Part shown: piece after piece, positions 1 through 64,000 of the stretch
Numbering within the stretch: the first letter of the stretch is position 1
Layout of the letters: every line of letters starts with the position of its first letter
NCBI GenBank assembly: GCA_963745035.1
Contig: CAVUVW010000013.1
Coordinates: 1,248,001 to 1,312,000 of the forward strand
Origin: an uncultured delta proteobacterium
GTDB taxonomy: Bacteria > Desulfobacterota > Binatia > UBA9968
Reading direction: 5' to 3'
DNA length: 64,000 nucleotides
The notes under the pieces: generated by a model
What the model was told of the DNA's origin: nothing
Databases searched by the model: none
What the model saw: the letters and a program-made list of their open reading frames with translations, nothing else
Position numbers and translations under genes: made by a program

Positions 1-515
1 ATAGGGCGGCAGCTCCGCTTGCGCCATGCTGATATCTTGCGGCACCTCGATGATCACCGGTCCGGGCCGGCCGGATTTGCGACGGTGAAGGCGCGACGAA
101 AAACTTCCGGAATTCTCTCCGCCGATGGAACGCTGAACGTCCACTTTGCCATGGTTTGAAAAGTGTCGAGGTAAGGAACTTCCTGCAGCATTCCCTTTGC
201 CAGTTGCTTGCGCGAGCTATGGCCGAAAATCACGACCAGTGGCACGCAGTCGGTGAATGCATTCACGATGGCCGTAAAAGCATTGCAGCGCCCCGGCCCT
301 TTTGTCACCATCGCGACACCGACCTCGCCCGTGCTGCGCGCATAACCGTCGGCGATATAAACGGTCGCCTGCTCGTGGCGGGTCAGTATAAGTGGCATCT
401 CTCCGTTTTGATGCAGCGCGTCGAAGATCGGCAGAATGTCGTCTCCCGGGAGCGTCGAAACGAATTTCACTCCCTCGGTCCTGAGAATATCTACGATGGC
501 ATCGGCAACGCGCAT
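1..515 (-). CDS. Thiamine-pyrophosphate-dependent enzyme (acetolactate synthase-like family), N-terminal part; runs off window start
   Basis: Motifs LPG, RHEQ, ADGYARSTG, GPG, DCVP. A 1-nt frameshift near 76 restores the expected continuation SGRPGPVIIEVPQD. Confidence 0.85.
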
Positions 516-526
516 AAGTGGTTTAC

Positions 527-1528
527 CTACTTGGTGGCAAATTTTTTGAAGAAGCCCTCTTCCTCGAGTTTACGCACGAATCGGCCGTCGATAAAGTCAT
601 TGGGGTTCTTGGCTTTCAAAGACGGTTGTTTCTCGGCGAGAAACTCGAGCACGAACTTTATCCCTTCCGGCGACGGCGTGAGATACTGATTCAAAAATTT
701 TCCCGGGCCTTCCTGGGACTGCGCCAGCGCGGGATCGTCCTTGGGCACGCGCATATACTTCGCGACGACGGGCAAGGTCAGATCCGGTCGCGTCTTGTAG
801 AGGTAAATGGCTTCGCTGGTCGCGCGCAAAATATTGAGAACCGTATCGGGATGAGCGTCGATGAACCTGCGCGTGCTGACGATCGAAATGACAGGGAAAG
901 GAAAGTCGAGGCCGGCGAGATCGAAAATCTCGCGATGGCCGGCTTTGGCCGCCGCATGCGACGTCGGCGGAGTCAGCACGCCGGCTTGAAATTTACCCTG
1001 CAACAAACCAGCAAGAACTTCCGGTGATCCGCCGGCGGACAGTACTCCCACGTCGCGGTTGGCGACCCAGCCGAAATGTCTGAGAAACGCCAGCGCAGCG
1101 AAGTAGCTGTTCCCGCCCGCGGCGCCCGCCGCGAGGGTTTTCCCCTTGAGGTCGCTGATCTGCTTGATCTGCGGGCTGGCGTGAATAGCGAAAGTCAGCC
1201 GGGTAAATACCGTGCCCAAGATGGCGATCTCGGCGCCGTTCGCGGCAGCACCAACGGCCGCGGCGCCGCCGACCTGAGAAACATCCACGGACCCGCCAAG
1301 CATCGCTTGTATCGGGCGAGATCCTCCGACGTAGACCAATTCAGAATCGTAGCCGTACTTTTCGAAAAGCTTCAGCTCTTGGGCGATCCAGAACGGCGGG
1401 TTCGCATACGCGAAGGCGCTAAATGCAAGCCTGAGTTTCTTCGGCTGGGCGCCGTGCAGAGGCAACGGCGCTAGAATGCACAGAGCCGCAAAAGTGCCAT
1501 AGATAAACCACGTCACACGCCTTTTCAT
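527..1528 (-). CDS. ABC-type substrate-binding protein, SsuA/THI5/NMT1-like
   Basis: Signal peptide from MKRRVTW; IAQELKLFEKYG, DLKGKTLA and FIDGRFVRKLEEEGF motifs typical of this family. Confidence 0.85.
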   Translation of the reverse strand: MKRRVTWFIYGTFAALCILAPLPLHGAQPKKLRLAFSAFAYANPPFWIAQELKLFEKYGYDSELVYVGGSRPIQAMLGGSVDVSQVGGAAAVGAAANGAEIAILGTVFTRLTFAIHASPQIKQISDLKGKTLAAGAAGGNSYFAALAFLRHFGWVANRDVGVLSAGGSPEVLAGLLQGKFQAGVLTPPTSHAAAKAGHREIFDLAGLDFPFPVISIVSTRRFIDAHPDTVLNILRATSEAIYLYKTRPDLTLPVVAKYMRVPKDDPALAQSQEGPGKFLNQYLTPSPEGIKFVLEFLAEKQPSLKAKNPNDFIDGRFVRKLEEEGFFKKFATK

Positions 1529-1624
1529 CGGAACCACAACTGCAAGGAAATGCCAGACACATATTTCCAAACATTGCCGCAGTCAAGGTTGGATTCCGAC
1601 AAACCAAGCGCCCGAGGAGAATGA

Positions 1625-3467
1625 TCAATCCTCCTCGCGCCATGATCTCAAGACGTGAACGATCTGATCGACGCAGGCTTCCGGTCTTGTGCCCAAGGTT
1701 CGGAGATGTATTTCCGGGGCGAGCGGCGCTTCGTAGTCGCTGTCGATGCCGGTGAAATTTTTCAGCTCGCCGCGCCGGGCTTTCGCGTAAAGACCTTTGA
1801 CATCGCGGCGCTCGCACTCTTCGAGCGGCGTATCGACAAAAACCTCGACGAACTCGCCGCCGTCAAACAGACCCCGCGCCAGCTCGCGCTCGGCTCGATA
1901 GGGCGAGATGAAGGCGACGATGACGATCAATCCGGCATCGACGAGAAGCTTCGCGACCTCGCCGACCCGGCGGATGTTTTCCACCCGGTCCTCTTCGGTA
2001 AATCCCAAATCCCGGTTGAGCCCATGGCGGACGTTATCGCCGTCGAGAATGTAGGTGTGTTTGCCGGCGGCGTGCAGGCGCTTTTCCAGGAGATTGGCGA
2101 TGGTCGATTTTCCCGAGCCTGAAAGTCCAGTGAACCACAGGCAGCGGGCTCGCTGGTACTTCATCTCGGCGCGGGCGATTTTAGTCACTTCCAGCGCTTG
2201 CCAATGGACATTGATCGCCCGACGCAACGCGAAATGGATCATGCCCGCGCCCACTGTTTCGTTGGTGAGCTTGTCGATGATGATGAATGCGCCCAGCCGT
2301 TTATTCTCGCGGTACGGCGCGTAGGGAACGAAGCGATCGAAACTTACGTTGACCGTCGCGATCTCATTCAAAGTCAGCGTCTTGGCCGCCAGATGGGCGC
2401 CGGTGTTGATGTCGAGATGATGTTTGATGTGAGTGATGCTTACGCTAGCCGACTTGCTATGGATCAGCGCGGCGTAAGGGCGGCCGGGCAGCATCGGGTG
2501 ATCGCTCATCCAGAGAACATCGGCCTCGAACTGGTCGGCCGACTCCACCGGGTGAGATGCGGCCGCGATCACATCGCCGCGGCTCGCGTCGACTTCGTCT
2601 TCCAAAACCAATGTCACTGAGTCTCCCGCCGTCGCCGCCGCTTTTTCGCCGCCCCAGACCGCGATTCGTTTGACGCGGCTGGAGACGCCGGATGGGCTGA
2701 TTCGCACGCTGTCACCGGCCCTCACCGAACCACTGGCGATCCGGCCGGAAAAACCGCGGAAGTCGAGATTCGGCCGATTCACCCACTGCACCGGCATGGC
2801 GAACGGCTGCTGAACACCGACCGTCTTCCGTTTTCACGTCTTCGAGCCACTGGAGTAGGCTCGGGCCGCCGTACCACGGCATAGCCGTCCGTCCCGCTTC
2901 GACGACGTTGTGCCCCTCTAACGCCGACAAGGGTATAGCGGTGATCGTCTCGAAACCTAGATCTTGGGCGAAGCGGCGAAAGACAAGTTCGATTTCATCG
3001 AAGGTCTGCTGCGACCAGTCGACGAGGTCCATCTTGTTGATCGCCAGCGCCACTTGGCGGATTCCGAGCATCGAGACGATGCGGGAGTGACGCTTGGTCT
3101 GCGTCAAAATTCCCTTGCGCGCGTCGACCAGCAACACAGCGGCCTGCGCGGTCGAAGCGCCGGTCGCCATGTTGCGCGTGTACTGTTCATGACCCGGCGT
3201 ATCGGCAACGATGAAGCGGCGGTGCGTCGTGGAGAAGAACCGATAGGCGACGTCGATGGTGATCTTTTGCTCGCGTTCTGCCTGCAGGCCGTCGACCAGC
3301 AGGGCAAAATCCAAGCGCTCGCCCTGAGTGCCGAATTTCTTCGAGTCCGCCTTGAGCGCCTCCAGTTGGTCTTCGAAAATCAGCTTGGTCTCGTAGAGCA
3401 GCCGGCCGATCAAGGTCGATTTGCCGTCATCCACGCTGCCGCAGGTAATGAACCGCAGGGTATCCAT
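1625..3467 (-). CDS. cysNC: Bifunctional sulfate adenylyltransferase subunit 1 / APS kinase (CysNC), split by one frameshift near 2810
   Basis: N-terminal GTPase motifs [21 protein letters not shown] (ORF 2712-3467). C-terminal kinase motifs [25 protein letters not shown] (ORF 1625-2797). Confidence 0.93.
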
Positions 3468-4366
3468 CAGAAATACCCTTCCTGCTTCTTGCGCTCCATG
3501 GAGCCGGCGCCGTCGTGATCGATGATGCGCCCCTGGCGCTCGGAGGTTGTCGCTCCCAAAGTTTCCGCCACGATCTCGTCCAAGGTGGCTGCGCTACTCT
3601 CGATGCCTGCGCTCAGAGGATAACAACCGAGTGTGCGAAACCGCACCATGCGTATTTCCGGAGTTTCGCCCGGTTCGAGCGGCAGCCGCTCGTCGTCGAC
3701 GAGAATCCACTGGCCGAAGCGCTTCACGACCGGCCGTTCCTTGGCGAAGTAGAGCGGCACGATGGGTATATTTTCCAGGCGAATGTATTGCCAAACGTCG
3801 GCTTCGGTCCAATTGGAAAGCGGGAAAACCCGGATGGTTTCGCCGGCATTGATCCTGGTGTTGTAAAGAGTCCACAGCTCGGGGCGCTGCGCCTTGGGCT
3901 CCCAACGGTGACCGGGCGCGCGAAACGAAAAAATGCGCTCTTTGGCGCGGGATTTCTCCTCGTCGCGGCGGGCGCCGCCGAACGCCACGTCGAAGCCGTG
4001 CAGGTCGAGCGCTTGCTTGAGCGCCTCGGTTTTCATGACGTCGGTGTGGTACGCCGACCCGTGGGTGATCGGGTTGACGCCCTCTGCAGCGCCGCGCGGA
4101 TTGGTGTAGGTGATCAGCTTAAAACCGACTTCTTTGGCGGTGCGATCGCGAAACGTGATCATCTCGCGAAATTTCCAGCCGGTATCGATATGCATCAAGG
4201 GGAATGGAATGGGTCCGGGATAAAAGGCCTTCTGCGCCAGGCGCAGCATGACCGACGAATCTTTGCCGATCGAATACAGCATGACCGGCTTGGCGGCCGT
4301 CGCCGCGACTTCACGGAAGATCTCAATCGACTCGGACTCGAGCTCTGAAAAAGTACCGTCAATCAT
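3467..4366 (-). CDS. cysD: Sulfate adenylyltransferase subunit 2
   Basis: [32 protein letters not shown] and C-terminal [10 protein letters not shown]; stop overlaps the cysN start. Confidence 0.96.
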
Positions 4367-4487
4367 CGTGCGAAATTCAATTTCTCATGCCAACTTCGAC
4401 CCTGTCCGTGGGCGTCCGCGACGCCGGCGCAACCGCGCTTCCCACGTTTTTACTAAACCTGGCGTCAATTTCCCACTGCGGAATTAC

Positions 4488-5345
4488 TCACGGCTTGGCA
4501 GCGCGCTTTGCGCTCAAGATATGCGATGCGGAAGCGGCAACTTCGGCAATCAGGGACCCCATCTTGGCATGCTCCGGTTCTATATCTGGCTTGAGACCGA
4601 ATTCTTGCAAGACCTGCGTGCAAATCGGACCGACCGAGCCGATAGCCAGATTCTTGCAGGCAAGACGAAGCCTTTCGTCGGCTTTGTCGTAAGCTGCCAA
4701 CTTGAATAAATGCTCGACTTGAGCGCCATTGGTGAAAAGCACCACTTGGACGTCGCCGAGCAAGATAGTTTCAATCGCGCCACGTAACGGCGCAAGATCC
4801 TCCGGCAAGGCCCAACGGTAAACGGCGATTGTCTTCACCGTCGCCCCTCGTTGCTCCAAGCCGGAAACAAGTTCCTGATTCGGGATGCCGTATTCCTGAA
4901 CAGCGATGTGCTTGCCATCGATCGACGCGGCCGCATCGAGGGCGGCGAGCACTTCGCGCCAGGTATTGGGCTCGAGCACCGTGATTGCCGGCTCCAAACC
5001 CAATTCTCTAAGCGCCGCAACGGGCTTTGGTCCGCGTGCGACAAGCCGCGGTTTTCGTAGCGCGGCGAGGATTCTTTCCTTGGGATATTGGGTGAGCAGT
5101 GCCTGATGGAGTGTCCGCGTGCCGACGCCCGTCATCAAGATGAGAATGTCAAAATTACCGGCTTCGATCTCCGGCAGGAATTCGATCGCGGCGCGATTCT
5201 CGGTGAGCGGCACTTCGCGCATCGATGGCGCGACGATCGGCTCGCCGCCATAACGACGGATCAGCTCCGCCATTTCTTTGGCGCGCCGGCTCTCAAAGGA
5301 GACGACTTTAAGTCCGTGCAGGTTCTCGCGAGTGTCGGCTGTCAT
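4488..5345 (-). CDS. hemD: Uroporphyrinogen-III synthase
   Basis: ESRRAKEM...GGEPIVAP, TGVG, ARGPKP, VYRW, VGPIC motifs; siroheme operon context. Confidence 0.85.
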   Translation of the reverse strand: MTADTRENLHGLKVVSFESRRAKEMAELIRRYGGEPIVAPSMREVPLTENRAAIEFLPEIEAGNFDILILMTGVGTRTLHQALLTQYPKERILAALRKPRLVARGPKPVAALRELGLEPAITVLEPNTWREVLAALDAAASIDGKHIAVQEYGIPNQELVSGLEQRGATVKTIAVYRWALPEDLAPLRGAIETILLGDVQVVLFTNGAQVEHLFKLAAYDKADERLRLACKNLAIGSVGPICTQVLQEFGLKPDIEPEHAKMGSLIAEVAASASHILSAKRAAKP

Positions 5346-6105
5346 AACGCGGCTGGTGCTCGGCTTCCGGGACGAACCACTCTAGCTTATCCGATAATGA
5401 AACGACATCGCCGACGACAATGACCGCGGGTGGATCGATCAGGGCGCTCTTCTCGACGATGTCCGACAACGTTCCCACCACAGCTTGCTGTTCGCTCGTG
5501 GTTCCCGATCGAATCACGCTCACGGGAGTCTGCGCCGACCGGCCGTGCTCGATCAGCTTTCTGACGATAAGGGGGAGATTCGTGAGACCCATGAGGATAA
5601 CCAAGGTATCCACAGCGGTTGCGAGCTTGGCCCAGTCCACCGTCGAATTCGGCTTACGCGCTTCATGGCCGGTAACTACGGCGAAGGACGACGCGAATTT
5701 CCGGTGAGTGAGTGGAATACCGGCATACGCCGGCACGGCAACGGCCGAGCTTACGCCCGGGACGATTTCAAAGGGAATAGCAGCGTCAGCCAGCGCTTCG
5801 GCTTCTTCGCCACCGCGGCCGAACACGAAGGGATCGCCCCCTTTCAATCGAACGACGTCGTGACCCGCGCGGGCGTGCGCGATGAGAACGCCGTTGATTT
5901 CCTCCTGAGCGATGCAGTGCCGGCCGGCCCGCTTACCGACAAAGATCCTGATCGTTTGCGGTGCCGCCTCTTCCAAGAGCGCCGCATTGACCAATTGGTC
6001 GTACACGATCACCTGGGCATGCCGCAGCAGATCCAGACCACGAACTGTCAGCAATCCAGGATCGCCCGGGCCGGCGCCGACGAGATAAACTTTTCCGGTC
6101 GTCAT
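5308..6105 (-). CDS. cobA: Uroporphyrinogen-III C-methyltransferase
   Basis: VYLVGAGPGDPGLLT, RLKGGDPFVFGRGGEE, VPGVSS, GIPLTHR. The start MTTGK overlaps the upstream stop (ATGA). Confidence 0.93.
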   Translation of the reverse strand: MTTGKVYLVGAGPGDPGLLTVRGLDLLRHAQVIVYDQLVNAALLEEAAPQTIRIFVGKRAGRHCIAQEEINGVLIAHARAGHDVVRLKGGDPFVFGRGGEEAEALADAAIPFEIVPGVSSAVAVPAYAGIPLTHRKFASSFAVVTGHEARKPNSTVDWAKLATAVDTLVILMGLTNLPLIVRKLIEHGRSAQTPVSVIRSGTTSEQQAVVGTLSDIVEKSALIDPPAVIVVGDVVSLSDKLEWFVPEAEHQPRYDSRHSREPART

Positions 6106-6732
6106 ATGGCCACTCCGAGCTCTTTGAATAACTGGCTTTTCGCTCGCGCCACGTCGCCGCGCATCAGGAATTGCCGCACATCGCCGCTGAGCGCTTTCCG
6201 CCAAGTCTCGAAGGACACGTCGAGCGACCGTCGGTGCACCTCGACCCTTGCCTCGGCGGCAAGCTTCGCCAACTGCTCGTACTCCTGGCTAAGATGAATC
6301 TCGAGTTCCTCGCGGATCGTCCGGGCCAGCGCAGGACTGCCGCCTCCGCTCGACACTGCTACGGTCAGCTCGCCGCGGCGCAATACCGAGGGAAGAATGA
6401 AATCGCAATGCGCCGGATCGTCGGCCGCATTGACCCACACGCCGCGCTCCCGGCCCTCGTTGTGCACGTCGGCGGCTACTTGTTCATCGGCAGCGGCCAC
6501 AAAGGCGATTTCATATCCCGCCAAATCGCCGGGCCGATAGCGCCGGGCGATCACTTGGATTGTTCCTTCCTTCGACCAACGCGCGATTCTTTCGGTAATA
6601 TCGGGGCTGATGACCATCACTTGCGCGCCGGCATCGAGCAGGCTTGCAATTTTCCGCTCCGCCACCATGCCGACCGCCGATAACTAGGGCGCGCCGTCCG
6701 CTCATTTCCAGAAATACGGGAAAGTAACTCAT
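6102..6732 (-). CDS. Precorrin-2 dehydrogenase / sirohydrochlorin ferrochelatase (CysG N-terminal, SirC/Met8-like); frameshift near 6672
   Basis: MSYFPVFLEMSGRRALVIGG joins VAERKIASLL; motifs VNAADDP, CDFILP, VSSGGGSPALA. Confidence 0.88.
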
Positions 6733-6806
6733 GACTGTCTCCGGGAGATTTTCTTTCTGCACTCTACTACACCGCCCAACGGAGACAACCGACTCTCTCA
6801 CCAGAC

Positions 6807-7046
6807 TTAGGCCTGGCTCAGTTCACTCTGATAGACAAACTCTTCGAGTTCTTCGACGATCGTGGTGTACGGCAAGTCGGCGTGCAGATCGAACAAGGAG
6901 TCTAGACGGAATTGCGTTTGTGGCGTTCTCTGACTCGCGTTGGCAGGCGTAGCCGTTGGGCTCCCTTGTACTGAAGGAGGATCGTCGGATAGGCCGTATC
7001 CCCTACCGTCGATCATCGGCTCATGTTTTAACCAGCGAGGTTGCAT
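6807..7046 (-). CDS. Small hypothetical protein (79 aa) inside the sulfate assimilation operon
   Basis: ATG 14 nt after the cysH stop, preceded by AGGAGAG; fills an otherwise empty intra-operon gap; acidic C-terminus. Confidence 0.45.
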   Translation of the reverse strand: MQPRWLKHEPMIDGRGYGLSDDPPSVQGSPTATPANASQRTPQTQFRLDSLFDLHADLPYTTIVEELEEFVYQSELSQA

Positions 7047-7060
7047 CTAACTCTCCTAAG

Positions 7061-7777
7061 CTAGGCGCTCTTCACGTGCAATCCGCACTCGCGGGTTTCG
7101 GGATTTTCCCACCACCACCTGCCGGCGCGGTTGTCCTCGATCGCTTGGACGGCCCGCGTGCACGGCGCGCAGCCGATGCTCGGATAGCCGCGATCGTGCA
7201 GGCGATTATAAGGCAGTTTGTTTTGACGGATGTAGTCCCAGATCTGCCGCCCGGTCCAGTCCGCCAGTGGGTTGATCTTCACAATACCGCCGTGCTCGGC
7301 GTCAACCTCGACTTTTTGTACTTCCGCGCGAGTGACGGCCTGTTCCCGGCGCAGTCCGGTTATCCAGCAATTCAAACCGCTGAGCGCTCGTTTGAGCGGT
7401 TCGACTTTCCGGAAGCCGCAGCATAATTTCCGCTTCTCGATGGAATCGTAAAATAGGTTCATCCCATGTTGCCGGACCATATCTTCAACTTGCGCCGCAT
7501 CGGGAAAGAAAACCTCGACCTCGATTCCATAGCGAGCGCGAATCGCTTCCATGCAGTCATAGGTTTCTTGGTTGAGCCGTCCGGTATCCAGAGTGAATAA
7601 CCGGAAATCATTGCCGCGCAGGCGATGAATAAGATCGATCAACACCGATCCTTCGGCTTGAAAAGACAAGCCAACGCGAGCTCGCGGATGAAACTTCGCG
7701 AAGCTCCACGACAAAAGATCCGTCGTGGAATAATCGCTCGCCGCTTCCAACTCCTTCGGCAATTTGATCTGTCTCAC
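7061..7777 (-). CDS. cysH: APS/PAPS reductase, Fe-S (APS reductase) type
   Basis: LDTGRL, CC pair (LCCGFRKVEPL), TGLRREQ, SIGCAPCT and terminal ECGLH. Confidence 0.93.
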   Translation of the reverse strand: MRQIKLPKELEAASDYSTTDLLSWSFAKFHPRARVGLSFQAEGSVLIDLIHRLRGNDFRLFTLDTGRLNQETYDCMEAIRARYGIEVEVFFPDAAQVEDMVRQHGMNLFYDSIEKRKLCCGFRKVEPLKRALSGLNCWITGLRREQAVTRAEVQKVEVDAEHGGIVKINPLADWTGRQIWDYIRQNKLPYNRLHDRGYPSIGCAPCTRAVQAIEDNRAGRWWWENPETRECGLHVKSA

Positions 7778-7810
7778 GCGCGGCCTCTTTAGCGCACCAC
7801 CTGCGTATTC

Positions 7811-7828
7811 TTGATGTAGTTAGTCAGA
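7811..7828. promoter_or_regulatory. Candidate Rrf2-family operator upstream of cysH (TTGATGTAGTTAGTCAGA)
   Basis: 16/18 identical to the site at 11912-11929; imperfect TGA...TCA dyad. Confidence 0.6.
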
Positions 7829-8030
7829 TAACTCAGGAAATTGCAACAAATCTGATCAAGAAACTTATGAAACTCTCCGCAGACGTTTTGCGGGATCGGC
7901 TTAAGAGACGTAAGCGGTTGAATTAGTGGGGTTATTCCGACCGATCACTAGGAAAGAGATTCATGAGCGATGACCAGTGCATTGCTGTCAGCTCCGGACC
8001 GGCCGCGCCGCACACAGTGCCTCTGCCCGC

Positions 8031-8844
8031 TCAAGAATTGAAAAAGGCAAAGGCCCGCATTTCGATGCTTTGGCGCGGCGGCGCGCCTGCAGGGGTTGCC
8101 GGATCATGGAAGGAGGTGTGCGCAGTGAAGCGCGCTCGACCGTCTTTCTCGGAATCGATACACTTTGAAAACGATCGCCTCGTCCGGACGCATCGCAGGA
8201 AAATAGATCCAACGATGGCTGGGATTGTATTTGAGCCTGTAGGTCTGGCCGACCCTATGTGGATAACGCCGCTCCGCCACCATCAAATCGTCCAACGCAA
8301 CACTTTGGGCATCGGCGAGAGCAAGTGGATTGGCTTGTATCGGCCGATGAATCGCGCGCCAAACTTGAATGATCGCAAAGCGCCGCTTGAGCAGTTCATC
8401 GGCTTCGTCGGGAAGAATCTCGCGCAGTCGGTTCGGTCCGGACCATTCGGTATAATCGTTGTGCGCTTGCAGAACCGGATTGCGGACAAGCTTTTCTTCT
8501 CGCTCCGTCTCATCGCCCGAGCGCAGTGCATGATCGAAGATCACCACCCGCGACGCTCCCGACTCGCGCCGGATCAATTCGACGATTTCCGGGTAGTAGA
8601 TCGACTTGACCTGGTTCTCGTCAAAGAAATCCTTCACCTTCGTTTTGTGTTCCACAAAAACGAGCCCCTCATTGTCCAACGAAAGCGTATCGGCAAGAAT
8701 TCGTCCGTTTCGCACGGTCATGGGTTTCAGCTCGACCGTGCCGGTGCGGCGCCCGTGGATATTTTTCGGACCGAACGACTCATTGATCAATGTCTCGCCG
8801 TTATCGATCGTGTAGGGGATTTCAGCAGTGATCGCATCGGCCAT
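8031..8844 (-). CDS. CmcJ/NvfI (AsaB-like) family non-heme iron oxidoreductase; frameshift near 8158
   Basis: FDHALRS, AHNDYT, IQVWR, NPLALADA motifs. The shifted frame continues DSEKDGRARFTAHTSF...PRQSIEMRAFAFFNS*. Confidence 0.75.
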
Positions 8845-8987
8845 TGTCTAGGCTCCTTTCCTTAAACAGCATCCTACGACTCGAGCCGCCGTTCAAGCCG
8901 CTCAACAAAGTGCGCCCGCGGAACCTATTTCTCCAACGCAGCCCCGACGCGAGCCACAAGATAGGCCGATCCAACTAAGCAAGCTGC

Positions 8988-9563
8988 CTAATTCCCGCGC
9001 AAAGATTCCAACGCTTGGCGGAGATCGACGGCAGCTGCTGTTTTGACCCTGACGTTCAGGCGCTGGCGCGCATCTTCATCCCGCTCGATATCAACCGAAG
9101 AAGTCCCGAACAGCTCCTGCGCGATAGTCGTCACATCGCCTTTGATTTCGTTAAACGATTGCTCTGAATTGGCGACCATCAGACGGTCATTCAACGAAAT
9201 CACCGCTTCGTTTGCGGCAAAGCGCACTTTGCCCCGCAGCGCTGGCTCTTCTTCGAGCTTGCGGCAATTTTCCAGCGCGGATCGCAGGACGGCGCGAATT
9301 TTCTCCCGGTTGGAACCGCTCAGCGGCGCTTTCTGACAAAAGAGCAAGCCGCGCCGGTTCTGTGTCTCGTCAATGCTCACGTTGGCGTCGTTGGCGACGA
9401 GAACGATGCCTGGCCCCGCCTGCATGTGGCTGTAGTCGGCGACGTCGTGATACTCGCCGTCCGTCGCCTGGATCCAGCCGTGGAAAACGTCGATGAAGTC
9501 GGTCAGCGGAATCGGATTCGGCTGCTCGACGAAAACTTTGACGTTGAGTTTTTGCAGGTCCAT
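8988..9563 (-). CDS. Hypothetical protein immediately downstream of the sulfite reductase
   Basis: 191-aa ORF with normal composition, 20 nt after the reductase stop; motifs VFHGWIQ and DVADYSH...GPGIVLV. Confidence 0.75.
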   Translation of the reverse strand: MDLQKLNVKVFVEQPNPIPLTDFIDVFHGWIQATDGEYHDVADYSHMQAGPGIVLVANDANVSIDETQNRRGLLFCQKAPLSGSNREKIRAVLRSALENCRKLEEEPALRGKVRFAANEAVISLNDRLMVANSEQSFNEIKGDVTTIAQELFGTSSVDIERDEDARQRLNVRVKTAAAVDLRQALESLRGN

Positions 9564-9583
9564 TTTAGTTTAGCACCTTACCG

Positions 9584-11875
9584 TCAAACGCCGGCCGGGA
9601 CGGCCGCTGGAATCGTGACCGCGCTTTGCACGGACCCACGCGCCTTGTTGTGACAGTCGTGCGCGGCGTCGATAAAGAGCTGCGCCTCTTGAAGTAACTG
9701 CACGGCGCGATCGGCGTCCGCGACTTTGCGCGCGCCGAAGAACTCTCTGGCTTTGAATAGGTACTCGGCGAATTTTCCTCCCGCGTATTTGTCCCAGAAA
9801 AGCTGGGTATCGTAAAACCGCGTCGTAAATTCTCCGATGATCTGATCTTCGTCTTCCGACACGTTCGGATTTTGGTCTTTCACCAAGCCCTGCGCGGCGC
9901 GCAGCATCGATGCGTATGCAGCCTTTACCGCTTCCTGCGAGCGGCCGGCGTCGAGCAGCAGCTGCGCTTCGAAGAGCTCGCGCTCGCTGGCCGCCAGGGT
10001 GAACTCGGCTTGGCTGACGACCTCACCCGCGCATTCGCCGACGCCCATATCGGACAAGGTAAACTCCCGCGGATCGCCCCAATCGCTGTAATATGAGCGG
10101 TCGATCTCGTGAGCGGGGATTTTAGTGAGGTCTTCGAGCAAATCCTTGACCGCCTTTTTGCCGATCCGGCCGACGAACTCCTGGAAGCGCTCATCCTTCT
10201 GCCGCCGGCGCAGAAAAAATTCGGTGATGGACGATACCGCCTCGGGTACTCGCTTGGACGGCACGGCGCCGATCGCCACGCCATACTCGCCCGCATTGTC
10301 GTGAAACTTACCGCCGAGAATCACCTGAAAATGCGGCACCTGGAATCCCTTGACGTTGCGGTTGATGCCGTAAAAGCCAATATCGGCGATGTGATGCTGC
10401 CCGCAGGAATTGAAGCAGCCACTGACTTTGATGCGCAGATTCTTGACTGCTTCGTCGAGTTCCAAGCTTTTTTCGCCCAAGCGATAGCGCAGCTCGCGCG
10501 CCAATCCGCGCGACGACGCGATCCCCAGTTTGCACGTGTCCGTGCCCGGGCAGGAGGTTACGTCCACGATCGTCGCCGCGTCAGCCGCGCCAAGGCCGAT
10601 GGCTCTGACCGCCTGGTAAAACTCCGGCAGATCGGCTTCGCTCACCCAACGGAACAAAATATTTTGCTCCACGGTCGTGCGCAACGTGTCCTTGACGAAA
10701 CGGCGCGCGATGTCGGCGAGGGCGCGCATTTGATCGGCGCTGGCGTCGCCCAAGGGCAAGCTCACCGTCGCGGCGACGTAGCCGGGCTGTCTTTGCTTAT
10801 AAACGTTGGTCTTATACCAGGCGTCGAATCCCTCGGGCCGCTTGTGACCGTTGAGACTCACTCCGGAACGAAGCGGCTGCTCGCTTTGGTCGTTTACGGA
10901 GGCGAGGAATTCAGTCCAGCGCGGATCGGGCGGCAGCTTCTGCCGCTCTTCCAGTACCAAGCGCCGAAATTCATCGATCCCCAGATGCGCGATCAAGAAT
11001 TTAATGCGTGCTCGGGCGCGGTTGCGCTTTTCGCCGAGCCGGGCGAATACACGCGAGATCGCCTGCATCGTCGGCAGTAACTCTTCTTCCGGCAGAAACT
11101 CATCGAAGAGCTTCGCCTTGTACGGCACCGAGCCTAGACCGCCGCCGACATAGAATGCAAAGCCGCGCTTCACGTTGCCGTTGACGACTCTTGTCTTAGC
11201 GATGGCGCCCATGTCGTGCATGGTCACCAAGCCGCAAGGATTCTGCTCGCAGCCGGAAAACGCGACCTTCACTTTGCGTCCGAAGTCCTGAGTATCGGGG
11301 TGGCCCATCAAAAATTTTGAGCAGGCCTTCGCGTAGGGCGTCGTATCGAACGTTTCTTCATGGCAGATTCCCGCGAGCGGGCAGGCCGTAACATTGCGCA
11401 CCACATTGCCGCAGGCTTCGCGCGTCGTAATGCCGACGGCGGCGAGCCGGCGCATGAGAGCCGGCGTGTCGTTGATGTGCACGTAGTGAAACTGAACGTC
11501 CTGGCGCGTGGTGATGTGCGATACGCCGTCGGCGTATTCCTCGGAAAGATCGGCCAAAGTTTCCAACTGCTCCGGGGTGATGCCGCCGAAGGGAATCTTG
11601 ATGCGCATCATGCCGGGCGCATCCCAAAAAGTATCCGGCCCTTTGATCATCTCGCGGAATTTGAGCTTCTGCACGCGTTTGCCGTCGTGGCGCTGGCCGT
11701 TGTCGTAGCGTTGGCCATAGATCCCGCGCCGCAGGCGGGTCTCGGCGAAGACTTTTTCGTCGATCTTGCCCTGCTTGCGCAGCTCCATCTGCTGCTCGAA
11801 GATGTCGATCTCGCGCCCGAGCTCGGCGGGAATCTTGTCCGCAAGTTTTTCTTTCCAGCTTAGGCTCGGCGTCAT
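9584..11875 (-). CDS. Siroheme/[4Fe-4S] sulfite (or nitrite) reductase hemoprotein with C-terminal HEPN-like helical extension
   Basis: MMRIKIPFG, HITTRQDVQ, REACGNVVRN; ligand motifs CPGTDTCKLG and SGCFNSCGQH; GAGGAG RBS before MTPSL; cys cluster context favours sulfite. Confidence 0.9.
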   Translation of the reverse strand: MTPSLSWKEKLADKIPAELGREIDIFEQQMELRKQGKIDEKVFAETRLRRGIYGQRYDNGQRHDGKRVQKLKFREMIKGPDTFWDAPGMMRIKIPFGGITPEQLETLADLSEEYADGVSHITTRQDVQFHYVHINDTPALMRRLAAVGITTREACGNVVRNVTACPLAGICHEETFDTTPYAKACSKFLMGHPDTQDFGRKVKVAFSGCEQNPCGLVTMHDMGAIAKTRVVNGNVKRGFAFYVGGGLGSVPYKAKLFDEFLPEEELLPTMQAISRVFARLGEKRNRARARIKFLIAHLGIDEFRRLVLEERQKLPPDPRWTEFLASVNDQSEQPLRSGVSLNGHKRPEGFDAWYKTNVYKQRQPGYVAATVSLPLGDASADQMRALADIARRFVKDTLRTTVEQNILFRWVSEADLPEFYQAVRAIGLGAADAATIVDVTSCPGTDTCKLGIASSRGLARELRYRLGEKSLELDEAVKNLRIKVSGCFNSCGQHHIADIGFYGINRNVKGFQVPHFQVILGGKFHDNAGEYGVAIGAVPSKRVPEAVSSITEFFLRRRQKDERFQEFVGRIGKKAVKDLLEDLTKIPAHEIDRSYYSDWGDPREFTLSDMGVGECAGEVVSQAEFTLAASERELFEAQLLLDAGRSQEAVKAAYASMLRAAQGLVKDQNPNVSEDEDQIIGEFTTRFYDTQLFWDKYAGGKFAEYLFKAREFFGARKVADADRAVQLLQEAQLFIDAAHDCHNKARGSVQSAVTIPAAVPAGV

Positions 11876-11911
11876 AAAAATCTCCTCGAAGCGATGACAC
11901 ATCTAAGTTAG

Positions 11912-11929
11912 TTGATGTTTTTAGTCAGA
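11912..11929. promoter_or_regulatory. Candidate Rrf2-family operator upstream of the sulfite reductase (TTGATGTTTTTAGTCAGA)
   Basis: Near-identical to 7811-7828 and at a similar distance (about 35 nt) from the start codon. Confidence 0.6.
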
Positions 11930-11952
11930 AATAACGTCAAAAAATTTTCGCG

Positions 11953-12387
11953 TCAGATGTAATACATCAGCGCGGGTGCTTCCGGCTTGCAGAGATCAGC
12001 CAAAGTGGTTTCTTCCAAAACCGTCTCCATCGCGCGCGCGCCGCGAGACCACGTCTCGATCAAGCGCTGCGTGATTCTCGACACCGATCGGCCATGCATC
12101 TGCGCTTTCAACTCGAAGCCGCCGTCGGGGCCTTCCAACACGGAAAGAATTTCCTTGACGGAAATCGTTTCCGGCGGTCGAGCGAGAACGTAACCGCCCG
12201 ATGGGCCGCGCGCGGCATTGACCAAATGACCGCGCTTGAGAAGCACCATGATCTGACCCAGGTACTGCAGCGGGATCTGCTGGTTGCCTGCGATCTCTTT
12301 CACTTGCACCGCGCGCCGTTGGCGATAGTTGTCCGCCAGTTCCGCGAGCGCAAGCAACCCGTAATGGCCCTTTGAGCTAACCTTCAT
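11953..12387 (-). CDS. Rrf2 family transcriptional regulator (CymR-like, lacks the IscR Cys triad)
   Basis: MKVSSKGHYGL, YLGQIM, RGPSGGYVLARPPETISV, LEG, TLADL; single Cys near the C-terminus. Confidence 0.9.
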   Translation of the reverse strand: MKVSSKGHYGLLALAELADNYRQRRAVQVKEIAGNQQIPLQYLGQIMVLLKRGHLVNAARGPSGGYVLARPPETISVKEILSVLEGPDGGFELKAQMHGRSVSRITQRLIETWSRGARAMETVLEETTLADLCKPEAPALMYYI

Positions 12388-12414
12388 TCAGCGCGTCCGC
12401 CACGACATGGTTGG

Positions 12415-12443
12415 ATCTTAAGTAAGACGATCGGATATGTCAA
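12415..12443 (-). promoter_or_regulatory. Sigma70-type promoter for the Rrf2 gene
   Basis: Minus strand reads TTGACA-17 nt-TAAGAT, ending 27 nt upstream of the ATG. Confidence 0.7.
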
Positions 12444-12592
12444 CAACACTAGAATCCGCTTCCGGTGCCCCCGCAGAGAAGGAATATTTTGGCATTGAAA
12501 CCGGCGGTTGCGCGTTCCTACGGCTTGCCGCTATATTCGCGGAAAATCGAGTATTAGCGCGGTCGGGGAGTAATTTCTTGGAGGTCAGCTTT

Positions 12593-13624
12593 ATGATGTC
12601 GCGAAGCAAAACCGTCACCTTGACTGCCCTATTTTCATTGCTTGTAGCGGTTTCGGCCTATGCGGCGGCGGCTTCCGGAGAGGTCATCATCACCCATGCG
12701 AGCATGAGCACGTCGTCGATCCCATTGTGGGTCGCGCAGCGGCAAAATTTCTTCGCGAAGTACGGGGTTAAAGCGAAAAGCGTGTGGGTGCGCGGCAACC
12801 CGGCGCAGATCGCCACTCTCGTTTCCGGCGACACCCAGATTGCCTACGGCGGCGCGACCACCGCGCTCGCCGCCGCTGTCGGCGGCAGGGACATGAAAAT
12901 CATCGCCAGCCTCAGCAGCCGCGAAAATCTCGATTTGGTCGCCCGGCCGGGCATCAACAGCGCCAAAGACTTGCGTGGCAAACGCTTCGGCATTCAAAGT
13001 GTGGGCGGGGGTGTTTGGAAAACCGCCACCGTCTGGCTCGAGCATTTCGGCATGGATGAGCGGCGCGACAATATTCAAATGATCGTCATCGGCGACGTGA
13101 CGATCCTCAGCCAGTCGCTCGAAAGCGGTCTGATCGATGCCACCGTCGTGCCGGGATACTTGAGCCGGCGACTGGCGGAAAAAGGATTTGTCGTGCTCGG
13201 CCGCTGCGAACAGACCCGGCTTACTTCGGTCGGCATGACCGTGCTGGTGGAGAGACCGTACCTCCAGCAGAATGCCGAGACCTTGCAAGGTGTCATGAAG
13301 GCGTTGGTCGAAGGCATGGTGTTGATCGCGAGCCCGAAGCACAAACCCGCCGTGATCGAGACCATCATGAAACAGTTCAAAATGACCGATGTCGCGCCGG
13401 CTGAAGGCGCCTACCAGGACGTGGTCACCCTCGTGCGGATGGAGGAATATCGCAAGCCGTATGTGTCCATGGACGCTATGAGAACCTTGCAGCGTCTGCT
13501 AAAAACTCAAAATCCAAAAATCGGCGACATCAAGGTTGAACATCTAGTCGATTCGAGCGTCGTCAAAAGACTCGACGATAGCGGCTTCTTCGAGAAGCTT
13601 TATGCCGAATACGGAGTGAGGTAG
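12593..13624 (+). CDS. ABC-type substrate-binding protein, SsuA/THI5/NMT1-like
   Basis: GGAGG RBS; signal peptide; PLWVAQRQNFFAKYG, DLRGKRFG, VDSSVVKRLDDSGF. Confidence 0.85.
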   Translation: MMSRSKTVTLTALFSLLVAVSAYAAAASGEVIITHASMSTSSIPLWVAQRQNFFAKYGVKAKSVWVRGNPAQIATLVSGDTQIAYGGATTALAAAVGGRDMKIIASLSSRENLDLVARPGINSAKDLRGKRFGIQSVGGGVWKTATVWLEHFGMDERRDNIQMIVIGDVTILSQSLESGLIDATVVPGYLSRRLAEKGFVVLGRCEQTRLTSVGMTVLVERPYLQQNAETLQGVMKALVEGMVLIASPKHKPAVIETIMKQFKMTDVAPAEGAYQDVVTLVRMEEYRKPYVSMDAMRTLQRLLKTQNPKIGDIKVEHLVDSSVVKRLDDSGFFEKLYAEYGVR

Positions 13625-13672
13625 CCCGCCATCGGAATTAGGATGGATCGCAAACGATGGAGGCCAGGCACA

Positions 13673-14725
13673 ATGATCTCGAAAAGATCTTGGTTTAGAC
13701 TCGTCTTGCTCGGCTTGATCTTGGACAGCACAGCCGCTTACAGCCAAGATAATTTTTATAAGGGCAAAACCATCCGCTTCATCGTCGCCTACGAGCCGGG
13801 CGGCGGCTTCGATGTTTACACTCGCACCATCGCGCGCCACTTCGGCAAGCATATTCCCGGCAATCCGACGACGCTTGTCGAAAACATGACCGGCGCCGTC
13901 GGCATGATTGCGGCAAATTATCTTTACCATCAAGCGAAACCGGATGGGCTGACGATCGGTCATTTCGTCGGCACGCTGGTGTTGCAACAAGTGCTTGGAA
14001 ATGAGGCGGCGAAATTTGACGGCCGCAAGTTCGGCTGGCTCGGGGTGCCGGTGGCCGACCATGGCGTCTGCGCGTTGACGAAAGCGAGCGGAATCAGCAG
14101 CCTCGAAGGATGGCTCGCGAGCAAAGAGCCGGTGAAAATGGGCGGTCATGGACCGGGCGGCGTTACCTCCGACACGGCGCGCATTCTGCGGCAAGCGATC
14201 GGCCTGCCCGTTCGCGTCATCGATGGTTATAAGTGCACCGGGCCAATCCGTCTCGCCGCCGAATCCGGCGAAGTGGCGGGCGCTTGCTGGGCATGGGAGT
14301 CGATGAAACCAACCTGGGCGACCGGCTTCGAAACCGGCCAGGTCAAAGTGTTGCTGCAGACATCGCTCAAAGGCCATCCTGATCTCAAAGACGTTCCCAT
14401 CGCCATCAATCACGCCAAGACCAAAGACGCGCGCCAGCTGTTGGAGATCCTTGACCATGCCTTCGGCACAAGCTTTCGCAGCTACTCGACGCCGCCAGGA
14501 ACCCCGAAAGATCGCCTCGCCGTCCTGCAAACGGCCTTCATGGCTACCATGAAAGATCCCGAGTTCCTCGCCGACGCCAAAAAAGCGCGTCTTGAAATCG
14601 CCCCCATCGACGGGCCATCCACCGGCAAGACCCTCGCCGGCTTTTACGATCTGGATAAATCCATGGTCGCCACACTGAAAAAAATCTTGCTCGGCGACGT
14701 GAGCGGAAGGGATACCCCGCAATGA
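13673..14725 (+). CDS. Tripartite tricarboxylate transporter substrate-binding protein (TctC/Bug family)
   Basis: FYKGKTIRFIV, PGGGFD, VENMTGA, KPDGLTIG, PPGTPKDR. Confidence 0.88.
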   Translation: MISKRSWFRLVLLGLILDSTAAYSQDNFYKGKTIRFIVAYEPGGGFDVYTRTIARHFGKHIPGNPTTLVENMTGAVGMIAANYLYHQAKPDGLTIGHFVGTLVLQQVLGNEAAKFDGRKFGWLGVPVADHGVCALTKASGISSLEGWLASKEPVKMGGHGPGGVTSDTARILRQAIGLPVRVIDGYKCTGPIRLAAESGEVAGACWAWESMKPTWATGFETGQVKVLLQTSLKGHPDLKDVPIAINHAKTKDARQLLEILDHAFGTSFRSYSTPPGTPKDRLAVLQTAFMATMKDPEFLADAKKARLEIAPIDGPSTGKTLAGFYDLDKSMVATLKKILLGDVSGRDTPQ

Positions 14726-15561
14726 GCATCGATACGCAGCTTCTCGACTTCAAAACCAGCGATAACGAAACGCTGCACGGCCTGCTGTTTTCACCGCGCG
14801 AGCGTAAATCCGATCTCGCTCTGCTGCTGGTACACGGTGTCGCGATGAATTTTTATTTGCCGCCCCTGCCGACTTTCGGTCAGGCTCTCGCCGAACAGGG
14901 TTATCACTGCTTCGTCATCAACACCCGCGGTCACGATTGGATCAACCGCGCCGGCAGCGATCTTTTCGATTTTTGCGGCGCCACCTACGAAAAATTCGAG
15001 GACAGCGCCAAAGATTACGACGGTGCCCTCGAAAAACTCGCCGCGCAGGGTTATAAGCGCTTTGTTCTAATTGGCCATAGCCTCGGCTGCATAAAATCGC
15101 TTCTCTACCAGGGGACGCGGCGGCGCGGCGATGTCGTCGGCGTGGTTTCCTGTTCATGCCCGAAGCAATTCTATTCGGCTCGGGCCGCCGAGCAGCCTGA
15201 GTTCAAGGGAATCATGGAGCAAGCCGAAGCGATGGTTTCCCAGGGGAAAGGCCGGGAATTTCTCTGGGCCATGGCGAGCGGCGCGCGGGCGCTTTTCTCC
15301 GCCGCCACCTACGTCAACAAATACGGCAAGCATGAGAACAACGATGTGCGACCGCACGCCGGCCGGCTGGGCTGCCCGCATCTCGCCATCGCCGGCGGCG
15401 CGGAACATCCGTTCTTTCCGATATACGCCAAAGAACTGGCGGAAGCAGGCGGGACCAGTGCCAGCTACAAAATCGTGCCCGGCTCGGATCATTTCTATCA
15501 CGGCCATGAAACTGAAGTGATTGGCATCCTCTCCGACTGGCTAAAACAGTTTAAGCCTTGA
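14722..15561 (+). CDS. Alpha/beta hydrolase (paralog 1)
   Basis: HG oxyanion motif, GHSLG nucleophile elbow, C-terminal GSDHFY. Confidence 0.85.
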   Translation: MSIDTQLLDFKTSDNETLHGLLFSPRERKSDLALLLVHGVAMNFYLPPLPTFGQALAEQGYHCFVINTRGHDWINRAGSDLFDFCGATYEKFEDSAKDYDGALEKLAAQGYKRFVLIGHSLGCIKSLLYQGTRRRGDVVGVVSCSCPKQFYSARAAEQPEFKGIMEQAEAMVSQGKGREFLWAMASGARALFSAATYVNKYGKHENNDVRPHAGRLGCPHLAIAGGAEHPFFPIYAKELAEAGGTSASYKIVPGSDHFYHGHETEVIGILSDWLKQFKP

Positions 15562-15582
15562 CATAAATGGCTTTTGCTTCGA

Positions 15583-16419
15583 ATGAACTTCCAAACCGAA
15601 ATCTGCACGTTCAAAACCGCCGATAACGAGCGGCTCCATGGAGCGCTCTTCACGCCTGAGGAAACGCCATCCGACCTCGCGCTGCTCTTCGTCCACGGCG
15701 TCGCGATGAATTTTTATTTGCCGCCGCTTTTCACGTTCGGCAAAGAGCTGGCGGGCCGCGGCTTTCACAGCTTTGTCATCAACACCCGCGGCCATGACTG
15801 GATTTCCCGCGCCGGCAACCTGACGAAATTCGGCGGCTCGGCCTACGAAAATCTTGAAGACTGCCTTCCCGATCTCGATGGGGCGTTGGACTATTTGAAG
15901 CAAGCCGGCTATCGCCGAATGATTCTCATCGGCCACAGCCTCGGCGCGATCAAGTCGATCATCTATCAAGGCACGCGCCGCCGCCCGGACGTGATTGGCA
16001 TCGTTTCCTGTTCGGCGCCGCGGCAATTTTATTCCGAGCGGGTAGCGCGGCAACCACGGTTTCGCGAGCTCATCGAAAAAGCCGAAGCGATGGTGGCCCA
16101 AGGCAAAGGCGAAGAGTTGATCCCCGTCGGCGTCGGCTCGACTCCGGGCATCTTTACCGCGCGCTCCCACGTCAACAAATACGGCCGCGACGACAACAAC
16201 GACTGCCGTCCCTACGCCAAGCATCTCGGCTGCCCCCTGCTCGCCATCGTCGGTAGCGCCGAGCCCAAATTCTTTTGGGAGTATGCGCAGGAGATCGTCG
16301 CCGCCGCCGGACCGAACGGCACCTGCCGTCTCGTCGACGGCGCTAATCATTTTTACAATCGCCACACGTCGGAAATCGTCGAAATCATTTATGAATGGTT
16401 GGGCCAAGTAGTTGACTAG
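15583..16419 (+). CDS. Alpha/beta hydrolase (paralog 2)
   Basis: Same HGVAMNFYLPPL, NTRGHDWI, GHSLG and HFY motifs as the upstream gene. Confidence 0.85.
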   Translation: MNFQTEICTFKTADNERLHGALFTPEETPSDLALLFVHGVAMNFYLPPLFTFGKELAGRGFHSFVINTRGHDWISRAGNLTKFGGSAYENLEDCLPDLDGALDYLKQAGYRRMILIGHSLGAIKSIIYQGTRRRPDVIGIVSCSAPRQFYSERVARQPRFRELIEKAEAMVAQGKGEELIPVGVGSTPGIFTARSHVNKYGRDDNNDCRPYAKHLGCPLLAIVGSAEPKFFWEYAQEIVAAAGPNGTCRLVDGANHFYNRHTSEIVEIIYEWLGQVVD

Positions 16420-16459
16420 CGCGGCGAGTAACGCCGGTCGCTGATCACTGGAGGCGCGA

Positions 16460-17483
16460 GTGGCCAATCTTTTGCTGATTCTCATAGTTTTCCTGTCGCT
16501 GACTTCTTCCGACCCCGCTGAATCCGCCGCGCCGCCGAAGCTTATCGTCGGCTACGCCGCCATGAGCGCGCGCGTGGTCCCGCTCTGGATCGCCGAGGAA
16601 CAGGGAATCTTGAGCAAGCACGGCATCGATTCCGAGCAGGTTTTCATCCGCGGCGCGCCGACTCTTGGTTGCCGGCTTGGCGTCGGGCGACATTTCCATC
16701 GGCAGCACCGGCGGCAGCGCCATGCTGGCGGCTGTCGCAGCCGGTCACGATTTGAAAATGGTCGCCGCCTTTTCCAGCCGCAACACCTACGACCTCGTGA
16801 CGCGATCATCGATCAAAAGGCCGGAAGATTTGCGGGGCAAGCGTTTCGGCGTCACCAGCATCGGCGGCACCGTTTGGATGGGGATCATGCTTTGGCTCGA
16901 GCATTTCGGCCTCGATGAGCAGCGCGACAAAATCCAGCTCCAGGTGATCGGCGATCAGAGCATCCAGATGCAGGCCCTCGAGAACGGCACGATCGACGCG
17001 GCCGTGCTCGATGGCGTCTACAGCCGCCGCTTGAAGCAAAAGGGCTTCAACATTACGGGTGAATATTCCGAGCTCAAACATTTATTCATTAGCCAGGCGA
17101 TCGTCGTCCAAACCAAATTCCTGCAGCAGCGCTCCGAGCTCTTGGAGAATCTCTTGAGAGCGCAAGTGGAAGCAATCGCCTTTTCCCTCGCGCCGAAAAA
17201 CAAAGCGATCGTTATCAAAACGTTCATGCGCCGACTTAGGACCGATGCGGCGGCGGCGGAAGAAGGCTACGCCGATCTGCACCGAGCAATGGACCGAAAG
17301 CCTTACCCTTCTCCAGACGGACTGCGTAACGTTCAGCGCCTGATGGCGCTCAGAAGTCCGAAAGTCGGCGAGCTCAAGATCGAGAACGTCATCGACAGCC
17401 GCATCATTCGCAAACTCGACGAAAGCGGCTTCATCGATCGCGCCTATGCGGCGCAGGGCGTCAGCTTGAAACCATTAGCGTGA
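16460..17483 (+). CDS. ABC-type substrate-binding protein, SsuA/THI5-like; frameshift near 16665
   Basis: Two overlapping ORFs join at FIRGAPTL/VAGLASG; GGAGG RBS. Confidence 0.85.
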
Positions 17484-17543
17484 GGCGGGGCTTTCTTCGG
17501 GAGCAACGCATAACCGAATCGACTGCCAAGGAGGAGTAACCCT

Positions 17544-18591
17544 ATGAAGAGCGCGCAACCCGGCAAAGTCTGTCGATTCTTTTTCGTTCTGCTCGCCTTG
17601 ATCGCGGTACAAGCCTTCCATCCCTTCCATGCTCTCGGCGCCGCGGCGCCGGGTAAATATGCTGTCGGCTACGCCACCTTCACCGCGCGCATCGTGCCGC
17701 TCTGGCTCGCCCAAGAGCAGGGATTCTTTACCAAGTACGGCGTCGACGTGGAACCCATTTTCATCCGCGGTGCGCCGACCTTGGTCGCCGGCCTTGCCGC
17801 CAGCAGCATTCACATCGGCCGCACAGGCGGCAGCGCCATGCTCGCGGCGGTCGCCGCCGGCCATGACTTCAAAGTTCTCGCCGCCTTCAACACGCGCAAC
17901 ACTTACGATCTCGTCGTGCGCCCGAACGATCAAGCGGGGCGAAGATCTGCGCGGCAAAACTTTCGCGGTCACCAGCATCGGCGGCACCAGTTGGATGGGC
18001 GTCTTGCTTTGGCTCGAACATCTTGGCCTGGATCAGCAGCGCGACAACATCCGCTTTCAAGTCATCGGCGATCAGGCCGTGCAGGTTCAATGCGTCGAGA
18101 ACGGCCTGTGCGACGCGGCGGCCGTGGATGGCGTCTTTACCAAGCAGCTCAAACAAAAAGGTATGACCGTGCTCGGCGAATACACCGATCTCAAATCGTT
18201 GCTGATCGGACAGTCGATGGTGGTTCCGAGTGCCATGCTGCAGCAGCGTCCGGATATCGCCGAAGGTTATTTAAAGGGCGAGATCGAGGCGTTGGCCTTT
18301 TCTCTGGCACCGAAGAACAAGCCGGTGGTTCTCAAAACTCTCGCCCGCTGGCTCAAAATCGATGCGGCCGGCGCCGAGGACGCTTATCTCGATCTGGTTC
18401 GCGGCGTCGATCGAAAACCTTTCGCGTCCCTCGAAGGTTTGCGCAATGCCCAGCGATTCTTGCGATCGCGCAACCCGAAAGTCGGTGAAGTCAAAGCTGA
18501 AGACGTCATCGACAGCCGTCTCATGCGCAAGCTCGACGAGAGCGGCTTCATCGACAAAATGTACGCAAGCTACGGCGCGAGTCTGAAATAA
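17544..18591 (+). CDS. ABC-type substrate-binding protein, SsuA/THI5-like; frameshift near 17926
   Basis: Close paralog of the preceding gene; ORFs 17544 and 17629 join at DLVVRP/IKRGEDLRGK; AGGAGG RBS. Confidence 0.85.
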
Positions 18592-18614
18592 GCGAATTTT
18601 CCAGGAGAATATAA

Positions 18615-19640
18615 ATGCTCCGTCAAACTCTCACCTTTGGAATCGTCATCATCGCGTTAGTCTTGAACTCGATGCCTAGTTTTGCCCAGGAAACCTTTTT
18701 CAAAGGCAAAACCATGCGCATCATCGTCGGCGGGCCTCCCGGCGGCGGCTTCGATACTTACGCGCGCATGATCGCGCGGGTCATGCCCAAACATATTCCC
18801 GGCGCGCCGACGATCATCGTGGAGAATATGCCGGGCGCCGGCATGATGATCGCCGCCAACCATGTTTACAAAGTCGCGAAACCCGACGGCCTAACGATCG
18901 GGCACTTCACCGGTAGTCAAACGATCAGTCAAGTTTTGAATCAGCCCGGCGTCGAGTTCGACATGCGCAAATTCTATTATCTCGGCGCGCCGACTGCCGA
19001 TCATTTCTCCTGCGCATTTACCAAAGCCAGCGGCATCACCAGCGCGGACATCTGGCTCAAGCTCAAGCGGCCGGCAAAGATGGGCGCGGTCGGCCCGGGA
19101 AATTTAACCGACAATACTTTGCGCGTGCTCAGCACATCGACGAATTTTCCAATACAGCTGATTTCAGGATACAAAGGGACCGCCCCTGTGCGGCTCGCGA
19201 TGGAAGCGGGCGAGCTCGACGGCTCGTGTTGGGGCTGGGACTCGATCAAGTCGACCTGGGCCAGAGCGTTGGAATCCGGCGAGGGTATCGTCGTGCTCCA
19301 AGCCGCGCCCAAACCGCACCCGGATTTGCCGAAGGTGCCACTGATGATCAATTTCGGTAAGGACCAAGACGCCAAACAGATGATCGATGTCGTTATTCAC
19401 GGCGGCAATATTTTCGAGCGGACATATTTGCTGCCGCCTGGGGTGCCGAAGGATCGTGCGCAACTCCTCAGGCAGGCGCTCGCGAGAACTCTGCAGGACT
19501 CCGATTTTCTCGCTGATGCCGGCAAAGCGAGGCTAGGTGTCGCTCCGATCACCGGCGATGAGTTGGAACGTCGAGTCAACGCGTTTTTCAAACTACCCGA
19601 CGATCTGAAGGCGAAAATGAAGCGGGTTCTGTACGACTAG
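18615..19640 (+). CDS. TctC/Bug family substrate-binding protein
   Basis: FFKGKTMRIIVG, PGGGFD, ENMPGAG, KPDGLTIG, PPGVPKDR. Confidence 0.88.
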   Translation: MLRQTLTFGIVIIALVLNSMPSFAQETFFKGKTMRIIVGGPPGGGFDTYARMIARVMPKHIPGAPTIIVENMPGAGMMIAANHVYKVAKPDGLTIGHFTGSQTISQVLNQPGVEFDMRKFYYLGAPTADHFSCAFTKASGITSADIWLKLKRPAKMGAVGPGNLTDNTLRVLSTSTNFPIQLISGYKGTAPVRLAMEAGELDGSCWGWDSIKSTWARALESGEGIVVLQAAPKPHPDLPKVPLMINFGKDQDAKQMIDVVIHGGNIFERTYLLPPGVPKDRAQLLRQALARTLQDSDFLADAGKARLGVAPITGDELERRVNAFFKLPDDLKAKMKRVLYD

Positions 19641-19671
19641 ACGTCTCGTCTAGACGTCCATAAGCGGAGGA

Positions 19672-20481
19672 ATGATGCCGCATCTGACTTTGCCGGATAC
19701 GGAAATCTACTACGAATGCCACGGCGACGGCCCGCCGTTCTTGTTTTGCAGCGTCACCGGGCTCGATCATCAAGCTTGGAAGTTCCACCAAGTACCGGAG
19801 TTCTCGCGCGATCATCGCGTGATCCTGTTCGACTATCGCGGCACCGGCAAGTCGAGCAAAACGGTGCAAAAGTATTCAATCAAAATGTTCACTGACGATG
19901 TTGCGGCGCTGCTCGATCATTTGAATGTGGAGCAAGCAATCGTCTGCGGTCACTCCATGGGCGGCGTGGTCGCCCAGCTACTCGCCATCGAGCATCCGCG
20001 CAAGGTAAGAAAGCTTATCCTCGCGTCGAGCGGCGCCGCTCATCCCGGCGCAAATGGCATCCCCTTCGCCATGTGCCGGGACATGGTGCGCAAAGGCTTT
20101 GAAGGCTACATCCGCGAGCACACCATCGAAACCGGCTGGACGAAGGAATTCGTTGCGGCCCACCCCGACCTGATTGAAAATTTTCTTCAAGTCAGGATGT
20201 CGGGCATCGCGCCGCTGGAAAATTACCTGCATTTCGTTTTGGCGCGCCAGGAGCACGACCACACGGAACGATTGAAAGAAATTCGTGTGCCTACCCTGAT
20301 CCTTGTCGGCGACGATGAAAACCATGGCGCAGCGGACCGCACGCATTGGGCCGCCGCGCATCACCTCGCCCGTGAGATTCCCAATTCCAAGCTGGTCGCG
20401 CTAAAAGGCGAAGGCCATCACTACCTAGCGACGAATCCAACGGCGGCGCATGAGGCGATCAGAAAATTTATTGGGCCGTAG
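19672..20481 (+). CDS. Alpha/beta fold hydrolase (enol-lactone hydrolase-like)
   Basis: DYRGTGKS, GHSMGG, PTLILVGDDE, GHH. Confidence 0.85.
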   Translation: MMPHLTLPDTEIYYECHGDGPPFLFCSVTGLDHQAWKFHQVPEFSRDHRVILFDYRGTGKSSKTVQKYSIKMFTDDVAALLDHLNVEQAIVCGHSMGGVVAQLLAIEHPRKVRKLILASSGAAHPGANGIPFAMCRDMVRKGFEGYIREHTIETGWTKEFVAAHPDLIENFLQVRMSGIAPLENYLHFVLARQEHDHTERLKEIRVPTLILVGDDENHGAADRTHWAAAHHLAREIPNSKLVALKGEGHHYLATNPTAAHEAIRKFIGP

Positions 20482-20503
20482 GGGAGTTGAAATCCGCCCC
20501 TAC
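20478..20503. repeat. GTAG-type REP-like palindrome
   Basis: GTAGGGG...CCCCTAC hairpin at a gene end; related copy at 26611-26639. Confidence 0.55.
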
Positions 20504-20521
20504 AACAATCGGAGGCAACCC

Positions 20522-21643
20522 ATGGCCGAGAACTTTTCAAGTATCACGAGGCGCGATTTTCTCAGACTCACAGCCAAAAGCGCCATCGTCTCATCCGGTC
20601 TACTATCCGGCTGCGCCGCAGCTACTCCCGGCGGCGCGAAGGTCACCCGCGCGATCGATATCCATCACCACTACATCCCGCCTGAGCTGATCGACGAAGT
20701 GAAGCGCAGCGGCAAAACCCTCGGCGTCGAGTATTTTCCACCAAAAGACGCCAAAGATAATCCATTTCAGATTCGATTCCCCAATGGGAACCGGCTCAAC
20801 CCGGACCGACGCATGACCGAAGTCCCCAACCGTCTCGAGGCCATGACCAAAGGCCATATCGACATCGCCACGGTGGAAGTTCATACCGCCTGCGTCGGCT
20901 ACGAGCTCGACGGCAGCCGCGGCGAGACTTGGTCGAAGCTCTACAACGAAGCGATCATGAGTCTGGTCAAGCGCCACCCCGACCGCTTCGCCGGCATCGC
21001 CACCGTGCCGCTTCAGGACCCGCCGCGCGCCGCGCGCGTGTTGGAGCACGCCATTCGTGATCTGAAAATGTCGGGCGTAACGATCGCGTCCAACGTTGTC
21101 GGCAAATATTTCGACAGCAAAGACTTCGATCCGTTCTGGCAAAAGGCCGAGGAATTGGATGTCCTCATGATCATGCATCCCGAGTGGGTTCTCGGCAGCG
21201 AAAAAATCGGCGCCTACGGCCTGCGCACCGTATGCGGCAATCCAGCGGACACGACCCTCTCGGTCGGCTATATGATCTACAGCGGGGTCTTCGATCGCTT
21301 TCCGAATCTAAAGCTCGCGTTGCTTCACGGCGGCGGCTTTTTTCCGTATCACCTCGGCAGGTTCGACAGCGGCTTCAGGAGCGGCGGCGCCTCGCGCATC
21401 CCGGCAAAACAACCGCCGAGCAAGTATCTCAAGAACCTTTACTTCGACAATTTGCTCTATCGGGTAGAGACCATCGAATATTTGAAGCGCATGGTCGGCG
21501 CCGAGCACATCATGGTCGGCACCGATTATCCCTTCGACCTCGGCGATTGGATGGCGGCGGAGAAGATTCAGACGATGAACTGCACCGAGAGCGAACGCGA
21601 AGCGATGCTGCATGGGAATGCGCGGAAGCTGCTGAAACTGTAA
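20522..21643 (+). CDS. Amidohydrolase_2 family protein (ACMSD/decarboxylase-like) with Tat/lipoprotein signal
   Basis: TRRDFL twin-arginine motif, LSGC lipobox, DIHHH, MHP, HGGG, GTDYPF. Confidence 0.85.
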   Translation: MAENFSSITRRDFLRLTAKSAIVSSGLLSGCAAATPGGAKVTRAIDIHHHYIPPELIDEVKRSGKTLGVEYFPPKDAKDNPFQIRFPNGNRLNPDRRMTEVPNRLEAMTKGHIDIATVEVHTACVGYELDGSRGETWSKLYNEAIMSLVKRHPDRFAGIATVPLQDPPRAARVLEHAIRDLKMSGVTIASNVVGKYFDSKDFDPFWQKAEELDVLMIMHPEWVLGSEKIGAYGLRTVCGNPADTTLSVGYMIYSGVFDRFPNLKLALLHGGGFFPYHLGRFDSGFRSGGASRIPAKQPPSKYLKNLYFDNLLYRVETIEYLKRMVGAEHIMVGTDYPFDLGDWMAAEKIQTMNCTESEREAMLHGNARKLLKL

Positions 21644-21657
21644 CTTCGCCAATTCTT

Positions 21658-23583
21658 ATGGCTGCGATCATTTCGCCTTACGGTTCCTGGAAGTCGCCGA
21701 TCACCGCCGAGTTGGTCGGCGGTGCCGAAACGGGCCTCGAACAATTACGCATTGACGGCGACGATATTTTTTGGATCGAGCGGCGCCCGCAAGAAGGCGG
21801 CAGAAAAGTTATCGTGCGGCGGGCGAACGACGGCACAACCACGGATGTCACGCCGATCGGATTCAACGCGCGCACGCGAGTGCACGAGTACGGCGGCGGG
21901 GACTACGCAGTGCTGAACGGACGAGTCCTCTTTTCAAATTTCACCGATCAACGCCTGTATGTCCAAGAGATCGGCTCTGAGCCGAAGCCGATAACGCCAC
22001 AAGCCTCGATGCGCTATGCCGAAGGTCAGTTCGATCGACGCGGCAAGTTTTTCTATTGCGTGCGGGAGGATCATACCGGGTCAGGCGAAGCGGTAAATTC
22101 TATCGTCCGGGTCGATTTGAGCGACGGCGCTCCCGCCGAAATCATCGCCTCGGGAAACGACTTTTATTCGTCGCCGCGCTTCAGTCCAGATGATGCCCGC
22201 CTGGCTTGGCTCACTTGGAGCCATCCCAACATGCCGTGGGACGGCACGGAGTTGTGGGTCGGCAAAATAAGCGCAGACGGCGGTTTGATTGAAAAGCAAA
22301 GAATTGCCGGCGGCGTCGATGAATCGATTTTTCAGCCGGAATGGGCGCCGGACGGCACGCTGTATTTTGTCTCCGACCGAAGCGGCTGGTGGAATCTCTA
22401 CCGCTGGCGAGACAATCAGGTCGAGCCACTCTGCCCAATGGAAGCCGAGTTCGGTCAACCCCAGTGGGTCTTCGGCACTAGCCTCTACGCATTTTCGTCC
22501 GCGACCCGAATCGTCTGTACTTATGCGAAAGACGGCCGTGACTACCTCGCCATGTTGGACACGGAGAATAGAACGCTCAAAACAATTGAGCTGCCGTTCA
22601 CGACCATCTCCCAGGTTCGCGCTTCGGGTAATCGCGTGGTGCTCATCGGATCGGCCCGGACGGAATCCGCTTCGATCGTATCTCTCGATTTGCGTACGAA
22701 CTCCTTCGATATATTGCGGCGGTCGAGAGAAGCAACCAACCTTGCAGGCTACCTCACGATACCGCAAGCGATAGAATTTCCCACCGAGCAAGGATTGACC
22801 GCCCACGGATATTTTTACCGGCCGACCAATCGCGACTACGCCGCGCCGGAGAATGAAAAACCGCCACTGCTGGTGATGAGCCATGGAGGACCGACCTCCT
22901 CGACTTCAGCGTCACTCAAATACTCCATTCAGTACTGGACGAGCCGGGGAATCGCCGTTCTCGATGTCAACTACGGCGGCAGCTCCAGCTACGGCCGCGC
23001 CTATCGAGAACGGCTCAACGGCCTCTGGGGCATCGTCGATGTCGACGACTGCGTCAACGGCGCGCGCTATTTAGTCGAACACGGCGAAGTCGACGGCCGC
23101 CGGCTTGCCATACGCGGCGGCAGCGCCGGCGGCTACACCACGCTTTGCGCGCTCACGTTCCGCGACGTCTTCAAAGCCGGCGCGAGCCACTACGGCATCA
23201 GCGACTTGGAAGCCCTCGCCAAGGATACCCACAAGTTCGAGTCGCGCTATCTTGAACGGCTGATCGGTCCCTACCCCAAGCGACGCGATCTTTACGTCGA
23301 GCGCTCCCCCATCCACTTCACCGACCGGTTGAGTTGTCCCATGATCATCTTTCAAGGTCTCGAAGACAAAGTCGTCCCGCCCAATCAGGCCGAGAAAATG
23401 GTGGAAGCCGTGCGTGCGAAGAAATTGCCCGTCGCCTACGTTACCTTTGAAGGCGAGCAGCACGGCTTTCGGAAGGCGGAAAATATCCGGCGCGTGCTCG
23501 AAGCAGAACTCTATTTTTACTCCAAGCTTTTCGGTTTCGAACTAGGCGATCCTGTCGAGCCCGTCGAAATTGAGAACCTGTAA
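21658..23583 (+). CDS. S9 family peptidase (dipeptidyl aminopeptidase / acylaminoacyl peptidase)
   Basis: PYGSWKSPIT, RVHEYGGG, HGGPT, GGSAGG, DKVVP, EQHGF catalytic triad motifs. Confidence 0.92.
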   Translation: MAAIISPYGSWKSPITAELVGGAETGLEQLRIDGDDIFWIERRPQEGGRKVIVRRANDGTTTDVTPIGFNARTRVHEYGGGDYAVLNGRVLFSNFTDQRLYVQEIGSEPKPITPQASMRYAEGQFDRRGKFFYCVREDHTGSGEAVNSIVRVDLSDGAPAEIIASGNDFYSSPRFSPDDARLAWLTWSHPNMPWDGTELWVGKISADGGLIEKQRIAGGVDESIFQPEWAPDGTLYFVSDRSGWWNLYRWRDNQVEPLCPMEAEFGQPQWVFGTSLYAFSSATRIVCTYAKDGRDYLAMLDTENRTLKTIELPFTTISQVRASGNRVVLIGSARTESASIVSLDLRTNSFDILRRSREATNLAGYLTIPQAIEFPTEQGLTAHGYFYRPTNRDYAAPENEKPPLLVMSHGGPTSSTSASLKYSIQYWTSRGIAVLDVNYGGSSSYGRAYRERLNGLWGIVDVDDCVNGARYLVEHGEVDGRRLAIRGGSAGGYTTLCALTFRDVFKAGASHYGISDLEALAKDTHKFESRYLERLIGPYPKRRDLYVERSPIHFTDRLSCPMIIFQGLEDKVVPPNQAEKMVEAVRAKKLPVAYVTFEGEQHGFRKAENIRRVLEAELYFYSKLFGFELGDPVEPVEIENL

Positions 23584-23684
23584 GAAGATCGGCCGACCTT
23601 TCGTTTCGGCGACTAGCATTCGAATGTCCTTAACCTCGTTGCAATAATCGGCTCAGATGGAATTTTGATGAACCCCGAAGGCTA

Positions 23685-24383
23685 ATGAAGTTTAAGGCGG
23701 TCATTTTCGATTTCTACGGTACCCTGGTGGAGGACTTTGGATCAGCATCGGTAGACCAGCTGCAGACGGAATTTCTCAAAGCGCTTGAAGTTCCTGCCGA
23801 GCCTTTCATGAAGCTCTGGAGAGAAACAACAGAGAAGCGAGTTGGCGGTGCATTTCAGACGGTTGAAGCCAGTATCGAGCATGTTTGCGATCTCTTAGCT
23901 GTGAAGTTAACACGGGAACGATTGACTCGTGCGACGGAAATCCGCTTGCAGATTATAAGGCAAACACTCAAGCCAAAAGCAGATGCCGTAAAAACACTCT
24001 CGCGCCTGAAGCAGGAAGCCTATAAGATTGGCTTGCTCAGCAATTGTTCCATAGAAATTGCGATTCTCTGGCAGGAAACGGAATTCGCTCCTTTAATCGA
24101 TTCCGCCATTTTCTCGAGCCGTGAGTGCCTCAAAAAGCCAGACCTTCGCATGTATCGTCTCGCCTGCGAGCGCCTTCACGTGACGCCAGGCGAATGCCTC
24201 TATGTCGCCGACGGCGAGAATAACGAGCTTGCCGCCGCGGCCAAGGTCGGCTTGCATCCGGTACTGATTCGAAATCCCGCGTCGCAAAAACGTCCGGATC
24301 TTTTTAGGGAAGCAACCGAATGGCAAGGGCGCACCATTTCTGAGCTTACCGAAGTCCTAGGAATAGCTGTATCGAGCCTGTGA
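23685..24383 (+). CDS. HAD family hydrolase
   Basis: FDFYGTL, LSN, KKPD, YVADGENNEL. Motif I reads DxY rather than DxD. Confidence 0.82.
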   Translation: MKFKAVIFDFYGTLVEDFGSASVDQLQTEFLKALEVPAEPFMKLWRETTEKRVGGAFQTVEASIEHVCDLLAVKLTRERLTRATEIRLQIIRQTLKPKADAVKTLSRLKQEAYKIGLLSNCSIEIAILWQETEFAPLIDSAIFSSRECLKKPDLRMYRLACERLHVTPGECLYVADGENNELAAAAKVGLHPVLIRNPASQKRPDLFREATEWQGRTISELTEVLGIAVSSL

Positions 24384-24434
24384 CAATCTCTTGAGTATTT
24401 CAAAACGTTCGTCGCCGCAAATCGGGGCGTTATC

Positions 24435-24560
24435 ATGACGATTCGCGATGCCACAGAAACTGACCTTCCGGCTATCGTTGGGGACTCTTGCCGCGTGTCG
24501 CTGAACTAGACGGCGTCGAGCGCGATCTGATAATTTTGGGGGCATCGTATTCTGGACTGA
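24435..24560 (+). pseudogene. Internally deleted GNAT (YncA/PAT-like) acetyltransferase remnant
   Basis: MTIRDATETDLPAIV abuts, out of frame, WGLLPRVAELDGVERDLIILG; these resemble the two ends of this family. Confidence 0.65.
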
Positions 24561-24586
24561 CCGAGATTGAATTCGACGGAGAGAAA

Positions 24587-25261
24587 ATGGGTCCTTATAC
24601 AAAGCGGCAACCGGTTTCTTTACTTCTCTTCGGCATCATGGTCCTAACAGCGGCCTCAGCTCACGCGGCCGGATCCGGCGTTTGGGAAACATCGATCAAC
24701 CCTCAAACCACGGAGCGCTTCATTCCGGTCGAGCTCTGGACGGGAGCGGACTGGGACGGGCAAAAAGAATTGAAAATGGCGCCCGTCGACGGCGTCTATC
24801 GTCACCGCACCTCGAGCTACTCGATCAAGGGCCCAACCGAATGGAAGCATCCGGTAACCGGCCGGACATCGCTCACCTACGAGAGAATAAATCCCGGCAG
24901 AAACAAAGACGACGATAAGTCGCAGCTGTTCACCATCAATGAGGATCAAACGGGTTTGGGCAGGCTATTTGACGGCAGGCCGCGTCGAGACACGCGCACC
25001 TATTCGGGCGGTCTGAAATTTCCTCTTGGACTGTGGAAAGAAGGCGAAACAAAATCGTTCGTATACAAAGTCTGGGACACGACCGAAACAACGAGAATGG
25101 AAGCGATTACGATCAAACAGATCAATTTCACTTATCAGGGGGCGCCCTATTGCCTGGAGATCTATTGGACTGCTACGGACCGATCGGGGAGAAAAACCTA
25201 CGATCGCCACACCTACATCTACTGTCCTAGGAAGAGCATGGTGAACCAAATTCAGCACTAA
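24587..25261 (+). CDS. Secreted hypothetical protein
   Basis: GGAGA RBS, signal peptide ending AHA, beta-rich mature region, no family recognised. Confidence 0.7.
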   Translation: MGPYTKRQPVSLLLFGIMVLTAASAHAAGSGVWETSINPQTTERFIPVELWTGADWDGQKELKMAPVDGVYRHRTSSYSIKGPTEWKHPVTGRTSLTYERINPGRNKDDDKSQLFTINEDQTGLGRLFDGRPRRDTRTYSGGLKFPLGLWKEGETKSFVYKVWDTTETTRMEAITIKQINFTYQGAPYCLEIYWTATDRSGRKTYDRHTYIYCPRKSMVNQIQH

Positions 25262-25402
25262 GGCACCTCGCCCGCGTTGCACGCCGCCGAAGTTCTTCCC
25301 AATAGCAGCGTCTCAGATACCCAACCCGCCACCCAGTGTTCCAAGCAATCGAAGGGACGTGCTAGTATCCGAGCAAACCAAAAACTTGGAGCAGTCATTC
25401 AC

Positions 25403-26575
25403 ATGCAGCACACGCCGCCGGCAGAATTCCATCAACCGCAGGGCTTCTTGGCTCTCGCCAAGAATGTCGGGATCAAAGACTCGACACTCGACCTGACTGT
25501 CATTTATTCGACCGTTCGCGCACGCGCGGCGGCGATGTTTACGCGCAATCGCTTTCCCGGCGCGCCGGTGATCATTGGCAAGAAACATATTGCCAATGGC
25601 TACGCGCAGGCGCTGGTCATCAACAGCAAGAATGCCAACGTGGCGATGGGCAAACAAGGCATCGATAACGCGATCGAAACCTGCCGTAGCGTGGGAGAAG
25701 AATTGGACATCAGCCCGTATGACGTCCTGCCTTTCTCCACTGGCGTCATCGGCCGCCCCCTGCCCATGGACAAGATCCGCGCGGGATTGCGCGGCATTCG
25801 GAGCGAATTGAAGCCGGACAATCTCAAGATCGCCGCTGAAGCGATCATGACGACGGACAGATATCCGAAATACATCTCCGTGAAAGTTGGCAAGGCGACT
25901 ATCGCCGGTATCGCCAAGGGCGCCGGAATGATCGAACCGAACATGGCGACGATGCTGGTCTATCTCATGACGGACGCCGAACTGCCCCCGGGCGCGCTGC
26001 GGCCGATGCTTCGGCGCGTCGTCGATCGCACTTTCAATTGCATGAGCATCGACACCGACACCAGCACGAGCGATACCGTCGTGCTAATGGCCAACGGTCT
26101 GGCCGGGAAAGTGAGACTCGGTGCATTTGAAAAGGATTTGTTGAAGGTCTGCGAATATCTCGCCAAAGAGATCGCTCGCAGTGGGGAAGGCGCCACCAAG
26201 CTGATCACCGTCGATGTGAAAGACGCGACGAACGACGGACAGGCGAAGCGGATCGCGAAGTCGGTCGTCAACTCGCCGCTCGTCAAAACCGCCGTCTACG
26301 GGTGCGATCCCAACTGGGGCCGGGTAATCATGGCCATCGGCAAGACCTTCGATCCGGCCGTCGATCCCGCCAAAGTCACGATAAACTTCGGCGGCACGAA
26401 TGTTTTTAAAAAGGGCACGCCCGTGGATTGCGATCTCGAGGCGCTACGACAATATCTCGGACAGCCGGAAGTGACGATCGGGGTAAATCTCGGCATCGGC
26501 AAAGCCGGCGCGCGCGTTTGGGGATGCGATCTGACCGAAGGTTACATTAAAGAGAACGCCTACTACACGACGTAA
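25403..26575 (+). CDS. argJ: Bifunctional ornithine acetyltransferase / N-acetylglutamate synthase
   Basis: STGVIG, AIMTTD, KGAGMIEPNMATML, DTDTSTSD, SPLVKTA, DPNWGR. Confidence 0.94.
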   Translation: MQHTPPAEFHQPQGFLALAKNVGIKDSTLDLTVIYSTVRARAAAMFTRNRFPGAPVIIGKKHIANGYAQALVINSKNANVAMGKQGIDNAIETCRSVGEELDISPYDVLPFSTGVIGRPLPMDKIRAGLRGIRSELKPDNLKIAAEAIMTTDRYPKYISVKVGKATIAGIAKGAGMIEPNMATMLVYLMTDAELPPGALRPMLRRVVDRTFNCMSIDTDTSTSDTVVLMANGLAGKVRLGAFEKDLLKVCEYLAKEIARSGEGATKLITVDVKDATNDGQAKRIAKSVVNSPLVKTAVYGCDPNWGRVIMAIGKTFDPAVDPAKVTINFGGTNVFKKGTPVDCDLEALRQYLGQPEVTIGVNLGIGKAGARVWGCDLTEGYIKENAYYTT

Positions 26576-26610
26576 AATGACGACCGTCTTCGTGCACCCG
26601 GATGCAGGAG

Positions 26611-26639
26611 GTAGGGGCGCGCTTCAAACCCGCCCCTAC
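26611..26639. repeat. GTAG-type REP-like palindrome
   Basis: GTAGGGGCG-CGCTTCAAACC-CGCCCCTAC with perfect 9-bp arms. Confidence 0.65.
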
Positions 26640-26652
26640 ACGAAAGAATCGG

Positions 26653-27825
26653 ATGGAGCAGAAAGCGAATAATTTTCTTCTGAAAGGCGGTCGCCTTATC
26701 GACCCCGCCGGCGGCAAAGATGGAATTTTCGACATCCACGTGCGCGATGGCAGAATCCAAGCGATCGGAGCAAACGTCGCTGACGATGGCGCGACCGTCA
26801 TCGACATCAAAGACCACATCGTCACCCCCGGTCTGATCGACGTTCATCTGCACCTCATGAAGGGCCTCGGCGCCTTCGGCGTCGATCCGGATATATTCGG
26901 CGTCGGTTCGGGCGTGACGACCGTCGTCGATGCCGGCAGCGCCGGGCATACCCTGCTCAACGTTTTTCGAAACTATGTCACGGACAACGCCAAGACGCGG
27001 GTACTCAACTACATCAATCTTTCCACCCTCGGCGGCGTTAGCGGACCAGGCTATAGCATTCTCGCCGACCCGCGTCTGATCGATGAGGCGAAGATCGAGC
27101 AAGCCGTCGAAGCCAACCGAGACATTATCGTCGGCATCAAGATCATGGCGACAGGAGGAGCGCTCGGGTCCCAAGGATTGAAGCCGTTGGAACGCGCGCG
27201 CAAGCTCGGCGACACGTTAAAATTGCCGCTGCTCGTGCACATCGGCGAGAGTTGGACCAAGGACACTGCGCCGGTGCACGTCGGCGACGTCCTTAAGTAT
27301 CTTCGAGCGGGCGATATCGTGACGCACATGTTCACCGTACATCCCGGCGGTTTGCTCGACGGCAACGGCAAGCTCTGGCCGCAGGTGCGCGACGCCAAAG
27401 AATCCGGCGTGCTGATGGATGTCGGCCATGGGCTGCACAATTTGAATTTCGATGTGGCCCGCAAGGTTCTCGATCAAGGACTTCATCCCGACGGCGTTTC
27501 CACCGACGGCCATCGCGGCAACCGCGCCGGACCCGTGTACGATTTGCCGACAACCATGGCGAAGCTCATGGCGCTGGGATTCTCGCTCAATCAGGTGATC
27601 GAGATGGCGACGGCGAACGCCGCGCGGCTGCTCGGCCGCTCCCATGAACTAGGAACGCTCAAGATCGGGGATACGGCGGATTTATCCGTTTTAAGGATCG
27701 AGGATAGAGAATGGCAAGCGGTCGATTCCCAAAAAGGAACCATTCCCGCACGCCAGGCAATCACTCCGGTGTACGCGATTCTCGGCGATACGATTTATGA
27801 GCCTTTAGCAGTGAAACGGCCATAA
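26653..27825 (+). CDS. Amidohydrolase/deacetylase family metallohydrolase (dihydroorotase-like, EF_0837-type)
   Basis: PGLIDVHLH, GVTTVVDAGS, VHIG, THMF, DVGHG, STD. Confidence 0.85.
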   Translation: MEQKANNFLLKGGRLIDPAGGKDGIFDIHVRDGRIQAIGANVADDGATVIDIKDHIVTPGLIDVHLHLMKGLGAFGVDPDIFGVGSGVTTVVDAGSAGHTLLNVFRNYVTDNAKTRVLNYINLSTLGGVSGPGYSILADPRLIDEAKIEQAVEANRDIIVGIKIMATGGALGSQGLKPLERARKLGDTLKLPLLVHIGESWTKDTAPVHVGDVLKYLRAGDIVTHMFTVHPGGLLDGNGKLWPQVRDAKESGVLMDVGHGLHNLNFDVARKVLDQGLHPDGVSTDGHRGNRAGPVYDLPTTMAKLMALGFSLNQVIEMATANAARLLGRSHELGTLKIGDTADLSVLRIEDREWQAVDSQKGTIPARQAITPVYAILGDTIYEPLAVKRP

Positions 27826-27915
27826 TTTGTTTACGCTCTCCACATTGTTTCTAATTTCAGTTTGGCCGGTCTGGAAAAAGACTTCTCTCGACAGGTTGAC
27901 CTGAGATGAAAGCCC

Positions 27916-28007
27916 TTGTCATTTCGAGCAAAGCGAGAAATCTTTCTCTGTAACCCAACCGGATAAACGCATTCAAGAAAGATTTCTCCCTTCAGTCGAA
28001 ATGACAA
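27916..28007. repeat. Long imperfect inverted repeat (MITE-like element) between convergent genes
   Basis: TTGTCATTTCGA...GAGAAATCTTTCT arms paired with AGAAAGATTTCTC...TCGAAATGACAA; partial related copy at 51952-51993. Confidence 0.7.
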
Positions 28008-28070
28008 CGGGTTTCCTTTACGGGCTAGCGCCTGTGCAGGAAAGAGATATCAGAGTGGTTACGGTGCTTC

Positions 28071-29528
28071 CTACCGCCTTCTCCGCGTCGTCGTGCCACC
28101 GAAGATCGATCCTAAAACGCCGCGCATGATCTCACGGCCGAGTTGGCTGCCGATCGCGCGCACCGCGCTCTTGCCCAAAGCTTCGGCCATTTCACCGGCC
28201 TGTGACTGCCACCCGCCGCCTGCGGCAGGCTGCTGCCCCGTAGGAACCTGCGGCGTGCGGGTTTTCAGCATCTCGTAAGCCGACTCGCGGTCCATGACTT
28301 TTTCGTAGTGGCCGTAGATCCCGGACTGCTTGACGGTTCCTTCGCGCTCCGCCACGGACAGCGGCGGAAGCTGGCTTTCCGGCGGATAGATCAGCGCGCG
28401 ATCGACGACATTGGGCTGTCCCTTGTCATTGAGAAACGAAACCAGCGCTTCACCCACGCCGAGCTCCGTGATTACGGTCTCTACGTCGAGATCCTTGTTC
28501 TGCCGAAACGTCGTCGCCGCGGCCTTGACGGCCTTTTGGTCGCGTGGCGTAAAGGCGCGTAGCGCGTGCTGCACGCGATTGCCGAGCTGACCGAGAACGG
28601 TTTCCGGAACGTCGAGCGGATTCTGCGTGATGAAATAGACGCCCACGCCCTTCGAACGAATCAGCCGAACCACCTGCTCGATTTTTTCCAGCAACGCCTT
28701 GGGCGCGTCGTTAAAAAGCAGATGCGCCTCATCGAAAAAGAAAGCGATCTTGGGTTTCTCCGGATCGCCTACCTCGGGCAGGCGCTCGAACAACTCCGAC
28801 ATCAGCCACAACAGGAACGTCGCGTAGAGTTTCGGCGAATTGACGAGCTTGTCGGCGACCAATATGTTAATTGCGCCGCGCCCCTGACCGTCGGTCTGGA
28901 TCATGTCGTCGAGATCGAGCGCCGGCTCGCCGAAGAACTGGTCGCCGCCCTGCTCTTCCAGCGCCAGTAACCCGCGCTGGATCGCGCCGATGCTCGCCGC
29001 TGAAACGTTGCCATACTGAGTCTTGAATTGTCCCGCATTGTCGCCGACATGCTGGAGCATGGCCCGCAGATCTTTGAGATCGAGCAGCAGCATGCCGTTA
29101 TCGTCGGCAATCTTAAAGACCAGGTTGAGCACGCCACTTTGCGTTTCATTCAAATTGAGCAAGCGAGCCATCAAGAGCGGACCCATATCGGACACGGTCG
29201 TGCGGACGGGGTGGCCGTGCTGTCCGAACAGGTCCCAGAAGACCACAGGGTAGCCGTTGAACTGAAACGTCTCCTCGAGTCCCAAGGTTTTCAGCCGCTC
29301 CGAGATCTTCGCATTCTCCTGTCCTGGCCGCGCCATACCGGACAAATCACCCTTCACGTCGGCCATAAAAACCGGAACTCCCGACCGGCTGAGGTTCTCG
29401 GCGATTACGCGCAGCGTGACGGTCTTGCCGGTCCCCGTGGCCCCCGCGATCAAACCATGGTGATTGGCCATACGCGGCAAGATAACGCAAATGTCTTTCC
29501 CCTTGGCGATCGGCAATCCCTCAACCAT
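28071..29528 (-). CDS. HerA-like P-loop ATPase, YjgR/DUF853 family
   Basis: [58 protein letters not shown]. Confidence 0.92.
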
Positions 29529-29625
29529 GGCCTCGAGCCTCCCTTATTTATTGACAACTTAAAACCTTTAGGCGGGAATGTTCACGCTTGTCAACTAGTG
29601 TTGATGCCTTTATAAACCTCCGGCG

Positions 29626-29651
29626 TGAATGAAATGTCGGCATCAGGCGTC
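29626..29651 (+). promoter_or_regulatory. Putative ECF-sigma promoter (TGAAT-17-CGTC)
   Basis: Matches the motif at 30149-30173 upstream of the next small gene. Confidence 0.4.
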
Positions 29652-29760
29652 CAAGTCACCAGAACGAACGGGCCCGAATAGCATCGAGTGGAGGGCGATA
29701 CGATTTCGGTCCTTTCGTTTCAAATTCATCAACAACACAATTCACAAGGGGGATAACTGA

Positions 29761-29967
29761 ATGAAACGTTTTCTAGGTATTCTGGTTGCTTCTATGTTCC
29801 TGGCTTCTGCGGCCTATGCGGGCGAGGCGATGAAAGATGAGAAGAAGACCGACGCCAAAGCTTCTGAGAAGAAGGCGGAAGGCAAAGCGAAGGGCGACGA
29901 GAAGAAGGCCGAAGGCAAAGCTAAAAGCTCCGACACCAAGACGGACGAGAAGAAGTCAACCAAGTAA
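29761..29967 (+). CDS. Small secreted Lys/Glu-rich low-complexity protein
   Basis: AGGGGG RBS; signal peptide ending AYA; EKKAEGKAK repeated with a 33-nt period. Confidence 0.8.
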   Translation: MKRFLGILVASMFLASAAYAGEAMKDEKKTDAKASEKKAEGKAKGDEKKAEGKAKSSDTKTDEKKSTK

Positions 29968-30148
29968 TTTTTCTTCACAGAGCAAGGTGACCCTCCCCAC
30001 CTTGCTCGCCCATTTTCAACCTCCGTTTCGCTGCTGTCCTGCATTCGTGTTACCCATTCAGATTTTCCCGGGGCATCTTACTCGCCAATCGCCTGTTATT
30101 GTCATATCTTGAAAGCATGCGGACAGACCGTTGCAACTCGCGCGGCGC

Positions 30149-30185
30149 TGAATTTCTCGCGCCAGTAGGCGTCTATACGTAGACG
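30149..30185 (+). promoter_or_regulatory. Putative ECF-sigma promoter (TGAAT-16-CGTC) overlapped by inverted repeat CGTCTA-TACG-TAGACG
   Basis: Seen directly, about 75 nt upstream of the 30260 start. Confidence 0.4.
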
Positions 30186-30259
30186 GCTGATCACGTCGGG
30201 TGGAGGCGATTGGGTCGGCATCCATAAAACCGGCTACCAAAAATAAGGAGGCGATTATC

Positions 30260-30589
30260 ATGAAACGCATGCTCGCATTGTTTGTCATGGCGCTTTTCTT
30301 GAGCACGGCATCCTTGGCGGCGGCAAAAGATTACCAAGTCACCGGCCCCGTCGTTGACGTGAAGGATGATGTCATCATCGTTAAAAAGGGCAATGAGAAC
30401 TGGGAAATTGATCGTGACAAAAACACCAAGACCAGCGGGGATATCAAGAAAGGCGATCGGGTCATGATCAAATACAAGATGACTGCGACCAGCATCGAGG
30501 GCAAAGAGACCAAGGCCAAAGCGGATACAAAAGCCAAGACCGAGATGAAAACGGACACCAAGGCCAAATCCGAGGCCAAGACCAAGTAA
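30260..30589 (+). CDS. Small secreted beta-barrel (OB-fold-like) protein with Lys-rich tail
   Basis: AAGGAGG RBS; signal peptide; YQVTGPV...IKKGDRVMIKY; KAKT-type repeats. Confidence 0.8.
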   Translation: MKRMLALFVMALFLSTASLAAAKDYQVTGPVVDVKDDVIIVKKGNENWEIDRDKNTKTSGDIKKGDRVMIKYKMTATSIEGKETKAKADTKAKTEMKTDTKAKSEAKTK

Positions 30590-30620
30590 ATTCTGTCAGA
30601 ATATTCCCTCCACTTTGTGC

Positions 30621-30650
30621 GCAACGGGCCGTCCAAGGGCGGCCCGTTGC
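30621..30650 (+). terminator. Probable intrinsic terminator hairpin
   Basis: GCAACGGGCCG...CGGCCCGTTGC 11-bp stem followed by CGTTTCT. Confidence 0.6.
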
Positions 30651-30721
30651 CGTTTCTGGTCTTCCCTTTGATTTTCTCCCGCCATTTGATAGCGTGAGGA
30701 AAATCATCAGCAGGACGCGAC

Positions 30722-31432
30722 ATGGCTTCACACCCGGAAGTAACCATCGTTCATAGTTCGGACCTTCATCTCGGCACCGACGACAGCTTCAGCGACAAAG
30801 ATCGATTGGCGGTTCTCCCAAAAGTTCTGACCGCGGCCGCCGAAATCAACGCCGACGTGGTCCTGCTCGCCGGCGACTCCTTCGACAATCATCGCCAGCC
30901 CATTGAGCTTTTAAAGCGCGCCGGCCAAATGCTGTCCGAATACCGAAAGCCGGTGGTGATCCTGCCCGGCAATCACGATCCGCTCACGCCCGACTCGGTC
31001 TACCGGCGGGCCGGTCTGGGCGCGATCGCCAACGTGCGGATTCTCGGCTTGAACGTCGAGCAGGCGGCGTTATTCGACGAGCTCGAATTGGAGATCTGGG
31101 GCCACGCGCACTTCGACTACGCCGACATGTCGCCGCTCGCCAACCCGCGCCCGCGCACAACCCGCTGGCAGCTCGCGGCTGCCCACGGTCACTTCGTCGA
31201 TCAAGAGCGCGACCCGAACCGGCTGATCGGCTCCTGGCTCATTCATCCGGAAGAGCTCGCCGCAACCGGAGCCGACTACGTCGCCCTCGGGCACTGGAAT
31301 CAGGCGACTCCGGTCGGCGACGGGAAAATTTCCGCTCACTATTCCGGATCGCCGGAATATACCGGAACCGTCAACGTGGTGCGCCTGCGCCAGGACGGCA
31401 CCGTCGAAGTGAGCAAGGGCGCGTTGCGCTAA
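30722..31432 (+). CDS. Calcineurin-like metallophosphoesterase, SbcD/Mre11-like
   Basis: SDLHLG, AGDSFD, PGNHD, AHG, DYVALGHW, YSGSPE. Confidence 0.85.
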   Translation: MASHPEVTIVHSSDLHLGTDDSFSDKDRLAVLPKVLTAAAEINADVVLLAGDSFDNHRQPIELLKRAGQMLSEYRKPVVILPGNHDPLTPDSVYRRAGLGAIANVRILGLNVEQAALFDELELEIWGHAHFDYADMSPLANPRPRTTRWQLAAAHGHFVDQERDPNRLIGSWLIHPEELAATGADYVALGHWNQATPVGDGKISAHYSGSPEYTGTVNVVRLRQDGTVEVSKGALR

Positions 31433-31587
31433 CGGTCCTGCCGAGTTTGTTAGAAGCAGATCCCTAAGACCCTTCGGTCGGTAATTCCAACAAAGACGCT
31501 GCGAGCTAGTCTTCCAAAGACCAAGGACAAATCCGGTTAGTGAAGTTTACCTATCGGCTCATGAGAGAATGCGCCAAGGAGCGCGGC

Positions 31588-32646
31588 ATGCGTATCCAAC
31601 GGATTCTTTGCTCCCTGCTTGTTCTAACCACGATTGCTTCACTAGCCACGGAACTTTCAGCTCAAAGCACAGTTGATGAACGCGCGGGAGCGGATTTTTA
31701 CCGTGGTAAAACCGTGCGCATCGTCGTGGGTTTTCCGCCGGGCGGCGGCGCCGACGTCTATTCACGTTTGATCGCGCGCCATGTCGGGAGCTTTATTCCG
31801 GGCAATCCCACCGTTGCCGTCAGTAATATGCCCGGAGCCGGAAGCATCATCGCCGGCAACCACATTTTCAACAGCGGCGCCAAGGACGGCACCGAGATTG
31901 GCATGCTCAACGGCGCTGTGATTCTCGAGCAGCTTTTCGGAAGTCCGGGACTGCACTTCGATATGGCGAAGTTCCGCTATCTTGCCGTCCCGGTAAACGA
32001 AACTTATGTCATGATCGTCGCCCGCCACGCGGGCATAATGAAATTCAGCGAGCTCATTGGACCCCGTGCCAAGCAAGCCGTCGTCGGAGCGATACCGAAC
32101 TCGACTTTGGAACATGCTCCGGCGCTGCTGCGTGAGGCCTTGAGCGCGAATATCAAGATCGTCTCCGGTTACAAGGGCAGCGCGGATATTCGGCTGGCGA
32201 TCGACTCGGGCGAAGTCAACGGCTTTTTCAATCCATGGAGCACGATCAAGCCAACTGCCATGGACAAGTTCAAGTCGGGAGCTTGGCTAGTCCTCGCCCA
32301 ATTGACGGATCAGCCGCTACGCGATCTGCCCACCATAGATGTCCCGAACATTACTGCGCTAACGAAAGACGAGACACACAGGTCCCTGCTGCGATATGGG
32401 ACGAGCGCGCCAAACCAGTTCGGCAAAGTCTATATGCTCCCGCCGGGCGTTTCGCCGGAGCGCGCGGTTGCTCTGGAAGCGGCGTTTGCAAAAACTTTCG
32501 CCGATAGAAAATTTCTAGCGGACGCGGAGAAGAGCAATCTCGAAATCACACCGATCTTCGGCCCGGCTATTCAAGCGATCGTCAACGACTTCCTTGGTAT
32601 GCCGCCAGCGATCAAGGAAAGACTCAGCCGGGCCATCAAGAAATGA
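31588..32646 (+). CDS. TctC/Bug family substrate-binding protein
   Basis: FYRGKTVRIVVG, PGGGAD, NMPGAG, GYKGS, PPGV. Confidence 0.87.
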   Translation: MRIQRILCSLLVLTTIASLATELSAQSTVDERAGADFYRGKTVRIVVGFPPGGGADVYSRLIARHVGSFIPGNPTVAVSNMPGAGSIIAGNHIFNSGAKDGTEIGMLNGAVILEQLFGSPGLHFDMAKFRYLAVPVNETYVMIVARHAGIMKFSELIGPRAKQAVVGAIPNSTLEHAPALLREALSANIKIVSGYKGSADIRLAIDSGEVNGFFNPWSTIKPTAMDKFKSGAWLVLAQLTDQPLRDLPTIDVPNITALTKDETHRSLLRYGTSAPNQFGKVYMLPPGVSPERAVALEAAFAKTFADRKFLADAEKSNLEITPIFGPAIQAIVNDFLGMPPAIKERLSRAIKK

Positions 32647-32698
32647 GCCGTAAAGCTTGAGAAGTTGGGCTTTCTCCGATCTCCGACTTCCTGCTGCG

Positions 32699-33685
32699 TC
32701 AAGCCGGTAGCAGCAATCTTGCCTCGTCGGCGTCGACTACCGGATTCTTCGGCCGCTTGCTCTCCAGCACGCGAATCACCTCTTCCGCGGCGCCCCATTC
32801 GCCGCGCTGCGCCGCTTCCAACGTCATCGCGCCGATGTGCGGCGTCCAGAGCACGTTGTCGAGTTGGATCAGCGGATGGTTTTTTACCGGCGGCTCATCG
32901 GCGACAACATCCAGAGCGGCGCCCGCGATTTTCCTTTCGCGCAAGACGGCGCCCAAAGCTTCTTCATCGACGATGCCGCCGCGCGCGGCGTTGATGAGAA
33001 ATGCCGAAGGCTTCATGAGCGCGAGCTCTTTCTTGCCGATCATGCCTCTGGTCTCCCTGTTGAGCGGGCAATGAATCGTCACGAAGTCCGCGTCGGCCAG
33101 CAGCTCGTCGAGTTCGACCCATTTGCCGCCGAGCGAAGTTACGTGGGACACGGGAATGTAGGGATCGGCGACTTGCACGTCCATCTCGAACGCGCGCGCC
33201 CGCAGCGCCACGCGCATGCCGATGTTGCCCATGCCAACGATGCCGATTGTCTTGCCGGCAAGCTCGGTGCCGATGAACTTGAGATAATCGCTCCAGCGGT
33301 CTTCCCTGACCGCGCGATTCGCCGCATGCGTGTGGCGCACGAGCGCAAGCAGCTGACCGAACACCAACTCGGTCACCGACACGGAATTACTTCCCGGCTG
33401 GTTGGTCACCCAGATTTTGAGATCCTTGGCGGCTTCGAGATCGACTCTTGACGGGTCGACGCCGACGCCGGTGCGCGCGATGATCTTAAGCCGCCCGCCG
33501 TTGCGCTCCATCTGCTCGCGCGTGATTTTGCCCTTGCGGCTGATCACGGCATCCACCCGGGTGAGCTCCAGCTCCCAGCGCTGCGGCTCCACCCATGGAT
33601 TGACAACGACGAGCTCTACCCGCTCGCGCAGCCATTTGAGCACTTCCGGTTGAAACTCCTCGACCAGCACTCGCCCTAGTGCCAT
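32699..33685 (-). CDS. D-2-hydroxyacid dehydrogenase (SerA-like catalytic domain)
   Basis: RTGVGVD, GIVGMGNIG, HCPL, INAARGGIVDE, LDV, EP, TPHIG; GGAGG RBS. Confidence 0.9.
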   Translation of the reverse strand: MALGRVLVEEFQPEVLKWLRERVELVVVNPWVEPQRWELELTRVDAVISRKGKITREQMERNGGRLKIIARTGVGVDPSRVDLEAAKDLKIWVTNQPGSNSVSVTELVFGQLLALVRHTHAANRAVREDRWSDYLKFIGTELAGKTIGIVGMGNIGMRVALRARAFEMDVQVADPYIPVSHVTSLGGKWVELDELLADADFVTIHCPLNRETRGMIGKKELALMKPSAFLINAARGGIVDEEALGAVLRERKIAGAALDVVADEPPVKNHPLIQLDNVLWTPHIGAMTLEAAQRGEWGAAEEVIRVLESKRPKNPVVDADEARLLLPA

Positions 33686-33804
33686 AGTTTGCCTCCGTCG
33701 TTTTTGCGTGGTGTTTTTCTGGGGAATTGTAGTAAAAGCAGTATACAGTTTCACTCATTCTTTGTCCTCGATAAAGTCGGCGGCGTTTCTGCGGAGTTTA
33801 TTTT

Positions 33805-34779
33805 ATGAAGGCAATTCAAGTCGTGATCGGGACTCTGACGATCCTTCTTTCAACCCTTGCTTGGGCCGAGCAGGTCCGGACCGTGATACCGCGCGCAACC
33901 CTCAATTACTTGAGCGTGCCGGTGGCCGAAGTGAAAGGTTATTTTCGCGACCAGGGATTGGAGAACCAGACCATCGTCATTCCCGGCAGCACGGCGATTG
34001 CGGCGCTGGTGAGCGGCAACGTCGATTTCAGTGGCGCCGGAGGTACGGGCATGCGCGCAGCGCTGCGCGGCGCGCCGATCAAAGCGGTGATGTTCCAGAC
34101 AGAGAAAGTGACCTGGTATCTTTTGGCCGCGCCGGAGATCCAGAAGATCTCGGATCTTCGCGGCAAACGCATCGCCGTCGGCACCATCGGCGATACCCAG
34201 GACGCGCTCATCACCATGCTCGTCGAACGCGAAGGCGTTTCAGGAAAAGATCTCTCGCGCGTGGCGATGCCGGCACGCAACACGACCAATACGATATTGT
34301 CGCTCAAGACCGGCGCGTTCAGCGCCGCGGTCGTCAATGCCGACGAATCGCTGCTCGGCGAAAAAGAAGGACTGCGCACCCTGGCGTTTGTCGGCGATTT
34401 GTTCCCATATCCCTTTCAAGGTTTTGTCGCCACCGACAAAATGATCGCCGAGCGTCCCAACGATATCAAACGATGGCTTCGGCCCATGGCCCGCGCGCTC
34501 ATGTTCATCCGCGAGCGACCAGAGGAGGCTGCGGATATTGCGATGAAAAAAATCCCGATGGGCAACATGAGCCGGCCCCTGGTCATCGAAGGCATCCGGC
34601 GCTTCGCCAAGTCCCTGCCCGACGGCGTGCCGGGGCTGCCGACGCCGCAGGGAATCAAGAATTTGATGGAATTCGACGTCAAGGCGCCGCTCAAGATCAA
34701 AGAAGATATTCCGCCGGAAAAAGTCATGAACTTTAAACTGATGCGCGAGGTCAAGGAAGAATTGGAGAGTAAACGGTGA
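33805..34779 (+). CDS. ABC-type substrate-binding protein, SsuA/THI5-like
   Basis: Signal peptide; KGYFRDQGL, ALVSGNVDF, DLRGKRIAV. Confidence 0.85.
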   Translation: MKAIQVVIGTLTILLSTLAWAEQVRTVIPRATLNYLSVPVAEVKGYFRDQGLENQTIVIPGSTAIAALVSGNVDFSGAGGTGMRAALRGAPIKAVMFQTEKVTWYLLAAPEIQKISDLRGKRIAVGTIGDTQDALITMLVEREGVSGKDLSRVAMPARNTTNTILSLKTGAFSAAVVNADESLLGEKEGLRTLAFVGDLFPYPFQGFVATDKMIAERPNDIKRWLRPMARALMFIRERPEEAADIAMKKIPMGNMSRPLVIEGIRRFAKSLPDGVPGLPTPQGIKNLMEFDVKAPLKIKEDIPPEKVMNFKLMREVKEELESKR

Positions 34780-34803
34780 CGACGTCCGGTAAAAGATCAC
34801 CTA

Positions 34804-35810
34804 TGAAGCGAGTTCGAGCCTTCTCTCTACTATTCGCCTCATTTGTCCTACCGGTCCTACTCTTGTGCTCTTCAATCGCGCAGACCCAGGAGAAAAAAAA
34901 CCTCCGCATCGTCTTCGTCAGCCTGTCGTGGAACAACCAGCTCCCCTATCGCATCGCCATCGCCAAAGGTTTCTTCAAAGATCAGGGTCTGAGCGTCGAG
35001 CAGATTTTCGTCCGCGGCGGGCCGACGGCGATCGCCGCACTGATCTCCGGCAACGTCGACTTCGGCAGCATCGGCGGCGCCCAGGCGCCGATCCGTAGCA
35101 ACGCCCGCGGGCTCGACCTGCAGATCCTCGCCTCGCTGTCCAACTACACCAATTACACCCTGCTCGGCAGCAAAGAAGCCAAGAGCATCGAAGAGCTGCG
35201 CGGCAAGATCATCGGTGTCACCGGAGCCGGAGCCTACTCCGATTTCGCGATCCGGATATTTCTCAAACGCCACAACATCGACCCGGACCGCGATGTCACC
35301 CTGCGCGCCATCGGCGGCACGGCGCTGCGCGCGATCGCGCTCGAAAGAGGTGTTATCTCGGCGGCGCCCTTCACCGCTGAAGATACGATTCGCCTCATCG
35401 ACAAGGGATACCCCATGATCGTCAACTTGAACGAAGCGCTGCGCATCCCGCAGAGCATCCTGGTCACGCGCGGGGAACTGCTGCAAAAATATCCCGAGAC
35501 TTCCAAACGCTTTCTAAAGGCGATGATTCTCGGCATGCAGATCGCCAAGTACAACAAGAAGGAAGCCATCCAGATCGGCGTCGCGAGCGGCCTCCCTGGC
35601 GATCCCGACCTGATTCACCGCTCCTACGATCTTTTCAGTCCCGGCTACGCCGCCGATCTCTCGGTCGCCCACGACGGCATCCAGATCATGCTCGATGAGG
35701 ACGTCCGCGCCGGAGTGGTCGACAAGAAGTTTACCCTCGACCGCGTCGTAAACGAGCGCATTTTGAAACAGGCGCAGCTAGAATTGAAGAACGAAGGACG
35801 GCTCAAGTAG
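34804..35810 (+). CDS. ABC-type substrate-binding protein, SsuA/THI5-like
   Basis: Signal peptide; KGFFKDQGL, ALISGNVDF, ELRGKIIGV. Confidence 0.85.
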
Positions 35811-35882
35811 GCGCCCGATGAAAGACCTGTAGGCTCCCGGTCGAGGACGACATCACTATCTTCCAGCGCACAGAAAGAAGCG

Positions 35883-37007
35883 ATGATGAAATTGCCTGGT
35901 AGAATACTTCAAATCTGTGGGTTGTTTTTCTGGCTCTGCCTGGCGGCGGCGCAAGCCGCCGAACCGAGGCCGTCCTGGGAAGCGGAATGGGCCAAGACGA
36001 TTGAACTAGCCAGAAAAGAAGGTCAGCTCACGGTTTCCCATACGCGCGGCCCGTTCGATCAAGTTTTCGGCGATTTTGCCAAGCGTTATCCCGAGATCAA
36101 AGTCGTGTCGATCGCCGGGCGCGGCGGCGATCTGATTTCGCGCATCATGGCCGAGCGGCGCGCCGATAAATACCTGACGGATCTATATCTCGGCTCGTCG
36201 GGAACGCCGATGGACGTGCTCCATCCGGCAAAAGCCCTCGAGCCGGTGCCGAACTTCATGATCTTGCCCGAAGTCAAAGATCCGTTGAAGTGGTTTCGCA
36301 AGCAGCATCACTACGCCGATCCCGAGGCGAAACACATTCTCGTCTTTGAAGGCGTCGTCCGCTCCGACATGGCGTTCAACACCAACCTCGTCGACGTCAA
36401 GGAGTTCACGTCGTACTGGGATCTGGTGAAGCCCAAGTGGAAAGGGAAAATCGCCGCGATGGATCCCAAGCTGCCCGGTTTTCCCAGTGGGCTGCTGCAA
36501 TTTTCCTATTACCACCCCGACCTTGGCGTTAAATTCCTACGGCAACTGTTCGGCGAGATGGAGTTGACGGTGTCGCGCGAGGCGCGCCAGTTAGTCGATT
36601 GGCTGGCAGTCGGCAAGTTCGCCATCGCGCTCGCGCCCTCGGCCAGCGAAGTACAGGCAGCCAGCAAACAAGGCCTGCCCGTGGGACGCTTCGAGCCGCG
36701 CGCGTTCAAGGAAGGAATTTACATGCGCGCAACCCAGGGCTCGCTCAGCATTCTGACCCGCCAGCCCCATCCGCATACGACCAAAGTGTTCGTCAACTGG
36801 CTGCTCTCGCGCGAAGGCCAAACGGCGTATCAGAGGCATTTCTTGCGAATCGATCCGATCTTCAGCCTGAGAGAAGATGTCCCCGCCGATTCGTCGGTCG
36901 AGAGCTACCGCCCGAAAGCCGGAGATAAATTCATGGCGGTCTATCGAGCGGAATTCAGGGAGCTGGACGACGCCTACAAAGTCGTCGATGAAGCCTTGAA
37001 GCGTTAG
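35883..37007 (+). CDS. Extracellular solute-binding protein (Fe3+/thiamine/polyamine type)
   Basis: ARKEGQL, RIMAERRA, FNTNLV, DLVKPKWKGKI, FVNWLLSREGQ. Confidence 0.85.
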   Translation: MMKLPGRILQICGLFFWLCLAAAQAAEPRPSWEAEWAKTIELARKEGQLTVSHTRGPFDQVFGDFAKRYPEIKVVSIAGRGGDLISRIMAERRADKYLTDLYLGSSGTPMDVLHPAKALEPVPNFMILPEVKDPLKWFRKQHHYADPEAKHILVFEGVVRSDMAFNTNLVDVKEFTSYWDLVKPKWKGKIAAMDPKLPGFPSGLLQFSYYHPDLGVKFLRQLFGEMELTVSREARQLVDWLAVGKFAIALAPSASEVQAASKQGLPVGRFEPRAFKEGIYMRATQGSLSILTRQPHPHTTKVFVNWLLSREGQTAYQRHFLRIDPIFSLREDVPADSSVESYRPKAGDKFMAVYRAEFRELDDAYKVVDEALKR

Positions 37008-37059
37008 CTCGCCAAAAAAGCAGGTCCCGTCGGCTTTCCATAAAAATTGGCGATAAAGA

Positions 37060-37088
37060 TTACAAAAATCTTCTCTCTCTGCTATATT
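37060..37088 (+). promoter_or_regulatory. Putative sigma70 promoter for top6B-top6A
   Basis: TTACAA-17 nt-TATATT with an extended -10 TG, in an AT-rich intergenic region. Confidence 0.5.
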
Positions 37089-37276
37089 CGGCTAACCAGC
37101 CAGAATTGTGCAAGTAAGAATTCTGCGGTTCTCTTACCCAAAGTGCGGTTGTAAGTTTTGCGTGACGACTCGCTCATCCCTGAATTGCAACGCCGAGAAG
37201 TAGGCTCAGCGCGAGAGCTGCCGCGCTGCTCTCATTTCAGTTCTAACGTAACCTGATCCACGGAGACAGCAAAGAG

Positions 37277-39328
37277 ATGGCCAAACCGATGCCCAAGTCC
37301 ATCAACGAAGCGGCTGAGCCGCCGCGAGAGCCGAAGACGGTCTCCGCCGCCGAGATGGGCGCGCGCCAGCGTGAGATTTCGGTTTCCGAATTTTTCACCA
37401 AAAACCGCCACCTGTTGGGCTTCGACAACCCGCGCAAGGCGCTGCTCACGTGCGTCAAGGAAGCCGTCGACAATGCGCTCGACGCCTGCGAGGAGGCGGG
37501 TATCTTGCCCGAGGTCATCGTCAAGCTCGAAGTCGCTGCGAACGGCGGGCCGGCCGTCGCACCAAGCCAGGCCAGTCGCTTTCGCGTCACGGTGATCGAC
37601 TACGGACCGGGCATCGTGCGCCAGCAAATTCCGCGAATTTTCGCCAAGCTGCTCTACGGCTCGAAGTTTCATCGCCTGCGCATGAGCCGGGGCCAGCAAG
37701 GCATCGGGATTTCGGCCGCGGGCATGTACGCCCAACTCACCACCGGCAAACCGGTGCAGATCACGTCGCGCACCGGCGCGCGCACGCCGGCGCATTATTT
37801 CGAAGTGCAGATCGACACCAAGAAAAACGAGCCGCGCATCCTCGAAAAAAAAGAGACCGAGTGGGAAAACCACCGAGGCACCCAGGTGACTCTGGAGATC
37901 GAAGGGCGCTACCAACGAGGCCGCGCTTCGGTGGACGAGTATCTCGAGCAGACCGCCATCGCCAACCCGCACGTCAAGCTCGTCTACCACACGCCGGAAG
38001 GAGAAGTTAAGGAATACCCGCGCACCATCGAAGAGCTGCCGCCCCAGCCGCGCGAGATCAAGCCGCATCCTTACGGCATCGAGTTCGGCATCTTGCTAAG
38101 AATGCTGCACGACACCCGAAGCCCCTCGCTTGCGGGATTTTTAGCACACGATTTCAGCCGGGTTTCTTCGAACGTCGCGCAGGAAATTTGCAAGACAGCC
38201 AAGCTTTCGGCTGATTTGCGGCCGCGCAATATTCACGGCGCCGCCGCCGAAGCGCTTTACAAGGCGATTCAGGCTACGAAAATCATGGCGCCGCCGACCA
38301 ATTGCATTTCACCCATTGGCGAAAAGGCGATCCTCCACGGCCTCTACAAACAGATCAAGGGAGAATTTTATACCGCGGTGACGCGCCCGCCCGCGGTCTA
38401 TCGCGGCAATCCGTTTGCGATTGAAGCCGGCTTGGCCTTCGGCAAAGGACCTGAAGAAGCGAATGGTAAGGCTGAACGCCCCGCCCAACCACTCGCCGAA
38501 GGCGAGGAGCGGGACGACAACAACGAGTTGGCGAGCGTCATTCGCTACGCCAATCGCGTGCCGCTGCTCTACCAGCAGTCGGCCTGCGCCACGTTCAAGG
38601 CCGTGCTCGACACGAGTTGGCGGAACTACGGCGTTGGCCAATCGCGCGGCGCTCTGCCCGCCGGACCGATGGTAATCTTTGTCCACATGGCCTCGGTCTG
38701 GGTGCCGTTCACCAGCGAGTCCAAGGAAGCGATCGCCGACTACGACGAGATCCGCAAAGAAATCAAGCTCGCGCTCCAGGAGTGCGGCCGGCGCCTCGGC
38801 ATGTTTCTACGACGCCGCGAGCGCGCCAAGAGCGAGTTTCGCCGCCGCAACATCTTCGAGCTTTATATCGAAGAAGTCGTCGAGGCGTGCAACCGGCTCA
38901 AGGGCGGCAAGCTCCCCAAGGAAAAACTGAAAGAACAGCTGCAGAAAATCGCCATGAAGCGAACCGGCGGCGAAAAGACCGATGAAATCCTCGGCTATGA
39001 CGGCGGCGGTCCGGAGGGCTTGCCTCATTCGATTATCGTCACGCCGGAGGGGACCGAAGGCGATGCGCCGGTGATCGAAGGCAGAGACGAGGTTTTGCCT
39101 CGGCAAGAAGAACTGCTCGAAACAGAAGGCAACGAATCGGAGCCCCCGGCCAAAGCGTCGAGGAGAAAAACGAAGGCAAAGGGAAACGTCGGTAAAGTCG
39201 CGCAGGCAAGCCGTTCGAAGTCGGAGAGCAGCAAGCAAATGAGTTTAGGTTTCGACGCTAGCGGAGCCGGCGAAAGGAACATCCGGAAGTCAGGGAAAAA
39301 AGATGGCGCGAAAAAAGCAAAAAAGTAA
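37277..39328 (+). CDS. top6B: DNA topoisomerase VI subunit B
   Basis: ISVSEFFTKNRHLLGF; GHKL motifs KEAVDNALDA, DYGPG, SRGQQGIGIS; IKPHPYG; transducer motifs YANRVPL and PFTSESKEAIA. Confidence 0.95.
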   Translation: MAKPMPKSINEAAEPPREPKTVSAAEMGARQREISVSEFFTKNRHLLGFDNPRKALLTCVKEAVDNALDACEEAGILPEVIVKLEVAANGGPAVAPSQASRFRVTVIDYGPGIVRQQIPRIFAKLLYGSKFHRLRMSRGQQGIGISAAGMYAQLTTGKPVQITSRTGARTPAHYFEVQIDTKKNEPRILEKKETEWENHRGTQVTLEIEGRYQRGRASVDEYLEQTAIANPHVKLVYHTPEGEVKEYPRTIEELPPQPREIKPHPYGIEFGILLRMLHDTRSPSLAGFLAHDFSRVSSNVAQEICKTAKLSADLRPRNIHGAAAEALYKAIQATKIMAPPTNCISPIGEKAILHGLYKQIKGEFYTAVTRPPAVYRGNPFAIEAGLAFGKGPEEANGKAERPAQPLAEGEERDDNNELASVIRYANRVPLLYQQSACATFKAVLDTSWRNYGVGQSRGALPAGPMVIFVHMASVWVPFTSESKEAIADYDEIRKEIKLALQECGRRLGMFLRRRERAKSEFRRRNIFELYIEEVVEACNRLKGGKLPKEKLKEQLQKIAMKRTGGEKTDEILGYDGGGPEGLPHSIIVTPEGTEGDAPVIEGRDEVLPRQEELLETEGNESEPPAKASRRKTKAKGNVGKVAQASRSKSESSKQMSLGFDASGAGERNIRKSGKKDGAKKAKK

Positions 39329-40409
39329 TGGCGCGGTAGAGAAGAAGCTCATCGGCGTGGCCGATGTCGTGATCACGGCGGCGCAGCGCAGCCAGGATCC
39401 GGCGCTGTCGATCCCAGTGCGTAGTCTCGCCAACGTCAACTTCAACGAGAAGCGCGGCATCATCGAAATGGGACGCAGGAAACAAGCGCGCACGTTCTTC
39501 AACGTCGGCATGGCGAAAAAATTCATGCAGACGGTGCTGGTTGCCGACGCTCTGGCGGAGTTACAGCGAGCGAATTTGACTACGTCTCTTCGCGAGATTT
39601 ATTATCGCACCAAGCACACGATCAAAAACTCGCACGAAAACACCTTCGACGGCCAGAACGAATCCGACCCGCTCATCGAAGATCTCGAAGTCAGTCTCGA
39701 AGCGTTGCGCGAAGAGCTGCACGTGCGCGCGGAGAATTCCGGCACGGTGGTCGGGCCGTTGACCCTGGTCGACGACGGCGACCGGGTGGACTGCACGCGC
39801 CTCGGCAAGGGCGGCTATTCGGTTCCGTCCATCGTCGAGCCGGAGTATATTCAGATCAGCAAATGCACCGCCGATTTCGTTCTGCTCGTCGAGAAAGGAA
39901 CCCAGTGGAACCGGCTTTCCGAAGACAAGTTCTGGCGCCGCTACAACTGCATCCTGCTCACGGGAAACGGCCAGCCACCGCGCGGCGTCCGCCGCCTGGC
40001 GCGCCGGCTGCACGAAGAATACAATCTGCCGGTTTACGTCCTCGTCGACAACGACCCCTGGGGCTATTACATCTATTCCGTCGTCAAGCAGGGCTCGATC
40101 AATCTCGCCTTCGAAAGCCAGCGCATGGCGATTCCCAAGGCCAAGTTCATCGGCTTTTCCAGCTCGGATCCAGAACGCTACGGCTTGCCGCGCAACGTCG
40201 GCATAAAGCTCAACGACAAAGACATTAACCGCGCCAAGGAGCTGGCGAAGTACAAATGGTTCCAGAAAAAGGAATGGCAGAACGAAATCAAGGGCATGCT
40301 CGCAAGCGGTCTCAAGTACGAGCTCGATGCGCTCGCCAACAAAGATTTTCAATATCTAACCAAGACCTATTTGCCGAGAAAGCTCAAAGAAAAAGACTTG
40401 CTGGACTAA
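39303..40409 (+). CDS. top6A: DNA topoisomerase VI subunit A (Spo11-like)
   Basis: Catalytic LREIYY; FDGQNESD; TOPRIM motifs VEK and DNDPWG; overlaps the top6B end. Confidence 0.95.
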   Translation: MARKKQKSNGAVEKKLIGVADVVITAAQRSQDPALSIPVRSLANVNFNEKRGIIEMGRRKQARTFFNVGMAKKFMQTVLVADALAELQRANLTTSLREIYYRTKHTIKNSHENTFDGQNESDPLIEDLEVSLEALREELHVRAENSGTVVGPLTLVDDGDRVDCTRLGKGGYSVPSIVEPEYIQISKCTADFVLLVEKGTQWNRLSEDKFWRRYNCILLTGNGQPPRGVRRLARRLHEEYNLPVYVLVDNDPWGYYIYSVVKQGSINLAFESQRMAIPKAKFIGFSSSDPERYGLPRNVGIKLNDKDINRAKELAKYKWFQKKEWQNEIKGMLASGLKYELDALANKDFQYLTKTYLPRKLKEKDLLD

Positions 40410-40568
40410 ACCGAGGCACACCTTCAGCTTTTTCGATTACGCTCAGGATCTGAGCTTTGTGGACGGCTGAGAAATTCGCGTCTGCGCCGCGCACTCACCA
40501 TGCGACCGCTGCCTTGACGAAATAGATTGGCCTTTGCTAGCTTCGCGCTAGATCCTCAGAGCAGCGAC

Positions 40569-42230
40569 GTGTCAAAACAAGAAGTCAGTCTTCCTGACGG
40601 CGACTTGATCTCCGCTGCCGCGCCGGCCGGCTGGAAGAAAGGATCGCGTATTTTCTCCTGACCCGCTCGCCTTTGGGAAGCTTGGTGCGTTGGGTTGCGG
40701 CCATCAAGGCTTCGGTTCATGCAAAATTGCTCGCCGGCTATTTCCTGGTCACCTTGCTGGTGATCGGCATGGGCGCAATGAGCCTTCAGACCATCGCCAA
40801 AATGTCCAGTCAGGGCCAGCTCCTGGATGAGGCTCACGAACGAGTGCACTGGTCGCAGGAGATCCAGCATGCCCTGGCTATGCAGATGAACTTCACGGCC
40901 ATGGCTTTGCTTTTGAGAAGCGAGGCGACGGTCGAAAACATTCTTCGCGAGAACAACCGATTCAACAATACACTGGCTCGCCTTGAGAAGGCCGCTCAAC
41001 CGGAAGAGGTAGAGCTGATTCAACGGATCCGCGCCGCCCAGGTGAGAGGCGCTGACCACCGTGGCCGATATTGCAAACCTCATTCGGGACGGTAAAGTCG
41101 ATGCCGCGATGCGGTTGCAGCAAGACAAGCAGTATCCCCTCTATCGGCGCATCGAAGAGTTTGTCACTCAGTTGGTCGGACGCGAGCGGGACAAGATGGA
41201 CCCGCTTCCGGGACAGCGTCGCCGCGGCAAACAGGAATACGCTGATCCTGATGGCGAGCAGCGCGGCGGCTTTGATGCTGGTGGCGTTGTTGTTGGGTTT
41301 CGTCATCTCATGGTCCTTTATCCTGCCCGTCCAGAAGGCCCATGGCTTCCTGAGCGAGGTGGCGAAAGGAAACTTTGCGGCCACGATCAACGTGCCAAAT
41401 CGCGACGAGTTCGGCGCGCTGGCGGCGCATATGAACCACATGAGCCAGGAGTTGCACCGTCTCTACGAGAGCCAGAATCGGGCGTCGCAGGAACTGCAGC
41501 GGCTGAACGAGCAACTCCAGCAAGCCAGCAAAGCCAAATCGAATTTTCTCGCCAATATGTCGCACGAGCTGCGTACGCCGATGAATGCGATCCTCGGCTT
41601 TGTCGAAATGATGCTCGATGAGATTTACGGCGAGGTTCCGCCGCACCTGCGGGAACCCCTGACGGATGTCCAAACCAACGGCAAGCATCTGCTTCGCCTG
41701 ATCAACGACGTGCTGGATCTTTCCAAAATCGAAGCCGGTCGCATGGAGCTCGTTTTGGCGGAGTACTCGGTCCAGGACGTGGTCGAGACCGTTCGCACCT
41801 CGCTCCAATCGCTCGCCTTGGAAAAGGGTTTGGAGTTCGTCGCCGCCGCCGAGGACGATATTCCGCTCGCGCTGGGTGACGGCAAGCGGATCACTCAATG
41901 TCTGATGAACCTGGTGGGAAACGCCCTGAAATTCAGCAAGCACGGGACGCGTGGCGGTCTGGGTCGAGCGGCAAGGACGAAACTTGCTCTATCGCGTGTC
42001 GGATACCGGAATCGGCATACCTCAAGGAAGAGCTCGAAAATATCTTTGAGGAATTCCAACAAGTGGACACGGCGATCACGCGGGAGTTCAGTGGGACCGG
42101 ACTCGGGCTTAACATCACCAAGAAATTCGTCGAAATGCATGGCGGCCGGATTTGGGTGGAAAGCGAGCTCGGAAAGGGATCGACTTTTTTCTTTGCCATT
42201 CCTTTGCGCGTGAAGCATGGTCGAGGTCGC
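40569..42230 (+). CDS. Membrane sensor histidine kinase (2 TM, helical sensor domain, HAMP, HisKA, HATPase); several frameshifts, boundaries approximate
   Basis: Fragments in ORFs 40673, 41061, 41071, 41898: [44 protein letters not shown]. Confidence 0.85.
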
Positions 42231-42608
42231 ATGAGCGGCAAGACAATTTTATACGTAGAAGACAACGAGTTTAACTTGAAGATGGTGCGGCAACTTTTGG
42301 CGCGCACCGCATACCGGCTGATTGAGGCGACCGATGGCGAGCTCGGGGTGGCAACGGCGCTCAAGGAGGTTCCCGACTTGATCCTGATGGACATCCAACT
42401 TCCGAAGATGTCCGGACTGGACGCGACGCGCCAGCTTCGCGCCGATCCCAAGACCGCCGCTATCCCGATCATCGTGATTACTTCTTTCGCTCTCAGCGGC
42501 GACGACCAGAAAGCGAAGGATGCGGGGGCGACCGGCCTATATGGCAAAGCCATACAGCCCGCGCGAGCTGTTGCAGATGATCCGCAATCTTGCTTCCCGA
42601 GCAATAGA
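42231..42608 (+). CDS. DivK-like receiver-domain response regulator; frameshift near 42535; in frame with the kinase C-terminus as assembled
   Basis: [28 protein letters not shown]; shifted tail [12 protein letters not shown]. Confidence 0.8.
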
Positions 42609-42628
42609 ACTTTGAGAGTTGATGCATC

Positions 42629-43685
42629 GTGAGTAAAGCTCCCCGCATTCTGGCGGTTGATGACAACAAGCAGAATCTGTCGCTGCTCGAGAAGAGCCCT
42701 CACGTCGGCGCAGTACGAAGTCGTAACCGCAGAGGACGGCCCTACGGCGCTCGAACTCATCGGTAAGGCAGCGCCGGACCTTGTTCTGCTCGATGTCATG
42801 ATGCCGGGTATGTCCGGGTACGAGGTTTGCCAGCGTATCCGCGCCAACGAAGCCACTTGCCTCCTTCCGGTCGTGATGTTGACCGCGCTGACCGATGTGG
42901 CCGACCGAATTCGCGGGATCGAAGCAGGCGCCGACGATTTTCTGAGCAAGCCCGTAAATCGGGAAGAGCTCCTGACGCGGGTCAAGTCGCTCCTCGGATC
43001 AAGACGCTCCACGACGACGTCGAGACCAAGAACCATCTGCTCCGCAATCTCTTTGGCCGGTACGTTTCTGCCGATGTGGCGGCCGAGATCGTCGCCGATC
43101 CCGGGCGTCACCTGAAGTTGGGCGGCGACAAGCGCGAAGTCACCATTCTGTTCGGCGATCTTCGTGGATTCACCCCGCTCGCCGAGCAACTCGATCCGCA
43201 GGATGTGGTCGACATCCTCAATAGCTATTTGAAGCTCGTCATCGACACCGTTTTTGAATTTAGCGGCACACTCGACAAATTTCGCGGCGATGGATTCATG
43301 GCGTTCTTCGGCGCGCCCATCGCTCGCGAAGATGATCCCCTTAACGCTGTCCGCTGCGCGCTTGCCATTCAGGAAAGATTGGTGTCCATCGCTTTCACAA
43401 AGTTTCCCGAGGTTCGCCTGCACATGGGTGTCGGCATCAACACCGGCGTCGTCATCGCCGGCAATATCGGCTCTGAACGAAGAACCGATTACACGGTGAT
43501 TGGCAACGAGGTCAACACCGCCCAGCGGTTCGAATCGAATGCCGGGCCGGGACAAATCCTGATCACGGGCAACACCTACGAGCGGGTGAAAGAGGCCGTG
43601 CAGGTTCGCGAGCTTGGTCTTCTACGAGTCACTCGGAAAGCAGGAAGGCGTCCTGGCCTACGATGTGCTCAGTGGAGTGAAGTGA
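42629..43685 (+). CDS. Response regulator receiver fused to class III adenylate/guanylate cyclase; several frameshifts
   Basis: REC motifs [22 protein letters not shown]; cyclase motifs [37 protein letters not shown]. Confidence 0.87.
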
Positions 43686-43726
43686 ATCTTGTGAATGCGA
43701 TACTCAAACGCTGGAGGAATTAGAAA

Positions 43727-44245
43727 ATGGCATTTGGTTAATCCACGGTCGCGTATCTGCGACCGCCGCTGCGGTCGGACTATGTTTTTGTCGTGTTTGT
43801 CAGCCGGTGGAAGGACGCCATCTGTGTGGGCTGCGCAGGAAGAGCAGTTCACCCCCGAGTTCAAGGAATTGCGCACGCTCCTTCGATCCCAAACATACGC
43901 CGAAAATTACCGCGCCGGACTCCGTCAAGCGCGGACAATGGTTTGACGTCACCGTCAACGATTGGCGCCGGCGGCGAACATCCTTCTCTGAGCGAGCATG
44001 CCATCCGTTATATCGCGCTGTACATCAACACCGCGGAAATCGCACGCATCTATCTTCACCCGGTTTATTCGTTTCCCAAAGTTACATTTACCATCGCGCT
44101 CGATACGGGAGGCTCGCTTCGGGCGATCGCCGAACCGAACCATTCGGCGGGTTGGGAGGCGGCAAAAAAAATCGCCGTGGCTCGCTTAGCGAGTCACAGC
44201 AAAGCAAGATTCACTTTTTGCCCATCGCCACCGACACCGTCGTGA
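43727..44245 (+). CDS. Desulfoferrodoxin / class II superoxide-reductase-like (SORL) domain protein; frameshifted, boundaries approximate
   Basis: Joined frames read PKHTPKITAPDSVKRGQWFDVTV-IGAGGEHPSLSEHAIRYIALY...PKVTFTIAL...EPNHSAGWE. Confidence 0.65.
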
Positions 44246-44938
44246 GTGCTTTATCGGCCACGACGACTTCCTGCGTCATATTGCCTAAAGTTTCCTGCCA
44301 GACCCGCAGCGTGTACTTTCCTGGTGGCACGTTATCCAATGTAAACTCGCCCTGTTCGTTGGTTACTGCGTAGAACGGATGCTCGGCAACCACCACCCAG
44401 CCACGCATCCAGGAATGGAGATCGCAGTCGACCCGAAGCAGTTTCGGGTTGTTTGAAGACGAAGGAAATGCTCCGCGCATGCGGCTGTGCTCGGTTGAAC
44501 GGCGGATTCTCCTTGCCCGTGCTCCGACGTTATGCAGCAACCGATCGCTATTGAGAAACTCCATCGTTCCGCCCACCGGCACGATGACCACGCGCGGCGT
44601 GAACGAGCATTGCTTTTGATCCATCTTCGCGGGCGGGAAATTCCAATCTCGTTTGGCGCCCGGCGGGACATTCTGCAGCGACACGACCGCATTGCGGATG
44701 CCGTTGTTCGAGGAGAGCAGCAAGTCTTCCGGCTCTTTTTCCTTGCCGCAAATATACTGATCGATCGTCACGGCGGATTTTCTTTTTTTCAATCGCCGCG
44801 CCCACGTAGCGGATATTGCCTTTGATGGTCTCGGCGCGCGAAGGACCCGCGATGAAGCACCACTGCGGCGACAAAAACGATGACAAAGAATGGCTTGGCT
44901 CGGCCAGCGCGACAAAACCCGAAGGCCCGTATTTTCAT
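44211..44938 (-). CDS. Secreted cupredoxin-like / carboxypeptidase-regulatory-like domain protein; frameshifted
   Basis: MDQKQCSFTPRV, NSDRLLHNV, CDLHSWM, HPFYAVT, VPPGKYTL. Confidence 0.75.
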
Positions 44939-45179
44939 TGATGCACCTCGTTCAAAGTGAATAAAACACAAGCACCTTCATTAGTCCACAAATTCCTCAG
45001 CAAAGCTAGCCTTGGCTCTCGTTGTTCATGGACGGGCCGCGTCGACGTTTCCATTCCGTTGCCTTCATCAATGCTCGATTTGCGCGTCTTGTATCAAATA
45101 CCATTCAGTTATAAATCCCTAGGAAGGTCGAGCGTACAATCTAAGTCGCTCGCCGAATACCGCCAAAAAGGAGAATCGC

Positions 45180-45369
45180 ATGCCAGAGAAAAATGCGCTC
45201 GCGCACCGATTGCGCTATGCTGGAGGGAGCGAGGCTTTCTCCCGCCGAGCTTGAAGTGAGTCGTCAGCGAGATCGAGGATCTGGACGGATTGTGGCGGAG
45301 CTTGAAGAGTTCGCTCAAGGCACTCCCTGGATTTCGCTGCAAGTGCAACCCGCCCGCAAAGGGTCTTGA
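45180..45369 (+). CDS. Small acidic protein upstream of the amidase (possibly GatC-like); frameshifted
   Basis: AAGGAG RBS; fragments read VSEIEDLD and IVAELEEFAQGTPWISLQVQP*; stop 2 nt before the amidase ATG. Confidence 0.4.
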
Positions 45370-45371
45370 CC

Positions 45372-46800
45372 ATGACTGCCGGCGATATCCTCGAATTGAA
45401 TTTAACCGATCTTGCTCGAAACATTGCGCGAGCCGCGAACTGTCGTCGTCCGAAGGCGGTGAGCGCGGCCCTGGCGCGTCTGGATCAGCTCGAAGGCAAG
45501 CTCAACGCTTTCATCACGGTTCTGCGCGAGCAAGCTCTCGCCGAAGCGAAAAAGGCGGATGAAGAAATCGCTCGCGGCAATTATCGCGGCCCGCTGCACG
45601 GCGTGCCGGTGACGATCAAGGACATGTTCGAGACCGCCGGCGTGCTGACCACAGGCGGATCGAAGATTCTGGCGGATTGGATTCCCGACACGGATTCGGC
45701 ATTTAGTGGAACGATTGCGAAGCGCCGGCGCGATCATCATCGGCAAGACCAATCTCGACGAGTTCGGCCACGGCGGCACGTCGACGCTTTCTCACTTCGG
45801 CCCCGTTCACAATCCCTGGAATATCGACCGCATCGCCGGCGGCTCGAGCGGCGGCTCAGCGGCGGCGGTCGCAAGCGGCATCGGGCCGCTTTCCTACGGC
45901 ACCGAGACCGGCTCTTCGGTGCGCCGGCCCGCATCGTATTGCGGCATCGTCGGCTTCAAGCCCACCTTCGGCATGATCAGCCGGCACGGTTCCTTTCGTG
46001 GCGCCTGGAGTCAAGATCACGTCGGGCTGTTTGCGCGTTCGGTGAAAGATATCACATTGGGTTTCGATCCCGTGGCGGGCTTCGACGCGCGCGATCCGGC
46101 GAGCGTGCATCAAGAGGAGCCGGCGTACGCCGCTCGCCTCGACGGCAACATTAAAGGACTGAAAATCGGCGTGCTCCGCCGTTTTCTCGAAGGCGCGAAC
46201 ACAGAAGTCAGGCAATCTTTCGATCACGCACTCAAAGTTCTCGCCGACGCAAGATGCGAAATAGTCGATCTTGGATATTCCCGAACTGCGATACGCCGCG
46301 ATGACATCCATGCTGACCAGCTCGGCCGAGAGCGCCGGCATCAATCGCCGCTGGTTTCGCGAGCGGCACCAGGACTACGTGCCGCACGTGAGCCGCGGCA
46401 TCGCCGTGGGCATGACGATCACGGCGTCGGAATATTTGACGGCTCAGCGCGCGCGCCACAAAATCCGCATAGGCGATGCGCAGGGCCTACGAGGCGTCCA
46501 AATCATCGCCTCGCCGACAACCGCGCAGAGTCGCGCCGCTGCTGTCGGACGGCGTCAAAGGCAACGGCGATGACACGCGCCATGCGAGCTACAATCATTC
46601 CAATCTGTTGCGCTTCCCGAGCATGCTCGGATTGCCCGGTTGCTCGCTGCCCTGCGGCGTGAACTCGGAAAGTTTACCGATCGGTCATGCAGCTCATCGG
46701 AGCTTGGTTCACCGATCAAACCGTTTTGAATACGGCTCTCGCCTACCAGAACGCGACGGACTGGCATATGCGCCGACCTAACATCATCAACACAGTGTGA
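45372..46800 (+). CDS. Amidase signature family enzyme; several frameshifts
   Basis: GPLHGVPVTIKD, GKTNLDEF, GGSSGGSA, GTETGSSVRRPA, GFKPTFG, GLPGCSLP. Confidence 0.88.
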
Positions 46801-47095
46801 GCAACCATCGAAGTTGTAAGCGCTCCTTCCGGCGCTAGCTCGCGCATTGAGCACGAACGCGGAAATCGCTTGGTTGTGGCGCATCCCCGAGAGCCGTTGG
46901 TTCGAAGAATCTCGCCTGGAAAATTCGTCCCGAATGAATGGGAAGGATCTGCTGTCAATTGAGTCCCCTCGCCGGTCGATTTAGTTGACTCTAAGCTCCC
47001 GAACGGGTAGGTTTCGCGCGGGCTGATACATCGAATGTTGTGTCATGCATTTCAAAGTGTTTAGATTTTCAAATCCGCTTTTGAGGAGGACGGAT

Positions 47096-48148
47096 ATGCA
47101 AACTGGCGTTCGCCGAATTTGGCTTGTCGGCGCTGTTTTGATCATCGGGTCGGGCGCGCCCGCCGCCGCGCAGACGCCGTACTATCAGGGAAAAACCATT
47201 AAACTGATTCAGGGCCGGGAGGCGGGCGGCTCCGGGGATATAAGATCGAAAGCCGTCATGCCGTTCTTGACGAAATACATTCCGGGAAATCCCACGATCA
47301 TCAATGAGTTCATGCCGGGCGGCGGCGGGCGCAAGGCGGCCAACTTCCTCTTCGGCAGCGCGCGCCCGGACGGTCTCACGATCGGCCACGTGAGCAGCGG
47401 CATCGTCACCAGCGCCGTGCTCGGCGAGGCGGGCGTACAATATGACATCGACAAATTCCATTGGCTGGGCGCCACCGACAACGCGTTTCACTACGCGTTT
47501 TTCACACGCAAAGAACTGGGTCTGAGCACGATCGAGAAGCTGCGAGCCCATCCAGGATTGAGAATCGGCGCGACGTCCATAGGTCATACCACCTATACTT
47601 ACGGGCGCACTTTTGCCTGGCTGCTCGGGCTCAAAGATCCGAGGTTCGTGCTCGGCTATTCATCCCTCGAAGTCGACGTCGCGATGGCGCGCGGCGAGCT
47701 GGATGCGCGCAGCAACAACACCGCCGAAGTGATCCGGCGAAACCGCGATGCGGTGAAGAAGGGCCTCTTCGATTTCGCGGCGATCCTGAAAATACCCAGG
47801 GAAGATAAAGAGCCGCAATTCGATCATATTCAGGAGATCGACGCTTTCGCGAAATCGGAAAGAGACCGCCGATTCTTGGCCTTGACCCGAGCCACGAGAT
47901 CGGTCGGCACGCCTTATCTGCTTCCTCCGAACACGCCGAAGGAACAAGTGCAGATTCTACGCGAGGCGATGAAGAAGACTTTTCAAGATCCGGAGTTTCA
48001 AAAGGAGTTCAAGAAACTGAGTGGCGATGATCTCGGCGCGCTGATGCCCGAGACCCAGGAAGAAATCATCAGGTCGGTGCCGCGCGACGCGGAAACCATC
48101 GAGCTTTTCAAATTGATCAACGGCAATCAGCCGCTGCCGGCCCGCTAG
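47096..48148 (+). CDS. TctC/Bug family substrate-binding protein
   Basis: GAGGAGG RBS; YYQGKTIKL, MPGGGG, RPDGLTIG, PPNTPKE. Confidence 0.85.
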   Translation: MQTGVRRIWLVGAVLIIGSGAPAAAQTPYYQGKTIKLIQGREAGGSGDIRSKAVMPFLTKYIPGNPTIINEFMPGGGGRKAANFLFGSARPDGLTIGHVSSGIVTSAVLGEAGVQYDIDKFHWLGATDNAFHYAFFTRKELGLSTIEKLRAHPGLRIGATSIGHTTYTYGRTFAWLLGLKDPRFVLGYSSLEVDVAMARGELDARSNNTAEVIRRNRDAVKKGLFDFAAILKIPREDKEPQFDHIQEIDAFAKSERDRRFLALTRATRSVGTPYLLPPNTPKEQVQILREAMKKTFQDPEFQKEFKKLSGDDLGALMPETQEEIIRSVPRDAETIELFKLINGNQPLPAR

Positions 48149-48159
48149 CGCCAACGAAC

Positions 48160-50539
48160 TTACTTCTTCACCTTGGCGCGCTCCAGCGCTAAGGCGATGG
48201 CGCCGCTGGGCTTAATCTCGGAGCGCGCCGGTGCGTGCTTCGGCTCCGGCCGCTGCTCGCTGCGCGGCCTTCCGATTTTCCGGCCGATCGTTGGAGCGCA
48301 AAGCGGGATTCGACGGTTCGTCGAGGCGCATGGTCAGCGAGATGCGTTGGCGCTTCTCGTCGACTTCCATCACTTTTACTTTGACGATCTGTCCTGGCCT
48401 GACAATCTCGTGGGGGTCCTTGACGAACTTATTCGCCAACTGCGACACGTGCACCAAGCCGTCCTGGTGCACGCCGATGTCGACAAACGCGCCGAAGGCG
48501 GCGACGTTAGTCACTACCCCTTCGAGGATCATGCCCGCGTTGCAAGTCGGCGAGCGATTCGACGCCTTCCTGAAACGCCGCTGTCTTGAATTCCGGTCGC
48601 GGATCGCGGCCCGGTTTTTCCAGCTCCGCGAGAATATCGCGCACCGTCGGGACGCCGAACTGGTCGTCCGTGAAATCTTCGGGCGCCAGGCTCTTCAGCA
48701 CGCCAGACTGCCCCATCACTTGGCCGATGCTTTTGCCGATGCGCGCGAGAATGCGCTCGACCACCGGATAGGCCTCGGGGTGGACCGCCGAGCGGTCAAG
48801 CGGACTGTCACCGCCGTTGATGCGCAAGAAGCCCGCTGCCTGCTCGAAAGTTTTGTCGCCCAGGCGCGGCACTTTACGCATGATCCTGCGATTGGTGAAC
48901 GGGCCGTTGGCGTTGCGGTATTCGACGATGTTTTTCGCCAGCGCGCTGTTCAGTCCCGACACACGCGCGAGCAGCGGCGCCGAAGCGGTGTTCACGTCCA
49001 CGCCCACCGCGTTGACGCAGTCTTCGACCGTGGCGTCAAGCGAGCGCGCCAACGCGCGCTGATTGACGTCGTGTTGATATTGGCCGACGCCGATCGACTT
49101 GGGATCGATTTTCACCAGTTCGGCCAGCGGATCCTGCAAACGCCGCGCGATCGACACCGCGCCGCGCAGGCTCACGTCGAGCTCAGGGAATTCGGCGGCG
49201 GCGAAGGCCGATGCCGAATAGACCGACGCGCCCGCTTCGCTGACGACGATCTTGTTCACTTTTCGTTCCGGCATCTTCGATGCGATCAGCTTGATCACTT
49301 CGATGGCGAGCTTGTCGGTCTCGCGGCTGGCGGTACCGTTACCGATGGAGATCAACTCGACGTTATGCTGCACGATCATGCGCGCCAGCGTCGCGAGCGA
49401 GCCCTGCCAATCGTTGCGCGGCTGGTGCGGATAGATAGTCGTCGTCTCCAGCAGCTTGCCGGTGGCATCGACCACCGCAACTTTGCAGCCCGGTGCGAAT
49501 GCCGGGGTCGAGGCCGAGCACCGCCTTTGGACCTGCCGGGGCGGCCAGCAGTAGCTCGTGCAGGTTGCGGCCGAAGATTTTGATCGCTTCCGCCTCCGCC
49601 GCTTCGCGCAACTGCATCAAGCAGCTCGCTGCTGATGTGCGCGTGCGCTCTGACACGCCAAGTCCACTGGCAGACGTCCAGCAACCACTTGTCCGCCGCA
49701 CGGCCCCGGTCTTCGATGCGAAAATGTGTCGCGATCATGGCGGCGCAAGGATGCGGCACGACAGCTTCGAGCTCTTCGCTCAGACCCAGGCTGATCGTCA
49801 AAATTTCCAGAGCTTGGCCGCGGAACAGCGCGAGAGCGCGATGCGAAGGGATAGTGCGGATCGTTTCCGAATAATCGTAGTAGTCGCGAAACTTCTCCGC
49901 CTCGGCAGTTTCCTTTCCTTTGGCGACTTTAGAAGTAACGATGCCTTGCTCCCACATGCGAGCGCGCAGTTTAGCGAGCAGCTCCGCCGTTTCGGCAAAA
50001 CGCTCGACGAGAATATCGCGCGCGCCGTCCAGCGCCGTTTTGACGTCCGGCACGCCGTTCTCGGCGGCCGGCTTGGCGTTGACATACTTCGCCGCTTCCG
50101 TCTGCGGATCGAGCCTGGGATCGCTGAACAGCGCATCGGCCAGCGGCTCCAATCCGGCTTCGCGCGCGATTTGCGCCCGCGTGCGCCGCTTGGGCTTATA
50201 GGGTAAGTAAAGATCTTCCAGCGCCTGCTTGGTCGCCGCCGCCTCGACGGCGCCGCGTAATTCGTCCGTGAGCTTTCCCTGCTCCTCGATCGATGCCAGG
50301 ATCACCGCGCGCCGCTCTTCCAACTCGCGCAGATAAAGCAGCCGCTCCTCGAGATTGCGCAGCTGCGTGTCATCGAGATTGCCGGTGACTTCCTTGCGAT
50401 AGCGCGCAATAAACGGCACCGTCGCACCCTCATCGAGCAGCGCCACCGTCGCCGCGACCTGCGCGCCGCCGACGTTGAGCTCTTTGGCGATAGTTTGAAC
50501 GATCTTGACCTGTGATACTTCGGTATTTGCCTGAGTCAT
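48160..50539 (-). CDS. tex: Tex (YhgF) RNA-binding transcription accessory protein; frameshifts near 49620, 49485, 48535 and 48240
   Basis: [56 protein letters not shown] and S1 domain [16 protein letters not shown]. Confidence 0.93.
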
Positions 50540-50795
50540 TGGAATTAACGTCTAGTGTAACAAAATTCGCGAGTGAAACCGGGTGGTCAATCGCGATGTA
50601 TTTTCCCAGAAAGACAAGTTTTCAAAGTGACGACATCTATCGCCGCGAACGGCATCGTGATTATGCTGATCTTGTACCGTCTTCGCAAACGTCGGATCCC
50701 GTCCATTTGGCGAGAAACTGTCCTTAAAGATTTGAGAGTTGATTCATAGAAAACAAAGGAACAGTTCGTGTTCCTCCGAACCTATCGGTAGGCGC

Positions 50796-51773
50796 CTATC
50801 GATAAAGTTTCTCGGCAAACCCAGATTTATGAATATCTTCAAGCAAGGATAGATCCGAAAAGTCGGTGACTTTAACTTCTTTCGCTTTGGGATGAATCCG
50901 TGCGATGAAGTCGAGAGTGAAGCGCACCGACTCCGGATCGGGACGTAAATTTTTTTCCACGCGCCCGGTGATTTCACTGTAAAAGAACTCAATGACCTTC
51001 GGATCGCGGGCGCCGAGGTAATCGGAAAATATCATGATAGTCTCCCGCTTGTTGGTGAGCAGGAAATGAATGCCTTCCATGTATCCCTTCAAGAATCGAA
51101 CAAGCTTATCTCTGTTGGCGGCTACAAAATCATTCTTGACGTTAATGCCGCCGGCGATGACCGGCGCATCGATTTTGGCGAGAAATTTCATGCCGCTCTC
51201 CCCGGCGACCATATCGTAGGGCGGAGTGATCATGGCGGCGATCACGAGTCCTTTCTCCAGGGCCGCCACCCGGGCGCTCGGGCTCCCTCCAATGGGCAAA
51301 AACTTGACCTCTTTTTCCGGATCGATGCCGTTGTCGAGGAGCAGCTTAGACAAGCGCAATTCCAGCGAACTGAATCCCTGGCTGCCGATACCGATAACCT
51401 TGCCTTTGAGCTGTTTAATCGAATCGACATTTTGTCGCGCCACGAGAGACGAGCCCAGCGAGTTGGTCGTCACGCCCAGGCGCAAGACATTGGCGCCTTT
51501 TAAATTGGCGAGGATGGTGGACGTGTCCGAGCCGATGACGACGTCCAAGCTACCGCTGAGCAACGTAGGTATGATGACGGCGCCTGACAACAAGATGAGC
51601 TCCACGTCGAGATCATACTTTTTCCAAAACCCTTTTTTTGCCGCGACCCAGGTGGGACTCAAGGCGGTCGCCAATGAAGGAAAGCCGACACGCAGTCTGT
51701 CGGCGCCCACGACGATCGCCGATGAACCCGCAAGGTAGCCGATGAGACAGATCGAGAAGAGCGCGCGCCGCAT
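50796..51773 (-). CDS. ABC-type substrate-binding protein, SsuA/THI5-like
   Basis: Signal peptide; WVAAKKGFWKKYDL, QLKGKVIG, RFLKGYMEG. Confidence 0.85.
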   Translation of the reverse strand: MRRALFSICLIGYLAGSSAIVVGADRLRVGFPSLATALSPTWVAAKKGFWKKYDLDVELILLSGAVIIPTLLSGSLDVVIGSDTSTILANLKGANVLRLGVTTNSLGSSLVARQNVDSIKQLKGKVIGIGSQGFSSLELRLSKLLLDNGIDPEKEVKFLPIGGSPSARVAALEKGLVIAAMITPPYDMVAGESGMKFLAKIDAPVIAGGINVKNDFVAANRDKLVRFLKGYMEGIHFLLTNKRETIMIFSDYLGARDPKVIEFFYSEITGRVEKNLRPDPESVRFTLDFIARIHPKAKEVKVTDFSDLSLLEDIHKSGFAEKLYR

Positions 51774-52093
51774 GACAATGGACCTTTTTTACTTTGAGGC
51801 TAAATTAGCGAAGATTCCTACTGCCGCCACGCAACCAATTCCGCCACCGATAACCTGAGCGCTTTCTCGGTTCTCTCCAAGGTTTCGAGAGTGACTCGAT
51901 GCTTCGCCACTTCGATGCGCGGCTCCAGATGACAAGTTGCTTATTATAGTCGTCATTCCGAGCGGAAGCGAGGAGTCTTTCTCGATTTAAGGGCTACGGC
52001 CGATTGCGAATGAAGCACTACCGACCGCGGAAGTTGCAAGAGCGCACGCTCGAAGGTAAGTTCTTAAACGCGAGACAGGACGCGCCGTCGGAC

Positions 52094-53575
52094 ATGAATA
52101 TCAAAATCGTTTTCAAAATAGTGTGGCTGCTGGCGAGCGCTGCGCTGATTTACAGCTGCGTCAGCGAGATTGTTCCGGCAACCGGAGAAAAGCGCTTTCT
52201 CGGGTATAGCTGGCAGCAGGAAACCGAGATCGGCAAGCAAGCGAGCAAGCAGATATCGGCGCTTTTTGGCGTTTACCGCGATCCCAAACTGCAACGCTAC
52301 GTCACCGACGTCGGCAACCGGGTTCTCGCCACCAGTCATCTCCGGCGGCCGGGCGCGGAAGAGCAGTTTCGCAACACTCCCGTCACCTTCGGCGTGCTCG
52401 ACAGTCCGGTGATCAACGCGATGGCGCTGCCGGGCGGCTATATTTACGTCACGCGCGGGATGCTCGCCCACCTCAGCAGCGAGGATCAGCTCGCCACCGT
52501 GCTCGCGCACGAGATCGGTCACGTCACCGCGCGCCACGCGGCGCGGCAGGCGTGGCAGCAGCAAATCGGCCAGGGCCTGCTTCTCGGCGGCGCGGCTCTC
52601 GGTCAGGGTTTCGGGCTGCCGGCTCAGGAGATTTTAAATCTTGGCGGCATGGCCGCGCAGCTGCTCTTTCTGCGCTACAGCCGCGAAGATGAATTGGAAG
52701 CGGACAAGCTGGGCGTCGAGTACAGCTCGGCGGCCGGCTACGACTCGCGCGAGGTCATCCCGTTTTTTCAGACTCTCAGCCGCATTCAAGAAAAGGAAGG
52801 TCAGGGCATGCCGAGCTTCCTCGCCACGCATCCCGACCCAGGAGCGCGCGTGCAGCGCATTCGCGAGTTGACCGGCGCAGCGCCCGCCCGGCGGCCGGAG
52901 CCTGCCGATGCGCGCTACATGAACACGATCGAAAATTTGGTCGTCGGCGAAGATCCGAGACAGGGCTTCGTCGAAGGCAACACGTTCTATCATCCGGATT
53001 TGCGCTTCCGCTTCCCCGTGCCGCGCGGCTTCAAAGTCGTCAATCAACCGACGCAAGTGGTGATGGTCGAGGGGCAGAACCGCGCGATGTTGGGCTTCGC
53101 CTCGACGGGTGAGAAATCTCTCGAAACCGCCGCTTCGAAGTTCATGAACCAGCAGGGCTTGCGCGTGGTCGAGCGCGGGCCGATGCGCTCCAACGGGCTG
53201 CCGGCGTACGCCGGGATCGCCGACGCCCAGATGCAAAACGGCCAGATCGTCAGACTGATCGTCTATTTCGTCGAGTTCCGCGGCAGCGTTTATCAATTCG
53301 TCGGCTACGCCGGCCAGCAGGCGTTCCAGGCCTATCGCGGCGCGTTTCTCCAAACCATGCAGGGATTCGGCGAAATTCAAGATGCGCGCATCTTGAGCCG
53401 CCAGCCGATCCGGCTGGGACTGCAATCCGTTTCGCGGTCGGCGCCGTTTCAGGACCTGATTCCCCGGAGCTTTCCCGCTCCGCTGACGGCCCAAGACGTG
53501 GCGATTTTGAATCAAGTGGAGCTCACCCAGCAAATCGGCCCGGGAAAAATCCTCAAAATCCCGGGGGCGCGCTGA
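52094..53575 (+). CDS. M48 family zinc metalloprotease, probable lipoprotein, with LysM-like C-terminus
   Basis: IYSC lipobox-like site; NAMALPGG, HEIGH, YSREDELEAD, THP; ILNQ...PGKILKIP. Confidence 0.88.
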   Translation: MNIKIVFKIVWLLASAALIYSCVSEIVPATGEKRFLGYSWQQETEIGKQASKQISALFGVYRDPKLQRYVTDVGNRVLATSHLRRPGAEEQFRNTPVTFGVLDSPVINAMALPGGYIYVTRGMLAHLSSEDQLATVLAHEIGHVTARHAARQAWQQQIGQGLLLGGAALGQGFGLPAQEILNLGGMAAQLLFLRYSREDELEADKLGVEYSSAAGYDSREVIPFFQTLSRIQEKEGQGMPSFLATHPDPGARVQRIRELTGAAPARRPEPADARYMNTIENLVVGEDPRQGFVEGNTFYHPDLRFRFPVPRGFKVVNQPTQVVMVEGQNRAMLGFASTGEKSLETAASKFMNQQGLRVVERGPMRSNGLPAYAGIADAQMQNGQIVRLIVYFVEFRGSVYQFVGYAGQQAFQAYRGAFLQTMQGFGEIQDARILSRQPIRLGLQSVSRSAPFQDLIPRSFPAPLTAQDVAILNQVELTQQIGPGKILKIPGAR

Positions 53576-53657
53576 AAGCTGCTTCACTCGCGAAAACCGG
53601 AGCAATCTTAACTCGCCCCAGCACCAGCTGGTGGTGAAAACGCGCGGCTCTTTGTGC

Positions 53658-54677
53658 TCAGGCCGCCGAATTCGAGCTCGCGCGCAATTTTTCACGCAGC
53701 CGGGGCAGCACGTGGCGCCCGTAGTTTTCCAAGAACGCGTTTTGATCCGGGTCTGCCGCGTGAAAAATAAGATGGTCGAAGCCAAGATCGACGTAACGCT
53801 GCGCGAGCTTGACGTGCTCCTCAGGATCGGCGGAAATGCAGACCGCCTGAGCAATCGTATCCGAGCCCACAACCTTGCCGTTCTGCTCCGACATCTCCGG
53901 AGTGTAAATTTTTTCAGTGAACAGCGCCGGTACGAACGTTCCCGCCCAGTATTTTTTCTTGTTCTCGATGGCTTTTTCCTGGTCGTCCGTGAACTCCACC
54001 GCGAGCTCGATCATCTTCGGTGCGCGGCCCCGCTCCCGGCCGGCGTCTTGAGCGCCGGCTTCGAAGTTCTCGAAAATTTGATGATAGGTCTCCGGCTCTT
54101 CTCCGCCGACGGTGATGAGACCGTCGCCATACCTGCCGGCAAAAGTCGCGCTCGCCGGGACCATCGTGGAGATGTAAAGCGGAATAGGTTCGCCGGGCAG
54201 CGTATAGAGCTTTGCCTGCCGCGTCTGATAATATTCCCCGCTGCGCGTGATTTTTTCTCCCGACCACAACGCCCGGATCAACTCAATCGCCTCGCCGAGT
54301 TGGCGGCGCCGAATGTTGTAATTCGGCCATCGACCGACGGCGGAGTACTCATTCAGCGCTTCACCGGTGCCCACGCCGAGAAAGAACCGTTTGGGCGCGA
54401 GCGCGGCGACCGTGGCCGCGGCTTGGGCGACGATGGCGGGGTGATATCTGAGGATCGGGCAAGTGACGCCGGTGCCAAGCGTTATTTTCTTGGTCTGCGC
54501 CGCGGCCGCGCCGAGCCACGTCCAGACAAAAGACGCTTGGCCGCATTCCGCCCAAGGATGAAAATGATCGCTGGCGTCGATGGAATCAAAGCCCGCTTCC
54601 TCGGCCGCGACCGCGTAATCCAGTAGTTTATCTGGCGAAAACTGCTCTGTCCCGGCTTTCCAACCTAGCCTTATCAT
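53658..54677 (-). CDS. LLM-class F420-dependent oxidoreductase (G6PDH/Fgd-like)
   Basis: EQFSP, SDHFHPW, GTGVTCP, RYHPAIVAQA, GVGTGEALNE; GGAGG RBS. Confidence 0.87.
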   Translation of the reverse strand: MIRLGWKAGTEQFSPDKLLDYAVAAEEAGFDSIDASDHFHPWAECGQASFVWTWLGAAAAQTKKITLGTGVTCPILRYHPAIVAQAAATVAALAPKRFFLGVGTGEALNEYSAVGRWPNYNIRRRQLGEAIELIRALWSGEKITRSGEYYQTRQAKLYTLPGEPIPLYISTMVPASATFAGRYGDGLITVGGEEPETYHQIFENFEAGAQDAGRERGRAPKMIELAVEFTDDQEKAIENKKKYWAGTFVPALFTEKIYTPEMSEQNGKVVGSDTIAQAVCISADPEEHVKLAQRYVDLGFDHLIFHAADPDQNAFLENYGRHVLPRLREKLRASSNSAA

Positions 54678-54976
54678 AGTCTCACCTCCATCGTGTTTTG
54701 TAGCGCGGCTGCCGACGATTTCACGCTGTACCGAATCTGCATACATTCCGGCCGCGGAGTTCAGATTTTGGGACGATCTACGGAAGAATTCCCGACGCAG
54801 CCGCCGGAGATCACAAAAAATGCAAGGCATGCGCCAGTGAGAATCGTTCCTACGTGTCTTCGCAAGCAGCCGGGCTTGAAGATGCGGGGAATTGAGAATT
54901 ATCGAAACAACGAAGCAGGCGCGGAACGACGCGCGCATTAATCGTTTGCCGGCAGAGCTACCCGAAACGCTACAAG

Positions 54977-55852
54977 TTAGAATTCCGCTACGGCGGGAAT
55001 GACGTCCTTGCCCATCATTTCGATGGGAGCGATCTCATGGTCGCCCGGCATGCTGACGATCAGATGCTGGATGCCGGCGGCGCTTACGTTGCGGCAGTAT
55101 TCGATTGTCTGGCGCGCACCGCTCTTGCCGACATCGATCCCGCCGATGGCGGTCCGTTCGATATCGTCGAAGCGCCTGCCGATCGCGTCGCAGTGGCGCC
55201 GCAGCACGTCAATCTTAGCGCGAACACTATCCAGGTTCTCGAACGCATACAGGTTGCACGCGTCGGCGTATTTGGCGACCAGCGCCAAAGTTTTCTTCTC
55301 GCCTTCGCCGCCGATCATGATCGGCGGGTGCGGCTGCGATATCGGCTGCGGCGAGTTGAGGGTTTCGGCCAATTGATAATATTTGCCGTTGAACGGCGCT
55401 ACCTTTCCCGACCACATCTGCAACGCGATCTGCAGCGTTTCCTCCAGTCTTTCGAAGCGCTCTTTCAAAGGCGGAAACGGCACGCCGAGGCCGGTCGCCT
55501 CGCGCTGGTACCACGCCGCGCCCACGCCAAAGTACGCGCGTCCTCCCGAGAGAACATCGAGGGTCGTCACCGTCTTGGCCAGAAGACCGGGATGCCGAAA
55601 GATCACGCCCGTGACGAGCGCGCCGAGGCGGATCTGCCGGGTGACCGCGGCCAAAAAATTTAACGCGCTGTAAGCTTCCAGCATCGGCTCTTCGGGCTTG
55701 CCGATCATTTCGATCTGATAGAAATGATCCATGACCCACAAACTCGTAAAGCCGGCCGCTTCCGCTGCCTGGCCGATGCGCGCCAGAGTCGGTCCGGTCC
55801 GTTCGACACCGCCGGGCCAAGTAAAAGACGGCACCTGTAGTCCAAGTTTCAT
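54977..55852 (-). CDS. LLM-class F420-dependent oxidoreductase (Rv1855c-like)
   Basis: WVMDHFYQI, PMLEAY, TLDVLSGGRA, IMIGGEGEKKTL, ADACN. Confidence 0.87.
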   Translation of the reverse strand: MKLGLQVPSFTWPGGVERTGPTLARIGQAAEAAGFTSLWVMDHFYQIEMIGKPEEPMLEAYSALNFLAAVTRQIRLGALVTGVIFRHPGLLAKTVTTLDVLSGGRAYFGVGAAWYQREATGLGVPFPPLKERFERLEETLQIALQMWSGKVAPFNGKYYQLAETLNSPQPISQPHPPIMIGGEGEKKTLALVAKYADACNLYAFENLDSVRAKIDVLRRHCDAIGRRFDDIERTAIGGIDVGKSGARQTIEYCRNVSAAGIQHLIVSMPGDHEIAPIEMMGKDVIPAVAEF

Positions 55853-56057
55853 GACGTCTCCCTCCGATCCGCCGTATCAAACAGTCTAGCAATTCCGGCG
55901 GCTGACCAAAGGCCCACGGGCGGCGTCAAGAAATCCGGATTTTGTCGATTATTTCAGAGAGTTGTGCGCGGATTGCCGAACAAAAGGAAAGACGCGGCAT
56001 GCGAGACGAAAGCGCATGGAGACAAAGTCTTCGAGCGAACTTTTGCCTTTTTAATTT

Positions 56058-57524
56058 TTACTTTCTCGTTTCCTCCACGTCGTAGCCGCCCAGGCAGCGA
56101 TCGACCAACGCTTCGGCCGCCGACCAGTCGAAGTTCCGGAATTCGCGTCCTTGGATCGCTGCCGGCTCGCCGGCGTAAAACATTTCGTATTGAAGGTGGC
56201 GTGAACCGAACTCCGACCCGAGCGCGTCCCACAAGAGCTTGAGTAACTTTACCCGCTCGCGGCCGCTCGCCTTCGGCCAGCGCACGTAGCGCTCGATGTC
56301 CGCCGCCGAGCCGGGCGCGCGCAGCTCCGCCACCGTCGCCGGCAGTTGGATGAGGCTCCCGCCCATGAGTCCGCGCATTTGATTGGCGAGCGCGGGATAC
56401 ATCGCCTGCTGGAAAACCTGGCTGGCGTAGAGCAAAGCGTCTTTGGGGCGCATCACGCCGAATCGATCGGGCGCCGCGGCGGCTTCGGCGCCGAGGATCA
56501 TGCCTTCGACAATCGAGACTCGGGTGGCGAGATCGCCCAATTGCGCCGCGGCGTCGCCGGTGGCCGCGCGCCCGCTCAAGTCCATGCAGCGTTTTATGAG
56601 TCCGACTAAAAACTGCAGCTTGGCCCAGGAGCGGATGTGCGACTGCGTGTTGCCCAGCACGTGCGCCGCCGTCACGCTGAACTGTCCCGCCGTCAATTCC
56701 AAATTTTTGTAAATAAAAACGTCCTCCCACGGCACGAAGACGTCGTCGAAGACAACCAGCGAATCGGTTTCGTCGAAGCGGCTGGAGAGCGGATAGTCGA
56801 ACATGCTCGTCGCGCCGAGGGCATAGGGACGCCGCGGATAGAGCTTGAGGCCGGGAGCGCCGTTGGGCACCACGCAGGAGATCGCGTAGTCTTCGTCGCC
56901 CGGCCGCAGCGGCAAGATCACGGTGACGAGAATGTAGTCTGACATCACCGAGCCCGTGCCCAGCATCTGCGCGCCCCGAATGACGATGCCGTTCTCACGC
57001 TCGGCGGCGACGCCGGCGTAGAGATAGGGCTCGGCTTGCTGGTGCGCCGGTTTGGCGCGATCGACGGTCGGATGAACGATGACGTAGCTCACATAAAGAT
57101 CTTCATCGGCCGCCTTTGCGGCAAAGCGCAGCAGGTTGTCGGCGAACTGTGCGCCGCCGCGCGCGTAAAACTCCGGCGAGCCCGCGAAGCCCGCGAAAAA
57201 CGACGCCACATGATCGGGGGAGCGGCCGAGAAAGCCGCAACTTGCGTCGGCCCAGAATTTTATTGCTCGCCGACGCGCGCTCAGATCTTCGCGCGAGCGC
57301 GGCACCAGCCAAGACTTATTGATAGGCCTACCGTCGCGCGGCGACGCATAGGTCATCAACTCACGATGGGCGGGATCTCGGGCGAGATCGTAGAGCTCGG
57401 CGATCGTTCGGATAGCGCCGGCGAAGGCCGGATGAGCGGTCACGTCCGCCACGCGCTCGCCGTTTAACAATACCGCGCGGCCATCGCGGAGCCCGCGCAC
57501 ATACTCTTCACCGCTCCGGACCAT
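56058..57524 (-). CDS. 4-hydroxyphenylacetate 3-monooxygenase-family oxygenase component (HpaB-like)
   Basis: GEEYVRGLRDGR, HPAF, GRSPD, DYPLSSRFDETD, SEFGSRHLQYEMFY. Confidence 0.9.
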   Translation of the reverse strand: MVRSGEEYVRGLRDGRAVLLNGERVADVTAHPAFAGAIRTIAELYDLARDPAHRELMTYASPRDGRPINKSWLVPRSREDLSARRRAIKFWADASCGFLGRSPDHVASFFAGFAGSPEFYARGGAQFADNLLRFAAKAADEDLYVSYVIVHPTVDRAKPAHQQAEPYLYAGVAAERENGIVIRGAQMLGTGSVMSDYILVTVILPLRPGDEDYAISCVVPNGAPGLKLYPRRPYALGATSMFDYPLSSRFDETDSLVVFDDVFVPWEDVFIYKNLELTAGQFSVTAAHVLGNTQSHIRSWAKLQFLVGLIKRCMDLSGRAATGDAAAQLGDLATRVSIVEGMILGAEAAAAPDRFGVMRPKDALLYASQVFQQAMYPALANQMRGLMGGSLIQLPATVAELRAPGSAADIERYVRWPKASGRERVKLLKLLWDALGSEFGSRHLQYEMFYAGEPAAIQGREFRNFDWSAAEALVDRCLGGYDVEETRK

Positions 57525-57646
57525 GTGGTTGTTGAAGCACTCCTTTCGCCGGCCAAGGCTTCACGATACCGAGCGCTAAAAACAAGAGGCGATTTTCCAA
57601 ACGATCTGCTCCATTCAAGCCGGCGCCTGGACCGCCGCGCTGCTTG

Positions 57647-58144
57647 CTACGGCGCGCCCTGGATTCCCTGACTCAACGGCCGCCGTGACAAATCGCGACC
57701 CATGCGCAGCGCCGCTTCGACTCCCTGGTAGTAGCCGGGAAGTTGAACGAGCGGGCGATAGCCCATGCGCGCGTAGAATTTCTGGGCGCCTTCATTGGCG
57801 GCGCGCACTTCGAGAGCGACGGCGAATGTTCCCGCAACCAAGGCGCATTCTTCGAGCCACCGAAGAAGCCGCCGTCCGACGCCGGCGCGGCGATACCGCG
57901 GAGCGACGGCGAGGAGGTCCAGATGCGCATCGTCCTCGCCGTAGCGCATGATAGCAAAGCCGGCGAGCTTCGCATCGACGCATGCGACCACGACATTGAC
58001 ATCGACGGCGCGAATGCTCGCCGTCACCCGCATCGGCGTCCACCGCCATTTCAGGCCATGCTCGATCAACTCGCGCGACATGCGGGCGATGACAGCGGCC
58101 TCTTCCGGACGTGCCAATCGCAACGATATATCCGCCCTCGTCAT
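57647..58144 (-). CDS. GNAT N-acetyltransferase (RimI-like)
   Basis: LAVAPRYRRAGVG, LEVRAANEGAQKFY, GYY. Confidence 0.85.
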   Translation of the reverse strand: MTRADISLRLARPEEAAVIARMSRELIEHGLKWRWTPMRVTASIRAVDVNVVVACVDAKLAGFAIMRYGEDDAHLDLLAVAPRYRRAGVGRRLLRWLEECALVAGTFAVALEVRAANEGAQKFYARMGYRPLVQLPGYYQGVEAALRMGRDLSRRPLSQGIQGAP

Positions 58145-58455
58145 GATCGCTCGTTGCCGTCGCTGCTTCTACTCGCGCCGCTTTTCATGTTTGCGAAGCT
58201 AAAAGATCTCTTCCAAAACTTTTCATACTTGAGATGGTCTTTCATGTCGGCATCGGCAGCATTGCGCTTCGGCGATAGCGCAATGTTCGCGTTAATCGAG
58301 AAGCAGAAAGATAGAGAATCTGTGAGGGCAAGCGCGCATGTGCCGAACGGTCAGGATTCCTTATATCATGGAGATCGTGGCAGAGGTAAGAACAATAAAT
58401 CGCCGGAATACGATGCCAGCTCCTACGGCTCGCTCGTGTGCTAAAGACGGAAAGG

Positions 58456-59034
58456 ATGGAGGCAAGCATGCTCATGCGATGTCTTTTTGCAGCGTTCATT
58501 GTCGCTCTGGTCCTATACAGCGCTCCGGCGCCGAGCGCCGCGGCGGCAGCGCCTTGTCCGGCGCTGCTCGATCATCAATTTTCTAATCTGATGGATGAGC
58601 CGCTATCTCTTTGCCGGCACGCCGGCAAAGTCGTGTTGATCGTGAACACCGCGAGCGAGTGCGGCTACACGCCGCAGTACGACGGACTGGAAAAGCTCTA
58701 CCGGCGGTATCGAGATCGGGGCTTTGTCGTGCTCGGCTTTCCGGCCAACGATTTCGGCGGCCAGGAGCCCGGGTCGAACAAGGAGATCGCCGAATTCTGC
58801 CGCGTCAATTACGGCATCACTTTTCCGGTGTTCGCGAAAACTTCCGTCGCGGGCCCGAACGCGAACCCGCTGTTTCGCGACCTTGCGGCAAAAACCGGCA
58901 AGGCGCCGCGCTGGAATTTTCATAAATATTTGCTCGATCGCGCCGGACGGCCGGCGGGTGTGTTCGACAGCGCGGTCGCGCCCGAGGACCGGCGGATTAC
59001 AACACAGATCGAAAAACTGCTCGTGGAGAAGTGA
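58456..59034 (+). CDS. Glutathione peroxidase family protein (Cys type) with signal peptide
   Basis: VNTASECGYTPQY, GFPANDFGGQEPG, WNFHKYL. Confidence 0.92.
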   Translation: MEASMLMRCLFAAFIVALVLYSAPAPSAAAAAPCPALLDHQFSNLMDEPLSLCRHAGKVVLIVNTASECGYTPQYDGLEKLYRRYRDRGFVVLGFPANDFGGQEPGSNKEIAEFCRVNYGITFPVFAKTSVAGPNANPLFRDLAAKTGKAPRWNFHKYLLDRAGRPAGVFDSAVAPEDRRITTQIEKLLVEK

Positions 59035-59093
59035 CGATTCGAAGGCTTGCCCGCAGGCAGCGAAAACTGCGGCGCGCCGCGGCCAACGGCGGC

Positions 59094-59696
59094 CTAACTC
59101 GCCTGCTGCTTCATGATTCTCAGGAGCTCTTCGAACGACGACTTGGCGATGACGCGATTGAACTGCGAGCGGTAGTTGTTCACCAGGCTGATGTTCTCCG
59201 CCACCACATCGTAGATTCGCCATTTCACGTCCACGCGGTGGAGCCGGTAAACAACCGAATACGTTTGATTGTTCTTGTCGATAATTCGTGAATCGACCTG
59301 CGCGTAGTTGCCGTCGATGCTCTCGCCGCTGTACACCACCTGCTGGCCGTCGTAGAGATCGATCTGGTCCGCGTAGGTCTTTTCCAGCAATGCCGTGAAC
59401 GTCGTGACGAATTCCTTGCGCTGCTCGGGCTTCAGCCGCCGCCAATTGGCGCCCAACGAGCGCATGGCCATCTCCTCAAAATCGAACAGCGGATAGACGA
59501 TCCGCCGCAACTGCTCGATCACCTGGCTTCGCTGCTTTTGATTGTCGAGCCTGGCATTCTTTATAATCTCGACGCCTTGATTCACCGCGCCGCGAATCGC
59601 TTCCGTCGGCTCGCCGGCGTAAGCCGGTGCGGCGCTGCCGGCCATCATCAATAAGGCCGTGAAAAAAAATACTGCAAGCCGAGTTTTCAGTTTCAT
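59094..59696 (-). CDS. MlaC/Ttg2D phospholipid-binding periplasmic protein
   Basis: FDFEEMAMRSLG, WRIYDVVAENISLVNNYRSQF. Confidence 0.9.
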   Translation of the reverse strand: MKLKTRLAVFFFTALLMMAGSAAPAYAGEPTEAIRGAVNQGVEIIKNARLDNQKQRSQVIEQLRRIVYPLFDFEEMAMRSLGANWRRLKPEQRKEFVTTFTALLEKTYADQIDLYDGQQVVYSGESIDGNYAQVDSRIIDKNNQTYSVVYRLHRVDVKWRIYDVVAENISLVNNYRSQFNRVIAKSSFEELLRIMKQQAS

Positions 59697-59880
59697 ACGA
59701 CGGCTATTCCTCCTCGTCCCCACCCAGGGTAAACTAAACTGCGCCGTAATCAATGAACGGAGCCATGTCAGCTCGATCTTTTCGGCGGCAAACTTGATCG
59801 CGGGTCGGATCGCTGGCCCGGATTATTCATCGGTCGAGGTAAAACCAGAACACTCCGCAGTTTACCCTCGAATATCCAAG

Positions 59881-61515
59881 CTACGGTTTGAATCCCACCA
59901 CCAGATGGGCGCGATGGGATTCGGGGAACGCTTCGCCTTCGCACTTCAGCGTGACGATGTAGGTGCCCGCGGTGGGAATCGCCTCGGGCGCAATGGTTGC
60001 CTTGAGCTCGTCCTTGGAGACGAAGCTCGTCGGCAGCGGCCGGCCGTTCAACATGACTTGATGAAACGGCCACATGCCGCCCTCGCCGCGCACCCGCAAC
60101 GTCGTCGGTCCGGAGCCTTCGATCAAAAACAGCGGCGAGATTTGCAGGTCGAGCGGCAGGCTCTGAAACGAATAGAAAGATGCAATCGGATTCTTGTACT
60201 TGGTAAATCCGTGATTGATGACTTTGCCGTCCATGACCACCATCTTGACGTTCTGGGTCATCCAGATGTCCTGCAGCGGGTCGCCTTCGACGATCGAGAG
60301 ATCCGCGACTTTGCCGGGCTCGACGCTGCCGTAATCTTTGTCTTTCTTGAACGTCCGGGCGACGTTGAGCGTCGCCGCTTGAATCGCCTTCATCGGCGTC
60401 ACGCCGGCCTCAACGTCCATCGCCAGTGCCTGATGCATCAGCAGCGCCGCCATGCCGCGCGGCGGATCGGAGCCTTCTTTGAGAATGCCGCCGGCCTCGA
60501 CAAAGCGCCGGATGAACTCCTTGGCTTTTTGGTAGCCGACTTTCGCCTGATCGAGCTGCGCCGGCGTGTAGCGTTTGAGCAGTTTCTCATAGGAGTTGTC
60601 GGTGACGACGCGCACCGCCGGCGGCAAGTCGGCATCGGCATTATTGACGATCTGATTTTCCCGCTCTCTGAAGCGCTCCTTATTTGCGGCCAGGGGTCGC
60701 AGCCACTTGGCGATCGTCGGAGTCCATGCAACCTGGTGTTCGACCATCGCGCCGATCACCGAATCGAAATTTTCAGTCTGATAGTACGCGCCGGCAAGCT
60801 CCTGATCGATCACGCCGCCGAGCCGGTCCTGCGCCAGCTTGCGCCGCGCCGGAGCATAAGGGATCGAGCTGTAGCCCACCGACCAAATATGTTCGATGGA
60901 GTCCACGCCGCAGTTCGCATGGCCGACGACGTCCCAACTATGGGCGGCGACTGGCATGCCGAGTGCGTGCGCTTCGTCGACGGCAACCTTCGCCAGATCC
61001 AGCGACAGAAACTCGTTCATCTTGAGGATCTCACAGCCCAGCTCTTTCTTGCGCTGCACCGCGCGGCGCACTTCATCGGCGTTGGTGACGATGATGTTAT
61101 CGCGCGCGGTACGCGAGCCGAAAGCGTCATGGCCGGTGCTGACCCCACCGATCGCCCGCCCGGACATCCAAATGCGCGGCCCGCGAATCTTGCCAAGCGC
61201 GGTTCCCTGCTTTTGCGCAAGAGTCCATGGACCGTCTTGATAGAGCTCGATGTTGGCGCAGGTGGTGATCCCCAGATGAAGATAAAGCTCGCCATGAAAA
61301 TCCTCGAGGTGTCCGTGCCCGTCGATGAATCCCGGCATCACCGTCTTGCCCGCGACGTCGACCACCTCCGCGTCGGGAGGAACGGCGACGTCGCCGCTTT
61401 TGCCGACACTTTGAAACCGGCCATTCTGTATCACGATCACGCTATTCTCGACCGGCGCGCGGCCGGTACCGTCGACCAATTTTCCGCCTTTTATTACGAG
61501 CATTTTTTCTGCCAC
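59881..61515 (-). CDS. Amidohydrolase family protein with C-terminal IPT/TIG-like domain
   Basis: MPGFIDGHGH, AAHS, SIEH, GSD, GSVEPGKVADL, GDPL; beta-rich tail of about 90 aa. Confidence 0.85.
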   Translation of the reverse strand: MAEKMLVIKGGKLVDGTGRAPVENSVIVIQNGRFQSVGKSGDVAVPPDAEVVDVAGKTVMPGFIDGHGHLEDFHGELYLHLGITTCANIELYQDGPWTLAQKQGTALGKIRGPRIWMSGRAIGGVSTGHDAFGSRTARDNIIVTNADEVRRAVQRKKELGCEILKMNEFLSLDLAKVAVDEAHALGMPVAAHSWDVVGHANCGVDSIEHIWSVGYSSIPYAPARRKLAQDRLGGVIDQELAGAYYQTENFDSVIGAMVEHQVAWTPTIAKWLRPLAANKERFRERENQIVNNADADLPPAVRVVTDNSYEKLLKRYTPAQLDQAKVGYQKAKEFIRRFVEAGGILKEGSDPPRGMAALLMHQALAMDVEAGVTPMKAIQAATLNVARTFKKDKDYGSVEPGKVADLSIVEGDPLQDIWMTQNVKMVVMDGKVINHGFTKYKNPIASFYSFQSLPLDLQISPLFLIEGSGPTTLRVRGEGGMWPFHQVMLNGRPLPTSFVSKDELKATIAPEAIPTAGTYIVTLKCEGEAFPESHRAHLVVGFKP

Positions 61516-61756
61516 GATCTTTCCTTTTTGGATCGCATATTGCACAAAGTCAGCAAGTCAAACAAATCTTCGTGCATGCCGCTACGGCGCCGACAGATAC
61601 TCCAGTCAAAGCCGACCGTCAAGGCGCAACCATGCAATAGGAGTTTCGCGCCGGCGGGAGCACAGAAAACTTTTGTCTATCAAAATGCAGGTCCATGCGG
61701 CAATTGTCCCGCGGTAAATGGGGCCGCGGACTGCGTCTGTTAAGTTTTTTAGCGTT

Positions 61757-61782
61757 TGTCGATTTGTCGTCGCCACAACGAC
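61757..61782 (+). promoter_or_regulatory. ECF42-type promoter (TGTCGA-16-CGAC)
   Basis: Repeated at 63509-63535; both copies precede DGPF genes. Confidence 0.7.
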
Positions 61783-61824
61783 TATGATTATCTGTAGCTA
61801 GATAATCCGGAAAAAGGAGTTTTC

Positions 61825-62200
61825 ATGAGATACCTGTGTTTGATTTATTACGATGAGAAAAATCTGAACACCTTATCGCAAAGCGCGCGACAGGCGTTGT
61901 CTGAAGAATCCTACGCCTACTGCGATTTACTACGGCAAAAGGGTCAATTCATCGCCGCGGAGCCCTTGGAGCCAGTGCACACGGCTACAACCGTCCGGAT
62001 CAAAGCCGGCAAAGCAACTACCACGGACGGACCATTTGCCGAAACCAAAGAGCAGCTCGGCGGTTTTTTCATGATCGACGTGGCCGATCTGAACGAAGCA
62101 ATCAGCGTCGCAGCGAAGATTCCCGGCGGGGCGCATCGGCAGCGTCGAAGTCCGGCCGATCAAAGAAGGCGGCTGCGCCTAGCACGAGAAGTGGCACGTG
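61825..62200 (+). CDS. YciI/DGPF family protein; frameshift near 62130, end approximate
   Basis: [24 protein letters not shown]; shifted tail IGSVEVRP; AAGGAG RBS. Confidence 0.87.
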
Positions 62201-63497
62201 CAAAAAGTCAATTTACCTCGAACCGACAAAAGCGCGGCTTTGCCGACGGCAGAGGATGCCGCGGCGGCAGGCGCGCGTTCGAGTGGAAGCCGTCTACCGC
62301 GCCGAATCGCGGCACGTGCTTGCGACGTTGATCCGGCTTCTCAGAGACTTCGATCTTGCCGAAGACGCGCTGCACGAGGCCTTCACCGCGGCCATGGAAC
62401 AGTGGCCGCGCGACGGCGTGCCGGCCAATCCCCGCGCATGGCTCGTCTCCACCGGCCGCTTCAAGGCGATCGACTCTATGCGCCGGCGCGCCCGCTTCGA
62501 CGCCTCCCTGGCCGAGATCGCCGAGCGGCTGCATGCGGCGACCGGCGATCCTGACGAGTACGATGACGAGAGCGTAAAAGACGACCGGCTGCGCCTGATC
62601 TTTACCTGCTGCCATCCGGCGCTCTCGCCGGACGCCCAGGTAGCGCTCACCTTGCGCGAAGTCTGCGGCCTCACCACCGAAGAAATCGCGCGCGCTTTTC
62701 TCGCTGCGCCGCCCACCTTGGCGCAGCGCATCGTGCGCGCCAAGGCCAAGATTCGCGATGCGCGCATTCCCTATCAGGTGCCGGCGCCGGCCGATTTGCC
62801 GGATCGTTTGGACAGCGTGCTCGAGGTCATCTACCTGGTTTTCAACGAGGGATACTCGGCGTCTTCGGGCGCGTCGCTTACTCGCGCCGATCTCTCCGGC
62901 GAGGCGATCCGCCTGGGCCGGCTCTTGGTCGAGCTGCTGCCGGAACCGGAAGCGACCGGTTTGCTGGCGCTGATGCTGCTGCAAGAGTCGCGGCGCGCGG
63001 CGCGTACTTCGCCGGCGGGCGATCTGATCCTTTTGGAAGACCAGGACCGCTCGCTCTGGAACCGCGACTATATTTCGGAAGGAGTGGCGCTGGTCGAACG
63101 AGCGCTGGCGTCGCGCCGCTTCGGCCCGTACACGATTCAGGCGGCGATCGCCGCCGTGCACGCCGACGCGCCCACCGCTTCGGCGACGGACTGGGCGCAA
63201 ATCGCCGGCCTCTATGACCTGCTCGCGCGCGCCGCGCCGTCGCCGGTGATCGAGCTCAATCGCGCCGTCGCGATCGCGATGCGCGATGGCCCCCTGGCGG
63301 GGCTCGAACTTATCGATGCCATTCTTGCCCGCGGCGAGCTGGCCAACTATCACCTGGCCCACTCGGTGCGCGCGGAGCTCTGCCGCCGTTTGGGCAAAAC
63401 CGCCGAAGCCCGGCTCGCCTACGAGCGCGCCCTGGAGCTCACACGGCAGGCGCCGGAGCGCCGCTTTCTCGAAGGGCGGCTGCGGGAACTAAAATAA
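62198..63497 (+). CDS. ECF sigma factor with C-terminal TPR-like extension (ECF42 type); start approximate
   Basis: [65 protein letters not shown]. Confidence 0.9.
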
Positions 63498-63508
63498 TCC
63501 GGGTACGT

Positions 63509-63535
63509 TGTCGATTTTGGTCTCCGCCGAACGAC
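63509..63535 (+). promoter_or_regulatory. ECF42-type promoter (TGTCGA-17-CGAC)
   Basis: TTGTCGATTT...AACGACTA shared with the site at 61756-61784. Confidence 0.7.
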
Positions 63536-63672
63536 TAGCTAAGTGAGAGCCGAGGGAAGGCGGGCCAAACCAAAAGAGACTCGATCAAATAGTTGAAGCT
63601 TTTCCGTTCGTGCCGAGCGCGTCGAAGCGCTCTTTTCACCTGCTGGACACTATTGGACCGAAAGGAAACGAG

Positions 63673-64000
63673 ATGAAGTTCATTTGCCTGATCTGCGCCG
63701 AGACTGTGATGGAACAAATGCCTAAGACGGATGCCGAGAGACATTTCCAGGAGTATGCCGAGTTCACTCGCGACATCAAAAGGAACGGCCATTTTATCAG
63801 TGCTAATCGGCTCACGCCCTCCGATACCGCGATCACTGTGCGCGTGCGCAACGGCAAAGTATCGACCACCGACGGGCCGTTCGCCGAGACTAAGGAGCAA
63901 TTCGGCGGCTACTACGTGATCGAAGCGCGGGACTTGAACGAGGCCATCCAGGTCGCCGCCAAGATCCCGGGAGCGCGTTTTGGTTGTGTCGAAGTCCGGC
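63673..64000 (+). CDS. YciI/DGPF family protein, truncated by window end (absent from the ORF track)
   Basis: Translates as MKFICLICAE...[21 protein letters not shown]...GCVEVR; AAGGA RBS. Confidence 0.88.
   Translation, partial: MKFICLICAETVMEQMPKTDAERHFQEYAEFTRDIKRNGHFISANRLTPSDTAITVRVRNGKVSTTDGPFAETKEQFGGYYVIEARDLNEAIQVAAKIPGARFGCVEVR

Follow-up and report, generated by a model that had tools for sequence, protein, structure and literature searches.

Does a bacterium that carries genes for both subunits of an archaeal-type topoisomerase VI (Topo VI) use this enzyme in place of topoisomerase IV (Topo IV)? The question arises from a stretch of 64,000 nucleotides, here called the window, from the genome of an uncultured bacterium, in which the original prediction had recognised a complete and long-resident top6B-top6A pair that may have replaced Topo IV as the decatenase. 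Topo VI is an obvious candidate for chromosome unlinking in bacteria without Topo IV, and to our knowledge no study has yet addressed it in a bacterial host. As such the operon is unremarkable, and both the enzyme type and its occurrence in bacteria lacking Topo IV are already published: Allen and Maxwell (2024; PMC11302465) describe Topo VI in bacteria, connect it with the lack of Topo IV and report that it has spread by transfer. What is added here is the lineage, whose relatives are labelled Binatia and which brings a widespread group of uncultured soil bacteria to the carriers of Topo VI, and, as the fresher point, a short motif in the Top6B tail through which the enzyme may attach to the replication clamp. 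We lean towards a joint reading in which the pair encodes a working A2B2 Topo VI, most likely a decatenase and relaxase, that is an add-on in a lineage without Topo IV, belongs to a clade mobile between phyla, and is probably tethered to the clamp by its tail.

An intact top6B-top6A operon

The two genes are co-directional open reading frames that overlap by 26 nt and contain no internal stops. The main features of the locus are:

37059..37088, + strand: promoter-like element, ATTACA, 18 nt, TG-n-TATATT (9 of 12 matches to the consensus, with TG before TATATT)
37089..37276, + strand: putative long 5′ leader containing the ribosome-binding site GGAG (37262-37265)
37277..39328, + strand: top6B, topoisomerase VI subunit B, 683 aa; GHKL ATPase at about 54-189, helix-two-turns-helix region, transducer at 339-521
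39303..40409, + strand: top6A, topoisomerase VI subunit A, 368 aa; winged-helix domain, TOPRIM domain at 192-361
39603-39605, + strand: codon of Tyr101 of top6A, which aligns with position 106 of the S. shibatae chain 2zbk_A

Both genes are complete and free of frameshifts, as had been predicted, with scores above the curated NCBIfam cut-offs and every catalytic residue kept. Top6B matches NF003218 with 671.8 bits (cut-off 274) and TIGR01052 with 521.9 bits (cut-off 380.7), together with the Pfam families Topo-VIb_trans (PF09239; 187 bits, cut-off 24) and HATPase_c (PF02518; 36.6 bits). Its stretches KEAVDNALDA at 61, IDYGPGI at 107 and SRGQQGIG at 137 align with the M. mazei chain 2q2e_B, as does SESKEAIAD at 480 in the transducer, the counterpart of SESKDAIAD. 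We take these to be the ATP-lid and glycine-rich motifs and the transducer motif with its conserved lysine; the expected ATPase and transducer motifs are present. Top6A matches the equivalog NF003333 over residues 4-368 with 569 bits (cut-off 465), as well as TOP6A-Spo11_Toprim (PF21180; 207.7 bits), TP6A_N (PF04406; 62.9 bits) and Topo_VI_alpha (37.2 bits). Its Y101, E197, D249 and D251 do not vary among 29 aligned sequences reaching down to 30% identity, which together with the profile matches bears out the catalytic tyrosine and TOPRIM motifs read from the sequence; position 106 of 2zbk_A is presumably the catalytic tyrosine of S. shibatae Top6A.

Domain order and catalytic residues are those of archaeal Topo VI (M. 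mazei 2Q2E, S. shibatae 2ZBK and M. jannaschii Top6A 1D3Y). The nearest solved chains disagree between the subunits, Top6A being closest to S. shibatae (264 versus 192 bits) and Top6B to M. mazei (478 versus 280 bits). The KGRR loop and the WKxY motif, which have been studied in PMC5922973, have the equivalents RGRA and WRNY in our HMMER alignment, but the basic residues of the KGRR loop are only partly kept. A further difference lies at the C-terminus: only residues 3-475 of the 621-residue M. mazei chain align with Top6B, the alignment ends at residue 523-537, and beyond the aligned core Top6B carries a 114-residue tail.

top6B lies directly upstream of top6A at 79 of the 80 loci listed (the best 80 of at least 597); the one exception (L015) is a sequence that starts 173 nt before top6A. 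In six comparisons with orthologues from the family, dN/dS of top6A was 0.034-0.072, showing that the gene is under strong purifying selection. Contigs from RNA libraries of two studies map on both genes, some over 110-172 nt without mismatch, which hints weakly at expression of top6BA, given that such contigs could derive from DNA carry-over or from close relatives. Cover by these libraries is missing at 36931-37192 and over most of the sequence after 40337.

Upstream elements and genomic context

The operon had been credited with a promoter of its own, and a candidate promoter-like site does lie at position 37060, where the operon region had been taken to begin. Of 12 loci from the same order, 10 have an equivalent element (TACAAA...TCTCTGnTATAAT) some 190 nt before top6B, within spacers that otherwise cannot be aligned. 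The GGAG about 10 nt before the top6B ATG is retained in most aligned loci, while the remaining spacer is unconserved.

Other aspects of the predicted bacterial context held up as well. GC content is host-like (0.585-0.592 across 36-40 kb, against 0.548-0.637 over the window), as is GC3. A Pfam scan of 57 of the 59 other window ORFs of at least 90 aa, of which 37 matched families and 20 had no match, detected no transposase, integrase or phage family. The top6BA genes share a 1.97-Mb contig with dnaA-dnaN, and the upstream order ArgJ-amidohydrolase-phosphoesterase-dehydrogenase-NMT1a-NMT1b is repeated in all four further genus loci that reach that far (L089, L090, L091 and L094), making chimerism unlikely; in a different genus (L096), the SBP gene is directly upstream of top6BA. 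The host genome assembly comprises 28 contigs and is 92.6% complete with 5.8% estimated contamination. Two other genes of the window look frameshifted.

Gyrase and the absence of Topo IV

We surveyed the topoisomerase complement of the host and its relatives, since the proposed replacement of Topo IV had been made dependent on it. The host genome encodes one PF00521 gene with one adjacent PF00204 gene (gyrB-gyrA) and one PF01131 gene (topA). Its only A subunit carries the GyrA box QRRGGKG (residue 541 of its open frame), and parC and parE were not found in the 92.6% complete genome, leaving a single gyrB-gyrA pair. A closed one-contig relative with Top6 (G025) likewise has a single GyrA-type gene, and no second GyrA/ParC gene was detected in any of the 41 order genomes searched (the host and 40 relatives). 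This includes genomes without Top6: in genus g3, Top6A is present in 0 of 11 genomes, four of which are single contigs, and a second GyrA/ParC gene is also absent, while within the window's own family G042, which is 100% complete, lacks both Top6 subunits.

The replacement of Topo IV thus stands in part. The host does lack parC and parE, but its order relatives without Top6 lack Topo IV too, so Top6 is not an obligatory substitute. Because the single GyrA extends across the order and includes closed genomes without Top6, gyrase alone suffices there, and the need for a decatenase can be met otherwise. The order shows Topo IV loss to be independent of having Top6.

At broader scale, Top6A was present in 12 of the 66 class-draw genomes with one PF00521 match and in 0 of the 85 with two or more, a contrast that overstates the association because related genomes are not independent, and in which matches are not gene copy numbers. 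In three other phylum labels with near-identical Top6, a GyrA query recovered only GyrA, one gene each; in the Eisenbacteria genome that single gene is in pieces.

These results resemble those for the bacterial Topo VI surveyed in PMC11302465, likewise a two-gene enzyme beside gyrase without ParC/ParE, reported there from 17 bacterial families including Nitrospiraceae (Nitrospira moscoviensis), 10 of them without Topo IV. Our data differ in documenting that ParC is absent from all genomes searched in the order, with or without Top6, and in the host lineage, which is unnamed in the main text of that survey (0 matches to 'Binat'); its Supplementary Table S2 may list further taxa.

Distribution and phylogeny of Top6

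Within the genus and the family the pair is a long-standing resident, in agreement with the original prediction. It occurs in 19 of 24 genomes of the genus, with Top6B at a contig end in a 20th, and in 7 of 8 further genomes of the family, where it is retained across four genera. Above the family Top6 is patchy, occurring in 12 of 151 genomes of the class draw and 6 of 201 of the phylum draw.

The nearest relatives are labelled Candidatus Binatia or Deltaproteobacteria, and Top6A is 81-86% identical to Nitrospira-labelled loci, both among the matches listed. The Top6 clade at 80-95% Top6A identity spans five phylum labels, between which GyrA identity is only 53-62%; the operon is part of a bacterial Top6 clade that moved between phyla. 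Synonymous divergence cannot date these transfers because synonymous sites are saturated: pS is about 0.5-0.7 for both top6A and gyrA whatever the depth, even within the genus. The search for related loci used a 10-sequence Top6A alignment, and among the nearest 80 of at least 597 loci none bears an archaeal or distant bacterial organism label. DPANN archaea are the closest named relatives from outside the bacteria, with Woesearchaeota at 47% and Rehaiarchaeum/Parvarchaeota at 43% identity; these labels come from the names obtained for 5 out of 20 cluster representatives. This fits the bacterial cluster described in PMC11302465 as 'close to a few DPANN and Euryarchaeota'.

Our trees set G025 and G029 apart from the window's family (SH-aLRT 85 and 98). 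We considered separate acquisitions within the order and did not retain them, as an AU test does not reject one clade (p 0.122).

A candidate clamp-binding motif in the Top6B tail

The part of Top6B beyond the archaeal core contains two features of interest:

38984..39325, + strand: Top6B C-terminal tail, residues 570-683, not covered by the NCBIfam or PDB alignments
39236..39253, + strand: QMSLGF, Top6B residues 654-659, candidate β-clamp-binding motif (pattern match, complex model)

In an alignment of 29 tails, residues 578-595 (GPEGLPHSIIVT..G.EG) are conserved, and the remaining tail is low-complexity, an acidic part followed by a basic part with KKAKK at the end. An AlphaFold2 model of Top6B gives the tail no secondary structure; this model is poor (mean pLDDT 47.7, pTM 0.36) and was built from 13 close sequences, and low confidence in the tail does not amount to evidence of disorder. 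Within the low-complexity region, QMSLGF resembles the β-clamp consensus QL(S/D)LF given in PMC9690074. Of 76 tails, 25 matched Q[LMIV]x[LMIV]F or Q[LMIV]x[LMIV]x[LF], compared with a mean of 0.18 (maximum 2) in 500 shuffles. The motif takes the form QM[STN]LGF in the window's family and Q[MIL]xLF in Nitrospira, and in a sister clade (55% identical) QQKLF and QLRLV are the C-termini of two of the three Top6B proteins.

The other 51 of the 76 tails lack such a motif, including all 13 labelled Rokubacteria/Methylomirabilota, both Elusimicrobia, one of two Eisenbacteria, both G025 and G029, and four from the window's family (L008, L091, L096 under the strict pattern, and L097). Neither subunit of these motif-less lineages yielded a substitute motif elsewhere: the same pattern had zero matches in Top6A and, outside the tail motif, gave only a few strings in Top6B. 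Two matches in the Eisenbacteria tail L064 fall within a repeat and look spurious.

We modelled the DnaN dimer with Top6B residues 620-683 and obtained a score of 0.63, against 0.00 for the best of three controls; of 157 complexes with solved structures 116 attain this mark, and of 215 mismatched pairs 2 do. Between runs at least 53% of contacts agreed, and partner pLDDT was at least 41. Confident modelled contacts join Top6B 651-660 to DnaN residues 172, 174-177, 243, 248, 346, 348, 362 and 364-368, which include the C-terminal MPMRL and which we take to correspond to the canonical cleft of E. coli β. The model used shallow alignments, and since clamp-peptide complexes have already been solved, its pass may reflect likeness to these instead of binding.

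The peptide resembles those of known clamp-binding proteins in being a short Q-hydrophobic-x-hydrophobic-(x)-F/L sequence in a disordered terminal region, with binding here predicted by modelling. The clamp partners tabulated in the review PMC9690074 (Pol III α, Pol IV, Pol V, MutS, MutL and others) do not appear to include a topoisomerase, and the Top6B motif differs in being M-rich (QMSLGF) and in its absence from two thirds of the clade's tails. PMC11302465 is not known to mention tails or clamp motifs, and we found no paper on such a motif in a Topo VI tail. On the strength of pattern and model, QMSLGF probably tethers Topo VI to β clamps on newly replicated DNA in the window's family and in part of Nitrospira. 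A broader proposal, which we put forward tentatively and with less than even confidence, is that after transfer Topo VI gained a true β-clamp-binding peptide in the Top6B tail (QMSLGF here, QxxLF in Nitrospira, QQKLF/QLRLV in the sister clade) that would load the decatenase onto clamps behind the fork.

Proposed function and alternative explanations

Judging from its archaeal homologue, ATP would drive dimerisation of the Top6B GHKL domains and so capture one DNA duplex, Tyr101 of Top6A, together with the Mg-binding E197/D249/D251, would cleave another, and the captured duplex would pass through the break. The enzyme would most likely serve as a dedicated decatenase and relaxase for replication products, the job of Topo IV in most bacteria. 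The presumed task is the same as that of ParC/ParE, namely unlinking replicated chromosomes and relaxing positive supercoils, but the cleavage subunits are unrelated, Topo IV being type IIA and the enzyme here type IIB. Topo VI has been described as a preferential decatenase (PMC8837201), and PMC11302465 mentions, as an unpublished result, that M. mazei topo VI complements a parE(ts) mutant of E. coli. Since sister lineages manage with only gyrase, we regard Topo VI as an add-on and not an indispensable replacement.

That gyrase suffices in these relatives also favours a reading we consider rather unlikely yet worth serious weight, in which Topo VI is a dispensable helper that relieves topological load, such as positive supercoils when a genome is large and heavily transcribed or when particular conditions prevail, gyrase performs the essential decatenation, and the tail is a non-specific basic DNA-binding arm. 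It would account for the absence of ParC from every order genome searched, Top6 present or not, and for Top6 having been lost or never gained in the fully complete G042. The Top6-positive genomes of the class draw are somewhat larger (3.8-7.4 Mb) than many single-GyrA genomes without Top6 (2.0-3.7 Mb), with overlapping ranges, and the one tail feature common to nearly all clade members is the K/R-rich C-terminus, not the Q..LF island. Yet dN/dS of 0.03-0.07 and maintenance of the pair in four genera of the family point to a lasting selective advantage, the absence of Top6A from all 85 class-draw genomes with at least two GyrA/ParC-type matches fits functional overlap with Topo IV better, and the motif island is far above chance and singled out by the complex model.

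Two further explanations fare much worse. Top6A-like nucleases are known in bacterial defence systems (PMC13040014, PMC10123090), and like MksG/JetD of Wadjet and Spo11 the Top6A described here combines a winged-helix domain bearing a tyrosine with a TOPRIM fold, so the pair might be a defence or nuclease module on this fold. We judge this very improbable: those nucleases lack a canonical Top6B ATPase partner, whereas here a full B subunit (ATPase, helix-two-turns-helix and transducer) is co-transcribed and aligns with M. mazei Top6B at 478.5 bits, both subunits pass equivalog cut-offs, and the pair holds a conserved position amid housekeeping and metabolic genes. Among the 57 window ORFs scanned there were no MksBEF/JetABC-like condensin neighbours or other defence genes. 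That the bacterial context is an artefact of a mis-binned or chimeric contig, or the genes a recent functionless import, is hardly credible; the 28-contig assembly with its estimated contamination and the two frameshifted-looking genes would allow for it, but the dnaA-dnaN contig, the upstream linkage repeated in four other assemblies, the host-like GC and GC3 and the low dN/dS all speak against it.

Under the tentative proposal of a clamp-binding peptide gained after transfer, the enzyme would act where precatenanes form, which is where clamps stay behind the fork. If true, a type II topoisomerase of bacteria would be in physical contact with the sliding clamp, and this coupling would explain how a foreign enzyme could stand in for Topo IV and spread among phyla that lack it.

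As a separate observation, offered as an anecdote and not as a calibration, the genome's own DinB-type polymerase ends in ...RVEKLF.

An intact topoisomerase VI gene pair in a bacterial setting

The original prediction of an intact top6B/top6A pair was confirmed, in that both reading frames are uninterrupted, both proteins pass the cut-offs of their equivalog families, and the catalytic residues of Top6A are invariant.

37059-37088, + strand: promoter-like element, predicted by a sequence scan
37277-39328, + strand: top6B, open reading frame of 683 aa without internal stops
39303-40409, + strand: top6A, open reading frame of 368 aa without internal stops, overlapping top6B

Top6B matched the Pfam families for the Topo VI B transducer (187 bits) and the GHKL ATPase, and Top6A matched the Top6A N-terminal, all-beta, and TOPRIM domains. 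The margins over the NCBIfam equivalog cut-offs were wide for both Top6B (NF003218, 671.8 bits against 274) and Top6A (NF003333, 569 bits against 465). In a search of solved structures, residues 21-523 of Top6B aligned to M. mazei 2q2e_B (478.5 bits) and residues 28-366 of Top6A to S. shibatae 2zbk_A (264 bits). Y101, E197, D249, and D251 of Top6A were invariant in an alignment of 29 sequences reaching down to 30% identity, and the ATP-binding stretches and the transducer sequence SESKEAIAD of Top6B were conserved. Excerpts of PMC5922973 describe a KGRR loop and a WKxY motif as DNA-sensing elements examined in M. mazei Topo VI; their counterparts in the window's Top6B are RGRA and WRNY. Top6A is a slow protein, with dN/dS of 0.034-0.072. 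We conclude that the pair is a real, intact, and selected bacterial Topo VI, and that its lineage has no Topo IV. The nearest solved chains of the two subunits were discordant: Top6A scored higher with S. shibatae than with M. mazei (264 versus 192 bits), and Top6B scored higher with M. mazei (478 versus 280 bits).

A chimeric contig as the source of this bacterial setting is very unlikely, because the 1.97 Mb host contig, of which the window spans positions 1,248,001-1,312,000, also carries dnaA and dnaN, the neighboring genes are bacterial, the GC content of the operon is host-like, and the upstream gene order is repeated in relatives. The surrounding genes serve bacterial metabolic and transport functions (assimilatory sulfate reduction, ArgJ, numerous NMT1-type binding proteins, and an ECF sigma factor), and the order ArgJ ... 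NMT1a-NMT1b-top6BA recurred in four more genomes from this genus. A binding-protein (SBP) gene lies directly upstream of top6B in a second genus too; G025 and G029, from the second family, share nothing of this neighborhood. Labels on the nearest relatives of DnaN and Top6A were "Candidatus Binatia bacterium" and "Deltaproteobacteria bacterium". Two further features of the original prediction, host-like GC and the lack of mobility genes nearby, also held, the former in the GC profile of the window and the latter in a Pfam scan of 57 of its other ORFs (20 without any match), which returned no transposase, integrase, or phage family. The proposed promoter of the operon's own stands as a predicted element, which recurred, about 190 nt ahead of top6B, in 10 of the 12 loci from the same order, in spacers that were otherwise unalignable.

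RNA-library contigs from two studies (soil and rhizosphere) mapped to both genes, several of them 110-172 nt long with zero mismatches, and DNA carry-over or near relatives are possible sources; these contigs provide a weak hint that the window's Topo VI is expressed.

Several other genes of the window drew our attention.

527-1570, 12437-13624, 16665-17483, 33805-34779, 34776-35810, and 50796-51773: NMT1/THI5-like genes, assigned by Pfam
45366-46662, + strand: amidase gene, apparently in two frames
2712-3467, - strand: cysN/cysC-type ORF, GTPase domain
1625-2797, - strand: cysN/cysC-type ORF, EF-Tu domain 2 and APS kinase

The NMT1/THI5-like periplasmic binding proteins have many paralogues here and around the top6 genes of relatives (loci L088-L097), and two of them are the conserved upstream neighbors of top6BA. 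The amidase ORFs (45366-46154 and 45706-46662) overlap, the second covering no more of the 445-position Pfam model than positions 84-276; the gene seems split, and either it is a pseudogene with a frameshift or the assembly is in error. The two ORFs of the cysN/cysC-type gene (1625-3467) overlap by 86 nt, a possible frameshift.

Topoisomerase complement and distribution of Top6

The window's genome (7.43 Mb, 28 contigs, 92.6% completeness, 5.8% contamination) encodes one GyrA/ParC-type gene (PF00521) with one adjoining GyrB/ParE-type gene (PF00204), together with one topA-type gene (PF01131). The sole A subunit carries the GyrA box QRRGGKG, by which Allen & Maxwell 2024 (PMC11302465) distinguish GyrA from ParC. 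Given these single genes and the GyrA box, the complement consists of gyrase, topoisomerase I, and Topo VI; neither Topo IV nor a second type IA enzyme was found in the 92.6% complete genome. The check proposed at the outset therefore returned one gyrase pair and no parC/parE.

That Topo VI may take the place of Topo IV, as the original prediction had it, is in keeping with this absence of ParC/ParE but is qualified by gyrase-only relatives that lack Top6. The functional idea has also been published already: Allen & Maxwell 2024 reported Topo VI in 17 bacterial families, 10 of them without Topo IV, and reasoned that it may supply a specialised decatenase where Topo IV is missing (PMC11302465). 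A passage of that paper also mentions, as unpublished, that M. mazei Topo VI complements an E. coli parE(ts) mutant. Its main text does not mention Binatia, and our search found no literature joining Binatia or Binatota with topoisomerases or topoisomerase VI. The window's lineage is a further carrier of an already described bacterial Topo VI.

Among 41 genomes of the order, including the window's own, GyrA/ParC matches were present in 39 (G018 and G024 gave none) and no genome had two such genes, the two matches in G027 being abutting pieces; the order as sampled therefore lacks ParC. Of 24 further genomes in the genus, 19 have Top6A, a tally that takes in the unpublished genome G005. Completeness of the five without it is 60-91%; in one, G002, Top6B sits at the end of a contig. 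In the other genera of the order, Top6A was found in 2/2 (g2), 0/11 (g3), 0/1 (g4), and 0/2 (g5) genomes, and four single-contig g3 genomes have neither ParC nor Top6.

A draw of 151 genomes from the class contained Top6A in 12: seven of eight genomes of the window's family (f1) plus the window's own, one of two in f2, one of seven in f5, and both in f19. Top6A of f5 and f19 is just 55-56% identical to the window's, and both subunits are missing from G042, a 100% complete genome of the window's family. By a count of the table, 66 genomes had exactly one PF00521 match (among them the unpublished, Top6A-negative G121) and 85 had at least two. The 12 genomes with Top6A all fall within the 66. This pattern is suggestive and not a test: related genomes do not count as independent, and the number of matches is not the copy number. 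In a draw from the phylum, 6 of 201 genomes had a Top6A match, the five others being 36-39% identical. Four f11 genomes (G058, G075, G084, and G108) had one PF00521 match each, scoring lower, as matches of the second, ParC-like group typically do (best E 1e-142 to 1e-147), and their relatives have two; GyrA may have been missed or interrupted in these four.

A Top6 clade shared between bacterial phyla

A scan for relatives with one genome per species yielded at least 597 loci, of which the best 80 (Top6A 80-95% identical) were analysed; top6B lies directly upstream of top6A in 79 of these.

Labels of the best 80 loci
Deltaproteobacteria / Binatia: 6
Methylomirabilota / Rokubacteria: 15
Nitrospira / Nitrospirota: 49
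Eisenbacteria: 2
Elusimicrobia: 5
Other labels, contigs of 4.1-9.0 kb: 3

Identity to the window's proteins
Same-genus genome: GyrA 87%, Top6A 93%
Nitrospiraceae genome: GyrA 62%, Top6A 83%
Rokubacteria genome: GyrA 58%, Top6A 88%
Eisenbacteria genome: GyrA 53%, Top6A 83%

Within the genus the Top6A distance is about 0.54 of the GyrA distance, and between phyla this ratio drops to 0.29-0.45; with strictly vertical inheritance, saturation of GyrA would shift it the other way. A tree of 62 rows showed the clade as tight (SH-aLRT 100, branches of about 0.1), with a 55% clade of the same class as its sister and named archaeal representatives on branches of 1.7-4.8; Rokubacteria formed two groups in it, in agreement with the tree of Top6B. 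The distance ratios and trees, together with the patchy distribution, support movement of this clade between bacterial phyla, for which we claim no donor. Named archaeal Top6A identities were 47% (Woesearchaeota), 43% (Rehaiarchaeum/Parvarchaeota), 40% ("archaeon"), 36% (Hydrothermarchaeales), and 34% (Nitrososphaeraceae). An AU test did not reject a single origin within the order (p 0.122). Synonymous sites were saturated at every depth, in gyrA too, and therefore say nothing on the timing of transfer. A passage of PMC11302465 describes at least two transfers of bacterial Topo VI from archaea, followed by secondary ones.

In Top6A relatives of 770-950 aa (P0132, P0137, P0139, P0141, P0144, P0148, P0153, and others) the query matched in two stretches several hundred residues apart, and these look like genes with an intein or other insert. 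GyrA of the Eisenbacteria-labelled genome that holds locus L064 (G183:C31:10-3414) was likewise matched in two pieces within a single open frame of 1203 aa, which may reflect an insertion such as an intein. The top6B genes of L009/L088 (G004) and L090 (G014) were extracted as only 410-422 aa although the tblastn match runs on, probably reflecting frameshifts of those assemblies and not of the window's.

A clamp-like motif in the Top6B tail

Top6B extends 114 residues past the aligned core. Residues 578-595 (window 39008-39061) form a conserved stretch, GPEGLPHSIIVT..G.EG, with most columns invariant among 13 aligned Top6B proteins. It sits right after the last transducer helices, outside the aligned range of the solved archaeal chains, and could be a contact with Top6A. 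Low-complexity sequence follows, and its C-terminal end is rich in K/R in nearly every member of the clade.

The otherwise variable tail holds a single conserved island, QM[STN]LGF in the window's family (here QMSLGF, residues 654-659) and Q[MIL]xLF in numerous Nitrospira tails, and it is similar to QL(S/D)LF, the clamp-binding motif of bacteria given in an excerpt of PMC9690074. Of 76 tails, 25 contain the pattern; 500 shuffles gave an expectation of 0.18 (maximum 2). The sequences are related, and two matches within a repeat of the L064 tail look spurious. E. coli Pol IV uses QLVLGL. Two of three sister-clade Top6B proteins end in QQKLF and QLRLV. Speaking against a clamp-binding role, the motif is missing from 51 of the 76 tails, including all 13 with a Rokubacteria/Methylomirabilota label, both from Elusimicrobia, and both from G025 and G029, and we found no substitute motif in these lineages. 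Our literature search on Topo VI and clamp binding gave a single paper, on NucS, and among the titles listed for bacterial Topo VI with the sliding clamp none dealt with this subject. The tail motif is the part of the locus worth an experiment.

A complex model of the DnaN (beta clamp) dimer with Top6B 620-683 scored 0.63, against 0.00 for the best of three controls; this mark is reached by 116 of the 157 solved complexes and by 2 of the 215 mismatched pairs, a calibration that is only rough given our use of our own alignments. Contact agreement between runs was at least 53% and partner pLDDT at least 41. Because clamp-peptide complexes have already been solved, we read this predicted complex as showing likeness, not binding. 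The confident contacts comprised exactly residues 651-660 of the 64 offered, and the modelled DnaN contact residues (172, 174-177, 243, 248, 346, 348, 362, and 364-368) form what we take to be the canonical cleft.
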